Assembly: GCA_021776925.1 (NCBI GenBank)
Contig: JAJFFB010000042.1
Coordinates: 1,961-65,960, forward strand
Origin: Planctomycetota bacterium
Lineage (GTDB): Bacteria > Planctomycetota > UBA1135
Length of the DNA: 64,000 nucleotides
Direction: 5' to 3'
Positions within the stretch are counted from its first letter, which is position 1, and each line of letters starts with the position of its first letter. Positions 1 through 64,000 of this stretch are shown piece after piece. A program made the position numbers and the translations under genes. The notes beneath the pieces are model-generated. The model was not told the DNA's origin, ran no database searches, and saw only the letters and a program-made list of their open reading frames with translations.

Positions 1-2466
1 GCCGAGGCCGAAGTGCAATCGCTTGGATGACTGGCACAAGTATCCCTCGCCGGCATGGAGAGTTTGGCGGCAGGTCATGGCGTCGGCCTGAACAATGACA
101 TGTGCGCCGATTGCATCACGGTTGCTGGTGGTACCGCGCAGATTGACAGCCAGGAAGGAGCCTCCGTTCTGCACCCGATTGTGCAGGACACGAAGTCTGG
201 GGGCGGTTCGACTGCGCAGGATGATGTCGAGGCGACCGTCATCGTCCCAATCGCTGTAAGCAGTCGAGCGGCCGTCATCGAGGAACTCGGCGGCGGTCAG
301 ATTGGAGATGTCAGCAAAACTCCCATCGCCCAGATTTAGCCAGCTACGGTTGGATTCACGCCCACTCCAGGACGCGCCCTGTTCTCGTACCAGGTTCTGA
401 ATGCTGGCCCACGCATTGGCGTAGGCGTCGGACTCTACTTCTTCGGTCGGGCTCTGCGACGTCACGCGTCGCCAGAAGAAACTTCACAAATCGTCAGGAT
501 CCTTGTTGGTCAGGAAGCCGTTGGGGTTGTAGATGTCGGCCAAACCGTCGTTGTTGAAATCAAGGAATTGGGAACCCCAGCCCCAGCCGCCGATGGCGAC
601 GCCTGACTGCAAGGTGCCATCGGTAAAGGTGCCATCGCCTTGGTTAACCAGTAAGGTGTTGCCGCGCGCGTGCCGAAGGTAATGACGGTGCTGGTCTTCG
701 TTCTCGCCTTCCATGAACATGTCGGTCTGCGGCACGATGCGCAATCCCGCAGAAGAGAACATGTTCGTCACCAGAATGTCCATGTCGCCGTCTAGATCGA
801 AATCCGCAGTCGTGGCGCCCATCCCGGCGGCGATGTCTTCGGCGCCGACGTCAGAAGCGATGTCGGTGAAGTACCCACCGTCATTGCGAAAGAGGTTGTT
901 GCGTCCGAAATCGTTGGCGACGTAAAGGTCGACGTCACCGTCCAGATCAAAGTCTTCCCATACCCCTGCCAGACTGAACTTCCCATTCACCTTGTCCAGA
1001 CCGACCTCGGCGGTCGCCAAAGTGAATTGTCCTGGTCCATCATTCCTCCAATACAAGTTGGCCGCGCCGTTGTTGGCGTCGTGATAGGGAGTGGGCACGC
1101 TGCCCATGACTCCCCCGGTGGCGTATCGCATGGCGTATAGGTCCAGGTCTCCGTCCTGATCAGGATCCGCTGAGTTGATCGAATAGATGTCTTCCATGCC
1201 GGTGCCACGCATTCGCAAGAGCTTGGTAAACACACCGGCGCCGTTGTTATAGGCCAGGACCAGGTCCGCGCCGACCGAAACCACCAGGTCCTGGTCACCA
1301 TCATTGTCCATGTCAAGAATCAAGGCACTGCGCGTGGCGTCGAGGAAACCGAGGCCGGAGGCCACCGTGCCATCGATGACCTTGCCATCGGGCTGATGCA
1401 ACAACAGACGATTAGGAAGACTGCCCTGCTGCACCAGGTAGATGTCATCCAGTCCGTCGCCATTGACGTCGCCAACCGCCACACCATGGGCGCCGACGAA
1501 CGCCGGGCGCAGCAGACGGTCGGCCTTGTTCTGATAGTCACCGACACCATGAAGGATTTCACTCTCTACGAAGGGAAGATCCTGCAACACGTGCCCGCTG
1601 ATATCCGCCAGCAGCGGACCAGGGCTGCTTGCTTCTTCGAAGCGCAGCAATTTCAAGGACTTCATCCGAACTTCTTCCTCAGGAACGATTTCCCAGGCAA
1701 TTTCCCATTCAAAATTCTGCTGCACCAGGCGCTCCGAAGTTTGTCCGCTGAGGTGGCCAATCACGTGGGTGGTGAACCCGCCGACCAGATCCAAATCGAC
1801 AGAAACAATCTTGGAAAACCCATGCGGCTCGACTCCTTGGTAGGGGCGTCGAAGGTCTTCGGCCAGGCCGCGCAATCCTGCACTGCCGACGAGCGCAGCC
1901 GCTGGATTACTGACGCGCCAAACCGAAATCCCACCGAGGACCTTGACGTCTTCGCTAGGCTCGGGCCGCAGCGGAGTCATGCCCTTGAAGGAAGGACCCA
2001 GCAGGTTGGCGAGCTGATCCTGGTGCCATTTGGGGGCGGCGAGCAGGTGGATCCACGCCTTGACCTTGCCTTTGGCCATATCGTGCAGGACTTCACTTTC
2101 CCAGCCGTCGGCGCCGGCGTCGCGGCGGCGGAAATTGTCCTTGGCCCAATCGGGTTGTTCGAAGTCCCTCCGTTCCAGAAGGACATTCGGGTCCTGTTCT
2201 GACCCCTGCCCGGGTTCCTGGATGGGCTCCTGCCCAGGTCCCTGGCTGGACCCAAGCCCGAGTTCCAGGTCGATTTCGGGACCTGGGTCCTGAACTTGCC
2301 AGGGACCAGGGTTCGCGCCCGATCCGTCGCCTGGTGCTGCTTCCAATTCGAGACTGGGTTGGCCTGCTTGGAGGGGAAAAGTGGCCAGGAAGAGGACGGA
2401 GACCTGGAGAGGGAGGCGCAGCAAGCCTCCGCATCCGAATCGGGTGATGAATTTGGAAGACGGCAT
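1..2466 (-). CDS. Secreted FG-GAP/VCBS-repeat (CRTAC1-like) protein with C-terminal ASPIC/UnbV-like region; in-frame UGA at 484-486 (candidate selenocysteine); runs off the left edge
   Basis: Signal peptide (FPLQA|GQ) and repeated DxDxDGxxD motifs in ORF 484..2466. The same frame stays open for 161 codons after TGA (SFFWRRV...DWDDDGRLD...SNRDAIGA...GEGYLCQSSKRLHFGLG), which is typical FG-GAP + ASPIC/UnbV sequence. Confidence 0.85.
452..477 (-). promoter_or_regulatory. Candidate bacterial SECIS hairpin immediately 3' of the UGA
   Basis: mRNA reads UGA-AGUUUC-UUCU-G-GCGACG-CGUGA-CGUCGC-AGAG. A perfect 6-bp stem starts after an 11-nt spacer, has a 5-nt loop with G then U at loop positions 2-3, and extends 4 bp below a bulged G. 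Confidence 0.6.
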
Positions 2467-2686
2467 GGGGAGTCATGGCGACCCTGGCAGGTGGGCCGTT
2501 CCATGCATACCACGATACCCGCCTTCCCTATCCTCAATGCAAGTTGCGACCGCTGAGGCACACGTTTCGCGAGTTGGAAAAAGCAGCACGCACTATCCGG
2601 CAGGACCATGGCACCACGCACTATCTGGCAGGACCATGGCAGCTTGCCTCCGGGCTGGTTGCGGCGAATTCTGTCAGGGTGGGGCT

Positions 2687-5152
2687 CTAGCGCTCGACGG
2701 GCTGCAGGATCTGGTGCAGGCGGTCGGCGTTGAAATCGTGCTGGTGCAGGATGTAGACCGCCACGCCCTTTTCACTCGGCGCCTTGCGCCCTATCCACAG
2801 CAGGGCGTCGTATCCGGGTTGGCCGAGGAGGACCTTGCGCAGGGCCTCGCGGGCGCTTTCATCGACCGGCGTGTACACCCCCATGGACGCGCGCGCCGTG
2901 GCGATCACCTCAAGACCGGTACTGGCAAGGGGGGCATCCGGAGCCCCTTCCAGTTCGAAGCCTTGCTGAGTGAGAACCTCGGCCAGCCCCACCACCTGCG
3001 CCTTTTCCTCTTCGGTGCGGAAGGAAAGGTCGTCGATTATCAGGATGCGTCCGGAATCCTCGCCACGCCCGTTGGTCAGTGCGGCAGCGCTTCTTGGATG
3101 CCGCGGCTGCACTCCACCCGTGAGCGCCACTTCAAGGCCTTCGCTCTGTAGGAACTTGAGCGCGAAACCCCAGCCCTCGCCGTCGAATTCGGGCGCGGAA
3201 AGCACGCTTGATGCCTCGGCAGAGGTCATACCGGAATGCACTCGCGGTCCGTCGCGGCCCACCTCGATGACACGCGTAGATTGGGCTGATTCCGAAGAGG
3301 AGAAGATTACCCCGTTGCCCCACTGGCTGGAGCGGTGTTCGCGAACAGCCGTGAACGCTCCTGCCACGAGGAGCACCACAAACGCCAGCGCCACCCAGAC
3401 CCCGCGGTTGGGATTGCTGGTGAAGCACCCGCCGCGTTCCCGCAGCTGCGCCTTTTTGCCAACCAGATAGGCGCGCTTTTCGGCGATGTGCCGTTTGGCA
3501 TTCTGGCGTGCCTGACGCGCGGCCTCGCGTGCCTGGCGCGCGGCTTCGCGCGCCTGCAGTGCGGCGGCGCGGGCGTGGGCCCGCGCCGAACCCGGCACGG
3601 GGGGGGGCAAGGTTGCGCCGGCGGCAGCGGCATAGGCGGCAGTGACCGGGCCCTCGCGATAGGCGGGCCCAGGCAGGGCTTCAAAGGACTCAGGAATGGG
3701 CAGCAGGGTGCCCGGCGCGGCTTTGCCGGTCGGCGGCAAGGGCGGCGGCGGCACCACCGCCGGGTTGACCGCCTGGCCTCCCATGGAAGGCAGATCGGCC
3801 GGACGCAGTGCGAACAAATCGTCGGCGAACTGCACCCGGCGCACGTCGGCGGCCATTTCCGCTGCGTTGGCATAGCGCTGGTTGAGATCGGCCATCGAGC
3901 GACGGATGATCCAGGCAACGGTCTCGGGGCAGTTTTTGGAAACCCGACTCAGGCTGCCGTGCGCCGGGAAGCTGTCTTCAATCATCGAAAACAAGACCGC
4001 ACCAGCGCCATAAAGGTCGAAGCGCGCGCCGTCGACTTCGTGCACCTTGGCGCCGCGCAGCGCCTGACGCACCAGCTCCGGATCTCGGTAGTACTCGGTG
4101 CCGTGGGTGGTCAGGGTCAGCGCCGAACTCAGCGGTGTGACCAGACCGAGGTCGACCAGGTGCGCGCGCCCATTGCGCACGATGATGTTGTCGGGCTTGA
4201 TGTCTTTGTGCCACAAACCGCCGCAGTGGAAGCGGTCGAGCGTGGTGAGCAGGTCGGCAAGGTAGCCCAGCGACTCCTTGATCTGTTTGTTGCCCAGCCC
4301 CTTCGGCCCGGCCTTGGCGTGCATGCGCTGCACCACCGCGGAAAGGCTCTCGCCCGGTACATAGGGCATGACGTAGTAGTAACGGCGCTCATCCAGGCCG
4401 TGTTCGAGCACCATGCCCATCTTCTTGGCCGATTCCAAGGCACGGCTCTCGCGCACGATCTGAGATAGATTGGAGCCTTCATCCAAGCCGAAGCACTTGA
4501 TTACGACCTGCGCCGGAACCGGGTGACCGGCGCGCGCGAACTCTTGCTGTTTATCGGCATCGGGCTCGGCAACGTAGAGCTTGGCCCCGGATCCGCCGGT
4601 GGGCAGGCTGCCGACCACCTGGAAGCCATCAAAGCCGCGCCCGCGTTTGGGCTTGTCGCGCCCGGGGGCACCCACCCGGGCCACCGCAGCCTTGGCTGCG
4701 CGGCGCTTCAGCAGGCGATGCCGTTTGGGCGCCTTGGCCACCGCGCCAGCCGGCGGGGGCAGGTCGGGGCGCAGGCCGCCATCGGCGTCGTAGGCGGCCC
4801 GGCGATGGTTGCGTCGCGCCTCAAGCGTTTCGATCAGGTTGCCGAAGGCCAGCTGATAGAGGGAGCGGCCGGCGCGCAGCCCTTCGGTCTCGAGCTTGCC
4901 CCCCCAATGCCGCGCTGCGGACCAGCGCCCAAGGACCACCTGCAGCAGGATCAGGGGCACGAAGGCCACGCAGGACAGGGTCGAGGCGACCAATTGCAGG
5001 AGGTCACGCGCGGAGTGTGTAACGAACATCAGGCTCAGGCCCGCTACCCAGAAAGCCAATCCGATCAGGCGGAACGCAACAAAAACGCCTAGGCCGGCAG
5101 CGGCCACGGCGCCAAGAATGACTACGAAGGGAAGCGAGAGGGCAGTGGTCAC
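2687..5152 (-). CDS. Membrane-bound Ser/Thr protein kinase (Hanks type)
   Basis: VVIK, HKDIKPDN, DLG and HGTEYYRDPE motifs; N-terminal hydrophobic helices, a further TM segment (VWVALAFVVLLVAGAF) and a C-terminal domain. GTG start. Confidence 0.9.
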   Translation of the reverse strand: MTTALSLPFVVILGAVAAAGLGVFVAFRLIGLAFWVAGLSLMFVTHSARDLLQLVASTLSCVAFVPLILLQVVLGRWSAARHWGGKLETEGLRAGRSLYQLAFGNLIETLEARRNHRRAAYDADGGLRPDLPPPAGAVAKAPKRHRLLKRRAAKAAVARVGAPGRDKPKRGRGFDGFQVVGSLPTGGSGAKLYVAEPDADKQQEFARAGHPVPAQVVIKCFGLDEGSNLSQIVRESRALESAKKMGMVLEHGLDERRYYYVMPYVPGESLSAVVQRMHAKAGPKGLGNKQIKESLGYLADLLTTLDRFHCGGLWHKDIKPDNIIVRNGRAHLVDLGLVTPLSSALTLTTHGTEYYRDPELVRQALRGAKVHEVDGARFDLYGAGAVLFSMIEDSFPAHGSLSRVSKNCPETVAWIIRRSMADLNQRYANAAEMAADVRRVQFADDLFALRPADLPSMGGQAVNPAVVPPPPLPPTGKAAPGTLLPIPESFEALPGPAYREGPVTAAYAAAAGATLPPPVPGSARAHARAAALQAREAARQAREAARQARQNAKRHIAEKRAYLVGKKAQLRERGGCFTSNPNRGVWVALAFVVLLVAGAFTAVREHRSSQWGNGVIFSSSESAQSTRVIEVGRDGPRVHSGMTSAEASSVLSAPEFDGEGWGFALKFLQSEGLEVALTGGVQPRHPRSAAALTNGRGEDSGRILIIDDLSFRTEEEKAQVVGLAEVLTQQGFELEGAPDAPLASTGLEVIATARASMGVYTPVDESAREALRKVLLGQPGYDALLWIGRKAPSEKGVAVYILHQHDFNADRLHQILQPVER

Positions 5153-5157
5153 CGGGA

Positions 5158-5907
5158 TCAGTTGGGGTTGGTCCCTAGCCGCGAATCGCCCTCACGTACC
5201 TGAGCGTGGTAGATTTCGGCCAGAGCTTCGTCAAAGAGGGTGTCGTCTGCCTTATTAGGATTCAGCTCCAGTCCGTTTCGCGTTGCTTCGTTGATTTCGT
5301 CTTCGGTGAAGGAATAGGTGCCGATGACCTCTTCCAGGCGCTGTCGCAACATGGTGCGGATTTTGGCCAGCCTGCGGCTGACGGTGGGTTCGCTGATGCC
5401 GAGCGAGGCGGCGACCTCTTTGCCGGCGAGGCCGTCCAAAACGCGCATGCGATAAATGCTGAAGTCCATAAAATCGGATTCGCTTTCGACGCGGCGCAAT
5501 CCGGCCTGCACTTTGGCGCGGAAAACCGCCGCCTCGTAGCCGTGATCGGGGGTCTGAGCAGGCCCCGCAGCCCAACTCTCGTCGTAGCTGGATGGTCTTT
5601 TGCCGGAGCCTCGCTTCAGTGCGTTGCGCCGGTCGAGCTCGTCGCCGAGGACGTGGCGGGCGATGGCCAGCAGCCAGGTCGAAAAGCGGGCGCCCTTGGA
5701 AGGGTCGTGGCGATCGATCGAGTCCGACAGCGCCGCCAGGGTCTCTTGCGAGAGGTCGCGCACCGTTTCGTGGCCGATGCGGCCACGCCCCCAGCGCGAC
5801 AGCTGGATGTGCAGCACCGGGCCGAAGATCTGCCACAGCTCATACCAGGCTTCTGGGTCGCGCGCGCGTAGGCGGCCGATGAATCGTGAGGAGAGGCTTT
5901 GCACCAT
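5158..5907 (-). CDS. ECF-type RNA polymerase sigma-70 factor with C-terminal extension
   Basis: DLSQETL...RFSTWLLAIAR (region 2) and EVAASLGISEPTVSRRLAKIR (region 4 HTH). Start taken at MVQSLSSRF. Confidence 0.88.
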   Translation of the reverse strand: MVQSLSSRFIGRLRARDPEAWYELWQIFGPVLHIQLSRWGRGRIGHETVRDLSQETLAALSDSIDRHDPSKGARFSTWLLAIARHVLGDELDRRNALKRGSGKRPSSYDESWAAGPAQTPDHGYEAAVFRAKVQAGLRRVESESDFMDFSIYRMRVLDGLAGKEVAASLGISEPTVSRRLAKIRTMLRQRLEEVIGTYSFTEDEINEATRNGLELNPNKADDTLFDEALAEIYHAQVREGDSRLGTNPN

Positions 5908-6088
5908 GGGGAGGTTCCCAGACCCTACGTGGCAAGGAGTGCAGGACGTGAGGAAATGCTCCAGATCGGGCGGAAAAAGGCCGCGAAGGCGAAATCGGAC
6001 GGTGGGGGATCCCAAAGAGTCTGTGCGGGCCGGGTGTGCCGGCCGACCTCAAGACCGTCACTCCATGGTAATCAGGAAAAAGCGCATC

Positions 6089-6949
6089 ATGTTCAGCATC
6101 TTCAAACCCTTCATCCGCCTCGGCCTCATCATCCTGGTCGTCGCCGGAATCGCCGCCATGGTCGCGGGCCCCAGCCGGGTCCACGCGGCCTTCCACCAGG
6201 TCAAATCGGAGGTCACCGACATGATCGACGACCACATCGACGACCCGGTCGCGCTGCGCTCCCAGCTGCGTAAACTGGAAAAAGAATACCCACAGCGCAT
6301 CGCCGAGGTGCGCGGTGATCTTGCCGACCTGAACGTCCAGATCCGGCAGATCGAGCGCGAAAAGGCGATCTCCGAACGCGTGGTCTTGCTGGCCGAAGAT
6401 GATCTCGCGTCGCACCAGCAGAACGTGCACACGACCAAGGCGGTCAACATGCACTACTCCGAGGTTGCTGCGGTCAACCGCGCCAAGGCCCGGGTGTCGC
6501 AAGCGCAGCAGGTGGTCTTCACCTACCACGAACGCGCCCAAGACGCCGAGCGCGATCTCGGTTACCTGTACCAGCAGGCCGAGCGCATGGAAAGCGTCCT
6601 GGTCCAGCTCGAGACCGAGCGCACCCAGTTCCAGGCCCAGTTGCTGCAACTCGAGCGTCAAGTCGACGCGGTCGCCCGCAACGAGCGGCTGATCGACCTG
6701 ATGGAAAAGCGCAACAAGACCATCGAAGAGATGAGCCGTTACGAAGCCGGTTCACTCGAACAGATCCGCGGCCGTCTGGCGAGCATCCGCACGCGCCAGG
6801 AAGCCGAACTCGAAGTCCTGTCCAGTTCGCAGAACGGGGTGACCTACGAGGATCGTGCCCGCTACGAAATTGATGGGACGGACACGGTGCCGACCGAGGT
6901 CCTGGAGATCCCGGGCGGGGTCACCATCGGTTCCGGCGCTGAGTTCTAA
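6089..6949 (+). CDS. Membrane-anchored long coiled-coil protein, PspA/IM30-like
   Basis: N-terminal TM (LGLIILVVAGIAAMVAG), then DDPVALRSQLRKLEKEY resembling the PspA EDP motif, then heptad-rich helices. AGGA upstream of the ATG; followed by a terminator. Confidence 0.6.
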   Translation: MFSIFKPFIRLGLIILVVAGIAAMVAGPSRVHAAFHQVKSEVTDMIDDHIDDPVALRSQLRKLEKEYPQRIAEVRGDLADLNVQIRQIEREKAISERVVLLAEDDLASHQQNVHTTKAVNMHYSEVAAVNRAKARVSQAQQVVFTYHERAQDAERDLGYLYQQAERMESVLVQLETERTQFQAQLLQLERQVDAVARNERLIDLMEKRNKTIEEMSRYEAGSLEQIRGRLASIRTRQEAELEVLSSSQNGVTYEDRARYEIDGTDTVPTEVLEIPGGVTIGSGAEF

Positions 6950-6955
6950 GCGCCC

Positions 6956-7030
6956 AGGGTCTTCGCGGGGGGAATGGAAGACCCTTTTGATGAGGCTGTC
7001 GGTCGGGGGACCGGCGGCCTCTTTTTTTTT
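6956..7030 (+). terminator. Tandem hairpins ending in a Rho-independent terminator
   Basis: AGGGTCTTC/GAAGACCCT stem (6956-6985), then a 13-bp stem GAGGCTGTCGGTC-GGGG-GACCGGCGGCCTC (6992-7021) followed by 9 T. Confidence 0.9.
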
Positions 7031-7080
7031 GTGGCACTATGCTGGCGGCAGGCGGACCCAGGTCCGACCCCACCTCCCCG

Positions 7081-8289
7081 ATGAAGCCGGCCACCGACCT
7101 TTTCCTGACCCACGTTCCTCCCATGGGAATCTATGCAACGCTGTACGCGTTCCTGGATTCCTTCGGCACCTACATGGGGGAACCGGGAACCCATCCCTGG
7201 AGCCAGGGCTTCCCGCGCACCGAGCCCTTGCCCAACGGGCCGGAGATCCCGGCGACGGTGACCCTGTCGAGCACCGACCTGATGTACCCGAAGGCGTGGG
7301 GACATCCGCGCCTGCGCGAGGCCGTGGCGGCCTCCTATCGCACCCATTACGGCGCACCGGTCGACGCCGAAAACGTGATGATTTTTGCCGGCGGGCGGCC
7401 CGGCTTGATCGCGCTGTTGCTGTTCCTGCAGCCCGACGTGCACATCCGCATCGCCGAGACCGAGTACACGCCCTATTTCGACATGCTGCGCCTGTTCGGG
7501 CGTGCCCACGACCTGCTCCCGAGCGGCCCTGGCAACGGTTTTCTACCCACCATCGCCGACTATCTAGGCAGGGGCAGCGGCGGGAGGCGGCTGGCGATGC
7601 TATCCAACCCTTGCAATCCGACCGGGATCACCCGCAGCGGTGCCGACCTTGCCGAGCTGGTCGGGGCCGCCCACGGCGAGGTCGGTTTGCTTGTCGACGA
7701 GGCGTACGAATTCTTTCACGATCCGCCGGTCAGCGCGCTCGCCCACGTCGACGATCTCGAGGCTTCGAATCTCTTTGTCTGTGGTGCCGCCACCAAGGGT
7801 CTGCAGGTGCCTGGACTGCGAATTGGCTGGGTGGTCGCGGCCAAACGCCACATCGAAATCCTGTCGAACTTTTCCTCCTTCGGCATGGGCGGGGTTTCCC
7901 ACCCGTCGCAACTTCTCGCGGTGCAACTGCTCGAAGCCGGTCGGCTCGCGCATGTGCGGCGCGCGATCCCCGAGTTCTATGGGGCGCAGCGCGAGCGTTA
8001 TGGCAACGCCTTCGCCGACCTTGGCTTGGAGCTCTTTTCCGGCGACGGCGGTTTCTATCACTGGTGCCGGCTGGCCAATGGGATGACCGCGGAAGAACTC
8101 AATCAGCGGCTGTTTCCCCTTGGAGCAGCCATCCTCAAGGGAACCGACTGCGACATGGCCCGTCGCGGCGCCGAGTCTCCCTTGGCCACCTTCTTCCGTT
8201 TTTCCTTCGGCCCCCTTGCTCCCGACTCCTTCGAGGGTGACCTGGAAATCCTGCGCGGAGCATTGCAAAGCTCCCCCCGGGTCGTGTGA
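7081..8289 (+). CDS. PLP-dependent aminotransferase, class I/II
   Basis: SNPCNPTG, VDEAY and ATKGLQVPGLRIGW (PLP lysine). Alternative start at 7039. Confidence 0.9.
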   Translation: MKPATDLFLTHVPPMGIYATLYAFLDSFGTYMGEPGTHPWSQGFPRTEPLPNGPEIPATVTLSSTDLMYPKAWGHPRLREAVAASYRTHYGAPVDAENVMIFAGGRPGLIALLLFLQPDVHIRIAETEYTPYFDMLRLFGRAHDLLPSGPGNGFLPTIADYLGRGSGGRRLAMLSNPCNPTGITRSGADLAELVGAAHGEVGLLVDEAYEFFHDPPVSALAHVDDLEASNLFVCGAATKGLQVPGLRIGWVVAAKRHIEILSNFSSFGMGGVSHPSQLLAVQLLEAGRLAHVRRAIPEFYGAQRERYGNAFADLGLELFSGDGGFYHWCRLANGMTAEELNQRLFPLGAAILKGTDCDMARRGAESPLATFFRFSFGPLAPDSFEGDLEILRGALQSSPRVV

Positions 8290-8323
8290 CCCGGGGGGAG
8301 CTGAGTCCAGGCTGTTTCGAGCC

Positions 8324-8671
8324 TTAGTGCAGTTCCAGGTGGACGCGGATATGTTCGCCAGGATGCACCAGGATGCGCTGGCGGTCGCGGCCTACGCCGC
8401 GCTTGCCGGCGCCAATCACGCCTTTGCCGGGGGCAACCCGGGGGAAGGCGAAGTGACCCTGGCGGTCGGTGCGGGTGCGCGCGTGGAAGACGCGGCCGTC
8501 GCGGGCGTGGATTTCCACTTCGACGCGCGCGCCGCCGACGGCGTGGCCGTGGGCGTCGGTAACGGTGCCGGAGATCGCCCCGGGCTCGACGTGGTTATGG
8601 GTTGCATTCAGCGTGGCCGTTCCCACCAAGGAAACGCCCAGAGCAAGCAAAAGGGACAGTGCGAATCGCAT
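8324..8671 (-). CDS. Small secreted His/Arg-rich protein with carboxypeptidase-regulatory-like (CarboxypepD_reg) domain
   Basis: Signal peptide; GAISGTVTDAHGHAVGGARV...TRTDRQGHFAFPRVAPG pattern. Confidence 0.75.
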   Translation of the reverse strand: MRFALSLLLALGVSLVGTATLNATHNHVEPGAISGTVTDAHGHAVGGARVEVEIHARDGRVFHARTRTDRQGHFAFPRVAPGKGVIGAGKRGVGRDRQRILVHPGEHIRVHLELH

Positions 8672-8837
8672 TTTCTATTGTTCTTTCTGAGGGTACTGGG
8701 GGCTTGCTGGTTACAACCCGGTTATACCACCCAGGTTCTTCAATCATTTTTTTTTGCACAAAGCCTTTCTCCTGGCCAACCTAGGAGCGAAACTGGGGCT
8801 CCCCGGTTGACCAATCTCCTACCCGGGACATGACCCC

Positions 8838-9548
8838 ATGACCCTAAGCTCTGACGCCCGCATCCTGGTGGTCGAAGACGACCGCCGGATCCGCGAGGAA
8901 CTGCTCGCCGCTCTGCGTGAAGCCGGGTTCCAGGCAGAACCCGCCGGGACGATGAAAGATGCCCGTCTTGGCCTGTGCCATCCGGTCGATCTGGTGTTGC
9001 TGGATCTGGGCCTGCCCGACGGAGACGGCCTCGACCTATGCCAGCAGATCAATCGGGATCATCCCGCCTTGCCGGTCATCATCCTGACCGCCCGCGACGG
9101 CCCCGATCAGCGCGTCCGCGGCCTGGACGTGGGCGCAGATGATTACGTGGTCAAGCCCTTCCATCTTCCGGAATTGCTCGCCCGGGTGCGTACCGTCCTG
9201 CGCCGCACCGCGCCGGAGCGGTCGCTCGAAAAGGTCGAACTGGGGCGCCTGTGGGCCGAGCCGCAGGCGCGGGCGGCCGGTTGCGAAGACCGCAGCCTGC
9301 GCCTCAAGCCGCGCGAGTTCGATCTGCTTCTCTTCCTGTTGCAGAATCCCGGCCGCGCCTGGACCCGGCAGCAATTGCTCGACCGTGTGTGGGGCAGTCA
9401 TTTCTACGGCACCGACCGCACCGTCGACGTTCACATCGGCCGGCTGCGCGCCGAAATCGAAAGGAACCCGCGCGCCCCGCTCTATCTGAAAACAGTATGG
9501 GGAGTCGGCTACCGCCTCGAGGCGCCGGTCGACGAATTGGCGGAATGA
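8838..9548 (+). CDS. OmpR/PhoB-family response regulator
   Basis: VEDD, LLDLGLPDGDG, GADDYVVKPF, winged-helix TVDVHIGRLR...TVWGVGY. Confidence 0.95.
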   Translation: MTLSSDARILVVEDDRRIREELLAALREAGFQAEPAGTMKDARLGLCHPVDLVLLDLGLPDGDGLDLCQQINRDHPALPVIILTARDGPDQRVRGLDVGADDYVVKPFHLPELLARVRTVLRRTAPERSLEKVELGRLWAEPQARAAGCEDRSLRLKPREFDLLLFLLQNPGRAWTRQQLLDRVWGSHFYGTDRTVDVHIGRLRAEIERNPRAPLYLKTVWGVGYRLEAPVDELAE

Positions 9549-11134
9549 CCTCCGGCGAGCCGCTGCCGCCGATCGTCCGCACCCCGTGGCATGGCCGCCT
9601 CAGTGTGCGTCTGGGGGTGCTTGTCGGCGCCGGGCTCACCGCGCTTTTCCTCACCCAGCCGAGCCTCGAGTCATTGGGCTATCGCTTCACCAGCTTGCCC
9701 GACCCACGCCTGGAAGATCGCTACAGCATCTACACCAACCTGATGCTGGGAGTGATTGCCGGCGGCCAGTTGGAGCAGGGGCAATGGACCATGGCCCCCT
9801 CCTTGGCACCGTCCTATCGACGCTTTCTCGAGGAAAATGGCATGGGTTTCCTGTGGGTGGATGAACAGGGTTTGGTGGTCGACTGCTTTCCCGCCGCCGC
9901 CCACCCTGCTGGCGTGCCCTGGAGCCATCCCTTGTCGGCACGCCTGCCCTACGAGTATCCAATCCAGGTCGATGGCGAGGCGCACTCCTGGCGGGCGTTC
10001 CCGATCCCAGTCGCCAACGACGAGGAAGAGGAGATCGGTCACGTGGTGGCCCTGCTGCCTGGTTCGGAAAATCGGACCACCGCCGAATTCAGGGGCGATT
10101 TGCATACCGCGGTCAACAATGCGTTGCAGTACTACGCCTGGCGCACCGAAGACCTGTGGGATCCACCGCTGCACGATCACCTTCTCAATCACGCTACCAA
10201 GGCTGGGATCCGCATGCGGCGCATCCTGGCGATCTCGATCCCGGTGGTCTTCATGGTGCTGCTCGGGGTCATGATTTCGGTGGTCTTCACGCGCCGGCTC
10301 TCCAGCTTGATCCAGGAAGCCTCGCAGCCACTGGCGATCGGCAGTGATCTTCCCGGTCCCTTCCGCGACGCCGGACGCGATGAATTGGCGCAGCTCGGCC
10401 GTGCCTTGAATGGCATGCGCGACCGCATGGGGGTGTTGCTGGAAGATCTTGCCGACCAGGAGAACGAGCGCCGCAACTGGATCGCCCAGGTCTCGCACGA
10501 CATTCGCACTCCATTGGCGGCCCTGATCGTTTGTCTGGAACGCGCGGCGCGCAGCGCTGAACCCGAGCAGGTCGACCAGCGCACCCGCGAGCTGCTCCAG
10601 GCCGCTCTATTCGACGCCGAACGCGTGCGCCTGCTCACCGATGATCTGCTCGAAGTCGCGCGCCTCGACGCCGGCGAATCGATGCGCTTCGAGGAGCTGC
10701 TGCCGGAAGAAATGATCCACGAACTGGTGCGCGGAATGGCGCCGCTGGCCGAATCCCAGGGAAAAAAACTGATCCACCGCATCGAGGGAGTCACGCCTAG
10801 CGTAAAGGCCGACGGCCGACTGTTGTTCAGGGCGCTGGAAAACCTGGTGCGCAACGCCTTGCGTCACGCCGAGCAGACGGTTGAGGTCGGGCTCGTCGTC
10901 CACGGCGGCTCGCTGTGTTTCCGCGTCGCCGACGACGGTCCCGGCTTCCCGGTTGCCCCCGGAACCCTGGACCTGGCGCGGCTGAAACAGCTCGGCCAGC
11001 TATCCGATTCCTCTGGCCTGGGGTTGCGCCTGACCAACCGCGTTGTGCAAGCGCACGATTCCAATCTGGTCTTGGGAACCTCTGCGGCCGGCGGCGCGCA
11101 AGTTACCTTCGAACTGCCCGCCGCGGGTCCTTGA
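9545..11134 (+). CDS. HAMP-domain sensor histidine kinase
   Basis: ATGA overlap with the regulator; two TM helices; SHDIRTP H-box, NLVRNALRH N-box, DDGPG and GLGL boxes. Confidence 0.93.
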   Translation: MTSGEPLPPIVRTPWHGRLSVRLGVLVGAGLTALFLTQPSLESLGYRFTSLPDPRLEDRYSIYTNLMLGVIAGGQLEQGQWTMAPSLAPSYRRFLEENGMGFLWVDEQGLVVDCFPAAAHPAGVPWSHPLSARLPYEYPIQVDGEAHSWRAFPIPVANDEEEEIGHVVALLPGSENRTTAEFRGDLHTAVNNALQYYAWRTEDLWDPPLHDHLLNHATKAGIRMRRILAISIPVVFMVLLGVMISVVFTRRLSSLIQEASQPLAIGSDLPGPFRDAGRDELAQLGRALNGMRDRMGVLLEDLADQENERRNWIAQVSHDIRTPLAALIVCLERAARSAEPEQVDQRTRELLQAALFDAERVRLLTDDLLEVARLDAGESMRFEELLPEEMIHELVRGMAPLAESQGKKLIHRIEGVTPSVKADGRLLFRALENLVRNALRHAEQTVEVGLVVHGGSLCFRVADDGPGFPVAPGTLDLARLKQLGQLSDSSGLGLRLTNRVVQAHDSNLVLGTSAAGGAQVTFELPAAGP

Positions 11135-11137
11135 GCG

Positions 11138-12433
11138 GTGCTGCGGCTGCTGCACACTTCGGACTGGCACCTTGGCCACCGCCTCTACGGCCAGGCGCGG
11201 GAAGCCGAACATCAGCGCTTCCTGAACTGGTTGCTGGAGCAATTGGAAGCACACCAGGTCGACGCATTGCTGGTGGCCGGGGACGTTTTTGACCTGGCCA
11301 ATCCGCCGACCAGCGCCTTGGCGGCGTGGTACGCCTTCCTGGCCGACACGCGGCGTCGTCTGCCCGATCTGGATCTCGTGGTGGTCGCCGGCAACCACGA
11401 TTCCCCGGCGCGCATCGAAGCCCCCGGCCCCTTGTTCGAAGCCCTGGGAATGCGTGCGGTGGGACGTCTGGGCGATTCTCCCGCCGACGGCGAACGCGTC
11501 ATGGTTCCGCTGCGCGACCGCGACGGGGAGGTTGCGGCGTGGTGCGCGGCGCTGCCCTATTTGCGCCCCGCCGATCTGCAATCTGCGGCCCGGGCCGCGG
11601 CCGGCGTCGGCCCCGAGGCGGGTGCCGAGGATCCATGGATCGCGGGGCACCGCGAGATCTACCAGCGGGCCGCGGACGCACTGCAGCAACGCGCAGGGGC
11701 GCAGGCTGCATGCATCGCCACCGGCCACTGCCACCTGGTCGGCGGCCAGCTCTCGGAGATGTCCGAACGACGCATCCAAGGCGGTGGCGAACACGCCTTG
11801 CCATCGGAGGTCTTTCCGCCGTCGCTCCACTACGTGGCCCTGGGTCACCTGCACCGGGCCCAGCGCGTAGGCGGACTCGACCACGTCCGCTACTGTGGTT
11901 CCCCGATCCCTTTGTCGATGGCCGAGGCGGGTTACCAGCATCAGGTGCTGCGCGTCGATTTTGATGGCCCCCGACTGGACCGGGTGGAGCCGCTGCGAGT
12001 GCCGCGCAGCGTCGAGATGCTGCATCTGCCAGCTGGGGGGGGGGCAGGGCAAGAAGGTACTTCAGGAACGGGGTGCAATCTGGACGAGGTGCTGCAGCTG
12101 CTGCACGATCTGCCTGCGCGGTCGCCTGGAGACCTGCACGAGGATCTCCCCTTTCTTGAAGTCTGTGTGCGCTTGGACCAGCCCGAAGCGGGCCTCGCCC
12201 GGCGCGTGCGCGACGCGGTCGCCGACCGCGCCGTGCGTCTGGTGCGCCTGCAGATCGAGCGAGCCACAGCCGCATCGGGACCGCAGCCAGTGGCACCGGC
12301 TCTGTTGCAGGACTGGACACCGCAGGAAGTGCTGCGCGCACGCTGGAAGCGCGAGTTTTCCAGCGAGCCCGACGCCGAGGTGCTGGCCTTGTTTCAGCAG
12401 GTGGTGCAGGAGGTGGAGGACTTCGAAGAATGA
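11138..12433 (+). CDS. sbcD: Exonuclease SbcCD subunit D
   Basis: HTSDWHLG, AGDVFD, GNHDS and ALGHLH metallophosphoesterase motifs; adjacent to sbcC. Confidence 0.93.
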   Translation: MLRLLHTSDWHLGHRLYGQAREAEHQRFLNWLLEQLEAHQVDALLVAGDVFDLANPPTSALAAWYAFLADTRRRLPDLDLVVVAGNHDSPARIEAPGPLFEALGMRAVGRLGDSPADGERVMVPLRDRDGEVAAWCAALPYLRPADLQSAARAAAGVGPEAGAEDPWIAGHREIYQRAADALQQRAGAQAACIATGHCHLVGGQLSEMSERRIQGGGEHALPSEVFPPSLHYVALGHLHRAQRVGGLDHVRYCGSPIPLSMAEAGYQHQVLRVDFDGPRLDRVEPLRVPRSVEMLHLPAGGGAGQEGTSGTGCNLDEVLQLLHDLPARSPGDLHEDLPFLEVCVRLDQPEAGLARRVRDAVADRAVRLVRLQIERATAASGPQPVAPALLQDWTPQEVLRARWKREFSSEPDAEVLALFQQVVQEVEDFEE

Positions 12434-15400
12434 GAGTCCTGGCGATCCGTGGGCACAACCTGGCCAGTTTGAAGGGCGATTTCGAACTCGACCTGCGCCC
12501 CGGATCGATCGCCGATGCCGGCCTGTTTGCAATCACCGGGCCGACCGGTTCGGGCAAAAGCACCTTGCTCGACGCGATGTGTCTGGCTCTCTACGGTCGC
12601 ACTCCACGCCTCGGCGGCGGAGCCCACGTGCACCTGGCCGACGCCGACAGCCACATCGCCGCCAATGATCCGCGCAACCTGCTCAGCCGCGGATGCGCCG
12701 AAGGCTGGGCAGAATGTGATTTCCTTGGCGCGGATCAGTTCGAATACCGCGCGCGCTGGCGGGTGCGCCGCGCCAGGCTGCGCAGCGGCGGGCGCCTGCA
12801 GGCCGCGCAAATGACGCTTATGCGTATGCCCGAGGCAGATCCTCTGGGCGATCGCAATCGTGAGGTGCGCGCCGCCATCGAGGGCGTGGTCGGTCTCAAC
12901 TACGCTCAGTTCTGCCGCACCGTGCTGCTGGCCCAGGGTGATTTCGCTGCATTTCTGCGTGCGCCGGCCCCGGAGCGTGCACGCCTGCTCGAGGCGATGA
13001 CCGCGACCAGGATCTACGGGCGGATCTCGCAGGCGGTGTACCGGCATCACGCCGATCTTGACGATCAGTTGCATGGCCTGCGCCGTCAACGCGAAGCACT
13101 GGAACCTCTGGGCGACGAGGAAATCGCCGCCCTGGACCAAGGACTGGGCCAAAAGAACCACCGCCACCAGGCCTTGGTGAAGGAACTGGCCGAACTGGAG
13201 CGCATCCTGCAATGGCAGGAGCAGGAGGCGGAGTTCGTGCGGCACTCCGAGCAGGCCGAAGTCGCGGTGCAAGCCGCTCATGAGGCGTGGGCCAGGCTCA
13301 GCGGCCAGGACGCGTCCATGAAACCGGACCAGGTGGTCGCCGCGATGCGACCGCAGATCGAAAACGGGCGCGGTTTGTCTTCGGACCTGGGACTGTTGGG
13401 CTCCCAGCTGCACGAACTTCAGGAGGAAGACGCCGCTGCTCAAGGCAAGGCCGAGCACGCGCTCGCTCAACGCCTCAAGGATGCCCAGCATCTCGAAGAA
13501 CTCCGCGGCAAGACCGCAGAGTACGCCAGGTGGTTACAGCAGCACGCCGCCGACGTCGCGCGGGCGCGCGGCTGGCCGGCTTTGCGCGCCGAATTGCTTG
13601 CCAGCCTCGAAATCGGTGAGGAGCGCGATGCTGCCGCAGCGGATTTGCAGAAGAACCGCCACAATCTGCAAACGCTGGAGCAAGAAGCCGGCGCCAGCGA
13701 CCGCGACCTGGCTTCCTTGGGCCAGATCCAGCTCTCCGTGGATCAGCTGACCGCCGAAATCGAAACCACGCGCCGTCGCCATGAAATGCTCGAGCGGCTC
13801 GTCGAAGCGCTGACCCGGATGCGGTCGGCGCGCACCGCCGAACTGGCCGAACGCCAAGGATGGCAACAGCAAGGCGACCTGATCACACAGATCCAGGAGC
13901 AAGTCATCGCGCTCGAAGCCACCATGGCCGAACGCCAGCGACTGCACAGCCAGATGCAGGAACGAGCCGGACTGGAACATAAGCGCCAGGCCCTGGTCGA
14001 GGGCCAGCCATGCCCGCTCTGTGGGGCCACCCAGCATCCATGGTCCAGCGATCAACCACCACTGGATCATGAACTCGAAGTCCTGTTGCAGCAAGACGCG
14101 CTCCAGTTGCGTGCTCTGCGCTCCCAGGACCAGCAAGCCGGGGAAGCGCGGCAGTCGCATCAAACCTCATGCGAGCACCAGGTTGCCGAGCACCGCCGTG
14201 CATCAGACCTTGCGCAGGACCTTGGCCGGGAGCTGGACTTGGAGGTCGAAGGCTGCACGCCCGAACAGGCCACCGAAATGCTGGAGGAAGCCAGCGCACG
14301 CCTTACCCAAGCAGACGGCCAGCGCAAGAAGTTCCGGGTTGATTGGCAGGCAGCGCAGCGAATGCAGGATTTGCAACGCAGAATAGAGGCTCTGGGCGCG
14401 CTGCTACCGGCGCAAGAGGAAGCTCTGGCCCGCTTACGCAATCGCTGGTCGCAACGCGAAGCACGCCTGCAAGATTCTCTCGGCGAGGATTGGGCGCGCT
14501 TTCTTGAGCAGGGTGAAGCCTTCCTGGTCCGGGTCGATCAACGCTGCGCCCAGGCAGACATGGTTTTCCTGAAGGAGCAGCAGGCGAGCAAGGCAGAACA
14601 AGCCGCCACCGCCGAACTCAAGCTGGCCGAGTTGGTTTTGGGCAAACAGAGGCAAGCCGCGGTGTCAAGCGCCGCTCGCCTGGCGCGCAGCACGCAGGCA
14701 TGGGAACAGCGTCGGCGAGAACTGATGACGCTGACCGGCGGAACCGAGTTCTCCGTCTTCGAGGACCATTGGAAGGAATTGGAACAGCGGGTCACCGACC
14801 AGAGGCTCGCGCAGAGTGCCTTGCAGCGCCACCGCGCGGGATATGCCTTCCGCCAGTATCAGGATCCGCCGGCCGCGGTGCGCTGCGCCAAGCAGGCCGA
14901 ACTCAAGCAGCTTGAGTCTGAACGCGACCGCCTGCGAGTGGAGATCGACCGCCAACAGCGAGTGCGTGATCAGGCTCTCGCTTTTGACCGGCAACTGCAG
15001 CAGGCTGCGCAGCAAGGGGAGCACTGGGATCGCCTCAACCAGGTGATCGGCAGTCAGAATGGTTCCGCCTTGCGCGATTTTGCCCAGGGTTTGAATCTGG
15101 ACCGCCTGCTCTTGGAGAGCAACGCGATCCTGGAGCAGCTGTCAGGTCGTTACCGCTTGCAACGCATTCCCGGCAACGACCTCGACCTGCAGGTGGCCGA
15201 TCTGGCCATGGGCGAAGAGGTGCGCAGCGTCGACGGCCTCTCCGGCGGCGAGAGCTTTCTGGTGTCCTTGGCTCTGGCGCTAGGACTCGCGGCGATGAGC
15301 GGCACCAGGCACGCCCTCGACACCCTCTTCCTCGACGAGGGCTTCGGCACCCTGGATCCCGAGAGTCTGGAAACGGCTCTCGGCGTGCTCGATCAGCTGC

Positions 15401-15522
15401 AGGCCGAAGGACGGGTGATCGGCGTCATTTCGCACGTCGAAGAACTCGCCGAACGGGTAGGCAGTCGCGTCGAGGTGGTCCCAATCGGCGGCGGATTCAG
15501 CCGCCTGCAATGCAGCACCTGA
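12430..15522 (+). CDS. sbcC: Exonuclease SbcCD subunit C (SMC-like ATPase)
   Basis: Walker A GPTGSGKST, zinc hook CPLCG, LSGGE signature, FLDEGFGTLD Walker B, long coiled coil. Confidence 0.95.
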   Translation: MRVLAIRGHNLASLKGDFELDLRPGSIADAGLFAITGPTGSGKSTLLDAMCLALYGRTPRLGGGAHVHLADADSHIAANDPRNLLSRGCAEGWAECDFLGADQFEYRARWRVRRARLRSGGRLQAAQMTLMRMPEADPLGDRNREVRAAIEGVVGLNYAQFCRTVLLAQGDFAAFLRAPAPERARLLEAMTATRIYGRISQAVYRHHADLDDQLHGLRRQREALEPLGDEEIAALDQGLGQKNHRHQALVKELAELERILQWQEQEAEFVRHSEQAEVAVQAAHEAWARLSGQDASMKPDQVVAAMRPQIENGRGLSSDLGLLGSQLHELQEEDAAAQGKAEHALAQRLKDAQHLEELRGKTAEYARWLQQHAADVARARGWPALRAELLASLEIGEERDAAAADLQKNRHNLQTLEQEAGASDRDLASLGQIQLSVDQLTAEIETTRRRHEMLERLVEALTRMRSARTAELAERQGWQQQGDLITQIQEQVIALEATMAERQRLHSQMQERAGLEHKRQALVEGQPCPLCGATQHPWSSDQPPLDHELEVLLQQDALQLRALRSQDQQAGEARQSHQTSCEHQVAEHRRASDLAQDLGRELDLEVEGCTPEQATEMLEEASARLTQADGQRKKFRVDWQAAQRMQDLQRRIEALGALLPAQEEALARLRNRWSQREARLQDSLGEDWARFLEQGEAFLVRVDQRCAQADMVFLKEQQASKAEQAATAELKLAELVLGKQRQAAVSSAARLARSTQAWEQRRRELMTLTGGTEFSVFEDHWKELEQRVTDQRLAQSALQRHRAGYAFRQYQDPPAAVRCAKQAELKQLESERDRLRVEIDRQQRVRDQALAFDRQLQQAAQQGEHWDRLNQVIGSQNGSALRDFAQGLNLDRLLLESNAILEQLSGRYRLQRIPGNDLDLQVADLAMGEEVRSVDGLSGGESFLVSLALALGLAAMSGTRHALDTLFLDEGFGTLDPESLETALGVLDQLQAEGRVIGVISHVEELAERVGSRVEVVPIGGGFSRLQCST

Positions 15523-15576
15523 GCCAGGACCGCGACCACCGCCGCCTGCAGCGCAGAAGCCGAACGGAGCCGGTCC

Positions 15577-16746
15577 TCAGCCGGTGGCGCCGCTGCCGCG
15601 CAAGCTGTTGGCGGCCCAACGCCAAGGCGCCTTCCACCAGTCACCACCACCGACGGTTTGTTCGACCCGCTCGAAGATGCCGAGTTCGGCCAGGCACTGT
15701 TCGACCGCGTCGACCGCGGACTGGGTGCCGTTGTAGTCGAGTCGTTCCGGGCCACCGCGGTAACGATGCAGACAGGCGAGGAATCCGGCGATGTCGGCAG
15801 CGTCCAGTTCGGCCGGGCGCCGTTGCAGGCCGCGCCCGCTGCGTTCGAGATAATGCGCGTTGATGCGCTGCTCATCGTTGCCGGCCTCGGGAAGGGCCAG
15901 CACCGGCTTACCGAGGAATAGGCATTCGCCCAGCAGCTGGTTTCCGGCCGCACAGACCACGCCGGCGCTGCTCACCAGGTCGTCGAGGAAACCGCTTTCG
16001 CTGATCGGCCGGAAACGTAGGTTGTCGCTGTCTTCTATGTCGTCACCGCCGTAGACGCGGACTTCGCGCCCGCAATGGCGCAGCGCCTCGAGCACCGTGT
16101 CCGGCGTCGAACGGCGCAGATAAGCCAATAGGTGGTAGCCGTCCAAGGGTTGGCGTGCGGCGAGTTCGGGTCGGATCATCGAACGCACCTGGAACACGTG
16201 GCGCTTGCTCGGCCGGATTCCTGGTGCGTAGAAGGACGAGACGATGGTGGCGTGCTGTTTGCCATAGAAAGTGCGGATGCCGGCCCCGAGGGCGCGCGCG
16301 CGGGTGCGCAGACCCCAGGGCAGGGAGGACAAGTCGTTCTCGCGCAAGAAGTGCTGGTGATCGAGACTCAGATAGGGAACCTTGGCGCGCTCGGCGGCGC
16401 GGGCCAGCGCCGGTTCGAAATCGGTCAGCACCAGGTCCGGCTTCTGCTCGCGGATCTCCTTGGCCAGGCGTCGCACAAGTGCCGGCATGCCGCCGAGGTA
16501 CCTGAGGCTGCGCAGCGCCGTGCGCGGTCCCGAAATACGCCCATTGTCGCGGTGCTCCCAGCACAGCGATGGGATCTCGCGGACCTCGACCTCGCTGCCG
16601 CGATAGAGCGGCTCAAGAAAGCGGTAGGCGTCCTCGCCGGCGTAGATCACGATCTGGTGGCGATGGCGCAGGGCTTCGGTCAAGGTGCGCACACGAACGG
16701 CGTGTCCGCGGCCCTCGCCGGCGACGCTGTAGAAAATCTTGGCCAT
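15577..16746 (-). CDS. GT-B glycosyltransferase, MJ1255/VC2487-like
   Basis: YSVAGEGRGHAVR, TDFEP, SLDHQH, AGNQLLGE and EQRINA motifs. Confidence 0.85.
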   Translation of the reverse strand: MAKIFYSVAGEGRGHAVRVRTLTEALRHRHQIVIYAGEDAYRFLEPLYRGSEVEVREIPSLCWEHRDNGRISGPRTALRSLRYLGGMPALVRRLAKEIREQKPDLVLTDFEPALARAAERAKVPYLSLDHQHFLRENDLSSLPWGLRTRARALGAGIRTFYGKQHATIVSSFYAPGIRPSKRHVFQVRSMIRPELAARQPLDGYHLLAYLRRSTPDTVLEALRHCGREVRVYGGDDIEDSDNLRFRPISESGFLDDLVSSAGVVCAAGNQLLGECLFLGKPVLALPEAGNDEQRINAHYLERSGRGLQRRPAELDAADIAGFLACLHRYRGGPERLDYNGTQSAVDAVEQCLAELGIFERVEQTVGGGDWWKAPWRWAANSLRGSGATG

Positions 16747-16831
16747 GTCCACCTATTGGGATTCTGCTGGCTGCGATTGCGCCCGCCCGGCCAGGTCCGC
16801 AGGGGGCCGGCCGTGCTGCTAGTTTGTGCCG

Positions 16832-17110
16832 ATGGCATTCCGGGTCCAGGTCCGGTTCACCCCGCAGCTGCGCCGCTTTGTCGAGGCGCCAGAGCCCGAG
16901 GTCCACGCCGACACCCCGCGCGCGGCTTTGGAAGCAGTCTTCGCCGATGAGCCACGCCTGCGCTCCTACCTTCTCGACGATCAGGGCGAACTGCGTCAGC
17001 ATGTCGCGCTTTTCGTCGACGGCAAGCTATTGCGCAAGGCTGAGGACCTGGACCGCGAGCTGGAACAGGAATGCGAAATCCACTTCATGCAGGCCCTTTC
17101 CGGCGGCTGA
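16832..17110 (+). CDS. MoaD/ThiS-family ubiquitin-like protein
   Basis: About 92 aa, YLLDDQGELRQHVALFVDG, C-terminal ALSGG. Confidence 0.9.
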   Translation: MAFRVQVRFTPQLRRFVEAPEPEVHADTPRAALEAVFADEPRLRSYLLDDQGELRQHVALFVDGKLLRKAEDLDRELEQECEIHFMQALSGG

Positions 17111-17124
17111 GACCGCCTTCGTCC

Positions 17125-18222
17125 ATGCGTCTGAACGTTGCCACCCGCAAAGGTCTTTTTACCCTGGTCCGCTCCGCCGACGGATGGCAGGTCGAGGATC
17201 ATTCCTTCCCCGGCGATCCGGTCACCATGACTTTGTGGGACCCGCGCGACCGCAGTCTCTACGCGGCCCTGAAGCTCGGGCATTACGGGCCCAAGCTGCA
17301 GCGGCGCGAGGCGGGCGGAGAGTGGCAGGAGGCGGCCGCTCCGGCGATGCCGCCGGAGCAGGAAAACGGCGCGGTGACCGAGCTGTCCCCGGGGCAGGAA
17401 AACACTTCGGTGACCGAGCTGTGGGCTCTGGAATGCGCCGGCAGCGAGGCCGGCGACCTATGGTGCGGCACCCTCCCGGGGGCCTTGTTCCGCTCGCGCG
17501 ACGCCGGTGCGTCCTGGCAGATGAACCAGGCCTTATGGGACCATCCCGGACGCCAGCAGTGGTTCGGTGGCGGTGCCGACGAGCCAGCCATTCACAGCAT
17601 CTGCGTGCACCCGCACAAGCCGGCCGAGGTCGTCGTCGGCGTTTCCGTCGGCGGGGTCTGGCAGAGCGATGACGACGGCGGAAGCTGGCGCAACATCGCC
17701 CAAGGCATGCGCGCGGCCTACGTGCCCGAGGAACAGCAGTTCGATGCGGACGTGCAGGATCCCCACCTGGTGGTGCGTTGTGCCGGCCAGCCCGAGGTCC
17801 TGTGGAGCCAGCACCACAACGGCATCTTCCGCCGCGCTGCCGTCGGCGCCGACTGGGAAGAGATCACCACCGCGCCGCTGTCCTCCTTCGGTTTCGCCGT
17901 GGCCGTCCACCCCTCCGATCCGGCTCGCGCCTGGTTCCTCCCCGCGATCAGCGACGAGTGCAGGATTCCGGTCGATGCTGCGCTGGTCGTCAACCGCACC
18001 CGCGACGCGGGGGCGAGCTTCGAGAGTTTGCGCCGCGGCCTGCCCCAGCAGCACGCCTACGACCTGGTGTTCCGCCACGCTCTGGCCATCGATGACAGCG
18101 GCGAGATCCTGGCCTTCGGCTCGACCTGCGGCGGACTGTGGCTCAGCGAAGACGGCGGCGAGCAGTGGCAGGACCTTGGTCTGCGCCTGCCGCCGGTCTA
18201 CTGCGTACGCTTCGCCGGCTGA
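17125..18222 (+). CDS. BNR/Asp-box beta-propeller (sialidase-like) protein
   Basis: SRDAGASW, SDDDGGSW and SEDGGEQW Asp-boxes; ATRKGLF start; QDPH and QHHNG motifs. Confidence 0.85.
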   Translation: MRLNVATRKGLFTLVRSADGWQVEDHSFPGDPVTMTLWDPRDRSLYAALKLGHYGPKLQRREAGGEWQEAAAPAMPPEQENGAVTELSPGQENTSVTELWALECAGSEAGDLWCGTLPGALFRSRDAGASWQMNQALWDHPGRQQWFGGGADEPAIHSICVHPHKPAEVVVGVSVGGVWQSDDDGGSWRNIAQGMRAAYVPEEQQFDADVQDPHLVVRCAGQPEVLWSQHHNGIFRRAAVGADWEEITTAPLSSFGFAVAVHPSDPARAWFLPAISDECRIPVDAALVVNRTRDAGASFESLRRGLPQQHAYDLVFRHALAIDDSGEILAFGSTCGGLWLSEDGGEQWQDLGLRLPPVYCVRFAG

Positions 18223-19166
18223 GGATCGCTGTCCTGCGGCGCCTTGTCGGCATCGCTGTGATAGTCCTTGCGGACCGACTGGAAGCGCTCTTCGAAGCCC
18301 TCCATCCACGCCAGGATCAGGGTCAGCGCCCCTTCCTGACTGTGGCGCATGGTGAAGGTGTGGTCGGCGTCAGGAATGATCTGCACGCTGACCTGGCTTT
18401 CGACCTGGGCGGAGGAGTATCCGGTCAGTTCCTTTTGTCCGAGCAGCAGCCGCAGCTGGTCCCAGCCAGGGTCGCCCTTGGAGAAGAGGAATAGGATGCA
18501 GGATCCGCGATCGAGGATCTTGCTCATCTGGCCGGAGAACCAGTCCTTGGCGTGATTCAGTGTTTTGCTCGGCCGGAACCACTCGCGTACCTGGAAGGCC
18601 AGCGCCATGCCGATCTTCTTGAAGGAACTCTTGCCGGTCAGGAAGCGCTTCCAGCTGTGTTTGCGGAAGGTCGCGCGGCGCCAGTAGAAACGCGCATCGC
18701 GCTCCATGCTGGCGTATTTCTCCCAGTTTGTGTCGAGTTCGTAGTCGCGCGTGTTGAGCAGGATCGCACCGACCACACGCTCGTCGCGCGCGGCGAAACC
18801 AAAGGAGGCCTGGCCACCGACGCACAGGCCGATGAGGACGAACCGCTTGTAGCCGTAGTCCTCTTCCAACAACGCCATGACCTCGCGGCACTGGCTCAGC
18901 CACTGGAGCTTGATCGATTCGCCATCTTTGCGTACGTCGGTGTTGCCGATGCCGGAAAGGTCGAATCGAGCCGCAGGAATCCCTAGTTTGACCAGTCGGC
19001 GTGCCAGACGGACGGCGAGACGGTGGGGGCCGACGCGGTGGGTCATCCCCGAGTTCAGGATGATCACGCATAAATCGGGTTCGCTTTCCCGGTCTTCTTG
19101 GAAGGGATGGACTATGCCAAAGACTTCTGAAAAGCCCGAGGTACAGGTGAAGGGGAATTCCCTCAT
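18198..19166 (-). CDS. Alpha/beta hydrolase with Cys at the nucleophile elbow (exosortase-A hydrolase 1-like)
   Basis: HRVGPHR, RFDLSGIG, GLCVGG, ADHTF; ATGA overlap with the upstream gene. Confidence 0.75.
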   Translation of the reverse strand: MREFPFTCTSGFSEVFGIVHPFQEDRESEPDLCVIILNSGMTHRVGPHRLAVRLARRLVKLGIPAARFDLSGIGNTDVRKDGESIKLQWLSQCREVMALLEEDYGYKRFVLIGLCVGGQASFGFAARDERVVGAILLNTRDYELDTNWEKYASMERDARFYWRRATFRKHSWKRFLTGKSSFKKIGMALAFQVREWFRPSKTLNHAKDWFSGQMSKILDRGSCILFLFSKGDPGWDQLRLLLGQKELTGYSSAQVESQVSVQIIPDADHTFTMRHSQEGALTLILAWMEGFEERFQSVRKDYHSDADKAPQDSDPQPAKRTQ

Positions 19167-19963
19167 GGGGTCTCCACTTTGAACCAGTCTGTGATCGCCC
19201 GCAAAATCGCGTTGGGTAGGTAGACCCGGATCGGATTGACTGGATCCTTTGCCCAAGGGTCGACCACCTGCCGATAGTCAATATGGGCGCCTGCCTTCTC
19301 GAGAACCTGAGCGCTGGCTTGCAGACGCTGGTCTTCACTGCTATCGATGAGGCAGGCACGGACATGGGAAAGCGAGAGCGCGCTGTCTAGGTCCAGGGTT
19401 TCAATCTCGTCGACCAAGTCGCCGGGGAAGCACTGGCCGAGGGCTTCAAAGCGGTACAGGTCGCTTTGGAATTCCTTCATGTCTCGGTGGACCCGGCGAT
19501 ACATACCGATGAACTCTTCATGGTCCTCCTTGATTTCGGCTAGATAATCACGGCCATTAAGGACCGGATCCCAAAGAACCACGCGTTGGATCTCAGGCTT
19601 GGTGGACGCTTCTATGCACAGGGCTGCACCAATACGACGACCGACTAGGTGGATGCGCTCGACGCCGGCCTCTTCTTGCAATTGGGCCATGCTCGTTTGC
19701 AAGTCCTCTCTCCAGCGGACGAGGCTCATATCCTCGTCGTCACCGGCACTGTCCCCGGTGCCGCTGTAATCAAAGCGCAAGACGAAATAACCGAGCTTGG
19801 CGAGACGGTCAGCCAGGACCTTATTGGAGCGGTAGCTGCGAAAGTACTCGTTGGCAAAGGGGGGGGCGATCACGATCCCCTCCCCACCCGCAGATTCCGC
19901 GGGGGGGTAGTGGAGGATTCCGAACAGAGGAAGGGCTGGCGGGCCGAAGAAGAGCTGCTTCAT
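19163..19963 (-). CDS. Alpha/beta hydrolase-fold protein lacking the catalytic Ser (exosortase-A hydrolase 2-like)
   Basis: LRFDYSGTGDSAGD, GRRIG in place of GxSxG, LWDPVLNGRDYL. Confidence 0.75.
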   Translation of the reverse strand: MKQLFFGPPALPLFGILHYPPAESAGGEGIVIAPPFANEYFRSYRSNKVLADRLAKLGYFVLRFDYSGTGDSAGDDEDMSLVRWREDLQTSMAQLQEEAGVERIHLVGRRIGAALCIEASTKPEIQRVVLWDPVLNGRDYLAEIKEDHEEFIGMYRRVHRDMKEFQSDLYRFEALGQCFPGDLVDEIETLDLDSALSLSHVRACLIDSSEDQRLQASAQVLEKAGAHIDYRQVVDPWAKDPVNPIRVYLPNAILRAITDWFKVETP

Positions 19964-20105
19964 TTGGCCTTGGAAGAGGTGGGCTTCAACAGGAGGATGG
20001 GAGGCTCGAGACCGCCTTCGCCACCGATTTAGGATCGATGGGGGTCGGAAGTATACCAGCGAGATCGGGGAATAGGAAGATGCGGTTGCAGTCCATGGCG
20101 ACCGC

Positions 20106-20111
20106 TATAAT
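20106..20111 (+). promoter_or_regulatory. Consensus -10 element (TATAAT) of a probable leaderless promoter
   Basis: Perfect TATAAT 7 nt upstream of ATG 20119, with no Shine-Dalgarno between them. Confidence 0.6.
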
Positions 20112-20118
20112 CCCGCGC

Positions 20119-20874
20119 ATGACAAAAAAAACTGTGTTCATTACCGGTGCGAGCCGTGGCATCGGTCGCGCCGTTGTTGAACGGTTTCTGGAGGACGGAT
20201 TCCAGGTGGCCATGGGGGCGCGGTCGCTGGACGTCCTAAAAGAGATCGAAAAGGCCAATCCGGAGATGTCCAAAGCTTGGCACCTGGACGTCAGTGATCG
20301 CGCCGAAGTAGACAAGGTGGTCAGCGAAGCCGCCGCTCATTTCGGAAGCCTGGACTGCATCGTGAACAATGCTGGGGTCGGTGGCCGCACTGCGATCGAA
20401 GACGTGACCGACGAAGAATGGCGCAATCTCATGTCCGTGAATCTGGATGGTCCGATGTACGTGACGCGGGCAGCTCTGCCGCATATTCCCTCAGGCGGGC
20501 AGATCATCAATGTTTCATCGGTCCTCGGCAAGGTGGGCTCCACTCTCACCAGCCCTTATTGCGCCTCAAAATTTGGTCTCATCGGCTTCACCAAGGCCCT
20601 GGCCCTGGAATTTGCCCCGCGTGGGATCCAGGTAAACGCAGTGTGCCCCGGGTGGGTTGATACCGAAATGACCGAATCCGGAATCGTCCGCGAAGCCGCC
20701 AACCTTGGCATTAAAGAATCCACCCTGCGCATGAAGCTGGCCATGGACGTGCCACAGAGGCGCTTCCTGGAAGCCGCCGAAATCGCGAATTTCATCGCCT
20801 TCCTGGCCACGCCAGGAGCAAAGGGAATTACCGGGCAGGCCCTCTCGATCTGCGGCGGGTTGACCCCTTCCTGA
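20119..20874 (+). CDS. SDR ketoreductase (FabG / type II PKS ActIII-like)
   Basis: TGASRGIG, NNAG, YCASK, NAVCPGWVDT; C-terminal GQALSICGGL resembles the end of ActIII-type ketoreductases. Confidence 0.88.
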   Translation: MTKKTVFITGASRGIGRAVVERFLEDGFQVAMGARSLDVLKEIEKANPEMSKAWHLDVSDRAEVDKVVSEAAAHFGSLDCIVNNAGVGGRTAIEDVTDEEWRNLMSVNLDGPMYVTRAALPHIPSGGQIINVSSVLGKVGSTLTSPYCASKFGLIGFTKALALEFAPRGIQVNAVCPGWVDTEMTESGIVREAANLGIKESTLRMKLAMDVPQRRFLEAAEIANFIAFLATPGAKGITGQALSICGGLTPS

Positions 20875-20890
20875 TCGGGGCCTTTGAGGT

Positions 20891-21045
20891 CCAGGCCTTG
20901 GTCTCGTTCTCGAGGGTGGTCGTGACCTGTTCCAGCGTCGAGAGGAAACCGAGTTCGCCGGTCGGGTTCACTCGGAGCCTCTGCTCGGTTTCGCAACCAC
21001 CCACGTGGCGCGAAGAGTATCAACGGAAGGTGTAATATCTGATGC
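20891..21045 (-). pseudogene. Decayed copy of the carrier-protein gene at 23280-23525
   Basis: 19-nt identity ACCTGTTCCAGCGTCGAGA (20925-20943 vs 23314-23332). Translates ELGFLSTLEQVTTTLENETKA vs ENSFVSTLEQVAANLEKETKV. Upstream indels; GGDS motif lost. Confidence 0.8.
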
Positions 21046-21121
21046 TTCTTCGGATGCTGATAGGCTTCCGATAGGAGCCGCCTCCAAGGCAGTAGTACAA
21101 TCCACCAGACGTTCCGAGACC

Positions 21122-21991
21122 ATGGCTTCCCCTGAATCCAAAATCGTTGTTACCGGCGCCGGGTTTTCCGAACTTGGCGAGGGAGATGTTCGGCCATTCC
21201 TCCGGACACCCAATTTGCGCAAGCTGCTCGGGCCCTGGGACCGCTTGGCGGTCATGGCTGCGGCACGCGCGATCGAGGCGGCGAACCTGCCCTTGGACCT
21301 GGGCGAACGTGCAGGATTATTTATGGTGGTCGGACACGTCCCCGCCCAAAAGGACAATATGGAAACCCTCATGGAAGACTCCCTGGATGAGAACGGAGAC
21401 TTCTCCGAGGCCCTCAATTGCCGTAATGCCTACCTCAATTTTAACCCGATCTGGACCTTTCACAGCCTGACCAATTCGCCGGCCTTTTTTGTCTCCTCCA
21501 GTTTCAACATACAGGGCACCTACTTTGTGACTTTTTCGGAGCCGGGCCAATTTTATCTGGCGCTGGAAGAGTGCATCTACGCGCTCAGGGCCGGGCGCGC
21601 GGACATGGCAGTGGTGGGCGCCACCGTTGACCAGGACAACGAGATGGTGCGCTTCCATTACCGCCGCACACTGCCTCCGCTCGCGGAAGAAGAACTGCGC
21701 AGCGGCGCCGGTTTCCTCATTCTTGAAACGGCTGAGGCCGCTGCCGCGCGAGGAGCCCAGCCGCACGCCATTCTCGAGGAATACAGCATTGAATACCGTA
21801 CCCACGATCCACTGAAGGAGTCCTTTGCCCAGGAAGAGGTCTTCCAGCCGGCCGGGCCCTGCTCCGACGCCTATTGGGGGCCGGCATCGCTGCCGATCTC
21901 GATTGCGCGGGCGGGTGCCGGAACTCTTGAGCATTCTCTGCGTGGACGCGATGGCATTCATGCGACCAGTCGCTGGGAGGTGAAGTCATGA
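21122..21991 (+). CDS. Short catalytically inactive ketosynthase-like protein (chain-length-factor-like), copy 1
   Basis: KS N-terminal fold ([42 protein letters not shown]); Cys elbow replaced by TFSEPG; no His-His pair. Confidence 0.75.
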
Positions 21992-23202
21992 CCCATCGCG
22001 TAGTCATCACCGGAATCGGGGTGGTCTTGCCCAACGGCAATAACCCTGAATCCTACCGGGACAATCTGATCGCCGGCAAATCCGGAGCTGGGCCGATCAC
22101 CCTCTTTGATGCAGGTGAAATGCCCACTCGGATCGCCGCCGAGGTCAAGTGGGACGGTCCGCTGGTCGCCGAGGACCGCCGCACCACCTTCGCCATCGAG
22201 GCCGCGCGTCAAGCCTACGACAACGCCAACCTGTGTGGATCGGCCCCCAAAGGAGACGGCCGTTTGTGTGTCGGAGTTGGCTTGGAGGTCTTTGCTCCTG
22301 CCGATATGGCCAAGATGCAGCGAGCCGATTTCGAACTCCCCGAGGAACTCGCCAAGCGCCTGAAATTCCTCCACATGCCCGGGGACCTGATGCCCCACGT
22401 CGTCTCCGAGCGTTTCGGCTTTCGGAGGCCGCCATTGGTGATGATCTCGGCCTGTGCCAGCAGCGCCGATGCCATCGGTTCCTGCTATCGCGAGATCGCC
22501 CACGGGCGACAGCGCTGGATGATGGGGGGTGGTACGGACTCCATGGTGACTCCGCTGGGGATCATTGCTTTTTCCAAACTGTGTGCCTTGAGCACCCTGA
22601 ACGAGTCGCCCGAGAAAGCCGCTAGACCATTCAGCCGCGATCGCGAGGGATTTGTCATGGGTGAAGGGGCGAGCATGCTGGTCCTGGAGCGTCTCGAGGA
22701 CGCCGAGGCCCGCGGTGCCGAAATCTACGGAGAGATCGTCGGCTATGGCCATTCCCTTGACGCCTTCGGCATCGCCGAGCCCCATCCCGAGGGGCGTGGT
22801 GCTTTGCAGGCGATGCAACGGGCATTGGATGACGGGGGCCTGCACCCCGATCAGGTGGATGTCATCAACGGCCACGCAACCGCAACCCGGAAAAATGATC
22901 CTATCGAGTCGCTGGCGTGCAAGAACCTCTTAGGCGACCGGGCCAAAGAGGTGCCGATCTGCGCCACCAAATCGATGATCGGTCACATCATCGCCGGTTC
23001 GGCTGCTGCCGAAATTGTTGCCACCGTGGTGTGCATGAACGTGGACATGGTCCACCCGACGCTTAATCTGCACGATCCGGATCCGGAATGTGATCTGGAC
23101 TATGTGCCGCTTGTCGCTCGTCCACACAAAACCACCTTGGCTTTGTGCAACTCCTTTGGTTTCGGCGGCATGAACGCGACGATCGCCGTGCGCAAGCTTT
23201 AA
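21988..23202 (+). CDS. Beta-ketoacyl-ACP synthase (FabF/KS-alpha-like), copy 1
   Basis: SACASS (Cys), NGHATAT and KSMIGH (His-His), [15 protein letters not shown]. Confidence 0.93.
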
Positions 23203-23279
23203 CCAATCGCTAGAGAATCAAGCTCGGTCAGAGCGCTGGACACCTCGATGGCCGGGTCCAGAGCATCGCGTCGGCGGGT

Positions 23280-23525
23280 TCAGACTTTGGTTTCCTTCTC
23301 GAGGTTGGCGGCAACCTGTTCCAGCGTCGAGACGAAACTGTTTTCGTGGTCGAGTTTTACTCCGAGGCGCTTCTCGATTTCGGCAACGACCTGCAAAGCA
23401 TCCATGGAATCGCCACCAAGGTCGACGAAGGTGTCGTCGAGCTCGATGTGTTCTACATCAAGAGCCTTGCACCATACTTCGGCAACGATGGTTTCCATCT
23501 CGGTCCGTGGGCGGGTATCAGTCAT
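23280..23525 (-). CDS. Stand-alone phosphopantetheine carrier protein (PCP/ACP-like)
   Basis: PRTEMETIVAEVW...DDTFVDLGGDSMDAL, with the Ser attachment site. Confidence 0.9.
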   Translation of the reverse strand: MTDTRPRTEMETIVAEVWCKALDVEHIELDDTFVDLGGDSMDALQVVAEIEKRLGVKLDHENSFVSTLEQVAANLEKETKV

Positions 23526-23708
23526 CGATCCGGTGCGAAGCTATTTTTGACTAGGGTCGGGGAAGAGTCGGAGGCCAAAAACGAGCGAAGAGGCGCGACG
23601 AAAATCAACGAAAGTTGTATGCTCGTCCGCTTCTTCGGGCGCCGTTCGGCCTCCAAATGGTAGCAGCGTCCTAGGCCGTTGTGCAATCCTACCGCCCAAT
23701 TCGAGCCC

Positions 23709-24581
23709 ATGGTCTCCCCTGATTCCCAAATCGTCGTCACTGGTGCCGGGTTCTCCGAGCCGGGAGATGAAGGCGACGCCAGGCCCTTTCTGCGCACGCC
23801 CAAACTACGCAAGCTGCTCGGACCGTGGGACCATCTGGCAGTGCTGGCGGCCTCCCGGGCCATCGAGGCCGCGGGACTGCCAAAGAGCCTGGGCGAACGC
23901 GCCGGTCTCTATGTGGTGGTCGGCCACGTTCCAGCGCAGAAGGAGAACATGGAAGCTCTCATCGAGGGATCCCTGGACGAAAACGGCGAGTTCTCCGGCA
24001 AGCTCCACGCCCGCGGCGGATACCTCAATTTCAACCCGATCTGGACCTTCCGCAGCCTGACCAATGCACCAGCCTTTTTTGTCTCCTCCTGTTTTGACAT
24101 CCAGGGACCGTATTTCGTGACCTTTTCTGAGCCCGGCCAGTTCTATCTGGCCCTGGAAGAGGGGATTCACGCGCTGCGCGCGGGTCGTGCCGACATTGCC
24201 GTAGTCGGAGCCACCGTCGACCAGGACAACGAGATGGTGCGCTTCCACTACCGCCGTACACGTCCGCCGGTGGCCGAGGATCTGCTGCGCAGTGGCGCCG
24301 GTTTTCTCGTTCTTGAAACCGCCGAAGCGGCCTCAGCTCGTGGGGCCCAAGCGCATGCCGTGCTTAAGGACTACACGATCGGATACCGCACCCACGATCC
24401 ATTAATGGAGTCCTTCGCCCAGGAAGAGACCTTCCAACCCGCCGGACCCTGCTCCGACGCTTTCTGGGGTCCGGCCTCCCTGCCGATATCGATCGCTCGC
24501 GCCGAGCCAGGAACCTTGCAGCACCAATTGCTCAGCCGCGACGGGATCCAGGCCACCAGCTGCTGGGAGGTGCAGCAATGA
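23709..24581 (+). CDS. Chain-length-factor-like inactive ketosynthase, copy 2
   Basis: Colinear paralog of 21122-21991 with the same motifs. Confidence 0.75.
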   Translation: MVSPDSQIVVTGAGFSEPGDEGDARPFLRTPKLRKLLGPWDHLAVLAASRAIEAAGLPKSLGERAGLYVVVGHVPAQKENMEALIEGSLDENGEFSGKLHARGGYLNFNPIWTFRSLTNAPAFFVSSCFDIQGPYFVTFSEPGQFYLALEEGIHALRAGRADIAVVGATVDQDNEMVRFHYRRTRPPVAEDLLRSGAGFLVLETAEAASARGAQAHAVLKDYTIGYRTHDPLMESFAQEETFQPAGPCSDAFWGPASLPISIARAEPGTLQHQLLSRDGIQATSCWEVQQ

Positions 24582-25792
24582 GACATCGCGTCGTCATCAC
24601 CGGCATCGGCGCGCTGCTGCCCAACGGCAACGACCCCGAGACCTACCGCGATAACCTGATCGCGGGCCATTCCGGCGCCGGTCCGATCACCGTTTTCGAC
24701 GCCGGCGACATGCCCACCCGCATCGCCGCCGAGGTCAAGTGGGATGGTCTGCTGGTCGCCGATGACCGCCGCACCACCTTCGCCCTTGAAGCCGCGCGCC
24801 AGGCTTTCGAGAACGCCCACCGCTGCGGCACCGCCCCGCACGGCGACGGCCGTCTGTGCATGGGCGTCGGCCTCGAGATTTTCTCGCCAACCGACCTGGC
24901 GCAGATGCAGCGCCCCGATTTCGAATTGCCTGAGGTACTGGCCAAGCGCCTGAAGTTCTTGCACATGCCCGGGGACCTGGTGCCCCACGTGGTGTCCGAG
25001 CGCTACGGCTTCGGCCTCCCTCCGCTGGTCATGATCTCGACCTGTGCCGGCAGTGCCGACGCCATCGGTTCGGCCTATCGCGAAGTGGCCAGCGGTCGGC
25101 AACGCTGGATGATGAGCGGCGGCACAGATTCGATGATCAGCCCGCTCGGAATCACCGCGTTCTCCAAGCTGTGTACCCTGAGCACCAAGAACGAGGTGCC
25201 CGCCGAAGCACCCAAGCCGTTCAGCCGCGACCGCGACGGATTCGTCATGGGCGAAGGCGCTGGAATGCTGATGCTGGAGCGCCTAGAAGACGCCAAGGCG
25301 CGCGGTGCCGAAATCTACGGCGAAATCGTCGGCTACGGCAACTCTCTCGACGCCTTTGGCATCAGCGAACCTCATCCAGAGGGGCGCGGAGCCTTGCAGG
25401 CGATGCAGCGTGCACTTGCAGACGCGTGCCTGCACGCCGATCAGATCGACGTCATCAACGGCCACGCCACTGGCACGCGCAAGAACGATCCGATCGAGAC
25501 CCTGGCGTGCAAGAACCTGCTCGGCGCGCGCGCACCGGAAGTGCCGATCTGCGCGACCAAATCGATGATCGGCCACCTCGTGGCAGGGTCCGGCGTGGCC
25601 GAATTTGTGGCCACCGTGATGTGCATGAACGCGGATATGGTCCACCCCACCCTGAACCTGCACGATCCGGATCCGGAATGTGACCTGGACTACGTGCCTT
25701 TGGTCGCCCGCCCCCACAAGACAACGATTGCGATGTGCAATTCTTTCGGCTTCGGTGGCATGAACGCTTCGATCCTGGTGCGCAAGCTGTAA
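24578..25792 (+). CDS. Beta-ketoacyl-ACP synthase (FabF/KS-alpha-like), copy 2
   Basis: STCAGS, NGHATGT, KSMIGH; same length (404 aa) as copy 1. Confidence 0.93.
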   Translation: MRHRVVITGIGALLPNGNDPETYRDNLIAGHSGAGPITVFDAGDMPTRIAAEVKWDGLLVADDRRTTFALEAARQAFENAHRCGTAPHGDGRLCMGVGLEIFSPTDLAQMQRPDFELPEVLAKRLKFLHMPGDLVPHVVSERYGFGLPPLVMISTCAGSADAIGSAYREVASGRQRWMMSGGTDSMISPLGITAFSKLCTLSTKNEVPAEAPKPFSRDRDGFVMGEGAGMLMLERLEDAKARGAEIYGEIVGYGNSLDAFGISEPHPEGRGALQAMQRALADACLHADQIDVINGHATGTRKNDPIETLACKNLLGARAPEVPICATKSMIGHLVAGSGVAEFVATVMCMNADMVHPTLNLHDPDPECDLDYVPLVARPHKTTIAMCNSFGFGGMNASILVRKL

Positions 25793-25821
25793 CGCGGGCT
25801 GCTTCGGCGAGAGTTCGGGGG

Positions 25822-27356
25822 CTACTGCGAAAGTCCCAGGCGCAGCGGGGCGGACACCTGGATCATCCCTCCCGGCCCGAGCACAACGGCCAGGAAGTCT
25901 AATTCGGTCAGTCCGCCGGGCAACGGTGGAAGGTGTGACAGCAGCGCTTCGGCGGTGGCCCGTGAGGACAGGTCCAGTACGCCGTCGAAACTGGACACCG
26001 GGTATTGGCCTGGGTTCTGCCACAGGTCCAAGGTCAGCGGATCGGGGTTGATCTCGAGATGGGTTCCGCGCACCACCACCCCTGGCGAGACGCCGGAATA
26101 GCCAGCCAGGATCTGGTAGCGCCAGCCGGGGGTCTGGCTGAAGGACTGCAAAGACAGGCGCAGGTCCGGCAGGTCGCCGGGATTGAGCGCCGGCCATGAG
26201 GCCGACAACGACGGGCGCGGCGCGGGTGCCAGCGGCAAGGACAGGCTTGAGGGCGTCTGCCCGCCATAGGCCAGGCCAGCTTGAAAAGGCTGAGTCACCG
26301 GCAGCGCGCGCAGCACCGAGGTGCCATAGGTCAGGCGGTGCCAGGCCAGTTCTCGATGCGCAGGCGCAGGCGGCTGCCGCTGGGCAGCGGTTCGCTGAGG
26401 AAAGAAACCGCATCCAGAGGCACCACCTGCATCAACTCCTCGGGAGTCGGCAGCCACTGGATGTAGTCCATCACCGAAACTGGCAACAAGGGCTGATGAA
26501 GCAGGACTTCAGCACCGCTCTGTGCCGGCGGAACAGCTTCGAGGCGTTCGCCGTCGGCGAGATAGAAGGTCAGGTCGGTGGTCCCGGGCAGCGGCCAGGT
26601 GTCGCTTTCGAGCACGCTCCAGACGCGCTCGAGGTCGTTGTTGTGCCCCGGCTCGGTGGGGGTGGCGACGACGCGGAAGGGCGCCCAGTCTCCCTGCGGA
26701 TTGGGCACCCCTTTCAGTTCCTGCTCGAAGAAGTGCGTGCGGCGGAAATCCATGGCCATGAGCTCGGCGCGATTTTCCGCGGTGCCGTGGCCGCCGACGC
26801 TCAAGGACAGGTATTTGCGCGCGCCGGGTGCGAACAGAACTCCCCAATCTGGCAACGCCTGATTGACCGCGGCGAAACGGTCGTCCCAGGCCAGCGAGGC
26901 CATCACCGAAGTGGTCGAATCAAGCAACAGCAGCAGCGGATCAAAGGCCGGATCGTCGAGCAGGTCGGCGAGGGCGCCGAATTCTTCGTTAACCAGAAAG
27001 GGCAGGACCGCGGCCAGGAAGGCGGGATCGTAATGGATGTTCCAGTCCGGATCAAACATCTGGCGCAGGATCAGTTCACTGACCGCGGTGCCCTGCGGCA
27101 GGAAATGGGCCGGTGCGTTTGGACCGAAGTTGGTCGGCGCGATCGCGTGCACTACCGGCACCGGGGAAAAGCGCCTCGGCGGCCTCCATGATCTCGAACA
27201 GGTCCAGGCGTTCGCGCGCGCCGAGCTACTCGCGGCCGTAGAAGCGCGGATCGTTCAAGGCCATGCCTTCGCCGTTGCCCGCCCCGGCAACGCCAGGAGC
27301 AGGCATACGGTCAGCGGCAGGGCGAGGCTAATCCTTCCAGGAATCGGGATAGTCAT
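25822..27356 (-). pseudogene. Disrupted secreted hydrolase gene (CocE/PepX S15-like remnant with a C-terminal accessory domain)
   Basis: Signal peptide ends in a TGA at 27255. Another frame reads GEGMALNDPRFYGRE*LGARERLDLFE with TAG at 27226-27228. The 276-aa ORF ends GSRLRLRIEN and continues as LAWHRLTYG after a 1-nt frameshift near 26349. Confidence 0.65.
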
Positions 27357-30300
27357 CGCCCGGGCCTTCGAGGGCTTGCAGACGCGCTTCTTCGGCGGCG
27401 AATCCACCGCCGGGGGGCAGGGTGGGGTCGGCCACGATGTCGAATTCGGTGGTCTGGGTGGTGCCGCCGAATTCCAGATGCACGATGTAGGTGCCGGCCG
27501 GAACGGTGCGCTGGAAACGCCGCCGGCGTCCGCCGCCCTCGCCCTCACGCGGCGCGCGACGCAGATCCCAGCTCAGCTCGTGCAGGCCGCCGCCGCTTTC
27601 GGCGTCGAGTTCGGCCACGGTCTCGCCGCGCACGTCGGTGATCCATACGCGTGCAGCACCGGCGCCACGCCCGGCGAAGGAGTAGTAGATGTGCGCGCGG
27701 CGGTCCGGGTTCTGACCGACGAAACGGCGGGTCCCGCTGTTGCCGGCGCTGACCAGGTTGCGCCACAGCACCACGTCGTTGGGGGTGTAGAGCTTGGCGC
27801 GCTCCTTGACCACCTCGGCGTTCATCTGCCGCAAGTGGGTGACGTCGAGCACCCAGGCGCTGCGGCCGTGGGTTCCGGCGATGATCTCGCCCGACGACGG
27901 ATGGATGCGGATGTCGTGCACCGGCACCGTCGGCAGATTGTTGTTGATGCGCGTCCAGCTCGCGCCGCGGTCGATCGACGCCCAGGCGCCGAATTCGGTG
28001 CCGAGGAACAGCAGGTTGGCGTTGCTGATGTCCTCGGCGATGACGCGGGCGGAACCGGCCATGTCGGGAAGATTGGTGCGCAGGGAGCGCCAGGTGGTGC
28101 CATTGTCCTCGGAGAGCATGATCCAAGGCAGCGTGTCGTTGCTGCGGTGGCCGTCGAAGGTCACGTAGACGCGGCTGTCCTTGTGCTGCGAAGCAGCGAT
28201 CGAACTGACGTGGAAGCGCTCCGGGAGCAGGTCGCCGAGCAGCGCCCACTCATGGCCGGCACGGTCGGGATCGGGACCGCCTTGGCGTCCGCCGGGTCCA
28301 CCCGGACCTCGGCCTGGACCTCCCTGCGCGCGCGCGCCGCGCCCACCGGGTGCCGCACCTGCCGCTGCGGGTGCATCCTGGGTCGCCGCCGGCGGGGCGC
28401 TGAGCTGGGCGGTGAAGGGAATCAGCATCATGCCGGGTCCGGCGTCCATCTCGCCCTTCATGGAGCCCTTGTCGATGGTGCCGCTGAGGTCCATCGACAT
28501 CGCATCGCTGGTGAAGCTGAAGGTGAGTTTGCCGCTGTCGGCGTTGAAGCGGCCCTTGCTGATCGGGCCGTCGCCGAATTCGGTGGACAGGTCACCGCTC
28601 ACCTTGCCGTCTTCGCCGAGCTTGAGGTCGATGGTGAAGTCACCCTGGCCCTCAGGAATCTGCTCGTGGACGGCGGTGGCTTCCCACAGACCGGAGATCG
28701 GATCGTCCGCAGCTTCGGGTTCCTGCTCGGCAGCGGCCGCCGGCTCTTGTTCAGCGCTGACCGCCGGCTCTTGCTCGGTCGCCGCTTCTGGTGCAGGCTC
28801 CTGGACGTTTGCTGCAGGGGCACCGCCGCCTCTGCGGCCGCCACCCTCGCGAGGGGCACCGCCGCCACCGCCGCCGCTGAAGCGGCTCTGCATTTCGCTC
28901 AATTCCTCGCTGGTGACGTGGCCGTCGCCATCGCCATCGAGGTTGTCGAAGAAGTCGGCCATGCGCTCAGGCACCTCGCTCTTGCTGAGCTTGCCGTCGC
29001 CGTTGTCGTCGTTCTCCATCAGGCGCGAGGCAAAGTTGCCGCGTCCGCCGCCCTGGCCACCTCCGAAGCGACCGCCGCCGCCGGCCTGGCCGCCACCCCC
29101 GCGGGCGCCTCCGGCAGCCGGCCTGCCGCCGCCGCCGCGCGCGCCGGGCGCTGCGGTCGCGGTGGCAATGTCGGCATTGTCAGCCTGTGCGGGGGGGGCT
29201 TCACTTGGCATCTCGACCTCGAACAGGTCGTCCCAGGTGTGGCCGTTGTCGAGGGTGCGCCACAGAGCTCCATCGTCGGTACCCACGTAAAGGGTGTCCG
29301 AAACGCGCGGCGATTCGGCCAGCGCCGTTGCCGCACCGCGATCGGTGCGTGAGATCTCGGGCGAGATCGCGCGCAGGTTGCCACCGCGATCGAGCGAACG
29401 CAGCACCACGCTTCCGGCGCTGTAGTAGATGCGCGAGTTGTGCGCCGAAAGGATGAACGGCGTGTTCCAGTTGAAACGGTAACGCTGACCACGCGGGGCC
29501 CGCGCCCGGATGCTGCCGTAGTCGCCGTTGGCGATGTTCATGCGGTAGGTGAAGCCGTTCTGCGACTCGCCGTAGACCGTGTTCGGATCCTCGCGGTCGA
29601 CGCGGGTGACGAAGCCGTCGCCGCCGCCGATGCGGAACCACTCGCCGTTCACCGGGCCCGGGTTGATCGAAGACCGTTGCGGCCCGCCCCAGGAACCATT
29701 GTCCTGCAAACCGCCGTAGATCTTGTAGTCGCGGGTGTCGTCGGTGGTGATCTGATAGAACTGCCCGATGGCGACGTGGTTGTGGTGATCCCAGTGGTCC
29801 ATGCGGTCCCAGGTCACGTAGATGCCGCCGTCGTTGCCCAACACCATGTGGCGCCCGTCCTCGGGATCGATCCACATCGCGTGGTGGTCGACGTGCACGC
29901 TGTTGTCGTGGCCGTCCGAGGTGAAGGTCTTGCCGCCGTCACTGGAGCGGTGCAGCCGCGTGCCGAGCACGTACAGGCGCTGATCGTCGCTGGGATCCAC
30001 GTAAACGTGGCTGTAGTACATCGGCCGCGGGTTGATCGAGTTGATCCGCGTCCAGCTGTCGCCGCCGTCGTCGGAGCGGTAAACCCCGCCGTACTCATGA
30101 CCGTCCGGTCCTTGCTGCTCCTGCACGTTGGCGACCTGGCCACCGAGGCCGAGGTGATAGGGGCCAGGAGGCGGTGGGGTGTCCTTGTCAGCCTCTTCTT
30201 CTTCCGCCTCGTCACCCTCCTCCGCCTCGTCACCGCCGTTGCCGTTGGGGCGGTCTTCTTCTTCGCTCGGCTTGCGCGCAAAGGTGATTTCAGTTTCCAC

Positions 30301-31431
30301 GGTCTTGCGGTCACGCACCACCTTCATGCTCACCGTGGTGCCGGCGAGGTTGCGCCGGATCTGGTTGTTGAGATCATTCCAGGACAAGACGTCCTGGTCC
30401 TGGACCGCGAGCACGATGTCGCCGACCTGCAGTCCGGCCTCCTCCGCCGGGCTCTTCTCGGCAATCTGCGTCAGCCGCGCGCCGACGTCCGCGTTTTCAC
30501 CGTTAAGGCCGGCGTAGGCCGCGTCTTCGGGCTCCTGGGTAATGCGCTCCGATTCCACCACGGCGAAAACCACATTGGGATCGCTCTTGTAGTAGTCGAT
30601 ACCGATGCGGCCGAGGCGGCCAGCGGGCAACCCCGTGCCGAGCTGCTGCCAGTTGGCGCCGCCGTCGGTGGTCTTCCACATGCCGGAGCCATCGCCCCAC
30701 TTCTTGGCCGGGTCGTTGGTGTCGAAACCATCGCGCTGCCGTTCGTAGGTGGCGACCAGCAGCGTGTCGGGCTCGGTCGGGTGCATCTGCACCTCGATCA
30801 CCCCGGTGAACTCGTTGACGAACAGCACGCGGTTCCAGTTCTTGCCGCCGTCGGTGGTCTTGTACAGACCGCGCTCTTCGTTGGGGCCCCACAGGCGGCC
30901 GAGCACGCCGACGTAGACCACGTCCGGATTCTGCGGATGGATTTCGATCGCGCCGGTCTGGAAGCCTTCGCTGAGTCCCATGTGGGTCCAGGTCTGACCG
31001 CCGTCCTCGGACTTGTAGACGCCGTTGCCCCACGAAACCGAGTTGCGCGGGTTCTCTTCGCCGGTGCCGACCCAGACGATGTCGGGGTTGGATTTCGACA
31101 CCTCGACGTCGCCGATGCTGGACACGGCCTCCTGCTGGAACAGGTGCTCATAAGTAACCCCGAGGTTGGTGGTCTTGAGCAGGCCGCCGCTGGCGGTACC
31201 AATGAAATAGGTGCTGCGATCGCTCGGATGCGCGGCGATCGAGGTGATGCGTCCGCCCATGTTGGCGGGGCCGACGCTGCGCCAGTGCAGGGTGTCGGTC
31301 CAGTCCTTGGGCAGCGTCTGCGCGGCGGGCTCCTGGTCTGTGGCGATGGGCTGTGCTGCGCCGCGCGGGGCGAAGGTCGGCACGAAAGCCAGAGTGGCCA
31401 CAAGAAGAAGGGAGAGATTTCGGGGCTTCAT
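27328..31431 (-). CDS. Large secreted VPS10/BNR-repeat glycosyl-hydrolase-like protein with inserted PDZ, EF-hand pair and Gly-rich linkers
   Basis: WRSVGPANMGGR, repeated S/TxDGGxxW, GGLQDNGSW, GGGDG, YRFNWNTP; PDZ SPAEEAGLQVGDIV; EF loops DDNGDGKLSKSE and DGDGDGHVTSEE. Confidence 0.85.
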   Translation of the reverse strand: MKPRNLSLLLVATLAFVPTFAPRGAAQPIATDQEPAAQTLPKDWTDTLHWRSVGPANMGGRITSIAAHPSDRSTYFIGTASGGLLKTTNLGVTYEHLFQQEAVSSIGDVEVSKSNPDIVWVGTGEENPRNSVSWGNGVYKSEDGGQTWTHMGLSEGFQTGAIEIHPQNPDVVYVGVLGRLWGPNEERGLYKTTDGGKNWNRVLFVNEFTGVIEVQMHPTEPDTLLVATYERQRDGFDTNDPAKKWGDGSGMWKTTDGGANWQQLGTGLPAGRLGRIGIDYYKSDPNVVFAVVESERITQEPEDAAYAGLNGENADVGARLTQIAEKSPAEEAGLQVGDIVLAVQDQDVLSWNDLNNQIRRNLAGTTVSMKVVRDRKTVETEITFARKPSEEEDRPNGNGGDEAEEGDEAEEEEADKDTPPPPGPYHLGLGGQVANVQEQQGPDGHEYGGVYRSDDGGDSWTRINSINPRPMYYSHVYVDPSDDQRLYVLGTRLHRSSDGGKTFTSDGHDNSVHVDHHAMWIDPEDGRHMVLGNDGGIYVTWDRMDHWDHHNHVAIGQFYQITTDDTRDYKIYGGLQDNGSWGGPQRSSINPGPVNGEWFRIGGGDGFVTRVDREDPNTVYGESQNGFTYRMNIANGDYGSIRARAPRGQRYRFNWNTPFILSAHNSRIYYSAGSVVLRSLDRGGNLRAISPEISRTDRGAATALAESPRVSDTLYVGTDDGALWRTLDNGHTWDDLFEVEMPSEAPPAQADNADIATATAAPGARGGGGRPAAGGARGGGGQAGGGGRFGGGQGGGRGNFASRLMENDDNGDGKLSKSEVPERMADFFDNLDGDGDGHVTSEELSEMQSRFSGGGGGGAPREGGGRRGGGAPAANVQEPAPEAATEQEPAVSAEQEPAAAAEQEPEAADDPISGLWEATAVHEQIPEGQGDFTIDLKLGEDGKVSGDLSTEFGDGPISKGRFNADSGKLTFSFTSDAMSMDLSGTIDKGSMKGEMDAGPGMMLIPFTAQLSAPPAATQDAPAAAGAAPGGRGARAQGGPGRGPGGPGGRQGGPDPDRAGHEWALLGDLLPERFHVSSIAASQHKDSRVYVTFDGHRSNDTLPWIMLSEDNGTTWRSLRTNLPDMAGSARVIAEDISNANLLFLGTEFGAWASIDRGASWTRINNNLPTVPVHDIRIHPSSGEIIAGTHGRSAWVLDVTHLRQMNAEVVKERAKLYTPNDVVLWRNLVSAGNSGTRRFVGQNPDRRAHIYYSFAGRGAGAARVWITDVRGETVAELDAESGGGLHELSWDLRRAPREGEGGGRRRRFQRTVPAGTYIVHLEFGGTTQTTEFDIVADPTLPPGGGFAAEEARLQALEGPGDDYPDSWKD

Positions 31432-31529
31432 TGTCAGAATCCTAGGAGGGGCAAGCCGTGAAAGGATGACGGATTCAACATCCTAACCAGCCAACGCGAA
31501 TGCGGCGTGCATTCCTTGCTTATCGGCAA

Positions 31530-32480
31530 TCAGTCTGGGTCAACCCAGAAGATTGCTCCAAAGCCGAATTGGAATTGAACCAGCGAAGAGGACCTGGGTT
31601 GCGGCGGAATCTGCCACCAGCGCGCTTTATAGATGCGCGCTCCGGGCAGAGTGCGGCTCCAGCTGAGATCAGGGTTGCGCACCGTCGCCGACCACCACTC
31701 CTGTTCGGCGCGCACCAGCAGCAGCGGCCGGTCGGCGCCACTGGCGCTGAGGGACTTGATGGCGTCGCTGGAACCGCTGACCGGCAGCAACTGGAAGGAC
31801 TCTTGGTCAGGATCAAAGATCCAGGCCGCGTCGCTGGTCGAGCACAACAACTGCTGATCCGGAGTGAGGCTCAGATCATGGCCACCATCGTCGGGCAGCG
31901 CAAAACGGGCCACCTCGACCAGCGGCGCCGGATCGCCGAGTCCGCGGTAGCGGTAGGCAGCCAGCTGACTGCCGCCAATGGCCCACAGGCGTTCGCGCGG
32001 TCCATCCCACACCACTCCGTGGGCGTCCGGGAAAGCAATTTCCTGAACTGGCGCGGTGCGGCTCTCGAAAAGGAAGACCTTGAGGAAGCCGCCCGTGGAG
32101 GAAGCGGTGACCACACCGCGGTCGGGCAGCAAATCCGCCGAGTGTGGATTGCCCCCGACGAAGGCGTGAAAAACGGCCGCCTTGTCCTTGAGCCGGATCA
32201 GGGCGACGCCGCCGCCGCTGGCGGTGGCGAGCACGAAGTCGGCGTTGAGCACCGGCTTGGCCTCGTCCGGATGCTGGAACCAGGCCCGCTCCTCCTCCAG
32301 GATCTCGGCCGAATCTGCGGCGCGCCATTCCCATTCGACCGCCTCGGCGTCGCTCCATTGCGGGTCGGCGTTCATCAGCAGCAGGCGGTGCTCAGCCTGT
32401 TCGCACAGGATGATCCGGTGGGTGGAGCAGGCCACCAGCAAAGGCAGCAGCCCAAGTAGGAGCAGGCGTGACCGACTCAT
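31530..32480 (-). CDS. Beta-propeller lipoprotein (DUF6528-like)
   Basis: Lipobox LLVAC; GGNPHSADLLPD, DAHGVVWD, GGHDL and IYKARW motifs. Confidence 0.65.
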   Translation of the reverse strand: MSRSRLLLLGLLPLLVACSTHRIILCEQAEHRLLLMNADPQWSDAEAVEWEWRAADSAEILEEERAWFQHPDEAKPVLNADFVLATASGGGVALIRLKDKAAVFHAFVGGNPHSADLLPDRGVVTASSTGGFLKVFLFESRTAPVQEIAFPDAHGVVWDGPRERLWAIGGSQLAAYRYRGLGDPAPLVEVARFALPDDGGHDLSLTPDQQLLCSTSDAAWIFDPDQESFQLLPVSGSSDAIKSLSASGADRPLLLVRAEQEWWSATVRNPDLSWSRTLPGARIYKARWWQIPPQPRSSSLVQFQFGFGAIFWVDPD

Positions 32481-32594
32481 ATCCCGATCCTAATGGGATC
32501 CGGCGACCAGGGTGCCGGGCAATCCCGCCAGGACCCGCTGCGCCTCCGTCTTGGAAAAAACTACCGAGGTAGTTATTCTGGGCGGACCATTCCA

Positions 32595-33581
32595 ATGAAA
32601 ACGACCGCACTTCTGTCCTTCGTGATTTCGCTCCCGCTGGCCACGGCCACCTCCGCCCGCGCCCAGGAAGTCGAGGGGCCGACCTCGCAGGCCGCCCCGC
32701 CGCAGGCCGCCGAGGCGCAAATCGAAAAATCCATGGAAGATCCACAGGCGCTTGCCAACAGCGAAGCCGCCGATCAGTGGTTCACGCGCATGCGCAAGGC
32801 GGTGGCCCTGGCGCCCTTGAGTTTCGATTTCATTGCCAGCGTCGACGTCCCGATCATGATGGGCATGGGCGGCGAGCCGTCCACTGCCAAGTTCAACCGG
32901 CACGGCAAGGTGGTGCGCAGCCCGGAGTGGGGGACCTTGACGGTTTCCAGTCGCGGCATCGATCTGCCCGACATGCCGATGGAGATTCCCGAGCAGAAAA
33001 TCCGGGTGCTGCACAAGGGCGACCATTATCTGTGCGATATCGGCAAGAGCGCCATGGCCATGCCCGGTCAGCCGGTCGGCCTGTTCCAGATCAGCAACGA
33101 CGAGGCGCAAAAGCTGAATCAGGAAACCCACGGGTCCGCGACGATGGACATGATCATGGGCGACCTGCCCCTGGTCGCCGATCCGATCCGTGGCCTGGAA
33201 GGTTTGATCACGCGCACCGCCTTTGAGCTGGTCAGCGCCACCGACCAAGAAGTGATCCTCAAGGGCAAAGCAGGCCCCGGACTGTCGATGCCCAGCATGG
33301 AAGAAGGCGCCGAAACGCCGCAAGGCGAATTGGTGCTGCACCTCGATGCGCGCTCCGGCCTGCCGCGTATGCTGGCCCTCGTTTCTGGAGAAAAGCAGGA
33401 ATTCAGCGTCAAATTCAGCAATTGGGAGCGGCCGAAGGAACTGGATGCCAAGGCCTTCGAGCTCAATCCTTCCGCCCAGAAGCCGGGTGATCTTGCCGCC
33501 GCGCTGCGCACCCAGCGCGAGAAGATTTTGGAGAATTCCGCCTTCGTCCCCGGAGGCGCCGACGACGACTACGAGTTCTAG
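32595..33581 (+). CDS. Secreted hypothetical protein, possibly LolA/LppX-like fold
   Basis: Signal peptide (ARA|QE), Met-rich, C-terminal LHLDARSGLPRML...VKFSNW...FELNP pattern. Confidence 0.5.
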   Translation: MKTTALLSFVISLPLATATSARAQEVEGPTSQAAPPQAAEAQIEKSMEDPQALANSEAADQWFTRMRKAVALAPLSFDFIASVDVPIMMGMGGEPSTAKFNRHGKVVRSPEWGTLTVSSRGIDLPDMPMEIPEQKIRVLHKGDHYLCDIGKSAMAMPGQPVGLFQISNDEAQKLNQETHGSATMDMIMGDLPLVADPIRGLEGLITRTAFELVSATDQEVILKGKAGPGLSMPSMEEGAETPQGELVLHLDARSGLPRMLALVSGEKQEFSVKFSNWERPKELDAKAFELNPSAQKPGDLAAALRTQREKILENSAFVPGGADDDYEF

Positions 33582-33648
33582 AGCCGCTGCGGTCCTGAGC
33601 TCCCAGCGCCGTTTCTGCGCGGCTGGACCGCTGTGCCAGACTGGGTCC

Positions 33649-35052
33649 ATGCTCTGCGCGCTGTTCCTGCTGCTGCCCCTCCCGCTCAGGCAGGAGGAAG
33701 CCAGCCAGCAACCCAGTCCGCCGCCGCCACAGGAAGCAAGCCTGCAGACGCCGCAGGAAGCCGCTGCCGAGGCCCTGGTCGAGTTGGTTGATCTGGCCGA
33801 TCCTGCGTTGCGGCGCAAGGCGGCCTCGGAACTGGCCAAGCGCAAGCACATCGAACTGCAGCATTGGCTGCAGGCGGCGTCGGCCTTTGGTGCTTTCGAA
33901 GCCACCGCCCCGGGCTACGGCAGCGCGCAGGTCGATCTGTGGGTCGGGGATGGCATCGAAGCCACCCACCTGCACTGGTACGTGCCCACTTCCTACAAAC
34001 CCCTGCGTGCCAGTGGAGTGATCGTCGCCGCGCACGGCGCCGGCGGCGATGGTTCGTCGATGGTCCGCCTGTGGCGCGAGGTCGCCGAGTCGCTGGGCCT
34101 GCTGGTCCTGGCCCCGACCGAGGCCGGTGCCAACGCCGGCTATGCCTTCAGCGAACGCGAGCGCCTGTCGCTGCTGGCCGCATTGCGCTGGTTCCGGCGC
34201 AACTTCAACGTTGACGAGAACCGCATCCACCTGACCGGAATCAGCCGCGGCGGGCATCTGTGCTGGGACCTCGCCAGCCGCCATCCGGGCGTGTGGGCGA
34301 GCGTCGTGCCGATGATCGGCGGTCCGGCCTTTTTGCCGGGTGAGCGCAACAATCTGCGCTTGGTCGAGAACCTCGCTCATCTGCCGCTGCGTCAATTGCA
34401 GGGCATGCGCGACGATCCGCGGCTGATCCGGAACTTGCGCGTCGCCTTCGACAAGCTGGCCCTGGCTTCGGCCGCCAACGCGCGGATGATCGAGTTTGCG
34501 GAACTCGGTCACGATTTCCGCCTGCAAGAGGTCGACTGGGCGGCCTTTTTCGGCGAGGCGCGGCGTCAACCGCTGGGCAAGAGCTTCCAGGTGCGCAGCG
34601 CGCGCAAGGGCGAAGGCGCGGCCTACTGGGTGGCGATCGATCGCCTGAGTTCTGCGGTCAAGGAGGAACACCGCCCGCGCGTCGATGCCAAGGAATGGAA
34701 CGCGCTCGACGAAGAAGGCCAGATGCGCTTGTGGCAGGCGGGACTCGACCAGCACACCGCGATGGTCGACGCGCATTTCCTGCAGGAGGGCCAGATCGAG
34801 CTGCGCCAGCGCGGGGTCAAGCGGCTGCGCATCCTCCTGCCGCAGTCGATGCTCGGCGAGAAGAACCAGATGGAGGCACTGCTGGTCGATCTGGAGAAAC
34901 GCGCCGATCTGCGCGCCAAAGGACGCGATATCAGCAAGGCCGAAAAGCGTTCGCGCAAAAAGTTGGCGCCCAAGTCCGCTGTGCTGCTGTCCTATTTCGC
35001 CGAGCATTTCGATCGCAGCTTTCTGCCGGTGGCGGAGTGGGTGCTCAAATGA
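33649..35052 (+). CDS. Secreted alpha/beta-hydrolase (esterase/PHB depolymerase-like)
   Basis: YVPTSY, AHGAGG, VDENRIHLTGISRGG, QGMRD, ELGH. Confidence 0.8.
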   Translation: MLCALFLLLPLPLRQEEASQQPSPPPPQEASLQTPQEAAAEALVELVDLADPALRRKAASELAKRKHIELQHWLQAASAFGAFEATAPGYGSAQVDLWVGDGIEATHLHWYVPTSYKPLRASGVIVAAHGAGGDGSSMVRLWREVAESLGLLVLAPTEAGANAGYAFSERERLSLLAALRWFRRNFNVDENRIHLTGISRGGHLCWDLASRHPGVWASVVPMIGGPAFLPGERNNLRLVENLAHLPLRQLQGMRDDPRLIRNLRVAFDKLALASAANARMIEFAELGHDFRLQEVDWAAFFGEARRQPLGKSFQVRSARKGEGAAYWVAIDRLSSAVKEEHRPRVDAKEWNALDEEGQMRLWQAGLDQHTAMVDAHFLQEGQIELRQRGVKRLRILLPQSMLGEKNQMEALLVDLEKRADLRAKGRDISKAEKRSRKKLAPKSAVLLSYFAEHFDRSFLPVAEWVLK

Positions 35053-36812
35053 GCACCCACTCTCAGGCTGGGCGGCGAGCCCACAACATCGACCGGGGTG
35101 GGCGGCGCTGGGCGGTGGTCGGCTTGTGCGCCGCCTTCGCAGCTGCGCCGCTTGCCGCCCAACAGGCCAAGGGCTGGAAAGGTTTGCAGCGGGATCTCGG
35201 AGCCTTCCGTCAGGTGCGCTTCGAGGTCGAGGGCGCCACTGCCCGCGTGGCATTACCGCGCCATCCAGTGGCAGGTCACCCATGGGTGTGGCGCTTCGGG
35301 CCGCTGGCGGCGGACCCGGTGCTGGATCAGCGCCTCCTTGCACGCGGCTTCTACGTTGTCCATCTGACCCGCCCCGCTGCGCCGCATCCGCCTGGCGGCG
35401 CCAACGACGACCCGCCCAAACCATCGAGCACTGAGCTTGCTCATGCGGCCGAAGAGGCCTTGTTCGATTACCTCTCTGCCGACCAGGGTCTGGGCGCGCG
35501 CGTACACCTGATCGTCGCCAGCGACTGGAAGGACCAGGCCGCCGCCTTTGTGGCTCGCGATCCGCAGCGCGTCGCCGCAGTGATCGCCGCAGCGGCGTGG
35601 CCGTGGCTGCCGCCGGGGCGGGCTTATCTGCTCCGCCCCGAGGCCGACCGGCTCGATCAGATCGCCTTCCTCAAGCGTCATGCGGCCCCCGGCGAGCTGC
35701 AACAGGATTGGCACTGGCTGCGCGCCGGTCTGGCCAACAGCAAGCTGTTGCTGGAAAAGGAACGGCGCCTGCGGATTGCCTTCCTCGGCGGCTCGATCAC
35801 CTACAACCCAGGTTGGAAGGAAATGGTCGTCGCCAGCCTGCAAGCGCAGCATCCGCAGGCCACTCTGGAAGTGGTGGCGGCGGGCATTCCTTCGGTCGAT
35901 TCCAGCGGCCACGCCTTCCGCCTCGAGCGCGACGTTTTCCTGCACGGCCCGGTGGACCTGCTGGTGGTCGAAGCAGCGGTCAACGACGCCACCAATGGGC
36001 GCGACGCGCGTGAGCAGCTGCGCGCCATGGAAGGAACCGTGCGCGCCGCGCGGCGCATCAACCCGGCGCTTGACGTGGTCTTCCTGCATTTCGCCACGCC
36101 TGCCTTTTTGAACAGCCAGCGCCAGGGCCTCACCCCCGAGGTCGTCCGCGTTCACGAACGGGTGGCCGATCACTACGCTCTGCCGTCGATCGACCTGGCC
36201 CGCGAGGTCGGCGACCGCATCGATCGCGGTGAATTCCGCTGGAAGGAAGACTTCGTCGACCTGCACCCTTCCCCCTTCGGCCAACGGCTGTACGCCGAGG
36301 CGCTGCTGCGCCTGCTGCAAGACGCGTGGCGGGCGGCCGCGCCGGGCACCAAACTGGTGGGGCATCCCATGCCGGCGATGCTGGACCGCTTTAGCTATGA
36401 CGGTGGTCAGCTTCTCGACGTCGAAAACCACGGCATCGCCGTCGGCTGGTGGATCGACGAATCCTGGCGTCCGCGCGACGGCGCCGGAGTACGCCGTGGC
36501 TTCGTCGACGTGCCCATGCTGGTCACCGATGAGAAAAACGCCCCGGTGCTGCTCCATTTCGAGGGGCGCGGCGTCGGCATCTGGGCGGTGGTCGGGCCCG
36601 ACGTCGGCGTCCTCGAGTACAGCATCGATTTTGGTCCCTTCCGCACCCTTGACCTGCGCACGCGCTGGAGCGCCGGCCTGCATCTGCCGTGGGTCTACCT
36701 GCTGGCCACCGATCTCGAAGCGGGCGATCATCGCCTGGAGATGCACCTCAGTGAATCGACTCCGGCCGATCGCGGTTGGCTGCGCATCGCCTGGTTCCTG
36801 GTCAATCGCTAA
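35049..36812 (+). CDS. SGNH/GDSL hydrolase with a degenerate N-terminal hydrolase-like segment and C-terminal beta domain
   Basis: IAFLGGSIT, EAAVND and DLHP blocks; ATGA overlap with the upstream gene. Confidence 0.82.
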   Translation: MSTHSQAGRRAHNIDRGGRRWAVVGLCAAFAAAPLAAQQAKGWKGLQRDLGAFRQVRFEVEGATARVALPRHPVAGHPWVWRFGPLAADPVLDQRLLARGFYVVHLTRPAAPHPPGGANDDPPKPSSTELAHAAEEALFDYLSADQGLGARVHLIVASDWKDQAAAFVARDPQRVAAVIAAAAWPWLPPGRAYLLRPEADRLDQIAFLKRHAAPGELQQDWHWLRAGLANSKLLLEKERRLRIAFLGGSITYNPGWKEMVVASLQAQHPQATLEVVAAGIPSVDSSGHAFRLERDVFLHGPVDLLVVEAAVNDATNGRDAREQLRAMEGTVRAARRINPALDVVFLHFATPAFLNSQRQGLTPEVVRVHERVADHYALPSIDLAREVGDRIDRGEFRWKEDFVDLHPSPFGQRLYAEALLRLLQDAWRAAAPGTKLVGHPMPAMLDRFSYDGGQLLDVENHGIAVGWWIDESWRPRDGAGVRRGFVDVPMLVTDEKNAPVLLHFEGRGVGIWAVVGPDVGVLEYSIDFGPFRTLDLRTRWSAGLHLPWVYLLATDLEAGDHRLEMHLSESTPADRGWLRIAWFLVNR

Positions 36813-36821
36813 GCTGAGGCG

Positions 36822-38552
36822 GTGACTGCCTTGTCGATGAAACCAAGGGGGGGGCTCGGCCTCTGTGCATTCCTATTGCTGACCGCCTGCGGACCGGATC
36901 CGGCGCGACCGGACGGGCTGACCTTGCCGCCGGACTCGGATACGACTTTCCGCCGCGACACCGGCGGGCCGCTGCGACCCGATCAGGCCGCCTTCGACGT
37001 GCAGCATTACGATCTGGCCCTGCAGGTATTGCCGGAGGAACGCGAGATCCATGGGCAGCTGAGCGCGCGCTTCAAGGCTGTGGAGGAACTCGAGCAGGTT
37101 GTCCTCGACCTGGATCCGGCGCTGCGGGTTGCCGCCGTGGTCGCTGCCGACGGAGTTGAGCTGGCCTTCCGTCATCAGCAGGGCCTGTTGTTCATCGAAC
37201 TGCCGGCGGCGGTGGCCGCCGGCGCGGTTTTCGAGCTGACCATCGATTACGGCGGTGTGCCGCGCAGCGCTCCGCGACCGCCCTGGGAGGGCGGCTTCCA
37301 ATGGGAGCGCACGCCCTCAGGTGAACACTGGATTGCGACCTCGTGTCAGATGGAGGGCGCCGACCTGTGGTGGCCGTGCAAGGATCATCCTTCGGACAAG
37401 GCCGAGTCCATGGACTTGCACATCCGCGTACCCGCGCCCTTGGTGGTGGCAAGCAACGGCCGTGCTGCCGGCGTCGATGAGCACGACGATGGCACCCGCA
37501 CCTTCCACTGGCAGGTGACCACTCCGATCGCCAACTACTGCGTGGCGCTCAACATCGCGCCCTACGTCGAGGTCAGCGCCCCGTTCACAAGCATCGGCGG
37601 AGAAGCGATGAAGGTGACCTTTTGGGCGCTGCCCCAGCACCGCGAACAGGCCGCCGGAATCCTGCCGCAATTCCTCGACCACCTGGCCTGGTTCGAACAG
37701 CGCCTCGGGCCCTATCCCTTCCGCGCCGACAAATACGGCATCGCCGAAACGCCCCATCTCGGCATGGAGCACCAGAGCATCATTGCTTATGGCAATCGTT
37801 TTCAGCCGCACAAGTTCGAGTACGACTGGCTGCACCATCACGAGCTTTCGCACGAGTGGTTCGCCAATCTGGTGACCGCGCCGGACTGGAACGATTTCTG
37901 GATTCACGAGGGCTTTGGCTCCTATATGCAGAAGCTCTACATCGAGGAACTGCGCGGCCGTGACGCCTACCGGGAATACCTCGGTGACGTGCGCGGCCAG
38001 ATCCTCAATGCCAAGGCGGTGGCGCCGCGCGAACCGCGCAGTTCCGGCCAGATGTACTTCGTTTCCCTGGATGCGCCGGTGGGTCAGCGGGTGTCCGACA
38101 ACGACATCTACTACAAGGGCGAGTGGGTCTTGCACACTCTGCGCTGGCTGATCGGGGACCAAGCCATGTTCCGCGCCCTGCGCCTGATGTGCTACCCGAC
38201 GGTCGAGTCCGAGTGGGCCACCGACGGCAGCGCCAGCCATTTCATGACCACCGACGATGTGCAGGCGCTATTTGAGCGTGAAAGCGGCATGGACCTGGGC
38301 TGGTTCTTCGAGCTCTATCTGCGTCAGCCGCAGCTGCCCGAACTGAAAATCGTGCGCGAGAGCGGACGGCTGCTGGTCGAGTGGCTGGTGCCGGATGGCC
38401 AGGTCTGTCTGCTTCCGGTCGAGGTCTTCATCTCCGGTTCGCCCTACCGCTTAGAACTGCCCGGAGGCCGCGGCGAGCTGCAATTGCCGGCCTCTGCCAG
38501 TTTCGTTGTTGACCCCTTCGACCGCGTTCTTCGTGTTGGGAACTTGAAATGA
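36822..38552 (+). CDS. M1-family zinc aminopeptidase lipoprotein
   Basis: Lipobox LLTAC, GMEH, HELSHEW...WIHEG, YYKG. Confidence 0.92.
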   Translation: MTALSMKPRGGLGLCAFLLLTACGPDPARPDGLTLPPDSDTTFRRDTGGPLRPDQAAFDVQHYDLALQVLPEEREIHGQLSARFKAVEELEQVVLDLDPALRVAAVVAADGVELAFRHQQGLLFIELPAAVAAGAVFELTIDYGGVPRSAPRPPWEGGFQWERTPSGEHWIATSCQMEGADLWWPCKDHPSDKAESMDLHIRVPAPLVVASNGRAAGVDEHDDGTRTFHWQVTTPIANYCVALNIAPYVEVSAPFTSIGGEAMKVTFWALPQHREQAAGILPQFLDHLAWFEQRLGPYPFRADKYGIAETPHLGMEHQSIIAYGNRFQPHKFEYDWLHHHELSHEWFANLVTAPDWNDFWIHEGFGSYMQKLYIEELRGRDAYREYLGDVRGQILNAKAVAPREPRSSGQMYFVSLDAPVGQRVSDNDIYYKGEWVLHTLRWLIGDQAMFRALRLMCYPTVESEWATDGSASHFMTTDDVQALFERESGMDLGWFFELYLRQPQLPELKIVRESGRLLVEWLVPDGQVCLLPVEVFISGSPYRLELPGGRGELQLPASASFVVDPFDRVLRVGNLK

Positions 38553-38965
38553 CCAGGACTCTTTCCTTCCTCGTACTGTTCTGCTTGCTGAGCCTTGGTA
38601 CCCACGCCTGCGGCGATGCCGAGTCCAGCCCTGAAATCACCCCTGAAGCCGCAGCGACCGCGGTGGTCGAGGCCTGGTTCGCCGCGGTCGCCGCCGGCGA
38701 CGCCGAGGCCTCCTACGCCCTGGGCAACGCCGCCTTCGCCGAGCGCGAGCGTGAGTGGGGGCCGTCCTTCAGCCATTCCTTCTTCGGCGGCGGCACCAGG
38801 GTGGCGGCTTACGAGGTGCAGTCTGCGCAAGCCGGTGACGACGGCTCCATGGAGGTCAGGGTGCGCGCCACCCTCGCTCGCGAAAATGGATCCGAGGACG
38901 GCGAGGGCATGACCTTCACCCTCGCCGCTCAAGGTGATGGCTGGCAGATCACCGCCTTGAACTGA
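38549..38965 (+). CDS. Small NTF2-like lipoprotein
   Basis: Lipobox THAC, AVVEAWFAAVAAGD...GWQI; ATGA overlap. Confidence 0.6.
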   Translation: MTRTLSFLVLFCLLSLGTHACGDAESSPEITPEAAATAVVEAWFAAVAAGDAEASYALGNAAFAEREREWGPSFSHSFFGGGTRVAAYEVQSAQAGDDGSMEVRVRATLARENGSEDGEGMTFTLAAQGDGWQITALN

Positions 38966-39027
38966 CCGCGCAAACGCGTTTGAGCTTGACCACGGCGATG
39001 GGCTTGAGCTTGACCGCGCCGATGCGG
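38957..39027. repeat. Three imperfect ~24-nt direct repeats between convergent genes
   Basis: TTGAACTGACCGCG.. (38957), TTGAGCTTGACCACGG.. (38980), TTGAGCTTGACCGCGC.. (39004). Confidence 0.7.
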
Positions 39028-39028
39028 T

Positions 39029-42000
39029 TCACTGCCGCGGCCGCAGGGCCATCGAGGTCTGCACCGGATAGGCGCAGACGCAGCCCGAACTGGCTTCCGG
39101 CAGCAGCACCAGACCGCCGACCGGCAGAATGCTGATCCAGCAGCCGGGGCGCGTGCTTTCGGTCAGTTTGCGCGCGCTGCCGCGCGGGCCGTCGACCAGG
39201 CGCACGGTCGGGCAGCTGTTGCGGAAATAGACGCTGCCCGCCGAGGCCGACAAGGTGCCGCAGCCGCCGCGGCGCGGCACGACGAAATCGCCCTGGTCGG
39301 CGTGATCCAGGCGCTCGCCGTCGGCCAGCCGATAGACCGCGGGTTCGGCGATAACGCGATCGCCCTGGATGACCGGGTGATGCACCTGCTCGCCGTGATC
39401 GCCACCGACACCGGGCCGGTTATTGCCGTGCTCCCTCTGCCACAGCAGGGTGCCGCTGTCGGCACTCCAGCAGCGCACCACGTACCACACCCGGTCCTCG
39501 CGGTTGAAGGAACCGACGCTGACCAGCACCCCGTTGGCGGCACAGAGATAGACGATGTGGCGCTCGCCCGCGTCGGGCCACGGCACCCGCCACAACTCGG
39601 CTCCGGTGTTGCCGTCGAGCGCGACCATTTCCATGCCTGCCCCGGCGCTCAGCTGCGCCAGGGTGGCGCGGCCACTGGCATGCCTCGCCGTGGTGGTACC
39701 CGCTTCGAGAAAGAAGACCCGCCCCTGGTCCGCCGCCAGGCTGGTGTTGAGGATCACGCCGGGACTCTCGTACCACCAGTCGGCCTGGTTGGAGTCCTCC
39801 TGGCAGCGCGCCAGGGCGAAACCCTGCAGCACCAGGCTGCACACCAGCGGGCGCGCCTCACCGTACTGCTCGACCACGGCATCCAGGCTCTGCTGGCGGC
39901 GGGCCGCGCCGACCGCGGTGCCGCTGCCGTACAGCATGCCGCCTTGTTGCGCCAGCCAACCCCATTCCATGGGTTGCGGGTGGTCGAGCCAGTCGGCCGG
40001 CGGCAATTCGAAACGCCGCGTGGGTGCCCCGCTGGCCGCGTCGAAGGCCACCGCCGCGCCGGGCAGTGCGGTCATGACCTCGTCGTCGCCGACCAGCAGA
40101 TAGCCGCCGTCGAAGGGCATGCCGGTGCGGCTCCAGCCGGGGAGCGAACGCCGCCACAGGGAGGTCCCGTTGTAGGCGTCGACGGCGATCAATTCGTCAT
40201 TGGCGGGCAGGAACAGACGCCCGGCGCGGCTCACCGGTGGCGCGGTGCGCAGGTGACGATCGACCATGGCCGCCGCGCCCGGACCTCCGAACCACTGTAG
40301 TTCGAGTTCTTCATCGACCAGGCGGTCCTCGCTGCAGGCGCTATTGCCGGCGCTGGCGTAGGCGTGCGACCACTGACCGGCGCCCTCTTGCGAAGGGCGC
40401 AGCCAGTGGCGATCGGCGACGCTTTCCCCGGAGGCCCCGGTCTCCAAGCGGCGCGATTGGGGGGGGGTGATTTCCCGCCACAGCAAGGCGCCGCGGCCAG
40501 GCTGCAGCAGCGGCCCGAAACGGCTGCGCAGCTCAACGGCCTGGGCCGGAGGGATCGGGGAGGTGGTGATCACCAGGTTGGCAAAATCCGGCACCAGGTC
40601 CGGGGTCAGATCCTCGGGTATCAACTGCACCTGGTAGCCGAGCGGCAGGAGTTGGCGTACCAGCCTGCGTAGGCCTGGTGCGGTTTCCGCAGAAGTCAGC
40701 ACCACCAGGCGCCGCCGGTCAGAGAGGAGTGGACCTCTTGCTCCCGAAGCCGGCTTCAGCCACGGCCACAGACCTTGGCCGTCGGCGCCCACTCCGCTCA
40801 GCACCACCATGCCGGCGGATTGGGCCAGCCATGCCGACCACTGCGGATGTTGTGACGCGGCGGTGGCCACCCTCTTCAGGATCACAGCGAGACCCGCAGC
40901 AGGGGCGTCCGCCCGCGACTCCACGGCGTGCGTATCGAAGGCATGGATGGCGCCTGATTCATCGGCCGCAAAGACCTTCGTTGGCGTGGCTGCCAGTTCG
41001 CGCACCCTTCCCGGGCACGGGGTGCTCCACAACAAGGCGCCGTCGGCCGGGTCATACGCCGCCAGCTCGCCACTGCCGGCGGCGTAGAGGCGCGTGCCGG
41101 CGAGGATCAGAGCGTCGGCGTGTCCGCAGGGCACCGACCAGAGAATGCACGCCTTGGCGGCGCGGGCGATCGCCGCCAACTCCTCGTCGTACTGGGCGCG
41201 TTCCTCATCGCTGGTGGCTGCCTGGCGACGTTTCTCGCACTCGATGCGCCCCTGCTGCAGCAGGGTGAACTTGTTGCGGTCCAGCGCCGACAGGCTGGTG
41301 GCGGTCTGCAGATAGGAAAGGAGCGGGCCGACCACCATGCGGCGGCCCTGGAAGGAGGCGATGCGGTCGCGGCTGTGTCCGCCGGCCAGGGCCAGTTCGC
41401 CTTGATTGCCGGGGCCGCTGACCAGGTCCTCGCCGGCGACCAGCGCGTAGCTGCCCCCCGGCCCACCGAACTGGCCGAGGAAACTGCCGTCGGCAAGATC
41501 GAGGGCGAAGGGGGTGGTGCGGCCGCTGGGAACGTAAAGGCGGTCGCGGCCGAGGAGCAGATAGCCCTGCGGCGACACCGCTTGTTCCAACTTCACGCGC
41601 CACACCACCTCGCCGTGCTCAAGGTCGAGCGCGGTGGCCCAACAGCCGTAGGTCGGAAACAGACCGCAGGTGGCGTAGACCTGGCGGCCGTCACTGACCA
41701 CGCCGGTACGCACCGGCCACGCCGAAATAAGTTGGCCGTTGCTGGGGATGCGCCGTTCGCGCGGGGCGATGCGCCGCCGCCACAACAACTCGCCGTCGCT
41801 CTGCTGCAGGCAGTAGACAAAGCCATCGTCGGCGCCAAAAACCAGACGCTCACCGACCAGCACCGGGGCCAGGCGCACCGGAGCCTCGGCGAAATAGCTC
41901 CATACTTCACTGCCGTCGGCGGCGTCGAGGCAGTGCACCTGGTTGTCGGCGGAGCTGGCGTAGAACAAGCGCTCGCCCGCCGCCACCACCGGGAAGGTGT

Positions 42001-42298
42001 GGTCGAAACTGACCCGCGCCTCGAGATGGTCGAGCTTCTGCCATAGGCTGCCCGAGGCCGGGGCGTCCCACGAGGGCCGCGGTGCGGCGGCGGGGTGATG
42101 GGTCCAGGCAAGGGTCAGAGGTCCCTGCGGACCATGGGTCACCGCCCCGCTACGCTGGGCATTACCCTGGTAGCTCGGCCAGGCAGGGGCATCCGCCTGG
42201 GGCCTGGAACTCGCCGGGACCACCGCCATTGGCCTGGAACTCGCCGGGACCACCGCCAGCAGGGCCAGCAATCCAGCTCGCAGCGGATAATGGGCCAT
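39029..42298 (-). CDS. Secreted PQQ-like/BamB-type beta-propeller repeat protein with Cys-rich C-terminus
   Basis: WPSYQGNAQRSG, repeated LDAxxGxxxW, C-terminal GGCG / RPGCW / SSGCVC. Confidence 0.82.
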   Translation of the reverse strand: MAHYPLRAGLLALLAVVPASSRPMAVVPASSRPQADAPAWPSYQGNAQRSGAVTHGPQGPLTLAWTHHPAAAPRPSWDAPASGSLWQKLDHLEARVSFDHTFPVVAAGERLFYASSADNQVHCLDAADGSEVWSYFAEAPVRLAPVLVGERLVFGADDGFVYCLQQSDGELLWRRRIAPRERRIPSNGQLISAWPVRTGVVSDGRQVYATCGLFPTYGCWATALDLEHGEVVWRVKLEQAVSPQGYLLLGRDRLYVPSGRTTPFALDLADGSFLGQFGGPGGSYALVAGEDLVSGPGNQGELALAGGHSRDRIASFQGRRMVVGPLLSYLQTATSLSALDRNKFTLLQQGRIECEKRRQAATSDEERAQYDEELAAIARAAKACILWSVPCGHADALILAGTRLYAAGSGELAAYDPADGALLWSTPCPGRVRELAATPTKVFAADESGAIHAFDTHAVESRADAPAAGLAVILKRVATAASQHPQWSAWLAQSAGMVVLSGVGADGQGLWPWLKPASGARGPLLSDRRRLVVLTSAETAPGLRRLVRQLLPLGYQVQLIPEDLTPDLVPDFANLVITTSPIPPAQAVELRSRFGPLLQPGRGALLWREITPPQSRRLETGASGESVADRHWLRPSQEGAGQWSHAYASAGNSACSEDRLVDEELELQWFGGPGAAAMVDRHLRTAPPVSRAGRLFLPANDELIAVDAYNGTSLWRRSLPGWSRTGMPFDGGYLLVGDDEVMTALPGAAVAFDAASGAPTRRFELPPADWLDHPQPMEWGWLAQQGGMLYGSGTAVGAARRQQSLDAVVEQYGEARPLVCSLVLQGFALARCQEDSNQADWWYESPGVILNTSLAADQGRVFFLEAGTTTARHASGRATLAQLSAGAGMEMVALDGNTGAELWRVPWPDAGERHIVYLCAANGVLVSVGSFNREDRVWYVVRCWSADSGTLLWQREHGNNRPGVGGDHGEQVHHPVIQGDRVIAEPAVYRLADGERLDHADQGDFVVPRRGGCGTLSASAGSVYFRNSCPTVRLVDGPRGSARKLTESTRPGCWISILPVGGLVLLPEASSGCVCAYPVQTSMALRPRQ
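42201..42258. repeat. 30-nt-period tandem duplication in the signal region (AVVPASSRP x2)
   Basis: GGCCTGGAACTCGCCGGGACCACCGCCA is identical at 42201-42228 and 42231-42258. Confidence 0.95.
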
Positions 42299-42348
42299 TG
42301 GTTCACGGCGGTCGCGGCGGTGTTGCCCCAGCATGATGTCATCCTAGA

Positions 42349-45300
42349 GTGAAGCTGCCGATGTTGCGCCCCGTGCTCCTCTCCTTCCTGTTCTGTGCCG
42401 TTGCGGCGATCACTTCCGCTGCCCTGCCGGCGCAGGAGCGCGCCACGCCGTCGAGCACCGGCGAGAAGCTCGCCCTCGAACAAGGCCGCGCGGCGCTGGC
42501 GGCGGGGCGGCACGCCGAGGCCGCCGGCCACTTTTTCTACGCCCTGACGCACAGTGAGGATCCGGCCACGGTGCTCGGCCTGCTGTTGGAAAACGCCCAC
42601 GGCGACGCCGACGCGGCGCTGTTATGGAGCATCGACCTTGCCGCCTGGCAGGTCGAAGCCAACGGACGCCTGAACCTGCCCGAGGCCTGGCGGGAGTTTT
42701 TCTCCACCGAAGAACTTCCCTTCGAGCTGGCCAAGGCGCGCGCGCTGGCGCTGCGCGAAGTGCAACAACGTCTGCGCAAATTGGCCAAGGGGCGCAAGGC
42801 TGGCAACCGCATCGAGGTCGAGTGGCTGGAAGATCTGGCGCGGGTGCTGGCCGAGCCTTCTCCGCGTCTGCAGGAAGCCACCGCCGACCTCGGCCCCGAA
42901 ATCCGCATCGAACCCGCCGATTGGGCGCGCAGCCTCGCCAACCTGAAACGGCTGGCGACTTCCCTGGTGAGTTCGGGCCAGTGGACCGAAGCGGTGCGCG
43001 CCGCGCGTGCGCTGCGCGGCCTGGCTACCCAGGCCGGCTTCGGCAAGGACCTGATGGGACCCAAGGCGCCCGATCTGAGCAGCGAGGGTTCCACCGCCAA
43101 CGACGTCCTGCGGCGCGCGCGCGCGGCCTTGCACGACAAGGAAGGAATGGCTCTGACTCTCGAAGAACTCGAGAGCATGAACCTCGAAGAGCAGCGCGAG
43201 CTGACCGTTGAGCGCGCGTCTTTCGGCAAGCCGGCGGTCACCCATTCGCCGCGCGGCTGGTACCGCGTCGAGACCAGTTGCGGCTGGGAAACTCTTTACG
43301 GCACCGCCACCACGGTCGAATTGCACCACCAGCGCCTGGTCGGCTGGTATGGGCGCGATCCCTTCGAGAACCGCCCGGGGCTGGTGCGCATCGTGCCCGA
43401 AGCGCACGGCCTCGAGGCCGAGGGCACTCCCTACTGGTGGGCGGGCGGTTTCCAGGGTGGCGACACCACCGTGCTGCAGTTCACCATGAGCACCATCCCC
43501 GGGCTGGGCCGCGGTCTGACCCACGAACTGACCCACCGCTTCGACGGCGGCATGTACGGCGGGCTGCCCGGATGGCTGAGCGAAGGCCGCGCCTCGTGGA
43601 CCGCCGGCGCCTACGGTTCGATGCACGACAAGGAGTTCGTCGCCAATCACTGCAGCTTCGGCACCATGGAATCCACCTGGCGCATGGGTTACGGCGGCGA
43701 GGCCAAGCTGCGCGAACTGGTCGACGGCAGCCTCGAGGAGTACCGCGACAACTACACAGCCGGCTACGCGCTGTTCATGTTCCTCAACACTTGGAGCGGC
43801 GAAGAAGAGGGCGGCGAACAGCTTTTCCACGACCGCCTGCAGAAGTTCATGCAGGAGAAGAAGCGCCTGCGTAACGACCCGATCGAGGTCTTCGAGTACT
43901 ATTTCGCCGACGGCGAAGACGGCCGTCCGGAAGGATTCGCCGCCTTTGCCGAAGCCTTTCAGGAATACCTCAAAGGCTTTTACTGGAAGGAGCCGGCGGA
44001 GTGGCGGGACCGGCGCTACACCCAGTCCACGCCGCCGGGTGATCCGGCGCCGCGCGTCTATGACGAGCCGACCTGGACCTGGTTGCGCTCCAAAGCAGAA
44101 CCTTTCTTCGGGCAGATCCACGTGCGCCAGGCGGCGCAACTCTTCGCCGAGCTGGGCAAGGCGCGCGAAGCCGTCGACGCCTTCCACTGGTGTCTGCAAG
44201 TTGACGAGCCGTCGTTGGACACCTTGTTGCAATTGGAACAGCAACTGCTCGCTGCCGGCAACCCGGACGCCGCCTGGATGGTGCGTCACTGGCCGCGTTT
44301 CCGCGCCGCCGCCGGGGTGCCGGTCGTGGCGCCCTTCGCCCGCGATCTCGACGACCTGCGCGCCTTGCTCGACATGCAGGAAGAGGCGGCGCGTGCGCTC
44401 GCGGCGAGTTCGCCGCTGAGCGCCGCCGCGCTGGCCGGCGACCGCGACCGCGTGGCCCAACGTCTCGGCTTGCCCGCACTTGAAGATCTGCCCGTGGAGC
44501 AACCCGCTGCGCCGCCACCCCTGCACCCTTTTGATGCTCCTACGCGGCTGCTTGGTGCCGCGGGGTGGTCCGAGGTCGGCATGACCGGTCTCGAAGACCG
44601 GCGGGTGGCCGGATTGTGGTACCAGGATCCCGGTCTCAGCATGCACGTCGGCCGGCGCGAGGCGCGCGGCGGCACCGGCAAGCTCGACCGCACCGCGCAC
44701 TGGCGCGATGCGGTGGTGCTGGCCGACCGGTGGTTGGAACCGGGCCGCTATCGCATCCGCTCCCGCGTCGAAGCGACCACCGCCTACATGAGCGGCGGCC
44801 TGGTCTTCGGCTGGACGCGCCGCGACCGCAACTTCCGCCTCGGCTTCAGCATGGGCGACTACAACTACGCCATCGGCAAGGAAGAGCATTTCGACGAGAT
44901 CGACGGCGTGCACTGGAGCCTGACCGGTCTCTATCCGCGCATCGGTTCGAAAAGCGGCACCCTGACCTTCGGCAGCGAACGCAACCATTTCGAGTTGGAG
45001 ATCCTGGTCGACGGGCCCACCGCCGAGATCTTCATGGATGGCAAGCCGGTGGCCCTGTTCTCGACCGTCGACGGCAGTTCGATCCAGGGACGCATCGGCT
45101 ACTACACCTCCAACGGCGCGCTCAAGGCCCAGGCCACCAAGGTCCAGCGCCTCGACCGCAGCGCCGCCGCACCCGGCGGCAGCGCCCTTGGGGGGGGGCT
45201 GAATCCGCGCCGCCGCGGCGCCGACCGCTGGCGCGACCTGATCGGCCGGCCGGTCACCGATCTGCCGCTGGCGCCCTCAGGCGAAGTGCTGCTGTGGTTC

Positions 45301-45723
45301 CCCGAGCAGAGCGAGACCAAGCTCGATGGCTTGCAGGACGGCGACTGGTACGAACGCGTGGCCGACGCGATGGACAGCATCCTCGACGTGCTCGACCCGG
45401 AACTGCCCTCGCAGGCGCTGTTGATCGTGGTGCCGCCGAGCTTTCCGCAAGCCGACGTGGACGCATTGCGCGAGGACTTCGGCGCCGCAGTCGCAGGCGG
45501 CCTTCATTTCGCCCGCCACTTCATGATCGGCCGCATCGAAGAGGACGGACGCACTCTGCGCGGCTGGACCTCGCCGGTCCTCGGATTCATCGATCCGGCA
45601 GGGTTTTTGCGCTACGCCCAGCGCCAGAGCCGTTTCAGCAACCGGCTCGACGAGAGCTTGCGCCACTTGATTCTGCAGCACCAGGACCACAGCCGCCCGG
45701 GCACCGCCGGTGCCGGCGATTAG
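42349..45723 (+). CDS. Large secreted protein with gluzincin-type HExxH peptidase domain, helical/TPR-like region and lectin-like beta domain
   Basis: Signal peptide (LPA|QE); THELTH...WLSEG; beta-rich segment with GRIGY. Confidence 0.6.
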   Translation: MKLPMLRPVLLSFLFCAVAAITSAALPAQERATPSSTGEKLALEQGRAALAAGRHAEAAGHFFYALTHSEDPATVLGLLLENAHGDADAALLWSIDLAAWQVEANGRLNLPEAWREFFSTEELPFELAKARALALREVQQRLRKLAKGRKAGNRIEVEWLEDLARVLAEPSPRLQEATADLGPEIRIEPADWARSLANLKRLATSLVSSGQWTEAVRAARALRGLATQAGFGKDLMGPKAPDLSSEGSTANDVLRRARAALHDKEGMALTLEELESMNLEEQRELTVERASFGKPAVTHSPRGWYRVETSCGWETLYGTATTVELHHQRLVGWYGRDPFENRPGLVRIVPEAHGLEAEGTPYWWAGGFQGGDTTVLQFTMSTIPGLGRGLTHELTHRFDGGMYGGLPGWLSEGRASWTAGAYGSMHDKEFVANHCSFGTMESTWRMGYGGEAKLRELVDGSLEEYRDNYTAGYALFMFLNTWSGEEEGGEQLFHDRLQKFMQEKKRLRNDPIEVFEYYFADGEDGRPEGFAAFAEAFQEYLKGFYWKEPAEWRDRRYTQSTPPGDPAPRVYDEPTWTWLRSKAEPFFGQIHVRQAAQLFAELGKAREAVDAFHWCLQVDEPSLDTLLQLEQQLLAAGNPDAAWMVRHWPRFRAAAGVPVVAPFARDLDDLRALLDMQEEAARALAASSPLSAAALAGDRDRVAQRLGLPALEDLPVEQPAAPPPLHPFDAPTRLLGAAGWSEVGMTGLEDRRVAGLWYQDPGLSMHVGRREARGGTGKLDRTAHWRDAVVLADRWLEPGRYRIRSRVEATTAYMSGGLVFGWTRRDRNFRLGFSMGDYNYAIGKEEHFDEIDGVHWSLTGLYPRIGSKSGTLTFGSERNHFELEILVDGPTAEIFMDGKPVALFSTVDGSSIQGRIGYYTSNGALKAQATKVQRLDRSAAAPGGSALGGGLNPRRRGADRWRDLIGRPVTDLPLAPSGEVLLWFPEQSETKLDGLQDGDWYERVADAMDSILDVLDPELPSQALLIVVPPSFPQADVDALREDFGAAVAGGLHFARHFMIGRIEEDGRTLRGWTSPVLGFIDPAGFLRYAQRQSRFSNRLDESLRHLILQHQDHSRPGTAGAGD

Positions 45724-48182
45724 TTGCCGCGGCTGCGCCGGCGCTGGCGCGGCCCCTGCACTTCGATCTCGGTGAAGCCGACCGCCGCGGCGCCGAGCTG
45801 GCCGCCCTCAACTTCGAGGATCTGCACGCGCAGCTTGCGCAGATTGCGCGCTTCCGGAAACCTGACCTCGGTCTTGCTGCGGTAGTGCGGGTCGACCTCG
45901 ACCTCGATCGGATCGTCGCGGTCGAGCCAGATGCGCAAGCGCTTGGCGCGCGGGTTGTTCTGCTGCTCGGCGGTGATCGTGCGCGCGTGTGAGAACAGCA
46001 GCTTGTCGGCCTTGACCGCACGGCGCAATTCGACCGAGATCTCGGGCGCCTGGTCGTTGGGCGCGCACACCCAGCGCGAGTAGTAACGGTTGTCGGCGAC
46101 CATCTGGGGGTTGCCGCCCGAACTCGCGGTCACGCTCGGCTGATTGCGCGGCACCAGATTGCGGCGTGCGTCGGTCGGATAGGAACTGATGTTGCTGGCG
46201 GTGGTCTCATCGATTTCGACCAGGGCGATGCCGGATCGCAGACGCGCGTTGCCGTCGCACAGAGCCACCGCGCGCATTTCCCAGGTACCGGTCTTCTCGA
46301 AGACGTAACGGCCGGAGTAGCGCACCGTCGAGGTGGGTTCTTCCGGCGGCAAGCTGTTGTAGACCATGGTCCATTCGCCCTGCGGCTGCCGTGCCCAGTA
46401 TTCGACTTCGGTGATCTGGTGGGTCTCGAGTGCCGCCTGGTCGATCCGGTGCACCCAGAAACTTGCCGGCGAGCCGGTGATCACGTGCAGTTCCATCGGT
46501 CCGGCCTTGGGATCGGACTTGGTCAGGCGCTTTTTCTTGCGCCCGTGCGGATCGGTCACCGCGGCGCGCGTGGCGCGTTCCAGAAACAGCACCGCGAAGC
46601 AGGTCGCGGATTGCGAGCGGCCCCATGGGTCGGACCAGCCGCCTTCTTTGTCCTGGTTGTTCAAAATGACCTCGGCGCCTTCCCAGTACCACTCGTAGTG
46701 ACCGATCGACTCGATGTCGAGAACCGAACCCACACGTTCGACTCCGTAGAGGTAGTAGTACAGCCAGTTGCGGCCGACGCGCGGATTTCCAGAGACCGAC
46801 CAATACTGGGTCAGCCAGTTGAGTCCGTAGTCGATCTGCTTGTCGATCTTCGAGGCGAGGCGTGAATCCAGGCGGTCGCCCAGGCCCTTGCGGCAGATCA
46901 TCAAGGTGGCGATCCCAGCCACGGTCATCGATCCGGTGTCGCGTTTCGGGTTGACCGGCCGGTAGGAGAAACCGGCGATGTCGCGCCTGTTGCCGTATTT
47001 CTCGGTCAGCTTGACCTCGACCTTCTGTTGCTTCAATTGATGATCCAACACTCCATTGGCGAGGTTGACCCACACCTTTTGCGGAACTTCCAGTCCGCTC
47101 TCCGCGGCGGCGCGCAGGCCGAGGGCGGCGAATTGGGTGCACGATAGATCCGGATTGCCATGGGGATATCCCCAGGTGCCGGAACTGCGGCTCTGCCAGC
47201 TGATCAGATCACCGAGCAGCTCTTCCATCCACGGCAAGTACTCATCGTTATGCAGCGCTTCCAAGGCCATCATGTGGCAGCCGATCGAATAAGTGCGCGC
47301 GGTCGCGCTTTCGCCCAGGTAGGCCAGGCCTTCGAGGATCGCCGGATGACGCGGCGACACTCCGCTCTTGGCCAGAGTGTAGATCGCCAGCGCTGTGGTG
47401 CCATTGCGATAGCCGCCCTGATCCTGGCCCCAGGAACCATCGAGCAACTGGCGCTCGAGCAGCCACTTGACGCCACGATCGATGGCCGTGTTGATCTGAT
47501 CCTGGGTGACGTGCTCCCAGCGCTGCAGCTGGAAGCCCCAGGCGCCGCCGCCGTTGTTGACCTTGACCAATAGGTGGTTGTTGCCGGGTTTCAGGCTGAG
47601 GAAAACCGACTCGTCTTTGGGGTTGACGCCACGGCCGATGGTGCGGCTGAGCAGCATTTCGCCGTTGAGCCACAGGGCCACGCCGTCGTCGCTGCCGAAA
47701 GTCACCTTGAGCAGGGTCGCGGCGCTGGTGTGCACCTGACGGTAGAGATAGGCCACCGCCTGCTCGTTCCAGCCGGTGACCCTGGCCGGTGCGGTCAGCA
47801 CCTTGGCGAACTCGATCACGCCGACGTCGGCGGCGGTCGCCGGACCGGCCGGCGCGCCGATCGGCTTCCAGGCGAAACGCGCCTTGCCCTTGCCGGTGTA
47901 CTCGTCTTGCAGCGCAGGCCACTGCTTGCCGGGCTTCATCTTGCGCAGGCTCTTTTCCGGCTTGTGCTCGGGAGTGACGTCGGTGTGCCCCTTGGGATGA
48001 TCGAAAGGGCCAGCGGCATACCACGGCCCCCAGGTGACACCTGCGGAGGGGTCCTGGGCCGGAAGCCGAGCGGCCAGTACCGCGAAAAGGACCGCGGTAG
48101 CCAGGGTCAGCGGGGAATTGGGTGCAGCCAGAGCCAGACGGCGGCGCAGCGGCGGCCGTGGGGGGGGTGGAGGGCAGACCAT
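45720..48182 (-). CDS. Secreted multidomain protein: PA14-like domain, prenyltransferase/squalene-cyclase-like alpha-barrel, discoidin-like C-terminus
   Basis: GSDDGVALWLNG, QLLDGSWG, DLSCTQFAALGL, YYLYGVERVG, QDKEGGW. Start uncertain. Confidence 0.7.
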   Translation of the reverse strand: MVCPPPPPRPPLRRRLALAAPNSPLTLATAVLFAVLAARLPAQDPSAGVTWGPWYAAGPFDHPKGHTDVTPEHKPEKSLRKMKPGKQWPALQDEYTGKGKARFAWKPIGAPAGPATAADVGVIEFAKVLTAPARVTGWNEQAVAYLYRQVHTSAATLLKVTFGSDDGVALWLNGEMLLSRTIGRGVNPKDESVFLSLKPGNNHLLVKVNNGGGAWGFQLQRWEHVTQDQINTAIDRGVKWLLERQLLDGSWGQDQGGYRNGTTALAIYTLAKSGVSPRHPAILEGLAYLGESATARTYSIGCHMMALEALHNDEYLPWMEELLGDLISWQSRSSGTWGYPHGNPDLSCTQFAALGLRAAAESGLEVPQKVWVNLANGVLDHQLKQQKVEVKLTEKYGNRRDIAGFSYRPVNPKRDTGSMTVAGIATLMICRKGLGDRLDSRLASKIDKQIDYGLNWLTQYWSVSGNPRVGRNWLYYYLYGVERVGSVLDIESIGHYEWYWEGAEVILNNQDKEGGWSDPWGRSQSATCFAVLFLERATRAAVTDPHGRKKKRLTKSDPKAGPMELHVITGSPASFWVHRIDQAALETHQITEVEYWARQPQGEWTMVYNSLPPEEPTSTVRYSGRYVFEKTGTWEMRAVALCDGNARLRSGIALVEIDETTASNISSYPTDARRNLVPRNQPSVTASSGGNPQMVADNRYYSRWVCAPNDQAPEISVELRRAVKADKLLFSHARTITAEQQNNPRAKRLRIWLDRDDPIEVEVDPHYRSKTEVRFPEARNLRKLRVQILEVEGGQLGAAAVGFTEIEVQGPRQRRRSRGN

Positions 48183-48609
48183 CGGAACCGCTCTGCATTC
48201 TATGCAGGATTTTCTGACCTTGGAGCTTTCTCTCAAGACCGCGCCGAGTCGGTACGCAAAGGGTGTGACATGAGTCGTCCCTCCCGCTACCGCCTCACCG
48301 CGACCGCCGACCGGCGCCGCGGGGTCGCCGACCAGGCGGGTGCGGCGGTGCTAACGGGACGGGGGGAGAGCCGCTGGCTCGCCCATCCGTCCACTCGTAG
48401 TTGGTTCGACGAGTTGGATCAAGTCGCGGTGATGGACACCGAAACGGATCCCCTGGGTGGCTTTCAACGAAGCCCGCCTGGGAGGCTGAGGATGCGCCGG
48501 GGTCCCGGTCCATAGGGGGGATGGGCTGGATTCCGTTGAGTCCCGCTCGCCGGGGCTCGCTCCAAGCTAGGATCCACAGGGTCGGCAATACGCTGCCGGC
48601 CCTGTTTTC

Positions 48610-49125
48610 ATGCGTGGACTGCTGCTGCTCGTCGCCTTCGCCGGCCTGCTGATCTGGTGGGTGCTGCCTCCCTCACCTCCTGGACCAGCAGAATGGGTGC
48701 GTGATCTGACCGCCGACCTGATCGCGACCGCCGATGCGGACCTGGACAAGGACCAGGTATTCGCAGCGTGGGCGGCGCATTTGCGGCCGCTGGTTCCGCG
48801 CTATGCCCGCATGGAAACCGGCAACGTGCGCGTGCGCCGCGAAATGCAGCGCTTCTACGATCGCGTCATGCACGACCCCGAGGCGGTCCTGGCCGGCATT
48901 CAGGTGCGTCTGTTGAACCAAGAAGAGGTGCGCCGCGGCGACCGTTTCGAAGGCGCCGAGAAATTGCACCGAGTCGGGTTGCTGCTGCCGGCTGCGGGGC
49001 TGATGGGCGCGGAATATTGGAGTCTCGACCTGGGACTTTTCCAACGCCACTGGATGGTGCTGCGGGCGCCCGATAAAGGCAGCGCGCCGCCACCGGGATT
49101 CGGTGACGGCGCGACCGGAGGCTGA
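48610..49125 (+). CDS. Hypothetical membrane-anchored protein
   Basis: ATG start, N-terminal TM helix, coding-like composition; fills the gap between genes. Confidence 0.55.
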   Translation: MRGLLLLVAFAGLLIWWVLPPSPPGPAEWVRDLTADLIATADADLDKDQVFAAWAAHLRPLVPRYARMETGNVRVRREMQRFYDRVMHDPEAVLAGIQVRLLNQEEVRRGDRFEGAEKLHRVGLLLPAAGLMGAEYWSLDLGLFQRHWMVLRAPDKGSAPPPGFGDGATGG

Positions 49126-49191
49126 TCCGACCGCAGTCTGATGCGGGTGGGGAAGCCGCTCAGGATCAGCACCAGGGCGAAACGCCCGGTA

Positions 49192-50484
49192 TCAGACGAA
49201 ACGCGTGACGCCGGGGCGGGCCACCCCTGGATCGGGCAGTTCGTTGATCCAGGCGTAGGCCGGCGGAGTCAGATCGAGCTGCGACTGATAGGCCTGCTCC
49301 CAGGTCACGGTCTGGCCGGAGTAGGCCGACATGCGCGCCATCAGCGCGAGCATCGTCGACTTGATCATGTAGTCGCCGTTGTTGATCGGCGTGTCGTTGC
49401 GGATCGCCTCGAACAGCGCGTTGTGCTCGTTCTGGTACATGTCGTCGGGGCCGTCGCCGCGCCAGCGCCACTTGTTCTCGCCCTGGATGCGGTGGTGCTG
49501 CAGCGCGGCGGTTCCCTTGGTGCCGAAAGCGTAGTCCGACACGTCGTGGGAGGTGCCGTTCATCTGCCGGCAGCTGCTGAAACCGCGCACGCCGTTGGCC
49601 CATTCATAGACCGAGTTGAAGTGGTCGTAGACGGTGCCGTACTTAGGGTCAGTGCGCACGATGCGGCCGCCGCTGGCGGTGACCTTGGCGGGGGCTGCGT
49701 CGCCCATCGCCCACAGCATCTTGTCAAGGCTATGGATGTGCTGCTCGGCGATGTGGTCGCCCGACAGCCACGGGAAGTACAGCCAGTTGCGCATCTGGTA
49801 CTCCATCTCACTCCATTCCGGCTTGTGCCCGCGGTGCCATAGACCGCCGGTGTTGTAGGTGCACTGCAGCGCGGTGATCTCGCCGATGTCGCCGCTGTGA
49901 ATGCGCTCGAAGGTCGCCTTCTTGGCGAACTGGTAGCGGTAGCACAGGCCGGAAACCAGTGACAAGCGCTTTTCGGCGGCGCGCTTGCACGCCGCCTCGA
50001 TGCGGCGCAGGCCGGGGGCGTCGACCGCGACCGGTTTTTCGACGAAGAGGTGTTTGCCCTGTTCGACCGCGTATTCGACGTGCAGCGGACGGAAGTGTGG
50101 CGAGGTCGCGAGCAGCACCACGTCGACCTGGTCGATGACCTGGCGGTAGGCGTCAAAGCCGGTGAAGCGGCGCTCAGGTGATACGTCGATCTTGCCGGCG
50201 AGGTCACCGGCCTTTTCCAGATTGGCCAGGCTGTTCTCCAGCATGTCGGAGAAGGCATCGCCCATCGCCCACAGCTTGACGTCGGGGTCGGCGCGCAAGG
50301 CGTTGGCGGCGGCGCCGGTGCCGCGTCCGCCGCAGCCGATCAGGCCGATCCTGAGGGAGTCATTGGTGCCGCTGTGGGCCATTCTCGACCAGCCCGGCAG
50401 GGTGGTCGCCAGGGGCAGCGCGGCGCCCAGGCGCAGCATGCTGCGGCGGCTGGGATAGGGGGCGGAGGAATCGTTTGGGGACAT
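49192..50484 (-). CDS. Tat-exported Gfo/Idh/MocA oxidoreductase (paralog A)
   Basis: SRRSML Tat motif, IGCGGRG, EKPVAVD, GDHIAEQHIH. Confidence 0.92.
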   Translation of the reverse strand: MSPNDSSAPYPSRRSMLRLGAALPLATTLPGWSRMAHSGTNDSLRIGLIGCGGRGTGAAANALRADPDVKLWAMGDAFSDMLENSLANLEKAGDLAGKIDVSPERRFTGFDAYRQVIDQVDVVLLATSPHFRPLHVEYAVEQGKHLFVEKPVAVDAPGLRRIEAACKRAAEKRLSLVSGLCYRYQFAKKATFERIHSGDIGEITALQCTYNTGGLWHRGHKPEWSEMEYQMRNWLYFPWLSGDHIAEQHIHSLDKMLWAMGDAAPAKVTASGGRIVRTDPKYGTVYDHFNSVYEWANGVRGFSSCRQMNGTSHDVSDYAFGTKGTAALQHHRIQGENKWRWRGDGPDDMYQNEHNALFEAIRNDTPINNGDYMIKSTMLALMARMSAYSGQTVTWEQAYQSQLDLTPPAYAWINELPDPGVARPGVTRFV

Positions 50485-50538
50485 GGTTGTTGGAAGATTT
50501 CGACGCGGGACCTGCGGAGGACGGAAGCACCAAGCCTA

Positions 50539-51570
50539 TCACCGGTGCGGGAAATTCGGGCTGCGCCAACTCCACCGCGCTCCCTCGGCATCCAGGCCGC
50601 GCAGCAGGAAGGACGCGCCTTCAAAGGAGGGCAGAAGCTCGCGGACACCCGCACCGCCGAGCACGCAGGCGGCCGAAGCGAGCGCGTCGGCCTGCGTCGC
50701 ACTGGCCGCCACTACACTGGCGGCGACGCGCGTCTGCACCCCGAGACCGGTGGCTGGATCGAGGATGTGGGAGTAGTTGCGGCCGTCGATCTCAACGCGC
50801 TGGTAGAGATCGCCGGAGGTCGCCACCGCGCAACGCGCCAGGCGCAGCCGGAGGGCAGCGGAAGCGGTGGCCGGGAAGGGATCGGCGAGTTCCACCCACC
50901 AGCCGTCCTCGCCGGGCGGTGGGTCGCCGAGGGCGAGGTCGCCCCCGCCATCGACGAGCGCGCGCGGGCATCCGGCCAGGCGCAGCGCGAGCAGCGCCTG
51001 GTCCAGCGCGTAGCCCTTGGCGATTCCGCCCAGATCCAGGCGCGTACCGCGGTGTTCGAGACGCGCGCGCGGTGGGTCGCCGGTCAGGCTCAGGTGCTGC
51101 CAGCCGCAAGTGGCGAGCGCGGCCTGCAGGCGGTCGGCGCGCGGCAGACTTTCTTGGCGGCGTGACCGTCGCCACAAGCGCACGCAAGCGCCCAGGGTGG
51201 GATCAAAAGCGCCCGTGGTGGCCGCGGCCCAGTGCTTGGCGGCCTTGAGCACCGCCCATAGATCGGGAGAGACGGGGACGGCTGCCGCAGCGCCAGCGCG
51301 GTCGGAAAGCTGGTTCAACTCACTCGCGGGCAGATAGTCCGACAGCATCTGGTCGAGGGCGGCAATCTTCGCAAAGGCCTGTGCCGCAGCGGCGTCGGCC
51401 TGGCCAGCTGCGGCGGCGTAGCACACCACGCGGAAGGTGGTGCCCATGTGCGCCTGCTGAAATTCATAGCGTTGCAGAGTTGCACCCGCGCCAGCATCAG
51501 GCGCGCGCGGCGCGGCGAGGCCGCAGCCGCCGAGCGCCAAGAAAAGCACGGAACGGCGCGCCAGGGACAT
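50539..51570 (-). CDS. apbE: FAD:protein FMN transferase
   Basis: MGT, GAFDPT, DLGGIAKGYALD, GGD, ATSGD, YSHILDPATG, ADALA. Confidence 0.93.
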   Translation of the reverse strand: MSLARRSVLFLALGGCGLAAPRAPDAGAGATLQRYEFQQAHMGTTFRVVCYAAAAGQADAAAAQAFAKIAALDQMLSDYLPASELNQLSDRAGAAAAVPVSPDLWAVLKAAKHWAAATTGAFDPTLGACVRLWRRSRRQESLPRADRLQAALATCGWQHLSLTGDPPRARLEHRGTRLDLGGIAKGYALDQALLALRLAGCPRALVDGGGDLALGDPPPGEDGWWVELADPFPATASAALRLRLARCAVATSGDLYQRVEIDGRNYSHILDPATGLGVQTRVAASVVAASATQADALASAACVLGGAGVRELLPSFEGASFLLRGLDAEGARWSWRSPNFPHR

Positions 51571-51638
51571 GGATTGCTTGACTCGTCCGGTATCCTGCGT
51601 GACCGGCCGGGTGCGGATCTGTATACCCGGTCCCACGC

Positions 51639-52901
51639 ATGCGCGTCCACCCCGCTTCTCTTCGTCGTTCCGCCGCCGCCGCCATCCTGGCAGCGGCCGC
51701 CTGTGGTCTGGCCCAGCCCGCTCCTCTGGCCGCACAGGATCCGGAAGCGGCCGCCGCTGCGCCCGTTCCAAATGGAGATGCAACCGCAGTTCCGCCGGCG
51801 CAGGAGCCAGTCGCAGAACCACAAGAACCGGTGGCTCAGAGCGTCGCCGGGGTCTACCCAGACATGCCTCCGGGGCGGCCGCCACTCCTCGAGATCAAGG
51901 CTGCGGTGGCCCGCAAGGCCGAAGAAATGAAGCCCTACCAGGACCGCATCCTGGGCACCAAGGTCACCTTCGAGATGCTGCCGATCGCCGGCGGCGAATT
52001 CCTGCTCGGCAGCCCGCAGGCCGAAGACGACCGCGGCCCCGACGAAGGCCCGCAGGTGCAGGTGCGCATCGAGCCCTTCTGGATGGGCAAGTACGAGGTC
52101 ACCTGGCAGGAGTACCACGCCTTCCAGTTCAAACTTGATCAGCAGGCGCGCGACAAGGGGCAGGCCGAGGCGCTCCCGCAGGATGCCTGGGCCGACGCCG
52201 TTTCGCGCCCCACGCCGCCCTACGTGCCGATGGATTTCGGCATGGGTATCGAGGGCTGCCCGGCGGTGTGCATGACCCAGCTCGCCGCGATGAAATATTG
52301 CAAGTGGCTGTCGATGAAGACCGGCCGTTTCTATCGTCTGCCCACCGAGGCCGAATGGGAATACGCCTGCCGCGCCGGCACCACCACGGCCTACAGCTTC
52401 GGTGACGACCCCGCGGACCTCGACGATTACGCCTGGCACTTCGACAACGCCGACGACCAGTACCAGAAGGTCGGCCAGAAGAAGCCCAACCCTTGGGGCC
52501 TGTACGACATGCACGGCAACGTGTCCGAGTGGGTCATGGATGGCTACGACAAGGGTTGGTACAAGCGCCTGGTGCGGCGCACCGACGGCGGCAGCAAGGC
52601 CGTCCTCCAGACCTTGAACAGGGCGCAAAAGCTCTACCCTCGAGTGGTCCGCGGTGGCTCCTGGGACGACGATCCCGAGCGGTTGCGCTCGGCCGCGCGC
52701 CGCGCCTCGAAGAAGGGTTGGAAGATCCAGGACCCGCAACTGCCGAAGAGCATCTGGTACCTCACCGACGCCCCCTTCGTCGGCTTCCGCGTCGTCCGCC
52801 CGCAGGTCGAGCCCAGTCCTGAAGAGATGGCCCGTTACTGGGACACCGATCTTGAAGACGTGCTCGAAATCCAGATGAAGCAGCGCCAGGGCGGGCGCTG
52901 A
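51639..52901 (+). CDS. Secreted formylglycine-generating-enzyme-fold (SUMF1/EgtB/PvdO family) protein
   Basis: RLPTEAEWEYACRAG, PNPWGLYDMHGNVSEW, RGGSW, VGFRVVR; the FGE catalytic Cys pair is absent. Confidence 0.9.
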   Translation: MRVHPASLRRSAAAAILAAAACGLAQPAPLAAQDPEAAAAAPVPNGDATAVPPAQEPVAEPQEPVAQSVAGVYPDMPPGRPPLLEIKAAVARKAEEMKPYQDRILGTKVTFEMLPIAGGEFLLGSPQAEDDRGPDEGPQVQVRIEPFWMGKYEVTWQEYHAFQFKLDQQARDKGQAEALPQDAWADAVSRPTPPYVPMDFGMGIEGCPAVCMTQLAAMKYCKWLSMKTGRFYRLPTEAEWEYACRAGTTTAYSFGDDPADLDDYAWHFDNADDQYQKVGQKKPNPWGLYDMHGNVSEWVMDGYDKGWYKRLVRRTDGGSKAVLQTLNRAQKLYPRVVRGGSWDDDPERLRSAARRASKKGWKIQDPQLPKSIWYLTDAPFVGFRVVRPQVEPSPEEMARYWDTDLEDVLEIQMKQRQGGR

Positions 52902-52959
52902 GCTCCACGCCCCCGGTCTTTTTGAACCGCCCCACCCCCCCCTTGTTAACCTGAACGCC

Positions 52960-54267
52960 ATGTCGCGATTCCTCCCTGAACGCCGTCAATTCCTCCAACA
53001 GGGTTCGGCCGCCGCCCTCGGCGCCGGCATGATCCTGCCGCACGCTGCCTCCGCCCTCGGAGCACGGGACGGTCGCCTCGACACCCTGCGCATCGGTCTC
53101 ATCGGCTGCGGTGGGCGCGGCACCGGCGCCGCCAGCGAGGCGCTTTCCACCGCCGGCGAGGTGCGCCTGGTCGGCATGGCCGATGCCTTTTCCGACCGCC
53201 TCGAAGGTGCCCTGGGCCAGCTGGAAAAAGGCCACGGCGCCAAGGTCGACGTGCCCGAGAGCCGCCGCTTCGTCGGCTTCGACGCCTATCGGCAACTGCT
53301 CGCTCTCGACCTCGACGTGGTGGTGATCGCCACCCCGCCGGGCTTCCGCCCGATCCATTTCGAACACGCGATCGAGCGCGGCTGCCACGTCTTCATGGAG
53401 AAGCCGGTGGCGGTCGACGGCCCCGGCGTGCGCAAGGTGCTGGCCGCGGCCCAGCGCGCCAAGGAGAAGAACCTCAAGGTCGGCGTGGGGCTGCAGCGCC
53501 ACCATGACCGGCGCTACCAGGAGACCATCCAACGCCTGCAGGCCGGCGCGATCGGCGCCATCCGTCTGCTGCGCGTCTACTGGAACAGCAGCGGCGTGTG
53601 GGTGCGCCCGCGCCAGCCCGGCCAGACCGAGATGGAGTACCAGATGCGCAACTGGTATTACTTCAACTGGCTGTGCGGCGACCACATCACCGAGCAGCAC
53701 ATTCACAACCTCGACGTCGGCAACTGGGTCATGAACGGCTATCCGGCCCGGGCCCAGGGCCAGGGCGGGCGCCAGGTACGCACCGGCATCGACCACGGCG
53801 AGATCTACGACCACCACATGGTCGAGTACACCTACGCCGACGGCACCACGATGCTGTCACAGTGCCGCCACATCCGTGACACCTGGACCCAGGTCAACGA
53901 ATTCGCCAGCGGCGCCGATGGCCACTGCAACATTGGCAGCGGCCAGATTGAGCGCGGCGACGGCGAGAAGTGGCGCTTCCGCGAAGAGCGCGGCGACGCC
54001 TACCAGGTCGAGCACGACGTGCTATTTGCCGCCATCCGCAATGACCAGCCGCACAACGAAGCCGAAAACGGCGCCAAGAGCACGCTGACTTCGATCCTCG
54101 GCCGCATGGCGACCTACTCCGGCCAGGTGGTGACCTGGGAGCAGGCGCTCAACTCCGAGATCGCCCTGGTTCCAGCGCGTTATGCCTTCGATGCAGACCC
54201 GCCGACCCTGCCCGGAGCCGACGGCCGCTATGCCGTTCCGATGCCTGGCAGCACGCAACCCTTCTAG
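52960..54267 (+). CDS. Tat-exported Gfo/Idh/MocA oxidoreductase (paralog B)
   Basis: ERRQFL Tat motif, IGCGGRG, EKPVAVD, GDHITEQHIH. Confidence 0.92.
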   Translation: MSRFLPERRQFLQQGSAAALGAGMILPHAASALGARDGRLDTLRIGLIGCGGRGTGAASEALSTAGEVRLVGMADAFSDRLEGALGQLEKGHGAKVDVPESRRFVGFDAYRQLLALDLDVVVIATPPGFRPIHFEHAIERGCHVFMEKPVAVDGPGVRKVLAAAQRAKEKNLKVGVGLQRHHDRRYQETIQRLQAGAIGAIRLLRVYWNSSGVWVRPRQPGQTEMEYQMRNWYYFNWLCGDHITEQHIHNLDVGNWVMNGYPARAQGQGGRQVRTGIDHGEIYDHHMVEYTYADGTTMLSQCRHIRDTWTQVNEFASGADGHCNIGSGQIERGDGEKWRFREERGDAYQVEHDVLFAAIRNDQPHNEAENGAKSTLTSILGRMATYSGQVVTWEQALNSEIALVPARYAFDADPPTLPGADGRYAVPMPGSTQPF

Positions 54268-54325
54268 CCTGGCTCTTCCTTCCAGCCTCGCCCCATCTTC
54301 CAGCCCCGCCCCATCTACCAGCCCC
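54263..54325. repeat. 18-nt tandem repeat, about 3.5 copies, intergenic
   Basis: TCTAGCCTGGCTCTTCCT / TCCAGCCTCGCCCCATCT / TCCAGCCCCGCCCCATCT / ACCAGCCCC. Confidence 0.8.
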
Positions 54326-54339
54326 AAGCGTCCTCGACG

Positions 54340-54813
54340 ATGAGCCACAAGATCCTGTTCGTGACCCTGTCCACCCTGCTGCTCGCGGCCCTCGCCGGGC
54401 CGCTGCTGCCCGGCACTTCGACTTCGCTCCTTGCCCAGGAGCCGGAGCACGTTGAAGAAGAAACGCCGCTGCAGCAGAACATGTCGGTGATCAACAAAGG
54501 CATGCGCAAGCTGCGCCGCGGCCTGCGCAAGGCCGAGAGCCTGCCCGCAGCCCTGCCGGTAATCCTTGAAATGCAGGCCGCGGCGCACTTCTGCAAGACT
54601 GAAACCCCGCCGCTGGCGGCACGCCTGGAGGGCGACGAAAAAGCCTCCTTCATCCAGGGATACCGCCTGCAGGTCATCGGACTTCAGCGTCTGATGCTCG
54701 ACTTGGAGAGCGCGGTGGTCGAGGGCAACATGGAACAAGCGCAGGCGGTCTATCAGCAGATGAAGGCCACCGAAGACGAGGGCCACGAGATCTACACCGA
54801 AGACGAGGAATAG
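54340..54813 (+). CDS. Secreted cytochrome b562-like four-helix protein
   Basis: Signal peptide; all-helical; LQQNM near the N-terminus and EGHEIY near the C-terminus match the Met/His ligand positions of b562. Confidence 0.65.
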   Translation: MSHKILFVTLSTLLLAALAGPLLPGTSTSLLAQEPEHVEEETPLQQNMSVINKGMRKLRRGLRKAESLPAALPVILEMQAAAHFCKTETPPLAARLEGDEKASFIQGYRLQVIGLQRLMLDLESAVVEGNMEQAQAVYQQMKATEDEGHEIYTEDEE

Positions 54814-54895
54814 CTCGGTCCGGCCCACTGCTCTGCGCACGCCCTTTCTTTCCCTGAGCCTGGTTGCGGCCCGGCAGGCGCTGGCCGACCGCGGT

Positions 54896-55858
54896 GTGCG
54901 CAGTGGGCACGCCGACCGCTTGCGCCGGGCACTGCTGTTCGGGCGGCTGCCTGCGCATGCGGGCAACCGTCGGCATCCGCTCCCGGCGGGCTTGTGCGAG
55001 GAGCTGGAGCAGGAGTACTGCTGGGTATCGATGCGCTCAGAGCAGCAGGTCGCGGCCGCCGACGGATCACTCAAGCACCTGTTACGGCTGCACGACGGCG
55101 AAGCGATCGAGGCGGTCGCGCTGCCCGGAACCACGGCGCCTTCGGCGTGCTTGTCGAGCCAGGTCGGTTGTGCGGTGGCGTGCACTTTCTGCGCATCGGG
55201 TCTGCACGGCGTAGTGCGCAACCTGCACGCCCACGAGTTTCTCGAGCAGGTGGTGCTGCTGCGTCGCGCCCGCCCGTTGCGGCGGCTGGTGTTGATGGGG
55301 GCGGGCGAACCGACCCACAACCTGGGCAACCTCGCCAACGCGCTCGAGGTCCTGCGCAACGAAGGCGAAATCGGTCCGCGTCACGTGATGGTGTCGACGG
55401 TCGGCCCGGCAGCGGCCATTCAGCGGCTGGCCGAGTTGGGGCGGCGCTTCACCCTGGCGCTTTCCCTGCACGCGCTGGATCAGGAGCTGCGGGCGCAGCT
55501 GATCCCGACCCAGGCTCACGTCGCGCCGCTCGACTTGCTGCAGGCCGCCGACGCCTACGCCGCGCGCAGTGGCCGAGCCTACCAATTGGAGTGGGTGCTG
55601 CTCGGCGGCGTCAATGACTCGAACGCGCAGGCCCGCGATCTTGCCGCGGCCCTGCGCGGTCGCCGCGTGCACGTCAGTCTGATCCGTTGGAATCCAGTTG
55701 CCGAGCTGGATCAGCTGCAGCCGTCGGGCGTCGCCCAGGCCGAGGCCTTTGCCGCGCGGCTGCACGGGGCCGGAGTCTCGTGCCGATTGCGCCTGACGGT
55801 GGGTGGCGACAGCGACGCCGCCTGCGGCCAGTTACGCCGCCGGGCTCAGCTGGCGTAG
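54896..55858 (+). CDS. RlmN/Cfr-family radical SAM RNA methyltransferase
   Basis: CLSSQVGCAVACTFC, MGAGEP, SLH, GVND, AACGQL. Start uncertain; the frame is open further upstream. Confidence 0.85.
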   Translation: MRSGHADRLRRALLFGRLPAHAGNRRHPLPAGLCEELEQEYCWVSMRSEQQVAAADGSLKHLLRLHDGEAIEAVALPGTTAPSACLSSQVGCAVACTFCASGLHGVVRNLHAHEFLEQVVLLRRARPLRRLVLMGAGEPTHNLGNLANALEVLRNEGEIGPRHVMVSTVGPAAAIQRLAELGRRFTLALSLHALDQELRAQLIPTQAHVAPLDLLQAADAYAARSGRAYQLEWVLLGGVNDSNAQARDLAAALRGRRVHVSLIRWNPVAELDQLQPSGVAQAEAFAARLHGAGVSCRLRLTVGGDSDAACGQLRRRAQLA

Positions 55859-56688
55859 GGCTGCTTGCGCGCGTGCGGCGTGTAGGCGAGGATGCGCCCG
55901 AGGGTTTCGGTCATCTGCTCGCGCAGGGTGATCAGGTCGACCTGGCCCTTGTCGAGCAGGAACTCCGAGCGCTGGAAGCCTTCGGGGAGATCCTGGCGGA
56001 TGGTGTTCTTGATCACCCGCGGACCGGCAAAACCGATCAAGGCCTTGGGCTCGGCGATCATCACGTCGCAGACACTGGCGAAGGACGCGGTCACGCCGCC
56101 GGTGGTGGGGTTGGTCAGCACCGAAATCGAGAAGCCGCCGTTGTGCCGATAGTGCTGCAGGGCGGCGCAGGTCTTGGCCATCTGCATCAGCGAGATCGCG
56201 CCCTCGTGCATGCGCGCGCCGCCGCTGGCGGAGAAGATCACGATCGGCAGTTTTTTCTCTTCGGCGAGTTCGATCGCGCGCGCCAGTTTTTCGCCGACCA
56301 CCTCGCCCATCGAACCGCCCATGAAGGAGAAGTCGAGCACCGCCAGCACCACCGGGTGGTCGGCGATGCGGCAGGTGCCGGCGAAGCAGGCGTCGGCCTG
56401 GCCGGTTTTCTCCTGAGCCAGCACGAGCTTCTCGGCGTAGGGGATGGTGTCGACGAAGTCGAGGCGGTCACGCGGCTGCAGATCGGTGAACTCTTCCTCG
56501 AAGGTGCCGGGGTCGGCGGTGATCTCGATGCGCCGGCGCCCGCTGACGGTGTGATGGAAACCACACTTCGGGCACACGTGGAGCTTTTCGGCCAGCTCCT
56601 TGGTGTAGATCAAGGCTCCGCAGTCCTTGCACTTGGACCACAAACCTCCGGGCATGTCCCGTTTTCTGCGCAGGCGTCCCCAGGCCAT
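55846..56688 (-). CDS. accD: Acetyl-CoA carboxylase carboxyltransferase beta subunit
   Basis: Zn finger WSKCKDC...VCPKC, FMGGSMG, SGGARMHEG, PTTGGVTASF, GFAGPRVI, FQRSEFLL. Confidence 0.96.
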   Translation of the reverse strand: MAWGRLRRKRDMPGGLWSKCKDCGALIYTKELAEKLHVCPKCGFHHTVSGRRRIEITADPGTFEEEFTDLQPRDRLDFVDTIPYAEKLVLAQEKTGQADACFAGTCRIADHPVVLAVLDFSFMGGSMGEVVGEKLARAIELAEEKKLPIVIFSASGGARMHEGAISLMQMAKTCAALQHYRHNGGFSISVLTNPTTGGVTASFASVCDVMIAEPKALIGFAGPRVIKNTIRQDLPEGFQRSEFLLDKGQVDLITLREQMTETLGRILAYTPHARKQPYAS

Positions 56689-56759
56689 GTGCTCCAGTCT
56701 ACCCGTGCGCCCTCAGGCCCGGTGCAGCGGCCCGCGTGCGCGCGCAGGCGGGGTGCTGC

Positions 56760-57986
56760 TCAGAACATGTCGGGGCACCACGGCGACGGCCCGGCGAAGG
56801 CCATCGTGGCGAGGGCCAGGGCCTCGGGGGGGCCCTCGATCAGTCCGCGGCGGGCGAGTTCTTCGGCGCTGGCGAAAGCGGTATACAAGGCGGCCATGCC
56901 GCGGACGTCGGCGCGCAGGGGGGGGCTGGAGCCGGCCTCGTTGAGGCGCTCACAGTGCCCGCGGCCGCCACTCAGACGCAGCAGGAAATCTCCCTGGTTG
57001 GCGGGCAGCAGCGGGTCGTCGAGGTGAACGCTGAACTCCAGCTCAAGGCCGGCGGGAAAGCCGCGTGCGGCGATTGCGCCGGGCAGATCGAGGATGCGTG
57101 TCATCCACAACTCGCGCACGCGCATGGCGCCGCGCGTTTCGGGCAGAGCCAGCACCAGTGGGTGGTGCGGCGCCAGCGGCAGAGTCACGCTTTCGGCCAT
57201 GGCGCCATAGCCGCCAAGGAAGTCGAGCAGCGCGGTCATGGCTTCGGCGTCGGCGGCCTCAAGCCCCATGACCTCGATCGCGTGGCGCTCCTGCTGCTGG
57301 GTCACCTGGCGCAGCGCGATCCAGCCGCGCAGCTTGTGCTCCTGGTCGTGGAACTGGAAGGTGCGCACCGGGCCCAGACGCGAACGCAGGATGCGGTTCC
57401 AGATGTAGTCGCCGCGGTCGAGGTGGCCGTTGCGTGCCGGAGCCAGGTCGCGGTAGAGATCGCGCAAATCGCGAGTGGCGTGGGCATCGAGCGCCTTGGG
57501 CAGGGCGGCATTGGCAGCTGCGTCGAGGCGGCTGAGGTGCAGGGCGTGGCGGCCACGCGGAATCCGGGTGAGTTCGAGTTCGATGCTGGGCAGGGTGCCG
57601 GCGACCTCGTAGCCGACGCTGCGATACAGCGGCTGGGTCGACGGGTAGAGCGTCGAGATCGGCGCCATGGGCGCCATTTCGCGCACGCTTTCCTCCATCA
57701 GCGTGCGGCCGAGCCCGCGGCCGCGGTATTCGGGGCGCACCGTGACTCCGGCGAGGCCGACCATCGGCACCGCCCGCCCGCCGAAAAACTGCCCCATCGG
57801 CAGCAGGATCGAAGTCGCGGCGAAGCGGCCGTCGACTTCGATCACGCGGATGAAGTCGGCGCCCACCTGTTCGACCCACGCCGGGATGCCGTCGGTGGAG
57901 GTGGCGAAGGCCTCGGCGATCGCGCGGGCGTGGTCCTCGGCGTCGCGGCCGGGGTCGTAGACGCGGTAGCCGCGGGCGTGGTCCAT
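56760..57986 (-). CDS. Eis-family GNAT acetyltransferase
   Basis: VTVRPEYRGRGLG, LYRSVGY, MTRILD, C-terminal PWCPDMF. Confidence 0.88.
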   Translation of the reverse strand: MDHARGYRVYDPGRDAEDHARAIAEAFATSTDGIPAWVEQVGADFIRVIEVDGRFAATSILLPMGQFFGGRAVPMVGLAGVTVRPEYRGRGLGRTLMEESVREMAPMAPISTLYPSTQPLYRSVGYEVAGTLPSIELELTRIPRGRHALHLSRLDAAANAALPKALDAHATRDLRDLYRDLAPARNGHLDRGDYIWNRILRSRLGPVRTFQFHDQEHKLRGWIALRQVTQQQERHAIEVMGLEAADAEAMTALLDFLGGYGAMAESVTLPLAPHHPLVLALPETRGAMRVRELWMTRILDLPGAIAARGFPAGLELEFSVHLDDPLLPANQGDFLLRLSGGRGHCERLNEAGSSPPLRADVRGMAALYTAFASAEELARRGLIEGPPEALALATMAFAGPSPWCPDMF

Positions 57987-57991
57987 CTCGA

Positions 57992-58663
57992 TCAGGTCGT
58001 GGCCAGCGCGCTTTCGGCCTGCTCGCGCAACTCGGCGAGCGCGGCTGCCATGTCGGTGGCGCGGAACAGGAAAGTGCCGGCGACGAGGACGTTGGCGCCG
58101 GCTTCGGCGCAGGCGGGACCGGTCGCGGCGGTGACGCCGCCGTCCATCTGGATGTCACCCTGATAGCCCCAGGAGCGCAGCGCGCGCACCTTGTCGAGGA
58201 CCTCGGGGAGGAAGCTCTGGCCGCCGAAACCGGCGTGCACCGACATCACCAGGATCAGATCGATGCGCTCGAGAAAGGGCTTCAGGTCGTCGACCGGGCA
58301 CGGCGGGTTGACCGCCACGCCGACCGGGCAGCCGGTGTCGCGGAAGGCCTCGAGGGTGGCGTCGAAATCGGATTGGGCGGCCTCGTAGTGGAAGGTGAGC
58401 AGATCGGCGCCGGCGTCGGCGTAGCGCTGGGCCCAGGCGCCCGGGTCTTCGATCATCAGGTGCACGTCGAGCGGCCGCTGCGCGACCTTTTTGATCGACT
58501 CGATGACGGGCGGTCCGAGCGACAGGTTGGGTACGAAATGGCCGTCCATGACGTCGACGTGGTGCCAGTCGGCGCCGGCCTGCTCGGCGCGGGCCAGTTC
58601 CTCGCCGAGGCGGTGGAAGTCGCAGGCGAGCAGCGACGGGGCAATGCGCACGGGCAGGGACAT
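57992..58663 (-). CDS. rpe: Ribulose-phosphate 3-epimerase
   Basis: IAPSLL, HVDVMDGHFVPN, DVHLMI, MSVHAGFGGQ, MDGG, VAGT. Confidence 0.96.
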   Translation of the reverse strand: MSLPVRIAPSLLACDFHRLGEELARAEQAGADWHHVDVMDGHFVPNLSLGPPVIESIKKVAQRPLDVHLMIEDPGAWAQRYADAGADLLTFHYEAAQSDFDATLEAFRDTGCPVGVAVNPPCPVDDLKPFLERIDLILVMSVHAGFGGQSFLPEVLDKVRALRSWGYQGDIQMDGGVTAATGPACAEAGANVLVAGTFLFRATDMAAALAELREQAESALATT

Positions 58664-58784
58664 CGCCGGCATTCTACGCCTTTGCTGACCCCTTTCAGCG
58701 GCCAAGCGTGTTGTTGCAGGAGTCCGCGTGGAACCCGTGTTCCCGCTCTCCCTGAAAACAACACCACAGCAATCCACCGCAAAC

Positions 58785-61313
58785 ATGCGCCTCTCCCTCC
58801 CCTCTGCCGTCTTGTTCGGCTTGATCTCGGCTTCCCTGCCGGCCGCCCAAGGGCAGCCCGGCGCCGGCAGCCCCCAACTTCACCCGCTGTTCGCCCCGCC
58901 GCCTTCCGGCTCGGGGGCGGCGCTGTACGCCGACCAGGCGGCGGTGCTGCAGCGCAACGTGGTCCTCGACCTCGAGCTGCTCGGCAGCAACGACGCCGGC
59001 GAGCTGCGGCCTGAGGACGGCGTGCTGATCAACCTCTTCGACGGCGTCGAATTCGTCGGCCGCTTCCAGGGTTATCAGCCGATCCATGACGGCGGCTACG
59101 TGGCCGAATTCGCGCTGCAAGGCGTGGATCACGGTTTCGCCTTTTTCTCGGTCATGGACGAGGCGGTGGTTGCCACCGTGCGCGCCGACGGTGAGCTCTA
59201 CAAGGTGAATTACGTCGGCGGCGGTACGCACACGGTCTCCCACATCGACGAGAGCCTGGAGCCCGCCTGTGGCACCGACCAGGGCTTCTCGGTCGGCGCT
59301 GGCGGTCAGGCCGGTCATGGCACCCCGCCGGGCTCCGGCGGCCGTTTCATCGATCACGAGATCGACGTCATGGTGCTCTACACCGATGACGCGCGCGCCA
59401 GCAACGGCGGCAGCAGCGGCATCAACGCGCTGATCAACCTCGCCATCTTCGAGACCAACAAGGGCTTCAGCCAGTCCGACGTCGCCTCGCGCTACATGCT
59501 GGTGCACACCGAAGAAGTGGCCTACGCCGAGACCGGCGATGAGGTCACGCTGCTCAGCCGCCTGCGCGGGACCGCCGACGGTTTCCTCGATGAGATCCAC
59601 GCCTTGCGCGACGCCTACGGCGCCGACCTGGTCTCGTGCATCTACGACAGCGGTTCCTACTGCGGCGTGGGCTACCTGATGACCACGCTGTCGACGACCT
59701 TCGAGTCGAGCGCCTTCAACGTGGTGCGCGACAGCTGCGCCACCGGCTACTACAGCTTCGGCCACGAATGCGGCCACAACAGCGGCAGTGCCCACGACAC
59801 CGCCAACGCCGGTTCGGCGGTGTTCAGCTACTCCTACGGCTGGCGCACCAGCGACAGCGCCTACCGCACGGTGATGGCCTACGCTCCGGGTTCCCGCATC
59901 CTGTTCTGGTCCAACCCCGACAAGGTCGCGCCCAACGGTCTGGTGCTCGGCACTACCACCGACGACAACGCGCGTTCGCAGAACGACGTCGCCACCACGG
60001 TTTCGGCGTTCCGCTCCAGCGTCGACTATGGGCACCGCGTACTGACCCAGATGAACAGCAACAACGGCTTCGCCGGCAACATGTTCAATCTCACGCCGAA
60101 GACCGACGTCGAGGTCTGGGCGCTGGCGGTCAACACTTCATCGACCGGCACCGAGAGCTTCGACGTGTGGGTGCGCGAAGGCGGCTACCAGGGTTATGAG
60201 AGCAATTCCGCCGCGTGGGAACTGTGGGGCTCGTACACGCGCACGACCTGCGCCGGCACCGACGGCTACACCTACATCTACCCCGGTACGCGCCAGTTCG
60301 ACGGCGACACCACCTACGGCGTCTACATCGACATGACCACGCAACCGACCAGTGGCAGCACCTTCCGCTACACCAATGGCGCGGCGCAGTCGTGGGAGAA
60401 CAACTTCCTGCGCGTCGAAACCGGCATTGGCAAGGGTGCGGGCTTCGCCGGCAGCACGATTGCCGACCGCCAGTGGAACGGCGCGCTCTACTACCGCGGC
60501 GCCACCGGCCAGGTCGCCCTGTCGACCACCTTCGCCAGCAACAACGGTTTCGCCGGCAACATGTTCGACCTGGAAGTTGCGAATAGCGTCACCGTGCACA
60601 GTTTCGACGTCAACATCGACAGCACCGCCGGTGCGGGCACCGCCCACGTCGATGTGTGGATGCGCACCGGCTCCTACGTCGGTCACGAGGACGACTCCAA
60701 CGACTGGACCTACCTCGGCACCGATCTGGCCACCGTCGCCGCCGGCAGCGACAACTCCACCCGCGTCGCGGTGGGGGACGTCAACCTCAGCGCCGGCACC
60801 ACCTACGCCTTCTACTTCAACCTGGCGAGCTACCCCAGCGGGCAGATCATGCGCTACACCAACGCCGCCGGCGGCGAGGTGTTCGAGAACTCCGACCTGC
60901 GCATCGGCCCAGGTGTCGGCACCACCGGCGAGGCATTCACCGGCGGCACCATCTCCAACCGCATCTGGAACGGACGCATCCATTACTCCGGCAACCACAG
61001 CGGACCGCACCTGTGGATGGCCGACCTGCAAGGCGATGCGACCAACTTCGTGCACATGGCCGGCTGCGTGCCCGGCGCTCAGCAGTGGGCCTCGTGGTCG
61101 GTTGCCGGTGGCGGTCCGCAGGGCTCGCCCTGGGGCACGGTCTACCTCAGCAATCCCTACTTCACCCTGCCGCCGATCGCCGCGGATGGCAACGGCAACG
61201 CCACCCTCTCGACCTACAGCCCGCCGGCCGCCTCCGGCCGCCAGGTCTGGGTGCAGTCGCTCGACGCCGGCAACCTGAGCTTGACCAACGGGGCGACCCT
61301 GGTCATTCAGTGA
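58785..61313 (+). CDS. Secreted M12/reprolysin-like zinc metalloprotease with two tandem ~160-aa beta domains and a C-terminal domain
   Basis: HECGHNSGSAH zinc motif, Met-turn TVMAY, ADLV; NNGFAGNMF repeated 480 nt apart. Confidence 0.88.
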   Translation: MRLSLPSAVLFGLISASLPAAQGQPGAGSPQLHPLFAPPPSGSGAALYADQAAVLQRNVVLDLELLGSNDAGELRPEDGVLINLFDGVEFVGRFQGYQPIHDGGYVAEFALQGVDHGFAFFSVMDEAVVATVRADGELYKVNYVGGGTHTVSHIDESLEPACGTDQGFSVGAGGQAGHGTPPGSGGRFIDHEIDVMVLYTDDARASNGGSSGINALINLAIFETNKGFSQSDVASRYMLVHTEEVAYAETGDEVTLLSRLRGTADGFLDEIHALRDAYGADLVSCIYDSGSYCGVGYLMTTLSTTFESSAFNVVRDSCATGYYSFGHECGHNSGSAHDTANAGSAVFSYSYGWRTSDSAYRTVMAYAPGSRILFWSNPDKVAPNGLVLGTTTDDNARSQNDVATTVSAFRSSVDYGHRVLTQMNSNNGFAGNMFNLTPKTDVEVWALAVNTSSTGTESFDVWVREGGYQGYESNSAAWELWGSYTRTTCAGTDGYTYIYPGTRQFDGDTTYGVYIDMTTQPTSGSTFRYTNGAAQSWENNFLRVETGIGKGAGFAGSTIADRQWNGALYYRGATGQVALSTTFASNNGFAGNMFDLEVANSVTVHSFDVNIDSTAGAGTAHVDVWMRTGSYVGHEDDSNDWTYLGTDLATVAAGSDNSTRVAVGDVNLSAGTTYAFYFNLASYPSGQIMRYTNAAGGEVFENSDLRIGPGVGTTGEAFTGGTISNRIWNGRIHYSGNHSGPHLWMADLQGDATNFVHMAGCVPGAQQWASWSVAGGGPQGSPWGTVYLSNPYFTLPPIAADGNGNATLSTYSPPAASGRQVWVQSLDAGNLSLTNGATLVIQ

Positions 61314-61328
61314 ACCTCTCCTGAAACG

Positions 61329-61378
61329 GGCCCGCAAGGGCCGCGCGGGCCTCTTCCGGCAGGAAGGGGCCCGCTTCT
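61329..61378 (+). terminator. Twin GC hairpins after the protease gene (possible terminator)
   Basis: GGCCC-GCAA-GGGCC, then GCGGGCCTCTTCC-GGCA-GGAAGGGGCCCGC followed by only TTCT. Confidence 0.55.
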
Positions 61379-61399
61379 GGTTGAGGGTAGAATCCTGGC

Positions 61400-61720
61400 A
61401 TGAAACTGCCTCCTCTGCTGCAGCAGTTCGCCAATTACTGGGAGAAGAACCCGGCGCTGGGTTCGGTGGTGGCGCTGGTCGCGGTCGCGGTCCTGCTGCT
61501 GATCCTGCGCAAGAGCATCAAGTTCTTCGTCGTGCTGATCCTGCTCGGGGTGGTGGCGATCCTGGCCTCCTATTTCTTTTATGGTCCGGACAAGACCAAC
61601 AAGGCCATTCGCGAGGGAACCCAGCAGGCGGCCGAACGCGGCAAGGATCTGCTGGAGAGGGCCCGCGAAAACGGCGAGGAAGAGGCCCCGATGGAAGAAG
61701 GGCAGCCGGCGGGCGGATAA
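61400..61720 (+). CDS. Small membrane protein (two TM helices)
   Basis: Two hydrophobic segments and an acidic tail; TAGAAT 6 nt upstream of the ATG. Confidence 0.7.
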   Translation: MKLPPLLQQFANYWEKNPALGSVVALVAVAVLLLILRKSIKFFVVLILLGVVAILASYFFYGPDKTNKAIREGTQQAAERGKDLLERARENGEEEAPMEEGQPAGG

Positions 61721-61787
61721 ACAACTTGATGGGATTGTTTTCGGATCGCGCGGCGGAGGTTTGCGCGGATTGGCCAACGCCTGGGCT

Positions 61788-61827
61788 TGGAATCAGTATG
61801 ATATCTATGTGATATCACTTTGGTATC
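61788..61827 (+). promoter_or_regulatory. Candidate operator: four phased TGRWATC boxes
   Basis: TGGAATC (61788), TGATATC (61799), TGATATC (61810), TGGTATC (61821), exactly 11 nt apart; palindrome GTGATATCAC at 61809-61818. Confidence 0.7.
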
Positions 61828-61845
61828 GCATGTCCCATCCTAGCC

Positions 61846-62727
61846 ATGATCCAGGAACGCTCACTGACGGTTCGCTCCGGCCTGCCGATCCTCATTTTCG
61901 TTGTGCCCTTGTGGTTCGCCGGCGCCATTGCCAGTTTCGTCATGGCGGCCAACTTCCGCGACGACTTCAGCACCGGCGTGTGCGTGGTGCTGGGTTTCTT
62001 GTTGATGATCTTTTTCATCCTTACCTTGGTCGGCTTCTTCGCCGTCAACCCGAACGAAGCGCGCGTGGTGCAGCTGTTTGGCCGCTATAACGGCACCGTT
62101 CACGATCAGGGACTGTGGTGGACCAACCCATTCACCAGCCGGCGCAAGGTCTCGGTGCGGGTGCGCAACTTCGACAGCGACAAGCTCAAGGTCAACGACC
62201 ACGAGGGCAATCCGGTCGAGATCGGGGCGGTGGTGGTGTGGAAGGTGGTCGACACCGCCGAGGCCGTGTTCGAGGTCGATGACTACGAAGATTACGTCGA
62301 GGTGCAGAGTGAATCGGCGCTGCGCAACCTCGCCACCCACTACCCCTACGACGCGCACGATGGGTCTTCTGTCGCGCTGCGCAGTCATACCGCCGAGATC
62401 GCCGAGCGCTTGCGCGACGAAGTCCAGGAACGCTTGTCAAAAGCGGGAGTCGAGGTGCTCGAGGCGCGCATCAGCCACCTCGCCTACGCCCCCGAGATCG
62501 CCAGCGCGATGCTGCAGCGGCAGCAGGCCAGCGCGATCATCGCCGCGCGTTCGAAGATCGTCGACGGCGCGGTGGGAATGGTCGAGATGGCGCTCAACAA
62601 ACTGCGCGAGAAGGAAGTGGTTGAACTCGACGAGGAGCGCAAGGCGCAGATGGTCAGCAACCTGCTGGTGGTCCTGTGCGGGGACAAAGCGACTCAGCCG
62701 GTGATCAACGCCGGGACCATTTATTGA
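61846..62727 (+). CDS. SPFH/band 7 domain membrane protein
   Basis: Two TM helices, [58 protein letters not shown]. Confidence 0.92.
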
Positions 62728-62772
62728 CCCTGCTTGCCGGCCTCCGGCGACGGAGGCCGGTGGCTCACGCCC

Positions 62773-63036
62773 ATGGCCAAACGCAAGGCATTCCTGCTGC
62801 GAGTGGACCCGCAGGTCCATGATTCGCTGCGTCGCTGGGCTGAAGACGAGTTGCGCAGCCTCAACGCCCAGGTCGAATCGCTGTTGCGCCAGGCGTTGCA
62901 ACAGGCCGGTCGCCTCGATCACGAGGCTGAGGCACCGCCAGCGGGTCGCACTCCACCAGGCCACACTCCACCGGGCGCTGCGCCACGCATGCCGCCCGAC
63001 CAGGAAAAACCCAGGCCGGACGGCGAAGAAAATTGA
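62773..63036 (+). CDS. Arc/ribbon-helix-helix DNA-binding protein
   Basis: KAFLLRVDPQVHDSLRRWAEDELRSLNAQVESLLRQAL fits a beta-strand + two-helix RHH pattern. Confidence 0.8.
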   Translation: MAKRKAFLLRVDPQVHDSLRRWAEDELRSLNAQVESLLRQALQQAGRLDHEAEAPPAGRTPPGHTPPGAAPRMPPDQEKPRPDGEEN

Positions 63037-63057
63037 CCGCTACGACTTGCTGCGCGG

Positions 63058-63993
63058 TCAGGCGGTCTGCGCCTGGTGCATGTGCACGTCGCGCTGCGGG
63101 TAGGGGAAGCTCAACCCCTCTTGGTCGAAGGTCAGCTTGATCGTTTCGGTCAGGCCGAAATAGACGTTCCAGTAATCCGCGGTCTTGACCCACGGCCGCA
63201 CGACGAAGTTGACGCTGTTGTCGCCGAGTTCGGACACCGCCACGGTCCACGCCGGATCCTTCAGCACCAATTCGTTTTCGTCGAGGATGCGGTTGAGAAC
63301 CTGATGTGCCTTTTTGATGTCGTCGTCGTAACTGATGCCCACGACCAGATCGATGCGCCGAGTGCTCTTGGCCGAGTAATTGGTGATGGAGCTACCCATG
63401 ACCTCGCCGTTGGGTACCAGGATCTGCTTGTTGTCCCCGGTGCGCATGCGCGTGATGAAAATAGTGATCTCTTCGACCACGCCCGCGTGGCCGGCGGCCT
63501 CGATGAAATCCCCGCTCTTGAACGGACGGAAGATCATCAGCATGATCCCGGCGGCGAAGTTGCCGAGCGAACCCTGCAGTGCAAAACCCACCGCGAGGCC
63601 GGCGGCACCGACCACTGCAACGAGGGAGGTGGTGTTGACGTTGAGCGCCCCAAGCGCCGAAATCAGCACGATCACGGTCAGGCCCATTTTCACCAACTGG
63701 GCGAGGAATTTGCTCAGGGCGTCGTCGAACTTGCTCTTGCCCAGGCCCTTGCGTACCCCCTTGGCCACCATCTTGGCGATCCAAAGGCCGATGAACAGGG
63801 TGGCCAGCGCTTCGAGGAACATCGGCATGGACTTCAGAACAGAACTGACCAGCGCGTCCCAACCCTCGGACGGGTTGTTGAAGTAGTACTTGACCTGCTC
63901 CAGCATGGAGAGGGTGGGCTCCTCGATTTCGTCCTTTTCGGGGACGGGGGTTTCCTGAACGAGAGCGGTGAGGAGGTGGAGGAGGTGCATCAC
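63058..63993 (-). CDS. mscS: Small-conductance mechanosensitive channel
   Basis: GAAGLAVGFALQGSLGNFAAG, RPFKSGD, VPNG, FPYPQRDVH. Start lies near the window edge. Confidence 0.92.
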   Translation of the reverse strand: MMHLLHLLTALVQETPVPEKDEIEEPTLSMLEQVKYYFNNPSEGWDALVSSVLKSMPMFLEALATLFIGLWIAKMVAKGVRKGLGKSKFDDALSKFLAQLVKMGLTVIVLISALGALNVNTTSLVAVVGAAGLAVGFALQGSLGNFAAGIMLMIFRPFKSGDFIEAAGHAGVVEEITIFITRMRTGDNKQILVPNGEVMGSSITNYSAKSTRRIDLVVGISYDDDIKKAHQVLNRILDENELVLKDPAWTVAVSELGDNSVNFVVRPWVKTADYWNVYFGLTETIKLTFDQEGLSFPYPQRDVHMHQAQTA

Positions 63994-64000
63994 GAGGTGT

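What the first reader, a model, noticed from the sequence alone, without database searches (positions are those of the whole stretch)
1..2466. Candidate unannotated selenoprotein: FG-GAP/ASPIC-UnbV protein with in-frame UGA and SECIS-like hairpin
Seen: the 660-aa ORF ends ...NGFLTNKDPDDL-TGA, but the same frame continues with no stop to the window edge (161 codons: SFFWRRVTSQSP...SWSGRESNRSWLNLGDGSFADIS...DWDDDGRLD...SNRDAIGA...GYLCQSSKRLHFGLG). This part supplies further FG-GAP repeats and the ASPIC/UnbV domain these proteins normally end with. No ATG follows the stop until near the window edge; only a GTG at codon 7 could restart. A perfect GCGACG/CGUCGC stem begins after an 11-nt spacer, with loop CGUGA. 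Established: bacterial SECIS elements (E. coli fdhF type) sit in the coding sequence about 11 nt after UGA and carry a G, often GU, early in the apical loop. Inference: UGA is decoded as Sec, giving DDL-U-SFFWR in a secreted Ca-binding propeller. That is not a classic redox selenoprotein fold, and standard gene callers would split this gene.
Basis: partly seen in the sequence, partly recalled or inferred. Interest (0 to 1): 0.9.

Follow-up and report, generated by a model that had tools for sequence, protein, structure and literature searches.

The report
New selenoprotein family: propeller plus thioredoxin
The in-frame TGA is very probably a real selenocysteine codon in a large exported repeat protein, and it marks a widespread bacterial selenoprotein family that public annotations cut into two genes.

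Summary
A 660-codon ORF on the minus strand (window 2466..484) ends at TGA 486..484, and the frame stays open to the window edge. The hairpin GCGACG-CGUGA-CGUCGC lies 11 nt downstream.

With the rest of the contig, the read-through protein has 1097 residues: FG-GAP propeller, UnbV_ASPIC, then a TlpA-like thioredoxin domain with CLNC.

The genome has selA, selB, tRNA-Sec and a Sec-containing selD. A 45%-identical paralog carries TGA at the same codon, with 35 identical bases around it.

Across Planctomycetota, Verrucomicrobiota and Acidobacteriota I found 141 distinct genes with TGA at this column, never TAA or TAG. In 125 of 141 a six-pair hairpin sits in a fixed register. Sense-codon homologs show it in 1 of 44.

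Sense-codon homologs rarely carry Cys there (5 of 119); most have Glu, Ser or Asp.

Sec co-occurs with an intact CxxC about 270 residues downstream: 119 of 121 Sec forms against 8 of 150 others. This suggests a Sec-CxxC redox relay, which is inferred, not shown.

No such family is in the 119-family catalogue of 2026 or in my text searches. Databases hold the halves as separate proteins.

This is a new selenoprotein family decoded in the standard bacterial way.

The parts
484..2466 (-). Codons 1-660 plus the UGA of the selenoprotein gene. It comprises a probable signal peptide, an N-terminal region with no Pfam match (about residues 40-310), and FG-GAP/VCBS propeller repeats. Gene callers end the gene here (database protein P0095, 660 aa).
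   Evidence: ORF list; translation; Pfam FG-GAP_3 at 118.8 bits with 5 stretches and FG-GAP at 40.7 bits; P0095. The signal peptide is my reading of the N-terminus MPSSKFITRFGCGGLLRLPLQVSVLFLATFPLQA and no tool tested it.
484..486 (-). UGA codon 661, read as selenocysteine, in the motif DDL-U-SFFWRRVTSQSP.
   Evidence: Sequence. TGA sits at the same alignment column in the paralog and in 141 distinct genes of three phyla, never TAA or TAG.
456..472 (-). Bacterial SECIS-type hairpin. The stem is GCGACG/CGUCGC (472..467 with 461..456) and the apical loop is CGUGA (466..462). The stem starts 11 nt after the UGA and the loop 17 nt after it.
   Evidence: Sequence. Hairpin alone -9.6 kcal/mol. It meets the published bSECIS criteria. 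All six pairs are kept in 125 of 141 TGA forms against 1 of 44 sense forms. Covariation at pairs 21-31 and 23-29.
473..483 (-). 11-nt spacer between the UGA and the hairpin, coding S-F-F-(W).
   Evidence: Sequence. Variation among 90 TGA forms is concentrated at third codon positions: 0.36 against 0.13 and 0.19 at first and second positions, over the six codons between TGA and GTG. These codons are therefore translated in the upstream frame.
463..465 (-). GTG (Val668) inside the hairpin loop. Gene callers take it as the start of a separate C-terminal protein (P0123, 430 aa).
   Evidence: ORF 1..465; the 14 best database fragments all begin (M/V)TSQSP.
1..483 (-). Codons 662-822 of the same gene: the last FG-GAP repeats and the start of UnbV_ASPIC. 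The gene runs off the window to contig C140 1138. The parts outside the window are the rest of UnbV_ASPIC (residues 785-849) and a TlpA/ResA-like thioredoxin domain (893-1028) with C929-L-N-C932.
   Evidence: full frame, 1097 residues, next stop TGA at C140 1137..1135. Pfam UnbV_ASPIC 72.3 bits and AhpC-TSA 26.7 bits. Alignment to TlpA 1jfu puts CLNC on CVPC.

Best explanation
UGA 661 is a selenocysteine codon.

Decoding: SelB carrying Sec-tRNA(Sec) is recruited by the hairpin 11 nt downstream. That hairpin is built from the codons of the conserved motif WRRVTSQ. The ribosome inserts Sec and goes on to make one 1097-residue protein.

The protein: it is probably exported. It consists of an FG-GAP/VCBS beta-propeller with UnbV_ASPIC (CRTAC1-like), followed by a fused TlpA-like thioredoxin domain.

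Shown here by comparison: the recoded TGA, its hairpin and the Sec machinery. The confidence given (0.87) is for this decoding claim.

Inferred, about 55% likely: Sec661 in the propeller is the reactive centre. It is oxidised by a substrate still unknown. It is then reduced by the nucleophilic first Cys of the fused CxxC, which a membrane thiol-disulfide carrier such as CcdA or DsbD would recharge, as for other TlpA-family proteins. Homologs with Glu, Asp, Ser, Asn, Ala or Gly at this column lack the CxxC and would be non-redox versions of the same scaffold.
For: Sec machinery in the genome:
- selD 296 bits, itself with one TGA at the canonical SGUAAK site.
- tRNA-Sec 70.8 bits with anticodon TCA.
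- selB 293 bits and selA 436 bits.
- TGA is also the commonest ordinary stop: 1629 of 2647 frames of 400 codons or more that end in a stop. The code is therefore not reassigned.

Paralog:
- A paralog on C38 is 45% identical and has TGA at the same codon.
- 35 of 35 bases from TTG TGA to GTCGCA are identical, while the upstream DNA diverges.

Relatives:
- Phylum sample of 301 genomes: 71 of 79 listed matches have exactly one TGA.
- Column analysis: 91 of 108 genes carry TGA.
- 51 of 80 loci from named MAGs carry TGA: Planctomycetota 21 TGA and 3 sense, Verrucomicrobiota 23 and 0, Acidobacteriota 6 and 25.
- No TAA or TAG occurs at the column.

Hairpin:
- 42 different hairpin sequences occur among 91 TGA forms, and 80 of the 91 start 10-12 nt after the UGA.
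- All six pairs form in 125 of 141 TGA forms against 1 of 44 sense forms.
- 83.7% of cells are paired against 73.2% in shuffles (0 of 500 shuffles reach it). 60 cells have double changes against 19.7 expected.
- It fits the bSECIS model of PMC13188914, section 5: 5-nt loop, 6-bp stem, G then U in the loop, loop 17 nt after the UGA, MFE -9.6 kcal/mol.

Coding between TGA and GTG:
- The six codons there show third-position variation.
- They encode the same SFFWR motif as full-length sense homologs.

Redox coupling:
- On 271 genes, Sec with CxxC 119, Sec without 2, no Sec with CxxC 8, neither 142.
- Seven positions of the 1096-residue query separate 24 Sec forms from 41 sense forms in alignment A2. 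The two cleanest are 661 and 929, the first Cys of the CxxC, each 100% against 0%.
- Three of the 5 Cys forms also have CxxC.
Against: - There is no experimental evidence for selenium in this protein, and no RNA or proteome data.
- Taken alone, the window's hairpin is no more stable than shuffled sequence (z = -0.38).
- Raw MFE does not separate TGA from sense forms (-11.5 against -10.3 kcal/mol, p = 0.10).
- RNAalifold returned no consensus on the 90-sequence alignment, which mixes hairpin registers.
- The invariant loop G and near-invariant U are the first two bases of a Val codon that is also conserved in sense forms. Their conservation is therefore confounded.
- Sense homologs rarely have Cys (5 of 119), which is atypical for selenoproteins.
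- Presence of sel genes does not discriminate. 21 of 25 genomes with only a sense form also have selA, as do 24 of 25 genomes with TGA forms.
- G351 (TGA form) gave no selA hit. G005, 83% complete, gave no selB and only a weak selA hit.
- The Sec-CxxC coupling rests on few independent events. There are at least 12 changes of the Sec state on the tree. Of 6 independent pairs, about 4 go the same way, 0 the other way and 2 show no difference; median p = 0.125.
- Three Sec forms have no thioredoxin domain and two have no CxxC.
- Spatial proximity of Sec661 and Cys929 could not be tested.
Confidence: 0.87

Rival explanations
1. Two genes, not one. Translation stops at the TGA and a second protein starts at the GTG seven codons later, as public annotation has it. 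The hairpin would then serve coupling or regulation.
For: A GTG lies in the hairpin loop. Databases hold 412 proteins of 239-762 aa matching the C-terminal part at E <= 1e-30. The best ones begin (M/V)TSQSP at that GTG.
Against: - The stop is always TGA: 141 distinct genes, no TAA or TAG.
- The frame is always kept.
- The six codons between TGA and GTG encode the same conserved SFFWR(R/Q) as in uninterrupted homologs, and they vary mainly at third positions.
- W665 is invariant across the family.
- The cut would fall inside a propeller.
- The spacer AGUUUCUUCUG before the GTG is not purine-rich, so I see no ribosome-binding site. This is read and no tool tested it.
- The database fragments are gene-caller output, not evidence of separate proteins.
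Confidence: 0.04
2. Programmed read-through of the UGA without selenium. A near-cognate tRNA (Trp, Cys or Arg) reads the codon, helped by the downstream hairpin, and gives a full-length protein that is not a selenoprotein.
For: Computation cannot tell which residue is inserted. Residues one base change from TGA occur among the sense homologs (Gly 9, Cys 5, Arg 2, Trp 1, and Ser 22 whose codons were not examined there), so the column tolerates them. The single hairpin is of ordinary stability.
Against: - The complete Sec machinery is present in the genome.
- selA is above its cut-off in 38 of 41, and selB in 39 of 41, genomes of the order.
- The hairpin's place, size and G-U loop match the SelB-type bSECIS model.
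- TGA is the main ordinary stop here, so leaky decoding would be costly.
- The tight link to a nucleophilic Cys in a fused thioredoxin fold points to a redox-active chalcogen at 661.
Confidence: 0.05
3. Rival for function only. Sec661 is a metal ligand rather than a redox-relay residue. In this view the Glu, Asp, Ser and Asn of the homologs bind a hard cation at the same site, and Sec (kept reduced by the CxxC domain) binds a soft metal.
For: The sense residues are mostly oxygen ligands (Glu 49, Ser 22, Asp 14, Asn 2 of 119; Asn is common in Acidobacteriota). FG-GAP repeats carry DxDxDG calcium loops, seen in the sequence. From recall, not from a call: in Mo/W bis-PGD enzymes one ligand position varies between Sec, Cys, Ser and Asp, and TlpA reduces copper-handling proteins.
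Against: Ala (12) and Gly (9) also occur at the column and cannot ligate a metal. No other ligand residues specific to Sec forms turned up: only 661, 929 and five nearby or SECIS-coded positions. I had no structure to check for a binding site.
Confidence: 0.2
4. Recent nonsense mutation, pseudogene or sequencing error private to this genome.
For: None beyond the bare presence of a stop codon inside a gene.
Against: The TGA is at the same column in the paralog and in 141 distinct genes of three phyla. It is unchanged in contigs of 4 runs. Both halves are under purifying selection, with domains intact.
Confidence: 0.005

Closest known systems
Bacterial selenoproteins decoded through a coding-region SECIS (the model case is E. 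coli FdhF; consensus bSECIS model as given in PMC13188914, section 5)
   Same: In-frame UGA. Hairpin directly downstream inside the coding sequence. Small apical loop with G followed by U. Loop 17 nt after the UGA (the model allows 16-37). selA, selB, selC and selD in the genome.
   Different: The protein fold and family. Sec lies in a beta-propeller motif (DL-U-SFFWR), not in a UxxC/CxxU thioredoxin-type motif or at a Mo/W centre. The hairpin is built on a motif that is also conserved as protein in homologs without Sec.
[quoted passage not shown]
   Same: A TlpA/redoxin-type thioredoxin fold is part of the protein, and a redox role is likely.
   Different: In those families Sec replaces a Cys of the CxxC itself. 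Here the thioredoxin motif is an ordinary CxxC, and Sec sits about 268 residues upstream in another domain. The table has no entry with FG-GAP, VCBS, UnbV_ASPIC or CRTAC1.
CRTAC1 / ASPIC family (FG-GAP repeats plus UnbV_ASPIC; human cartilage acidic protein 1, PDB 9etn)
   Same: Domain make-up of residues about 315-850. Pfam FG-GAP_3 and UnbV_ASPIC are above their cut-offs. phmmer match to 9etn at E = 2e-13. NCBI names sense-codon relatives 'CRTAC1 family protein' or 'VCBS repeat-containing protein'.
   Different: CRTAC1 has no Sec and no fused thioredoxin domain. The match to 9etn does not cover the Sec region.
TlpA and ResA, extracytoplasmic thiol-disulfide reductases (PDB 1jfu, 4txo, 1st9)
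   Same: Residues 890-1028 align to TlpA with CLNC on the active-site CVPC.
   Different: This is a domain-level likeness only. NCBIfam TlpA scores 40 bits against a cut-off of 230, and ResA 34 against 170. Here it is the C-terminal domain of a 1097-residue protein.

Membership tests
Bacterial selenoprotein (Sec-UGA plus bSECIS) | In-frame UGA conserved at the same position in homologs | tested here: met
   Paralog. 91 of 108 and 51 of 80 homologous genes. 141 distinct sequences; no TAA or TAG.
Bacterial selenoprotein (Sec-UGA plus bSECIS) | bSECIS model: apical loop 3-9 nt, upper stem 4-16 bp, G in the first two loop positions, 16-37 nt from the UGA to the loop, MFE <= -7.5 kcal/mol (criteria from PMC13188914, Fig. 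2 legend) | tested here: met
   Loop CGUGA (5 nt, G second, then U), 6-bp stem, loop 17 nt after the UGA. -9.6 kcal/mol for the hairpin alone.
Bacterial selenoprotein (Sec-UGA plus bSECIS) | Hairpin maintained by selection (covariation; absent from homologs without UGA) | tested here: met
   0 of 500 shuffles reach the observed pairing or covariation score; 125 of 141 against 1 of 44. Caveats: RNAalifold gave no consensus, and the sequences are related.
Bacterial selenoprotein (Sec-UGA plus bSECIS) | Sec machinery (selA, selB, selC, selD) in the same genome | tested here: met
   All four are above the curated cut-offs. ARAGORN calls tRNA-SeC with anticodon TCA.
Bacterial selenoprotein (Sec-UGA plus bSECIS) | Homologs with Cys at the Sec position | tested here: met
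   Met, but weakly. 5 of 119 database homologs have Cys, and 3 of those 5 also have the CxxC. None of the sense-codon genes found in genomes carries a Cys codon at the column (17, 29).
Bacterial selenoprotein (Sec-UGA plus bSECIS) | Selenium shown in the protein | not testable with these tools
   Needs 75Se labelling or mass spectrometry.
CRTAC1-like FG-GAP / UnbV_ASPIC proteins | Pfam FG-GAP_3 (PF13517) and UnbV_ASPIC (PF07593) above their gathering scores | tested here: met
   118.8 against 26.9 bits, and 72.3 against 23.4 bits.
TlpA / ResA thiol-disulfide oxidoreductases | Score above the NCBIfam equivalog or subfamily cut-offs | tested here: not met
   TlpA 40.1 against 230, ResA 34 against 170, DsbE 16.3 against 123. 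Pfam AhpC-TSA 26.7 against 26 is just met; Redoxin 23 against 26.6 is not. I file it as a TlpA-like domain, not as TlpA.
TlpA / ResA thiol-disulfide oxidoreductases | CxxC at the canonical active-site position of the fold | tested here: met
   WGTDCLNC aligns with WATWCVPC of TlpA 1jfu.
Any of the 119 catalogued prokaryotic selenoprotein families | Listed domain or motif matches this protein at the Sec site | tested here: not met
   I read parts 1 and 2 of 3 of section 7, which hold all of Table 1. No FG-GAP, VCBS, UnbV or CRTAC1 entry. Term search of the whole text found 0 occurrences. No NCBIfam model covers the Sec region.

The most novel reading that the evidence does not exclude
This is a new class of extracytoplasmic selenoenzyme. 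A selenocysteine on an integrin-like beta-propeller is the catalytic centre, and a thioredoxin domain fused to the same chain regenerates it. On this reading the Sec site has been gained or lost at least 12 times against non-Cys residues (Glu, Asp, Ser, Asn), together with the CxxC. Searches based on Sec/Cys pairs would then systematically miss this family and others like it.
Probability: 0.45. Interest if true: 0.78.

Novelty: new member of a known kind. Interest (0 to 1): 0.66.

Why it matters
The family would add a large group to the known prokaryotic selenoproteome. I found 141 distinct genes in the genomes sampled here, with up to six copies in one genome. They occur in three phyla that are common in sea water, sediments and soils.

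It would also correct hundreds of public records that list the two halves as separate proteins. Those records are named 'ASPIC/UnbV domain-containing protein', 'peroxiredoxin' or 'hypothetical protein'.

Sec sits outside the usual thioredoxin-type or metal-centre contexts, in a propeller motif. Its sense-codon relatives mostly carry Glu, Ser or Asp rather than Cys. This may explain why methods that look for Sec/Cys pairs would have missed it, and it suggests other families are hidden in the same way.

The paired presence and absence of Sec and the fused CxxC gives a direct hypothesis to test for a protein family whose function in bacteria is unknown.

Tried and rejected
- Structure prediction of the read-through protein was not accepted ('tool being made ready'). 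The distance between Sec661 and Cys929 is therefore untested.
- RNAalifold on the ungapped 90-sequence alignment predicted no pairs. I used a named structure and register counts instead.
- Single-sequence folding gave z = -0.38. Raw MFE does not separate TGA from sense forms (p = 0.10).
- Rfam, permissive scan of window 300-700: only two chance-level hits (SAM-SAH at E = 0.19, sroD at E = 8.5) and no SECIS family.
- Co-occurrence with selA is not informative. The whole order has it (38 of 41 above cut-off), and so do 21 of 25 genomes with sense forms only.
- Conserved neighbours: in 16 loci of about 17 kb, the only protein clusters shared by more than 4 loci were the two halves of the gene itself. 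A sulfatase was nearby in 3 of 16. I see no operon partner.
- No RNA holder was listed among the sequencing runs. Only DNA contigs were laid.
- The independent-pairs test on the tree is underpowered (6 pairs, median p = 0.125).
- A first motif regex mis-assigned some columns. I rely on the alignment-based instead.
- Supplementary tables of the selenoproteome papers could not be seen (for example S9 of PMC4807772 and Table S2 of PMC12013277). They might list a member.
Full report
**1. The observation**

On the minus strand an ORF runs from ATG 2466 to TGA 486..484. It has 660 codons and ends ...NGFLTNKDPDDL. The same frame has no further stop down to base 1, which is 161 codons. The only start codon soon after the stop is the GTG at 465..463.

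The hairpin is exactly as described:
- 11-nt spacer, 483..473
- GCGACG, 472..467
- loop CGUGA, 466..462
- CGUCGC, 461..456

By itself this hairpin is unremarkable. Its MFE is -11.8 kcal/mol against -10.85 +/- 2.5 for dinucleotide shuffles, z = -0.38.

**2. The whole gene**

The window is C140:1961-65960 of a 4.59-Mb assembly in 203 contigs, 87% complete. Reading on into the contig, the frame continues to a TGA at C140 1137..1135. The read-through product has 1097 residues.

Pfam finds:
- FG-GAP_3, 118.8 bits, five stretches
- UnbV_ASPIC, residues 785-849, 72.3 bits
- a thioredoxin-fold match at residues 893-1028 (AhpC-TSA 26.7 bits, Redoxin 23 bits)

NCBIfam gives only weak TlpA, ResA and DsbE matches to that last domain. 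Against the PDB, the domain aligns to TlpA 1jfu with CLNC on the active-site CVPC. Residues 731-848 match human CRTAC1, 9etn.

The N-terminus looks like a signal peptide. That is my reading and was not tested.

**3. Sec machinery**

- selD: 296 bits, with one in-frame TGA at the canonical SGUAAK site.
- tRNA-Sec: 70.8 bits, and ARAGORN calls tRNA-SeC with anticodon TCA.
- selB: 293 bits.
- selA: 436 bits.

All are above their curated cut-offs. TGA is also the commonest ordinary stop, ending 1629 of 2647 frames of 400 codons or more that end in a stop. This is local recoding, not a changed code.

**4. Conservation of the TGA**

A paralog on contig C38 is 45% identical over residues 94-1083. It has its single in-frame TGA at the same codon...DKDDL-U-SFFWRRVTSQSP. 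From TTG TGA to GTCGCA, 35 of 35 bases are identical in the two genes, while the DNA just upstream differs.

In 41 genomes of the same order, 29 have a match at E <= 1e-20. Of 65 alignments spanning the column, 51 have TGA there.

In a 301-genome sample of the phylum, 41 genomes have a match at E <= 1e-40. Of the 79 listed matches, 71 carry exactly one TGA. One genome has six such copies.

After fetching more DNA, 91 of 108 distinct genes have TGA at the column.

A scan of one genome per species returned 80 loci with organism names, and 51 have TGA. By phylum:
- Planctomycetota: 21 TGA, 3 sense
- Verrucomicrobiota: 23 TGA, 0 sense
- Acidobacteriota: 6 TGA, 25 sense

No gene has TAA or TAG at the column. 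Contigs of four public runs (one study; one run may be the source) show the TGA unchanged.

**5. The hairpin in comparison**

Among 91 TGA forms there are 42 different hairpin sequences. Eighty start 10-12 nt after the UGA and ten start 15-17 nt after it. The loops are CGUGA, GGUCG, GUG, GUC, GGUC and similar.

On the ungapped 90-sequence alignment A3, the six named pairs behave as follows:
- 83.7% of cells are paired, against 73.2% in shuffles (0 of 500 shuffles reach it).
- 60 cells have changes on both sides, against 19.7 expected.
- All slid controls are lower.
- Pairs 21-31 (AU 27, GU 26, CG 14, GC 6, UA 4) and 23-29 (AU 41, GC 31) carry the covariation.

All six pairs form, in one of two registers, in 125 of 141 distinct TGA forms but in 1 of 44 sense-codon forms. 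Fisher's test gives p = 2e-27, not corrected for kinship. The hairpin is therefore not a by-product of the conserved protein motif.

It meets the published bSECIS criteria (PMC13188914, section 5, read in full).

Weak points:
- RNAalifold predicted nothing on A3.
- Raw MFE does not separate the groups.
- The loop G-U coincides with a conserved Val codon.

**6. One protein or two**

The six codons between the TGA and the GTG encode SFFWR(R/Q). The same motif occurs in uninterrupted homologs. Among TGA forms these codons vary mainly at third positions: 0.36 against 0.13 and 0.19. W665 is invariant.

Together with the exclusive use of TGA, this argues against two separate genes.

Public databases nevertheless hold the halves apart. 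The window's own halves appear as P0095 (660 aa) and P0123 (430 aa). In all, 412 proteins of 239-762 aa match the C-terminal part at E <= 1e-30. The 14 best begin (M/V)TSQSP. Of the 120 listed, 117 carry the CxxC. Their names are 'ASPIC/UnbV domain-containing protein', 'peroxiredoxin', 'thiol-disulfide isomerase/thioredoxin' or 'hypothetical protein'. None of the 120 is named a selenoprotein.

**7. What stands at the column elsewhere**

The counts in 119 full-length database homologs are Glu 49, Ser 22, Asp 14, Ala 12, Gly 9, Cys 5, Asn 2, Arg 2, Met 2, Trp 1 and Thr 1. Cys is rare, which is unusual for a selenoprotein family.

**8. Coupling to the thioredoxin motif**

In the 79 non-Sec homologs of alignment A1, only 2 have a full CxxC. 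The motif is otherwise degenerate.

All 24 Sec forms first examined have one CxxC 267-276 residues after U.

In the larger sets, for genes with enough downstream sequence:
- TGA forms: 74 of 75 have the CxxC. The exception reads SSIC.
- TGA forms from named MAGs: 47 of 48 have it.
- Sense forms: 0 of 6 and 1 of 29.
- Three further TGA forms end after UnbV_ASPIC with no thioredoxin domain.

In alignment A2, seven positions of the 1096-residue query separate 24 Sec forms from 41 sense forms. They are 661, 929 (the first, nucleophilic Cys), 669, 671, 701, 923 and 935. Positions 661 and 929 are each 100% against 0%.

The non-Sec forms that keep the CxxC have Cys (3), Arg (2), Asp, Ser or Ala at the column.

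On a FastTree of 271 genes the counts are 119 (Sec with CxxC), 2 (Sec without), 8 (CxxC without Sec) and 142 (neither). The Sec state changes at least 12 times and the CxxC state at least 11 times. The test on independent pairs has only 6 pairs: about 4 go the same way, 0 the other way and 2 show no difference, with median p = 0.125.

I read this as a functional link, most simply a Sec-to-CxxC redox relay. The number of independent events is small, and I could not test spatial proximity.

**9. Context**

No conserved neighbour was found in 16 loci. In the window the upstream gene is a protein kinase.

**10. Is it known?**

Full-text searches found only unrelated papers, or none:
- selenoprotein + FG-GAP
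- selenocysteine with ASPIC, UnbV, CRTAC1 or VCBS
- selenocysteine + FG-GAP
- selenoprotein + VCBS
- selenoprotein + UnbV

The 2026 review PMC13188914 has none of these terms. I read parts 1 and 2 of 3 of its section 7, which hold all of Table 1. Its 119 families and subfamilies include no such entry.

The same terms are absent from the main texts of:
- BSepDB, PMC13326102
- deep-Sep, PMC12013277
- the GOS survey, PMC2398784
- the 2022 review, PMC9312934
- the preprint 10.1101/2022.07.06.499078

PMC4807772 describes selenoproteins of two planctomycetes but lists them only in a supplement I could not see (passages read).

**Verdict**

I conclude that this is a new family of bacterial selenoproteins, decoded in the ordinary way. 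Supplementary tables and GenBank feature annotations remain unchecked.

Noticed in passing
G000 contig C38:1150-4344 (+), locus L022: A second copy of the gene in the same genome. It is 45% identical, with TGA at C38 3007 and CVGC in its thioredoxin domain. The 35-base stretch it shares with the window's gene makes assembly contigs of runs X1 and X2 break at window 455-495, and their loose ends read into the paralog.
   Followed up: yes
G000 contig C132:44143-52274 (loci L019, L001, L003): The sel genes are clustered: selA 44143-45483, selD 48313-49239 (itself a selenoprotein, SGUAAK), and tRNA-Sec 52182-52274. selB lies elsewhere (C116).
   Followed up: partly
L153 (G133:C24) and L151 (G290:C1): Two sense-codon forms (Asp, Glu) still have a SECIS-like hairpin in the usual register: GCGCGA-GGUGA-UCGCGC and GGCGUG...CACGCU. 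This could be a relic of a recent loss of Sec.
   Followed up: no
G001:C12 63069-67203; G023:C52 48252-52386; G004:C35 22322-26631; G029:C2 184278-188200: A divergent subfamily (30-40% identical, motifs such as VDL-U-SAFWRTVV or DL-U-SIWWRHG) occurs as tandem pairs of TGA-bearing genes about 3 kb apart in several relatives.
   Followed up: partly
L123, L124, L128 (G096:C129, G120:C17, G069:C117): Three TGA forms stop about 200 residues after Sec and have no thioredoxin domain. Two others lack the CxxC: L119 has SSIC in its place, and L204 has none in the expected range. If the relay idea is right, these need a separate reductant.
   Followed up: partly
P0028, P0058 (database proteins): Two full-length homologs have Arg at the Sec column yet keep WCAPC. 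Arg codons CGA and AGA are one base from TGA, so these may be very recent replacements. I did not see their DNA.
   Followed up: no
window 2687-5152 (-): The gene upstream on the same strand encodes an 821-residue protein with a protein kinase domain (Pkinase, 62 bits).
   Followed up: partly
C140:74-about 1100 (+), outside the window, just beyond the gene's real stop: An ORF rich in Cys and Arg at its start, next to the contig end. I took it for a possible transposase, but I ran no family search on it.
   Followed up: no
Residues about 95-310 of the protein (window about 2180-1540, -): An N-terminal region with no Pfam match is conserved across the family (W122 and E125 nearly invariant). Its function is unknown.
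   Followed up: no

Follow-up and report, generated by a model that had tools for sequence, protein, structure and literature searches.

ApbE flavinylation is a known bacterial route for fixing flavins outside the cytoplasm. In the planctomycetal cluster analysed here an apbE gene is grouped with two Tat-type dehydrogenase genes and an FGE-fold gene, which raises the question of which protein its ApbE would flavinylate and how exported dehydrogenases could pass on their electrons. The cluster lies in a window, i.e. the whole stretch of DNA that was analysed, of 64,000 nucleotides. A sequence-only reading of this window had proposed five genes in a mirror layout, Gfo(-) apbE(-) / FGE-fold(+) Gfo(+) b562-like(+), and domain searches bore out both the gene content and the arrangement (Table 1). 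It had also seen no canonical FMN-binding protein in the cluster; in agreement, the Pfam search found no FMN_bind domain in the five genes, and NqrB/RnfD, DUF2271, Flavodoxin_4 and FMN_red were likewise absent from the FGE-fold protein and the other four. Export signals of the cluster proteins were assigned by eye. GfoA and apbE, separated by 54 bases, are apparently co-transcribed; a promoter and terminator scan of the locus gave results no better than those for shuffled sequence. The G+C-rich DNA of this region carries long antisense ORFs. Since these confounded stop-to-stop ORF clustering and greedy ORF picking, tblastn and phmmer with defined queries were used instead.

Table 1. Features of the cluster, with positions counted from the first nucleotide of the window
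Feature	Position	Strand	Basis
GfoA, Tat-type Gfo/Idh/MocA dehydrogenase, 430 aa	49192-50484	-	PF01408, PF22725; SRRSML near N-terminus
ApbE-family FAD:protein FMN transferase, 343 aa counted from MSLARR	50539-51570	-	PF02424
FGE-fold (SUMF1/PvdO-like) secreted protein, 420 aa, proposed flavin carrier	51639-52901	+	PF03781
Loop D186-A-V-S-R-P-T192, then P-P-Y, candidate FMN attachment site (Thr192)	52194-52214	+	Conservation
GfoB, Tat-type Gfo/Idh/MocA dehydrogenase, 435 aa	52960-54267	+	PF01408, PF22725; ERRQFL
Cytochrome b562-like four-helix protein, 157 aa, proposed haem acceptor	54340-54813	+	PF07361 below cut-off; hydrophobic signal peptide

Identity of the transferase, the dehydrogenases and the FGE-fold protein

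ApbE matched PF02424 with an E-value of 5.8e-68 (229.7 bits against a curated cut-off of 25.6), and its N-terminus, MSLARRSVLFLALGGC, resembles a lipoprotein signal (LGGC) when judged by eye. Its best solved relative was Ftp of T. pallidum (E 5e-37), with which the HI[IL]DP and ADALA stretches align. At the position contacting the isoalloxazine ring ApbE has a Tyr, as LSDYLP pairs in the alignment with LSAY of 4xdt and LSAN of 7mgt. According to the available text of PMC4767422, a Tyr at this position distinguishes FAD-binding Ftps, which are of the transferase class, from pyrophosphatases.

Both dehydrogenases scored above the cut-offs for both expected domains: PF01408 with E 3.4e-9 (37.9 bits) and PF22725 with E 8.5e-11 (42.4 bits) for GfoA, and E 6e-12 (46.8 bits) and E 1.6e-6 (28.5 bits), respectively, for GfoB. 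GxGxxG and EKP are visible in GfoA. The two proteins share 47% identity; orthologs of GfoA (61–68% identity) occupy the same position in two relatives, and GfoB is of the type found most commonly downstream of the FGE-fold gene. Twin-arginine motifs were recognized by eye in both, with TIGR01409 giving 16.5 for GfoB against a cut-off of 16.7 and no match for GfoA. The model of the BT_2158 glycoside 3-dehydrogenase, NF058561, scored 32.4 and 43.3 bits for the two proteins, far from its cut-off of 750. The GRGTGAA segment of both proteins was considered as a canonical flavinylation motif and rejected, since it represents the glycine loop of the Rossmann fold and has Ala as its last residue. In their fold and putative twin-arginine signal the two proteins resemble the Zymomonas glucose-fructose oxidoreductase and the Bacteroides glycoside 3-dehydrogenase BT2158. 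As described in the accessible part of PMC8121099, Tat-exported enzymes of the Gfo type leave the cytoplasm folded with bound NADP, and how exported BT2158 regenerates its bound cofactor is stated there to be unknown. In the Zymomonas enzyme and BT2158 the cofactor is thought to be regenerated by reduction of a second sugar, whereas the conserved set of ApbE, FGE-fold protein and haem protein found here suggests a protein acceptor.

The sole Pfam domain found in the FGE-fold protein was the FGE-sulfatase domain PF03781 (E 3.7e-44, 151.7 bits). The AlphaFold2 model of residues 88–420 reached a pLDDT of 85.6 and a pTM of 0.88, and Foldseek returned PvdO (5hha) as the nearest solved structure, with E 3.4e-18 and 28% identity, while FGE structures also matched at about 1e-13. 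We know of no flavin-binding relative with the FGE fold, unlike Flavodoxin_4 and FMN_red. FGE proper has a catalytic, copper-binding Cys pair, which we take to follow the RGGS motif. That this pair is missing here had been noted previously, and reading the sequence confirmed it: RGGSW is followed by DDDPERLRSAARR, and there is no Cys anywhere past EYAC, so that no Cys pair can follow RGGSW.

Oxidases are known among enzymes of the FGE fold, and the protein could accordingly be a catalytic oxidase of the PvdO/FGE type that acts on the product of the dehydrogenases or on a secreted metabolite, with ApbE maturing a factor it needs and without any electron relay. PvdO, a dihydropyoverdine dehydrogenase, is likewise a periplasmic protein of the FGE fold without FGE's catalytic cysteines; besides being the closest solved structure it was the top NCBIfam match (NF051459, E 6.6e-33). 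However, this PvdO equivalog model requires 500 bits and the match reached 114, a pairwise alignment showed no DAVxxPT loop in PvdO, no pyoverdine gene context was seen within the window, and the absence of the Cys pair speaks against FGE-type catalysis. Together with the haem partners described below, this makes a purely catalytic role quite improbable.

Association of ApbE with the FGE-fold protein

Homologs of the FGE-fold protein are numerous: when proteins are clustered at 90% identity, no fewer than 7,898 clusters from at least four phyla match with E ≤ 1e-60. Gene neighbourhoods were compared at 80 loci with orthologs of 53–64% identity from Planctomycetota, Verrucomicrobiota, Acidobacteriota and Bacteroidota. 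ApbE was encoded in 59 of the 80 loci, in 55 of them within 1.5 kb of the FGE-fold gene, and 21 loci had no adjacent ApbE. A Gfo gene was present in 53 loci (52 with a Gfo homolog at most 1 kb from the FGE-fold gene), and 41 loci contained both. The gene order varies, from divergent apbE|FGE-Gfo in Planctomycetota to Gfo-FGE-apbE in Acidobacteriota. In a Dyadobacter strain the FGE-Gfo pair is located ahead of a SusC-like gene and the FGE-clade apbE is unlinked. A PQQ-type GSDH gene takes the place of Gfo beside ApbE-FGE in nine of the 80 loci; as these are 86–95% identical to each other and represent about one lineage, they constitute weak evidence.

Among the 120 longer homologs listed, four (P0055, P0060, P0079 and P0084) are natural single-chain fusions of ApbE and the FGE fold, in which the ApbE part matched with E of about 1e-70, the FGE fold with about 1e-40, and the loop of Table 1 is kept. 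The AlphaFold2 model of one fusion (P0079), built from a mixed alignment, had a pTM of 0.56, was poorly folded over its FGE half (pLDDT of about 40–70) and was uninformative on domain packing. In the phylogeny all 60 FGE-adjacent ApbEs and the four fusions formed one clade (SH-aLRT 97), which includes the ApbE of the cluster and stands apart from the Nqr-type and FMN_bind-adjacent ApbE paralogs of the same genomes. The proposed link between ApbE and the FGE-fold protein thus proved specific by synteny, by natural fusions and by a dedicated ApbE clade, and the association of ApbE, FGE-fold and Gfo genes is far beyond chance.

The genome does contain canonical ApbE targets. The pattern D-[AGS]-x-[ST]-G-[AS]-[ST] was absent from all ORFs of at least 100 aa in the six frames of the cluster's contig, and its 20 matches genome-wide all lie on other contigs, as do the NqrB/C and RnfD/G motifs and a third FMN_bind protein. 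Nqr and the third FMN_bind protein each adjoin an ApbE of their own, the Nqr-type ApbE lying on contig C32; Rnf does not. The canonical targets are therefore located outside the cluster, as had been anticipated, and the cluster ApbE could in principle serve only these Nqr, Rnf and FMN_bind targets, its neighbourhood being a matter of chance. The existence of such targets and the low information content of the loop motif alone would fit, but two of the canonical loci have their own ApbE, and a chance neighbourhood is already contradicted by synteny over four phyla, gene fusions and a separate ApbE clade. We regard it as exceedingly improbable.

The DAVSRPT loop and a second ApbE-Gfo module

The motif D-A-V-S-R-P-T had been placed at 52194-52214, and it is found there as residues 186–192 of the FGE-fold protein, where it is the sole occurrence of D..[ST]..[ST]. 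It does not match the canonical motif D-x-x-[ST]-G-A-[ST]. For three fixed positions in a protein of 420 aa we estimate about 0.3 chance matches, so the bare motif is weak as a pattern; it is conservation and gene context that raise the loop above chance. In an alignment of 81 sequences D186 was conserved in 80, P191 in 79, Ser or Thr at position 192 in all 81 and Y195 in 78, while the fourth motif position was Ala in five. Family members have [RKMHIQ]-P where canonical sites have G-A. Of the 120 closest database homologs 119 carry the loop, as against none of 63 distant FGE-domain proteins, which makes it both conserved and specific to the subfamily. The confidence of the AlphaFold2 model at the loop was only moderate (pLDDT of about 70).

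The expectation that the motif would be conserved only near apbE did not hold. All 20 orthologs without an adjacent apbE, taken from the 21 such loci, keep the loop, and so does a paralog with 35% identity, encoded beside another Tat Gfo, in the version DAVSKPS. The loop therefore follows the partnership of FGE-fold protein and Gfo and not the adjacency of apbE. In four of four genomes checked among those without adjacent apbE, an unlinked ApbE was present whose best match was the FGE-linked clade.

A second conserved module bears on how ApbE might act in this setting. It consists of Tat Gfo, ApbE, Tat Gfo and a membrane monohaem cytochrome, had no FGE fold in any of the eight relatives examined, and occurs in the source genome on contig C65 with an ApbE of a distinct clade. 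When this ApbE was used as locus query only four distant loci were returned, and the context was taken from genome searches of relatives. The Gfo of this module has a conserved segment, KE[AS]D[AS]xTQGWEVY. Since this second module lacks the FGE fold, an FGE-fold flavin carrier is not required by every pairing of ApbE and Gfo, and ApbE could therefore serve the dehydrogenases in another way.

Accordingly, ApbE and the FGE-fold protein may cooperate while ApbE flavinylates a Gfo subunit or supplies FMN through flavin trafficking or FAD pyrophosphatase activity, with the FGE-fold protein a non-flavin subunit for docking, substrate binding or metal binding and its loop an interface. A distinct ApbE clade whose genes lie directly ahead of Tat Gfo genes or flanked by them, in surroundings that lack an FGE fold (8/8 relatives and contig C65), a Gfo with a conserved segment of its own, the lack of G-A in the FGE-fold loop, and the inclusion of pyrophosphatases in the nearest solved ApbE family, T. 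pallidum Ftp, are all in keeping with this arrangement. In the excerpt of PMC12052999 available, all proven ApbE sites have G-A where the loop has R-P, and substitution of G or A reduced the flavinylation of a model substrate. On the other hand, a consensus of GfoA, GfoB and their orthologs read by eye contained no flavinylation-like motif except the Rossmann GRGTGAA, the Thr of the segment in the second module is Val in one of nine sequences, ApbE carries the Tyr of the FAD-binding class, and the four ApbE fusions among the 120 longer homologs listed join the FGE fold and not Gfo. We therefore grant flavinylation of Gfo, or supply of FMN, a real but minor share of the probability.

Haem partners and the proposed electron path

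The b562-like protein matched PF07361 with E 1.2e-5 (26.3 bits, under the cut-off of 30) and NF011632 with 29.7 bits (cut-off 130), and E. coli b562 chains matched its residues 3–105 with E 0.0025. Comparison of 12 homologs showed almost no variation at Met48 and His149, which correspond to b562 positions 7 and 102, presumably the axial haem ligands. The protein thus resembles E. coli cytochrome b562 in length, four-helix pattern and ligand positions, and differs from it in scoring under the Pfam and NCBIfam cut-offs and in being encoded within a dehydrogenase cluster. The gene is syntenic in seven relatives, either after FGE-GfoB or directly after the FGE-fold gene (L094); phmmer found 0 matches to it in the 80 ortholog loci, and it is confined to the lineage of this locus. 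In other lineages the haem is part of the FGE-fold protein itself. One or two CxxCH motifs lie upstream of the FGE-fold domain in 17 of the 80 orthologs, such N-terminal haem c domains being found in Verrucomicrobiota and Acidobacteriota, and one homolog (P0064) has a PSCyt1 domain. The haem partner suspected from the cluster is therefore a recurrent feature, and the repeated cytochrome c fusions and the pairing with a b562-like protein point to electron transfer and away from a catalytic oxidase. Cytochrome b562 is the natural electron acceptor of Acinetobacter sGDH, and NAD(P)H donates two electrons while haem accepts one. Because a two-electron donor here would meet a one-electron acceptor, a flavin would be the usual converter between them. 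In engineered fusions b562 accepts electrons from PQQ sugar dehydrogenases, as reported in the accessible text of PMC12011955.

On balance, we favour a conserved periplasmic redox module in which an FGE-fold flavin carrier is placed between Tat-exported Gfo dehydrogenases and a haem protein. The substrate oxidised by the two Gfo/Idh/MocA dehydrogenases would be sugar-like, and NAD(P) held tightly in these enzymes would probably serve as their cofactor. The FGE-fold protein would have lost the copper-binding cysteines of FGE and would act as the specific target of the specialised ApbE encoded next to it. This ApbE would link FMN through a phosphoester to Thr192 within the D-A-V-[ST]-x-P-T-x-P-Y loop. 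NAD(P)H on the dehydrogenases would transfer a hydride to the tethered flavin, which would pass single electrons to haem, i.e. to the b562-like protein here and to the fused cytochrome c domain in other phyla. As a gene set the module is real and conserved. The FGE-fold protein likely represents a novel class of ApbE substrates, probably as a flavin carrier of a new type that conveys dehydrogenase electrons outside the cytoplasm. More tentatively, and with slightly less than even confidence, we suggest that FGE-fold proteins with D-A-V-[ST]-x-P-[TS]-x-P-Y in general form a substrate class with a non-canonical motif and an ApbE lineage of its own, serving as a widespread periplasmic converter between NAD(P)H and haem that wires Tat-exported sugar dehydrogenases of the Gfo type, perhaps also of the PQQ type, into respiration.

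Like the known ApbE-flavinylated carriers (FMN_bind of NqrC/RnfG/PplA, NqrB/RnfD, DUF2271, Flavodoxin_4 and FMN_red), the FGE-fold protein is exported, is encoded beside or fused with a dedicated ApbE, has haem partners in its cluster and carries a loop that begins with Asp and ends with Thr or Ser. It differs from them in its FGE/SUMF1 fold, which is not among the known substrates, and in having [RKMHIQ]-P in place of G-A. Earlier new classes of ApbE substrates were found by exactly such co-localisation, according to the available part of bioRxiv 10.1101/2024.03.13.584918. Our literature search found no paper linking ApbE to the FGE fold; the part of the PMC8238504 supplements searched as text contains no FGE-sulfatase, PF03781, GFO_IDH_MocA or PF01408, and the full cluster tables of that paper might list the association. 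The glucoside 3-dehydrogenase LacABC and FAD-GDH with its cytochrome c subunit likewise oxidise sugars in the periplasm through a flavin and a haem subunit into respiration, LacABC being named in the available excerpt of PMC8121099. Their FAD, however, sits in the catalytic GMC-type subunit, whereas the present enzymes would rely on NAD(P) for catalysis, with ApbE attaching the flavin to a separate FGE-fold carrier.

Accepted ApbE substrates all have G-A and belong to a small number of folds. If the proposed path is correct, a substrate that combines the FGE fold with R-P would extend ApbE flavinylation to a further motif and a further fold, and a large family would have escaped motif-based surveys. 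Such a path would also provide a function for the common "formylglycine-generating enzyme family" proteins of Planctomycetota, Verrucomicrobiota, Acidobacteriota and Bacteroidota that are not sulfatase maturases. Furthermore, it would offer a testable answer to how Tat-exported Gfo/Idh/MocA dehydrogenases with bound nicotinamide shed their electrons, a question raised in the consulted part of PMC8121099. The module would thereby be relevant to pathways of periplasmic glycoside and sugar oxidation and to the design of enzyme electrodes.

Gene content of the cluster and the other ApbE proteins of the genome

The sequence-only reading had described a mirror layout of five genes, and searches against Pfam and NCBIfam bore out this content and arrangement, with each identity as proposed (see table). 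The N-termini of all five proteins, judged by eye, are hydrophobic or twin-arginine, in agreement with the predicted export. As also anticipated, the cluster lacks a canonical FMN-binding protein: the FMN_bind domain is absent from it, and the canonical motif D-[AGS]-x-[ST]-G-[AS]-[ST] was found in no ORF of at least 100 aa across the window's contig. Two relatives share the mirror arrangement in which GfoA stands behind ApbE.

Coordinates of the cluster, its neighbors and related loci (window positions unless a contig or locus is named)
Feature	Position	Strand	Remarks
Secreted-looking protein	42349-45723	+	1124 aa; upstream
Secreted-looking protein	45720-48236	-	838 aa; upstream; only weak squalene-hopene-cyclase-like repeat matches (E about 0.006)
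ORF	48610-49125		171 aa; no family match
GfoA, putative Tat-type Gfo/Idh/MocA dehydrogenase	49192-50484	-	Rossmann and C-terminal domains above cut-off
ApbE	50539-51570	-	ApbE model, 229.7 bits
FGE-fold protein	51639-52901	+	FGE-sulfatase, 151.7 bits
D-A-V-S-R-P-T loop	52194-52214		residues 186-192 of the FGE-fold protein
GfoB, putative Tat-type Gfo/Idh/MocA dehydrogenase	52960-54267	+	Rossmann and C-terminal domains above cut-off
b562-like protein	54340-54813	+	b562 model, 26.3 bits against a cut-off of 30
Radical SAM protein (PF04055, E 6.7e-12)	54896-55858	+	after the b562-like gene; no sign of module membership
FGE-fold paralog, then Tat Gfo	C178:9701-11677		same genome (G000); paralog short, lipoprotein-like start; Gfo reaches contig end
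Second ApbE-Gfo module (L004/L104)	C65:37-2150		same genome (G000); start of contig
PQQ-type glucose/sorbosone dehydrogenase (PF07995)	L014:6650-7918		downstream of ApbE-FGE, in the usual Gfo place
SusC-like TonB-dependent receptor	L085:8657-11986		Dyadobacter (Bacteroidota); after FGE-Gfo pair; by eye from sequence
Di-haem cytochrome c peroxidase/MauG family (PF03150, E 7.5e-38)	L116:2011-3624		just upstream of second module

The genome encodes four ApbE paralogs and three FMN_bind proteins. Contig C32 carries NqrB and NqrC motifs next to an ApbE of their own, contig C43 carries RnfD and RnfG motifs, and contig C191 carries the third FMN_bind protein, again with its own adjoining ApbE. Since the canonical motifs are all on other contigs, the ApbE of the window is an extra copy without a canonical target nearby. 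It aligns best with T. pallidum Ftp and carries Tyr at the position separating FAD-binding Ftps from pyrophosphatases.

Conservation of the association between ApbE, FGE-fold protein and Gfo

Relatives of the FGE-fold protein were sought in one genome per species, and the best 80 of the 205 loci found were kept. Their FGE-fold proteins share 53-64% identity with that of the window, and their hosts belong to Planctomycetota, Verrucomicrobiota, Acidobacteriota and Bacteroidota. ApbE is present in 59 of the 80 loci (no more than 1.5 kb from the FGE-fold gene in 55) and a Gfo homolog in 53 (within 1 kb in 52). Both occur in 41 loci and neither in nine, at least five of which have a contig end close to the FGE-fold gene. 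Gene order varies from phylum to phylum, which argues against one operon simply inherited. In addition, four clusters among the longer database proteins are single-chain fusions of an N-terminal ApbE to a C-terminal FGE fold, whose FGE part shares about 60% identity with the window protein.

In a quick maximum-likelihood ApbE tree of 86 domains, with non-FGE ApbEs drawn from six related genomes only, all 60 FGE-adjacent copies and all four fusions fell into one clade (SH-aLRT 97), distinct from the Nqr-type clade, the C191-type clade and a fourth clade. Four genomes with an FGE-Gfo pair and no adjoining ApbE have two or three ApbE genes elsewhere, and in each of them one unlinked ApbE best matches the FGE-linked clade at 39-51% identity (judged by best hits). 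The association of ApbE, FGE-fold protein and Gfo is real, ancient and specific.

Some loci differ in their neighbors. The PF07995 dehydrogenase that replaces Gfo in L014 recurs in eight close loci (L017, L018, L021, L022, L025, L028, L032 and L036); the nine copies are 86-95% identical and therefore represent about one lineage. The SusC-like gene in Dyadobacter hints at a carbohydrate-utilisation locus.

The loop and fold of the FGE-fold protein

The loop D-A-V-S-R-P-T was confirmed where the sequence-only reading had placed it and is the sole D..[ST]..[ST] in the protein. An alignment of 81 sequences shows Asp186 conserved in 80 of them, Pro191 in 79 and Tyr195 in 78. At position 192 there are 76 Thr and five Ser, and at position 189 a Thr or Ser stands in 76 sequences against Ala in five; position 190 is mostly Arg or Lys and in no case Gly. 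Of the 120 closest database homologs, 119 have the loop, as do, by strict pattern, 52 of 57 longer homologs below 900 aa; of the five without a match, two deviate at position 2 only. The loop was seen in none of 63 multi-domain FGE-sulfatase proteins at greater distance, nor in PvdO by pairwise alignment. Verrucomicrobial orthologs of 736-830 aa (P0043, P0045, P0057, P0065, P0104 and about 45 more) have some 440 additional N-terminal residues ahead of the FGE fold, with weak FG-GAP repeat matches; they keep DAV[TS][RH]PSKPY, with Ser instead of Thr at the last motif position.

The expectation that the loop would track apbE adjacency failed in its strict form, as the loop is kept with or without an adjoining apbE. 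In L087, the sole locus whose loop is wholly different, ApbE and Gfo are both missing from the neighborhood, a single case. The paralog on contig C178, 35% identical, reads DAVSKPS and precedes a different Tat Gfo, so the loop marks FGE-fold proteins pairing with exported dehydrogenases. Contigs C178 and C65 might adjoin in the real genome, giving FGE-Gfo-ApbE-Gfo.

AF2 gave a confident model of residues 88-420 (pLDDT 85.6, pTM 0.88), with a pLDDT of about 70 in the loop. The closest solved folds were, in order, PvdO, a Treponema denticola variable protein and FGE, and the loop is present in no solved structure. In true FGE, a pair of copper-binding cysteines falls after the EYAC motif. No cysteine follows that motif in the window protein, which therefore cannot hold the pair, as the sequence-only reading had stated.

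A second module, haem partners and a possible electron relay

Flavinylation of the FGE-fold protein is the best available explanation of these data, a hypothesis towards which we lean slightly. Two findings weigh on the other side. The loop lacks the G-A of the canonical motif, and substitution of G or A in a model substrate lowered flavinylation, according to a review (PMC12052999). Moreover, there is a second conserved module, and it lacks the FGE fold in eight of eight relatives (L114-L121). Its order is a nucleoside-symporter-like MFS gene, a Tat Gfo, the ApbE of the fourth clade and another Tat Gfo, with a membrane monohaem (CxxCH) cytochrome downstream in three of the eight loci; the MFS gene and the first Gfo are often, not always, upstream of ApbE. 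The Gfo directly downstream has a conserved KE[AS]D[AS]xTQGWEVY segment. Either this Gfo itself bears the flavin on that segment, which might make it another non-canonical target of ApbE, or ApbE aids the dehydrogenases in some other way.

Known ApbE substrates, according to a preprint, are FMN_bind, NqrB/RnfD, DUF2271, Flavodoxin_4 and FMN_red (bioRxiv 10.1101/2024.03.13.584918). Sulfatase, FGE, Gfo and b562 are unmentioned in the main text of an eLife survey (PMC8238504), as are sulfatase and Gfo in the consulted passages of the review. Our literature search found no paper combining ApbE with FGE-sulfatase, SUMF1, Gfo/Idh/MocA or PvdO, or formylglycine with ApbE or flavinylation.

Candidate haem partners differ between lineages. 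Of the 80 orthologs, 17, which all belong to Verrucomicrobiota or Acidobacteriota, show one or two CxxCH motifs upstream of the FGE-fold domain, and one planctomycete-type fusion has a PSCyt1 cytochrome domain. The b562-like gene had no match in the 80 loci, but 21 of 24 genomes in the window's own family contain it; its place in seven relatives is after FGE-GfoB or right behind the FGE-fold gene. Met48 and His149 of its product hardly vary and align to E. coli b562 positions 7 and 102.

Re-oxidation of exported Gfo enzymes is an acknowledged gap, and the authors of the work on BT2158 suggest that "another as yet unidentified sugar" is reduced (PMC8121099). Under flavinylation of the FGE-fold protein, the dedicated ApbE would attach FMN to Thr192, and the tethered flavin would take a two-electron hydride from Gfo-bound NAD(P)H and pass the electrons one at a time to haem. 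The chemistry of such a relay from dehydrogenases to cytochrome, as first suggested by the sequence-only reading, is standard, and every step of it in this system is one that we infer.
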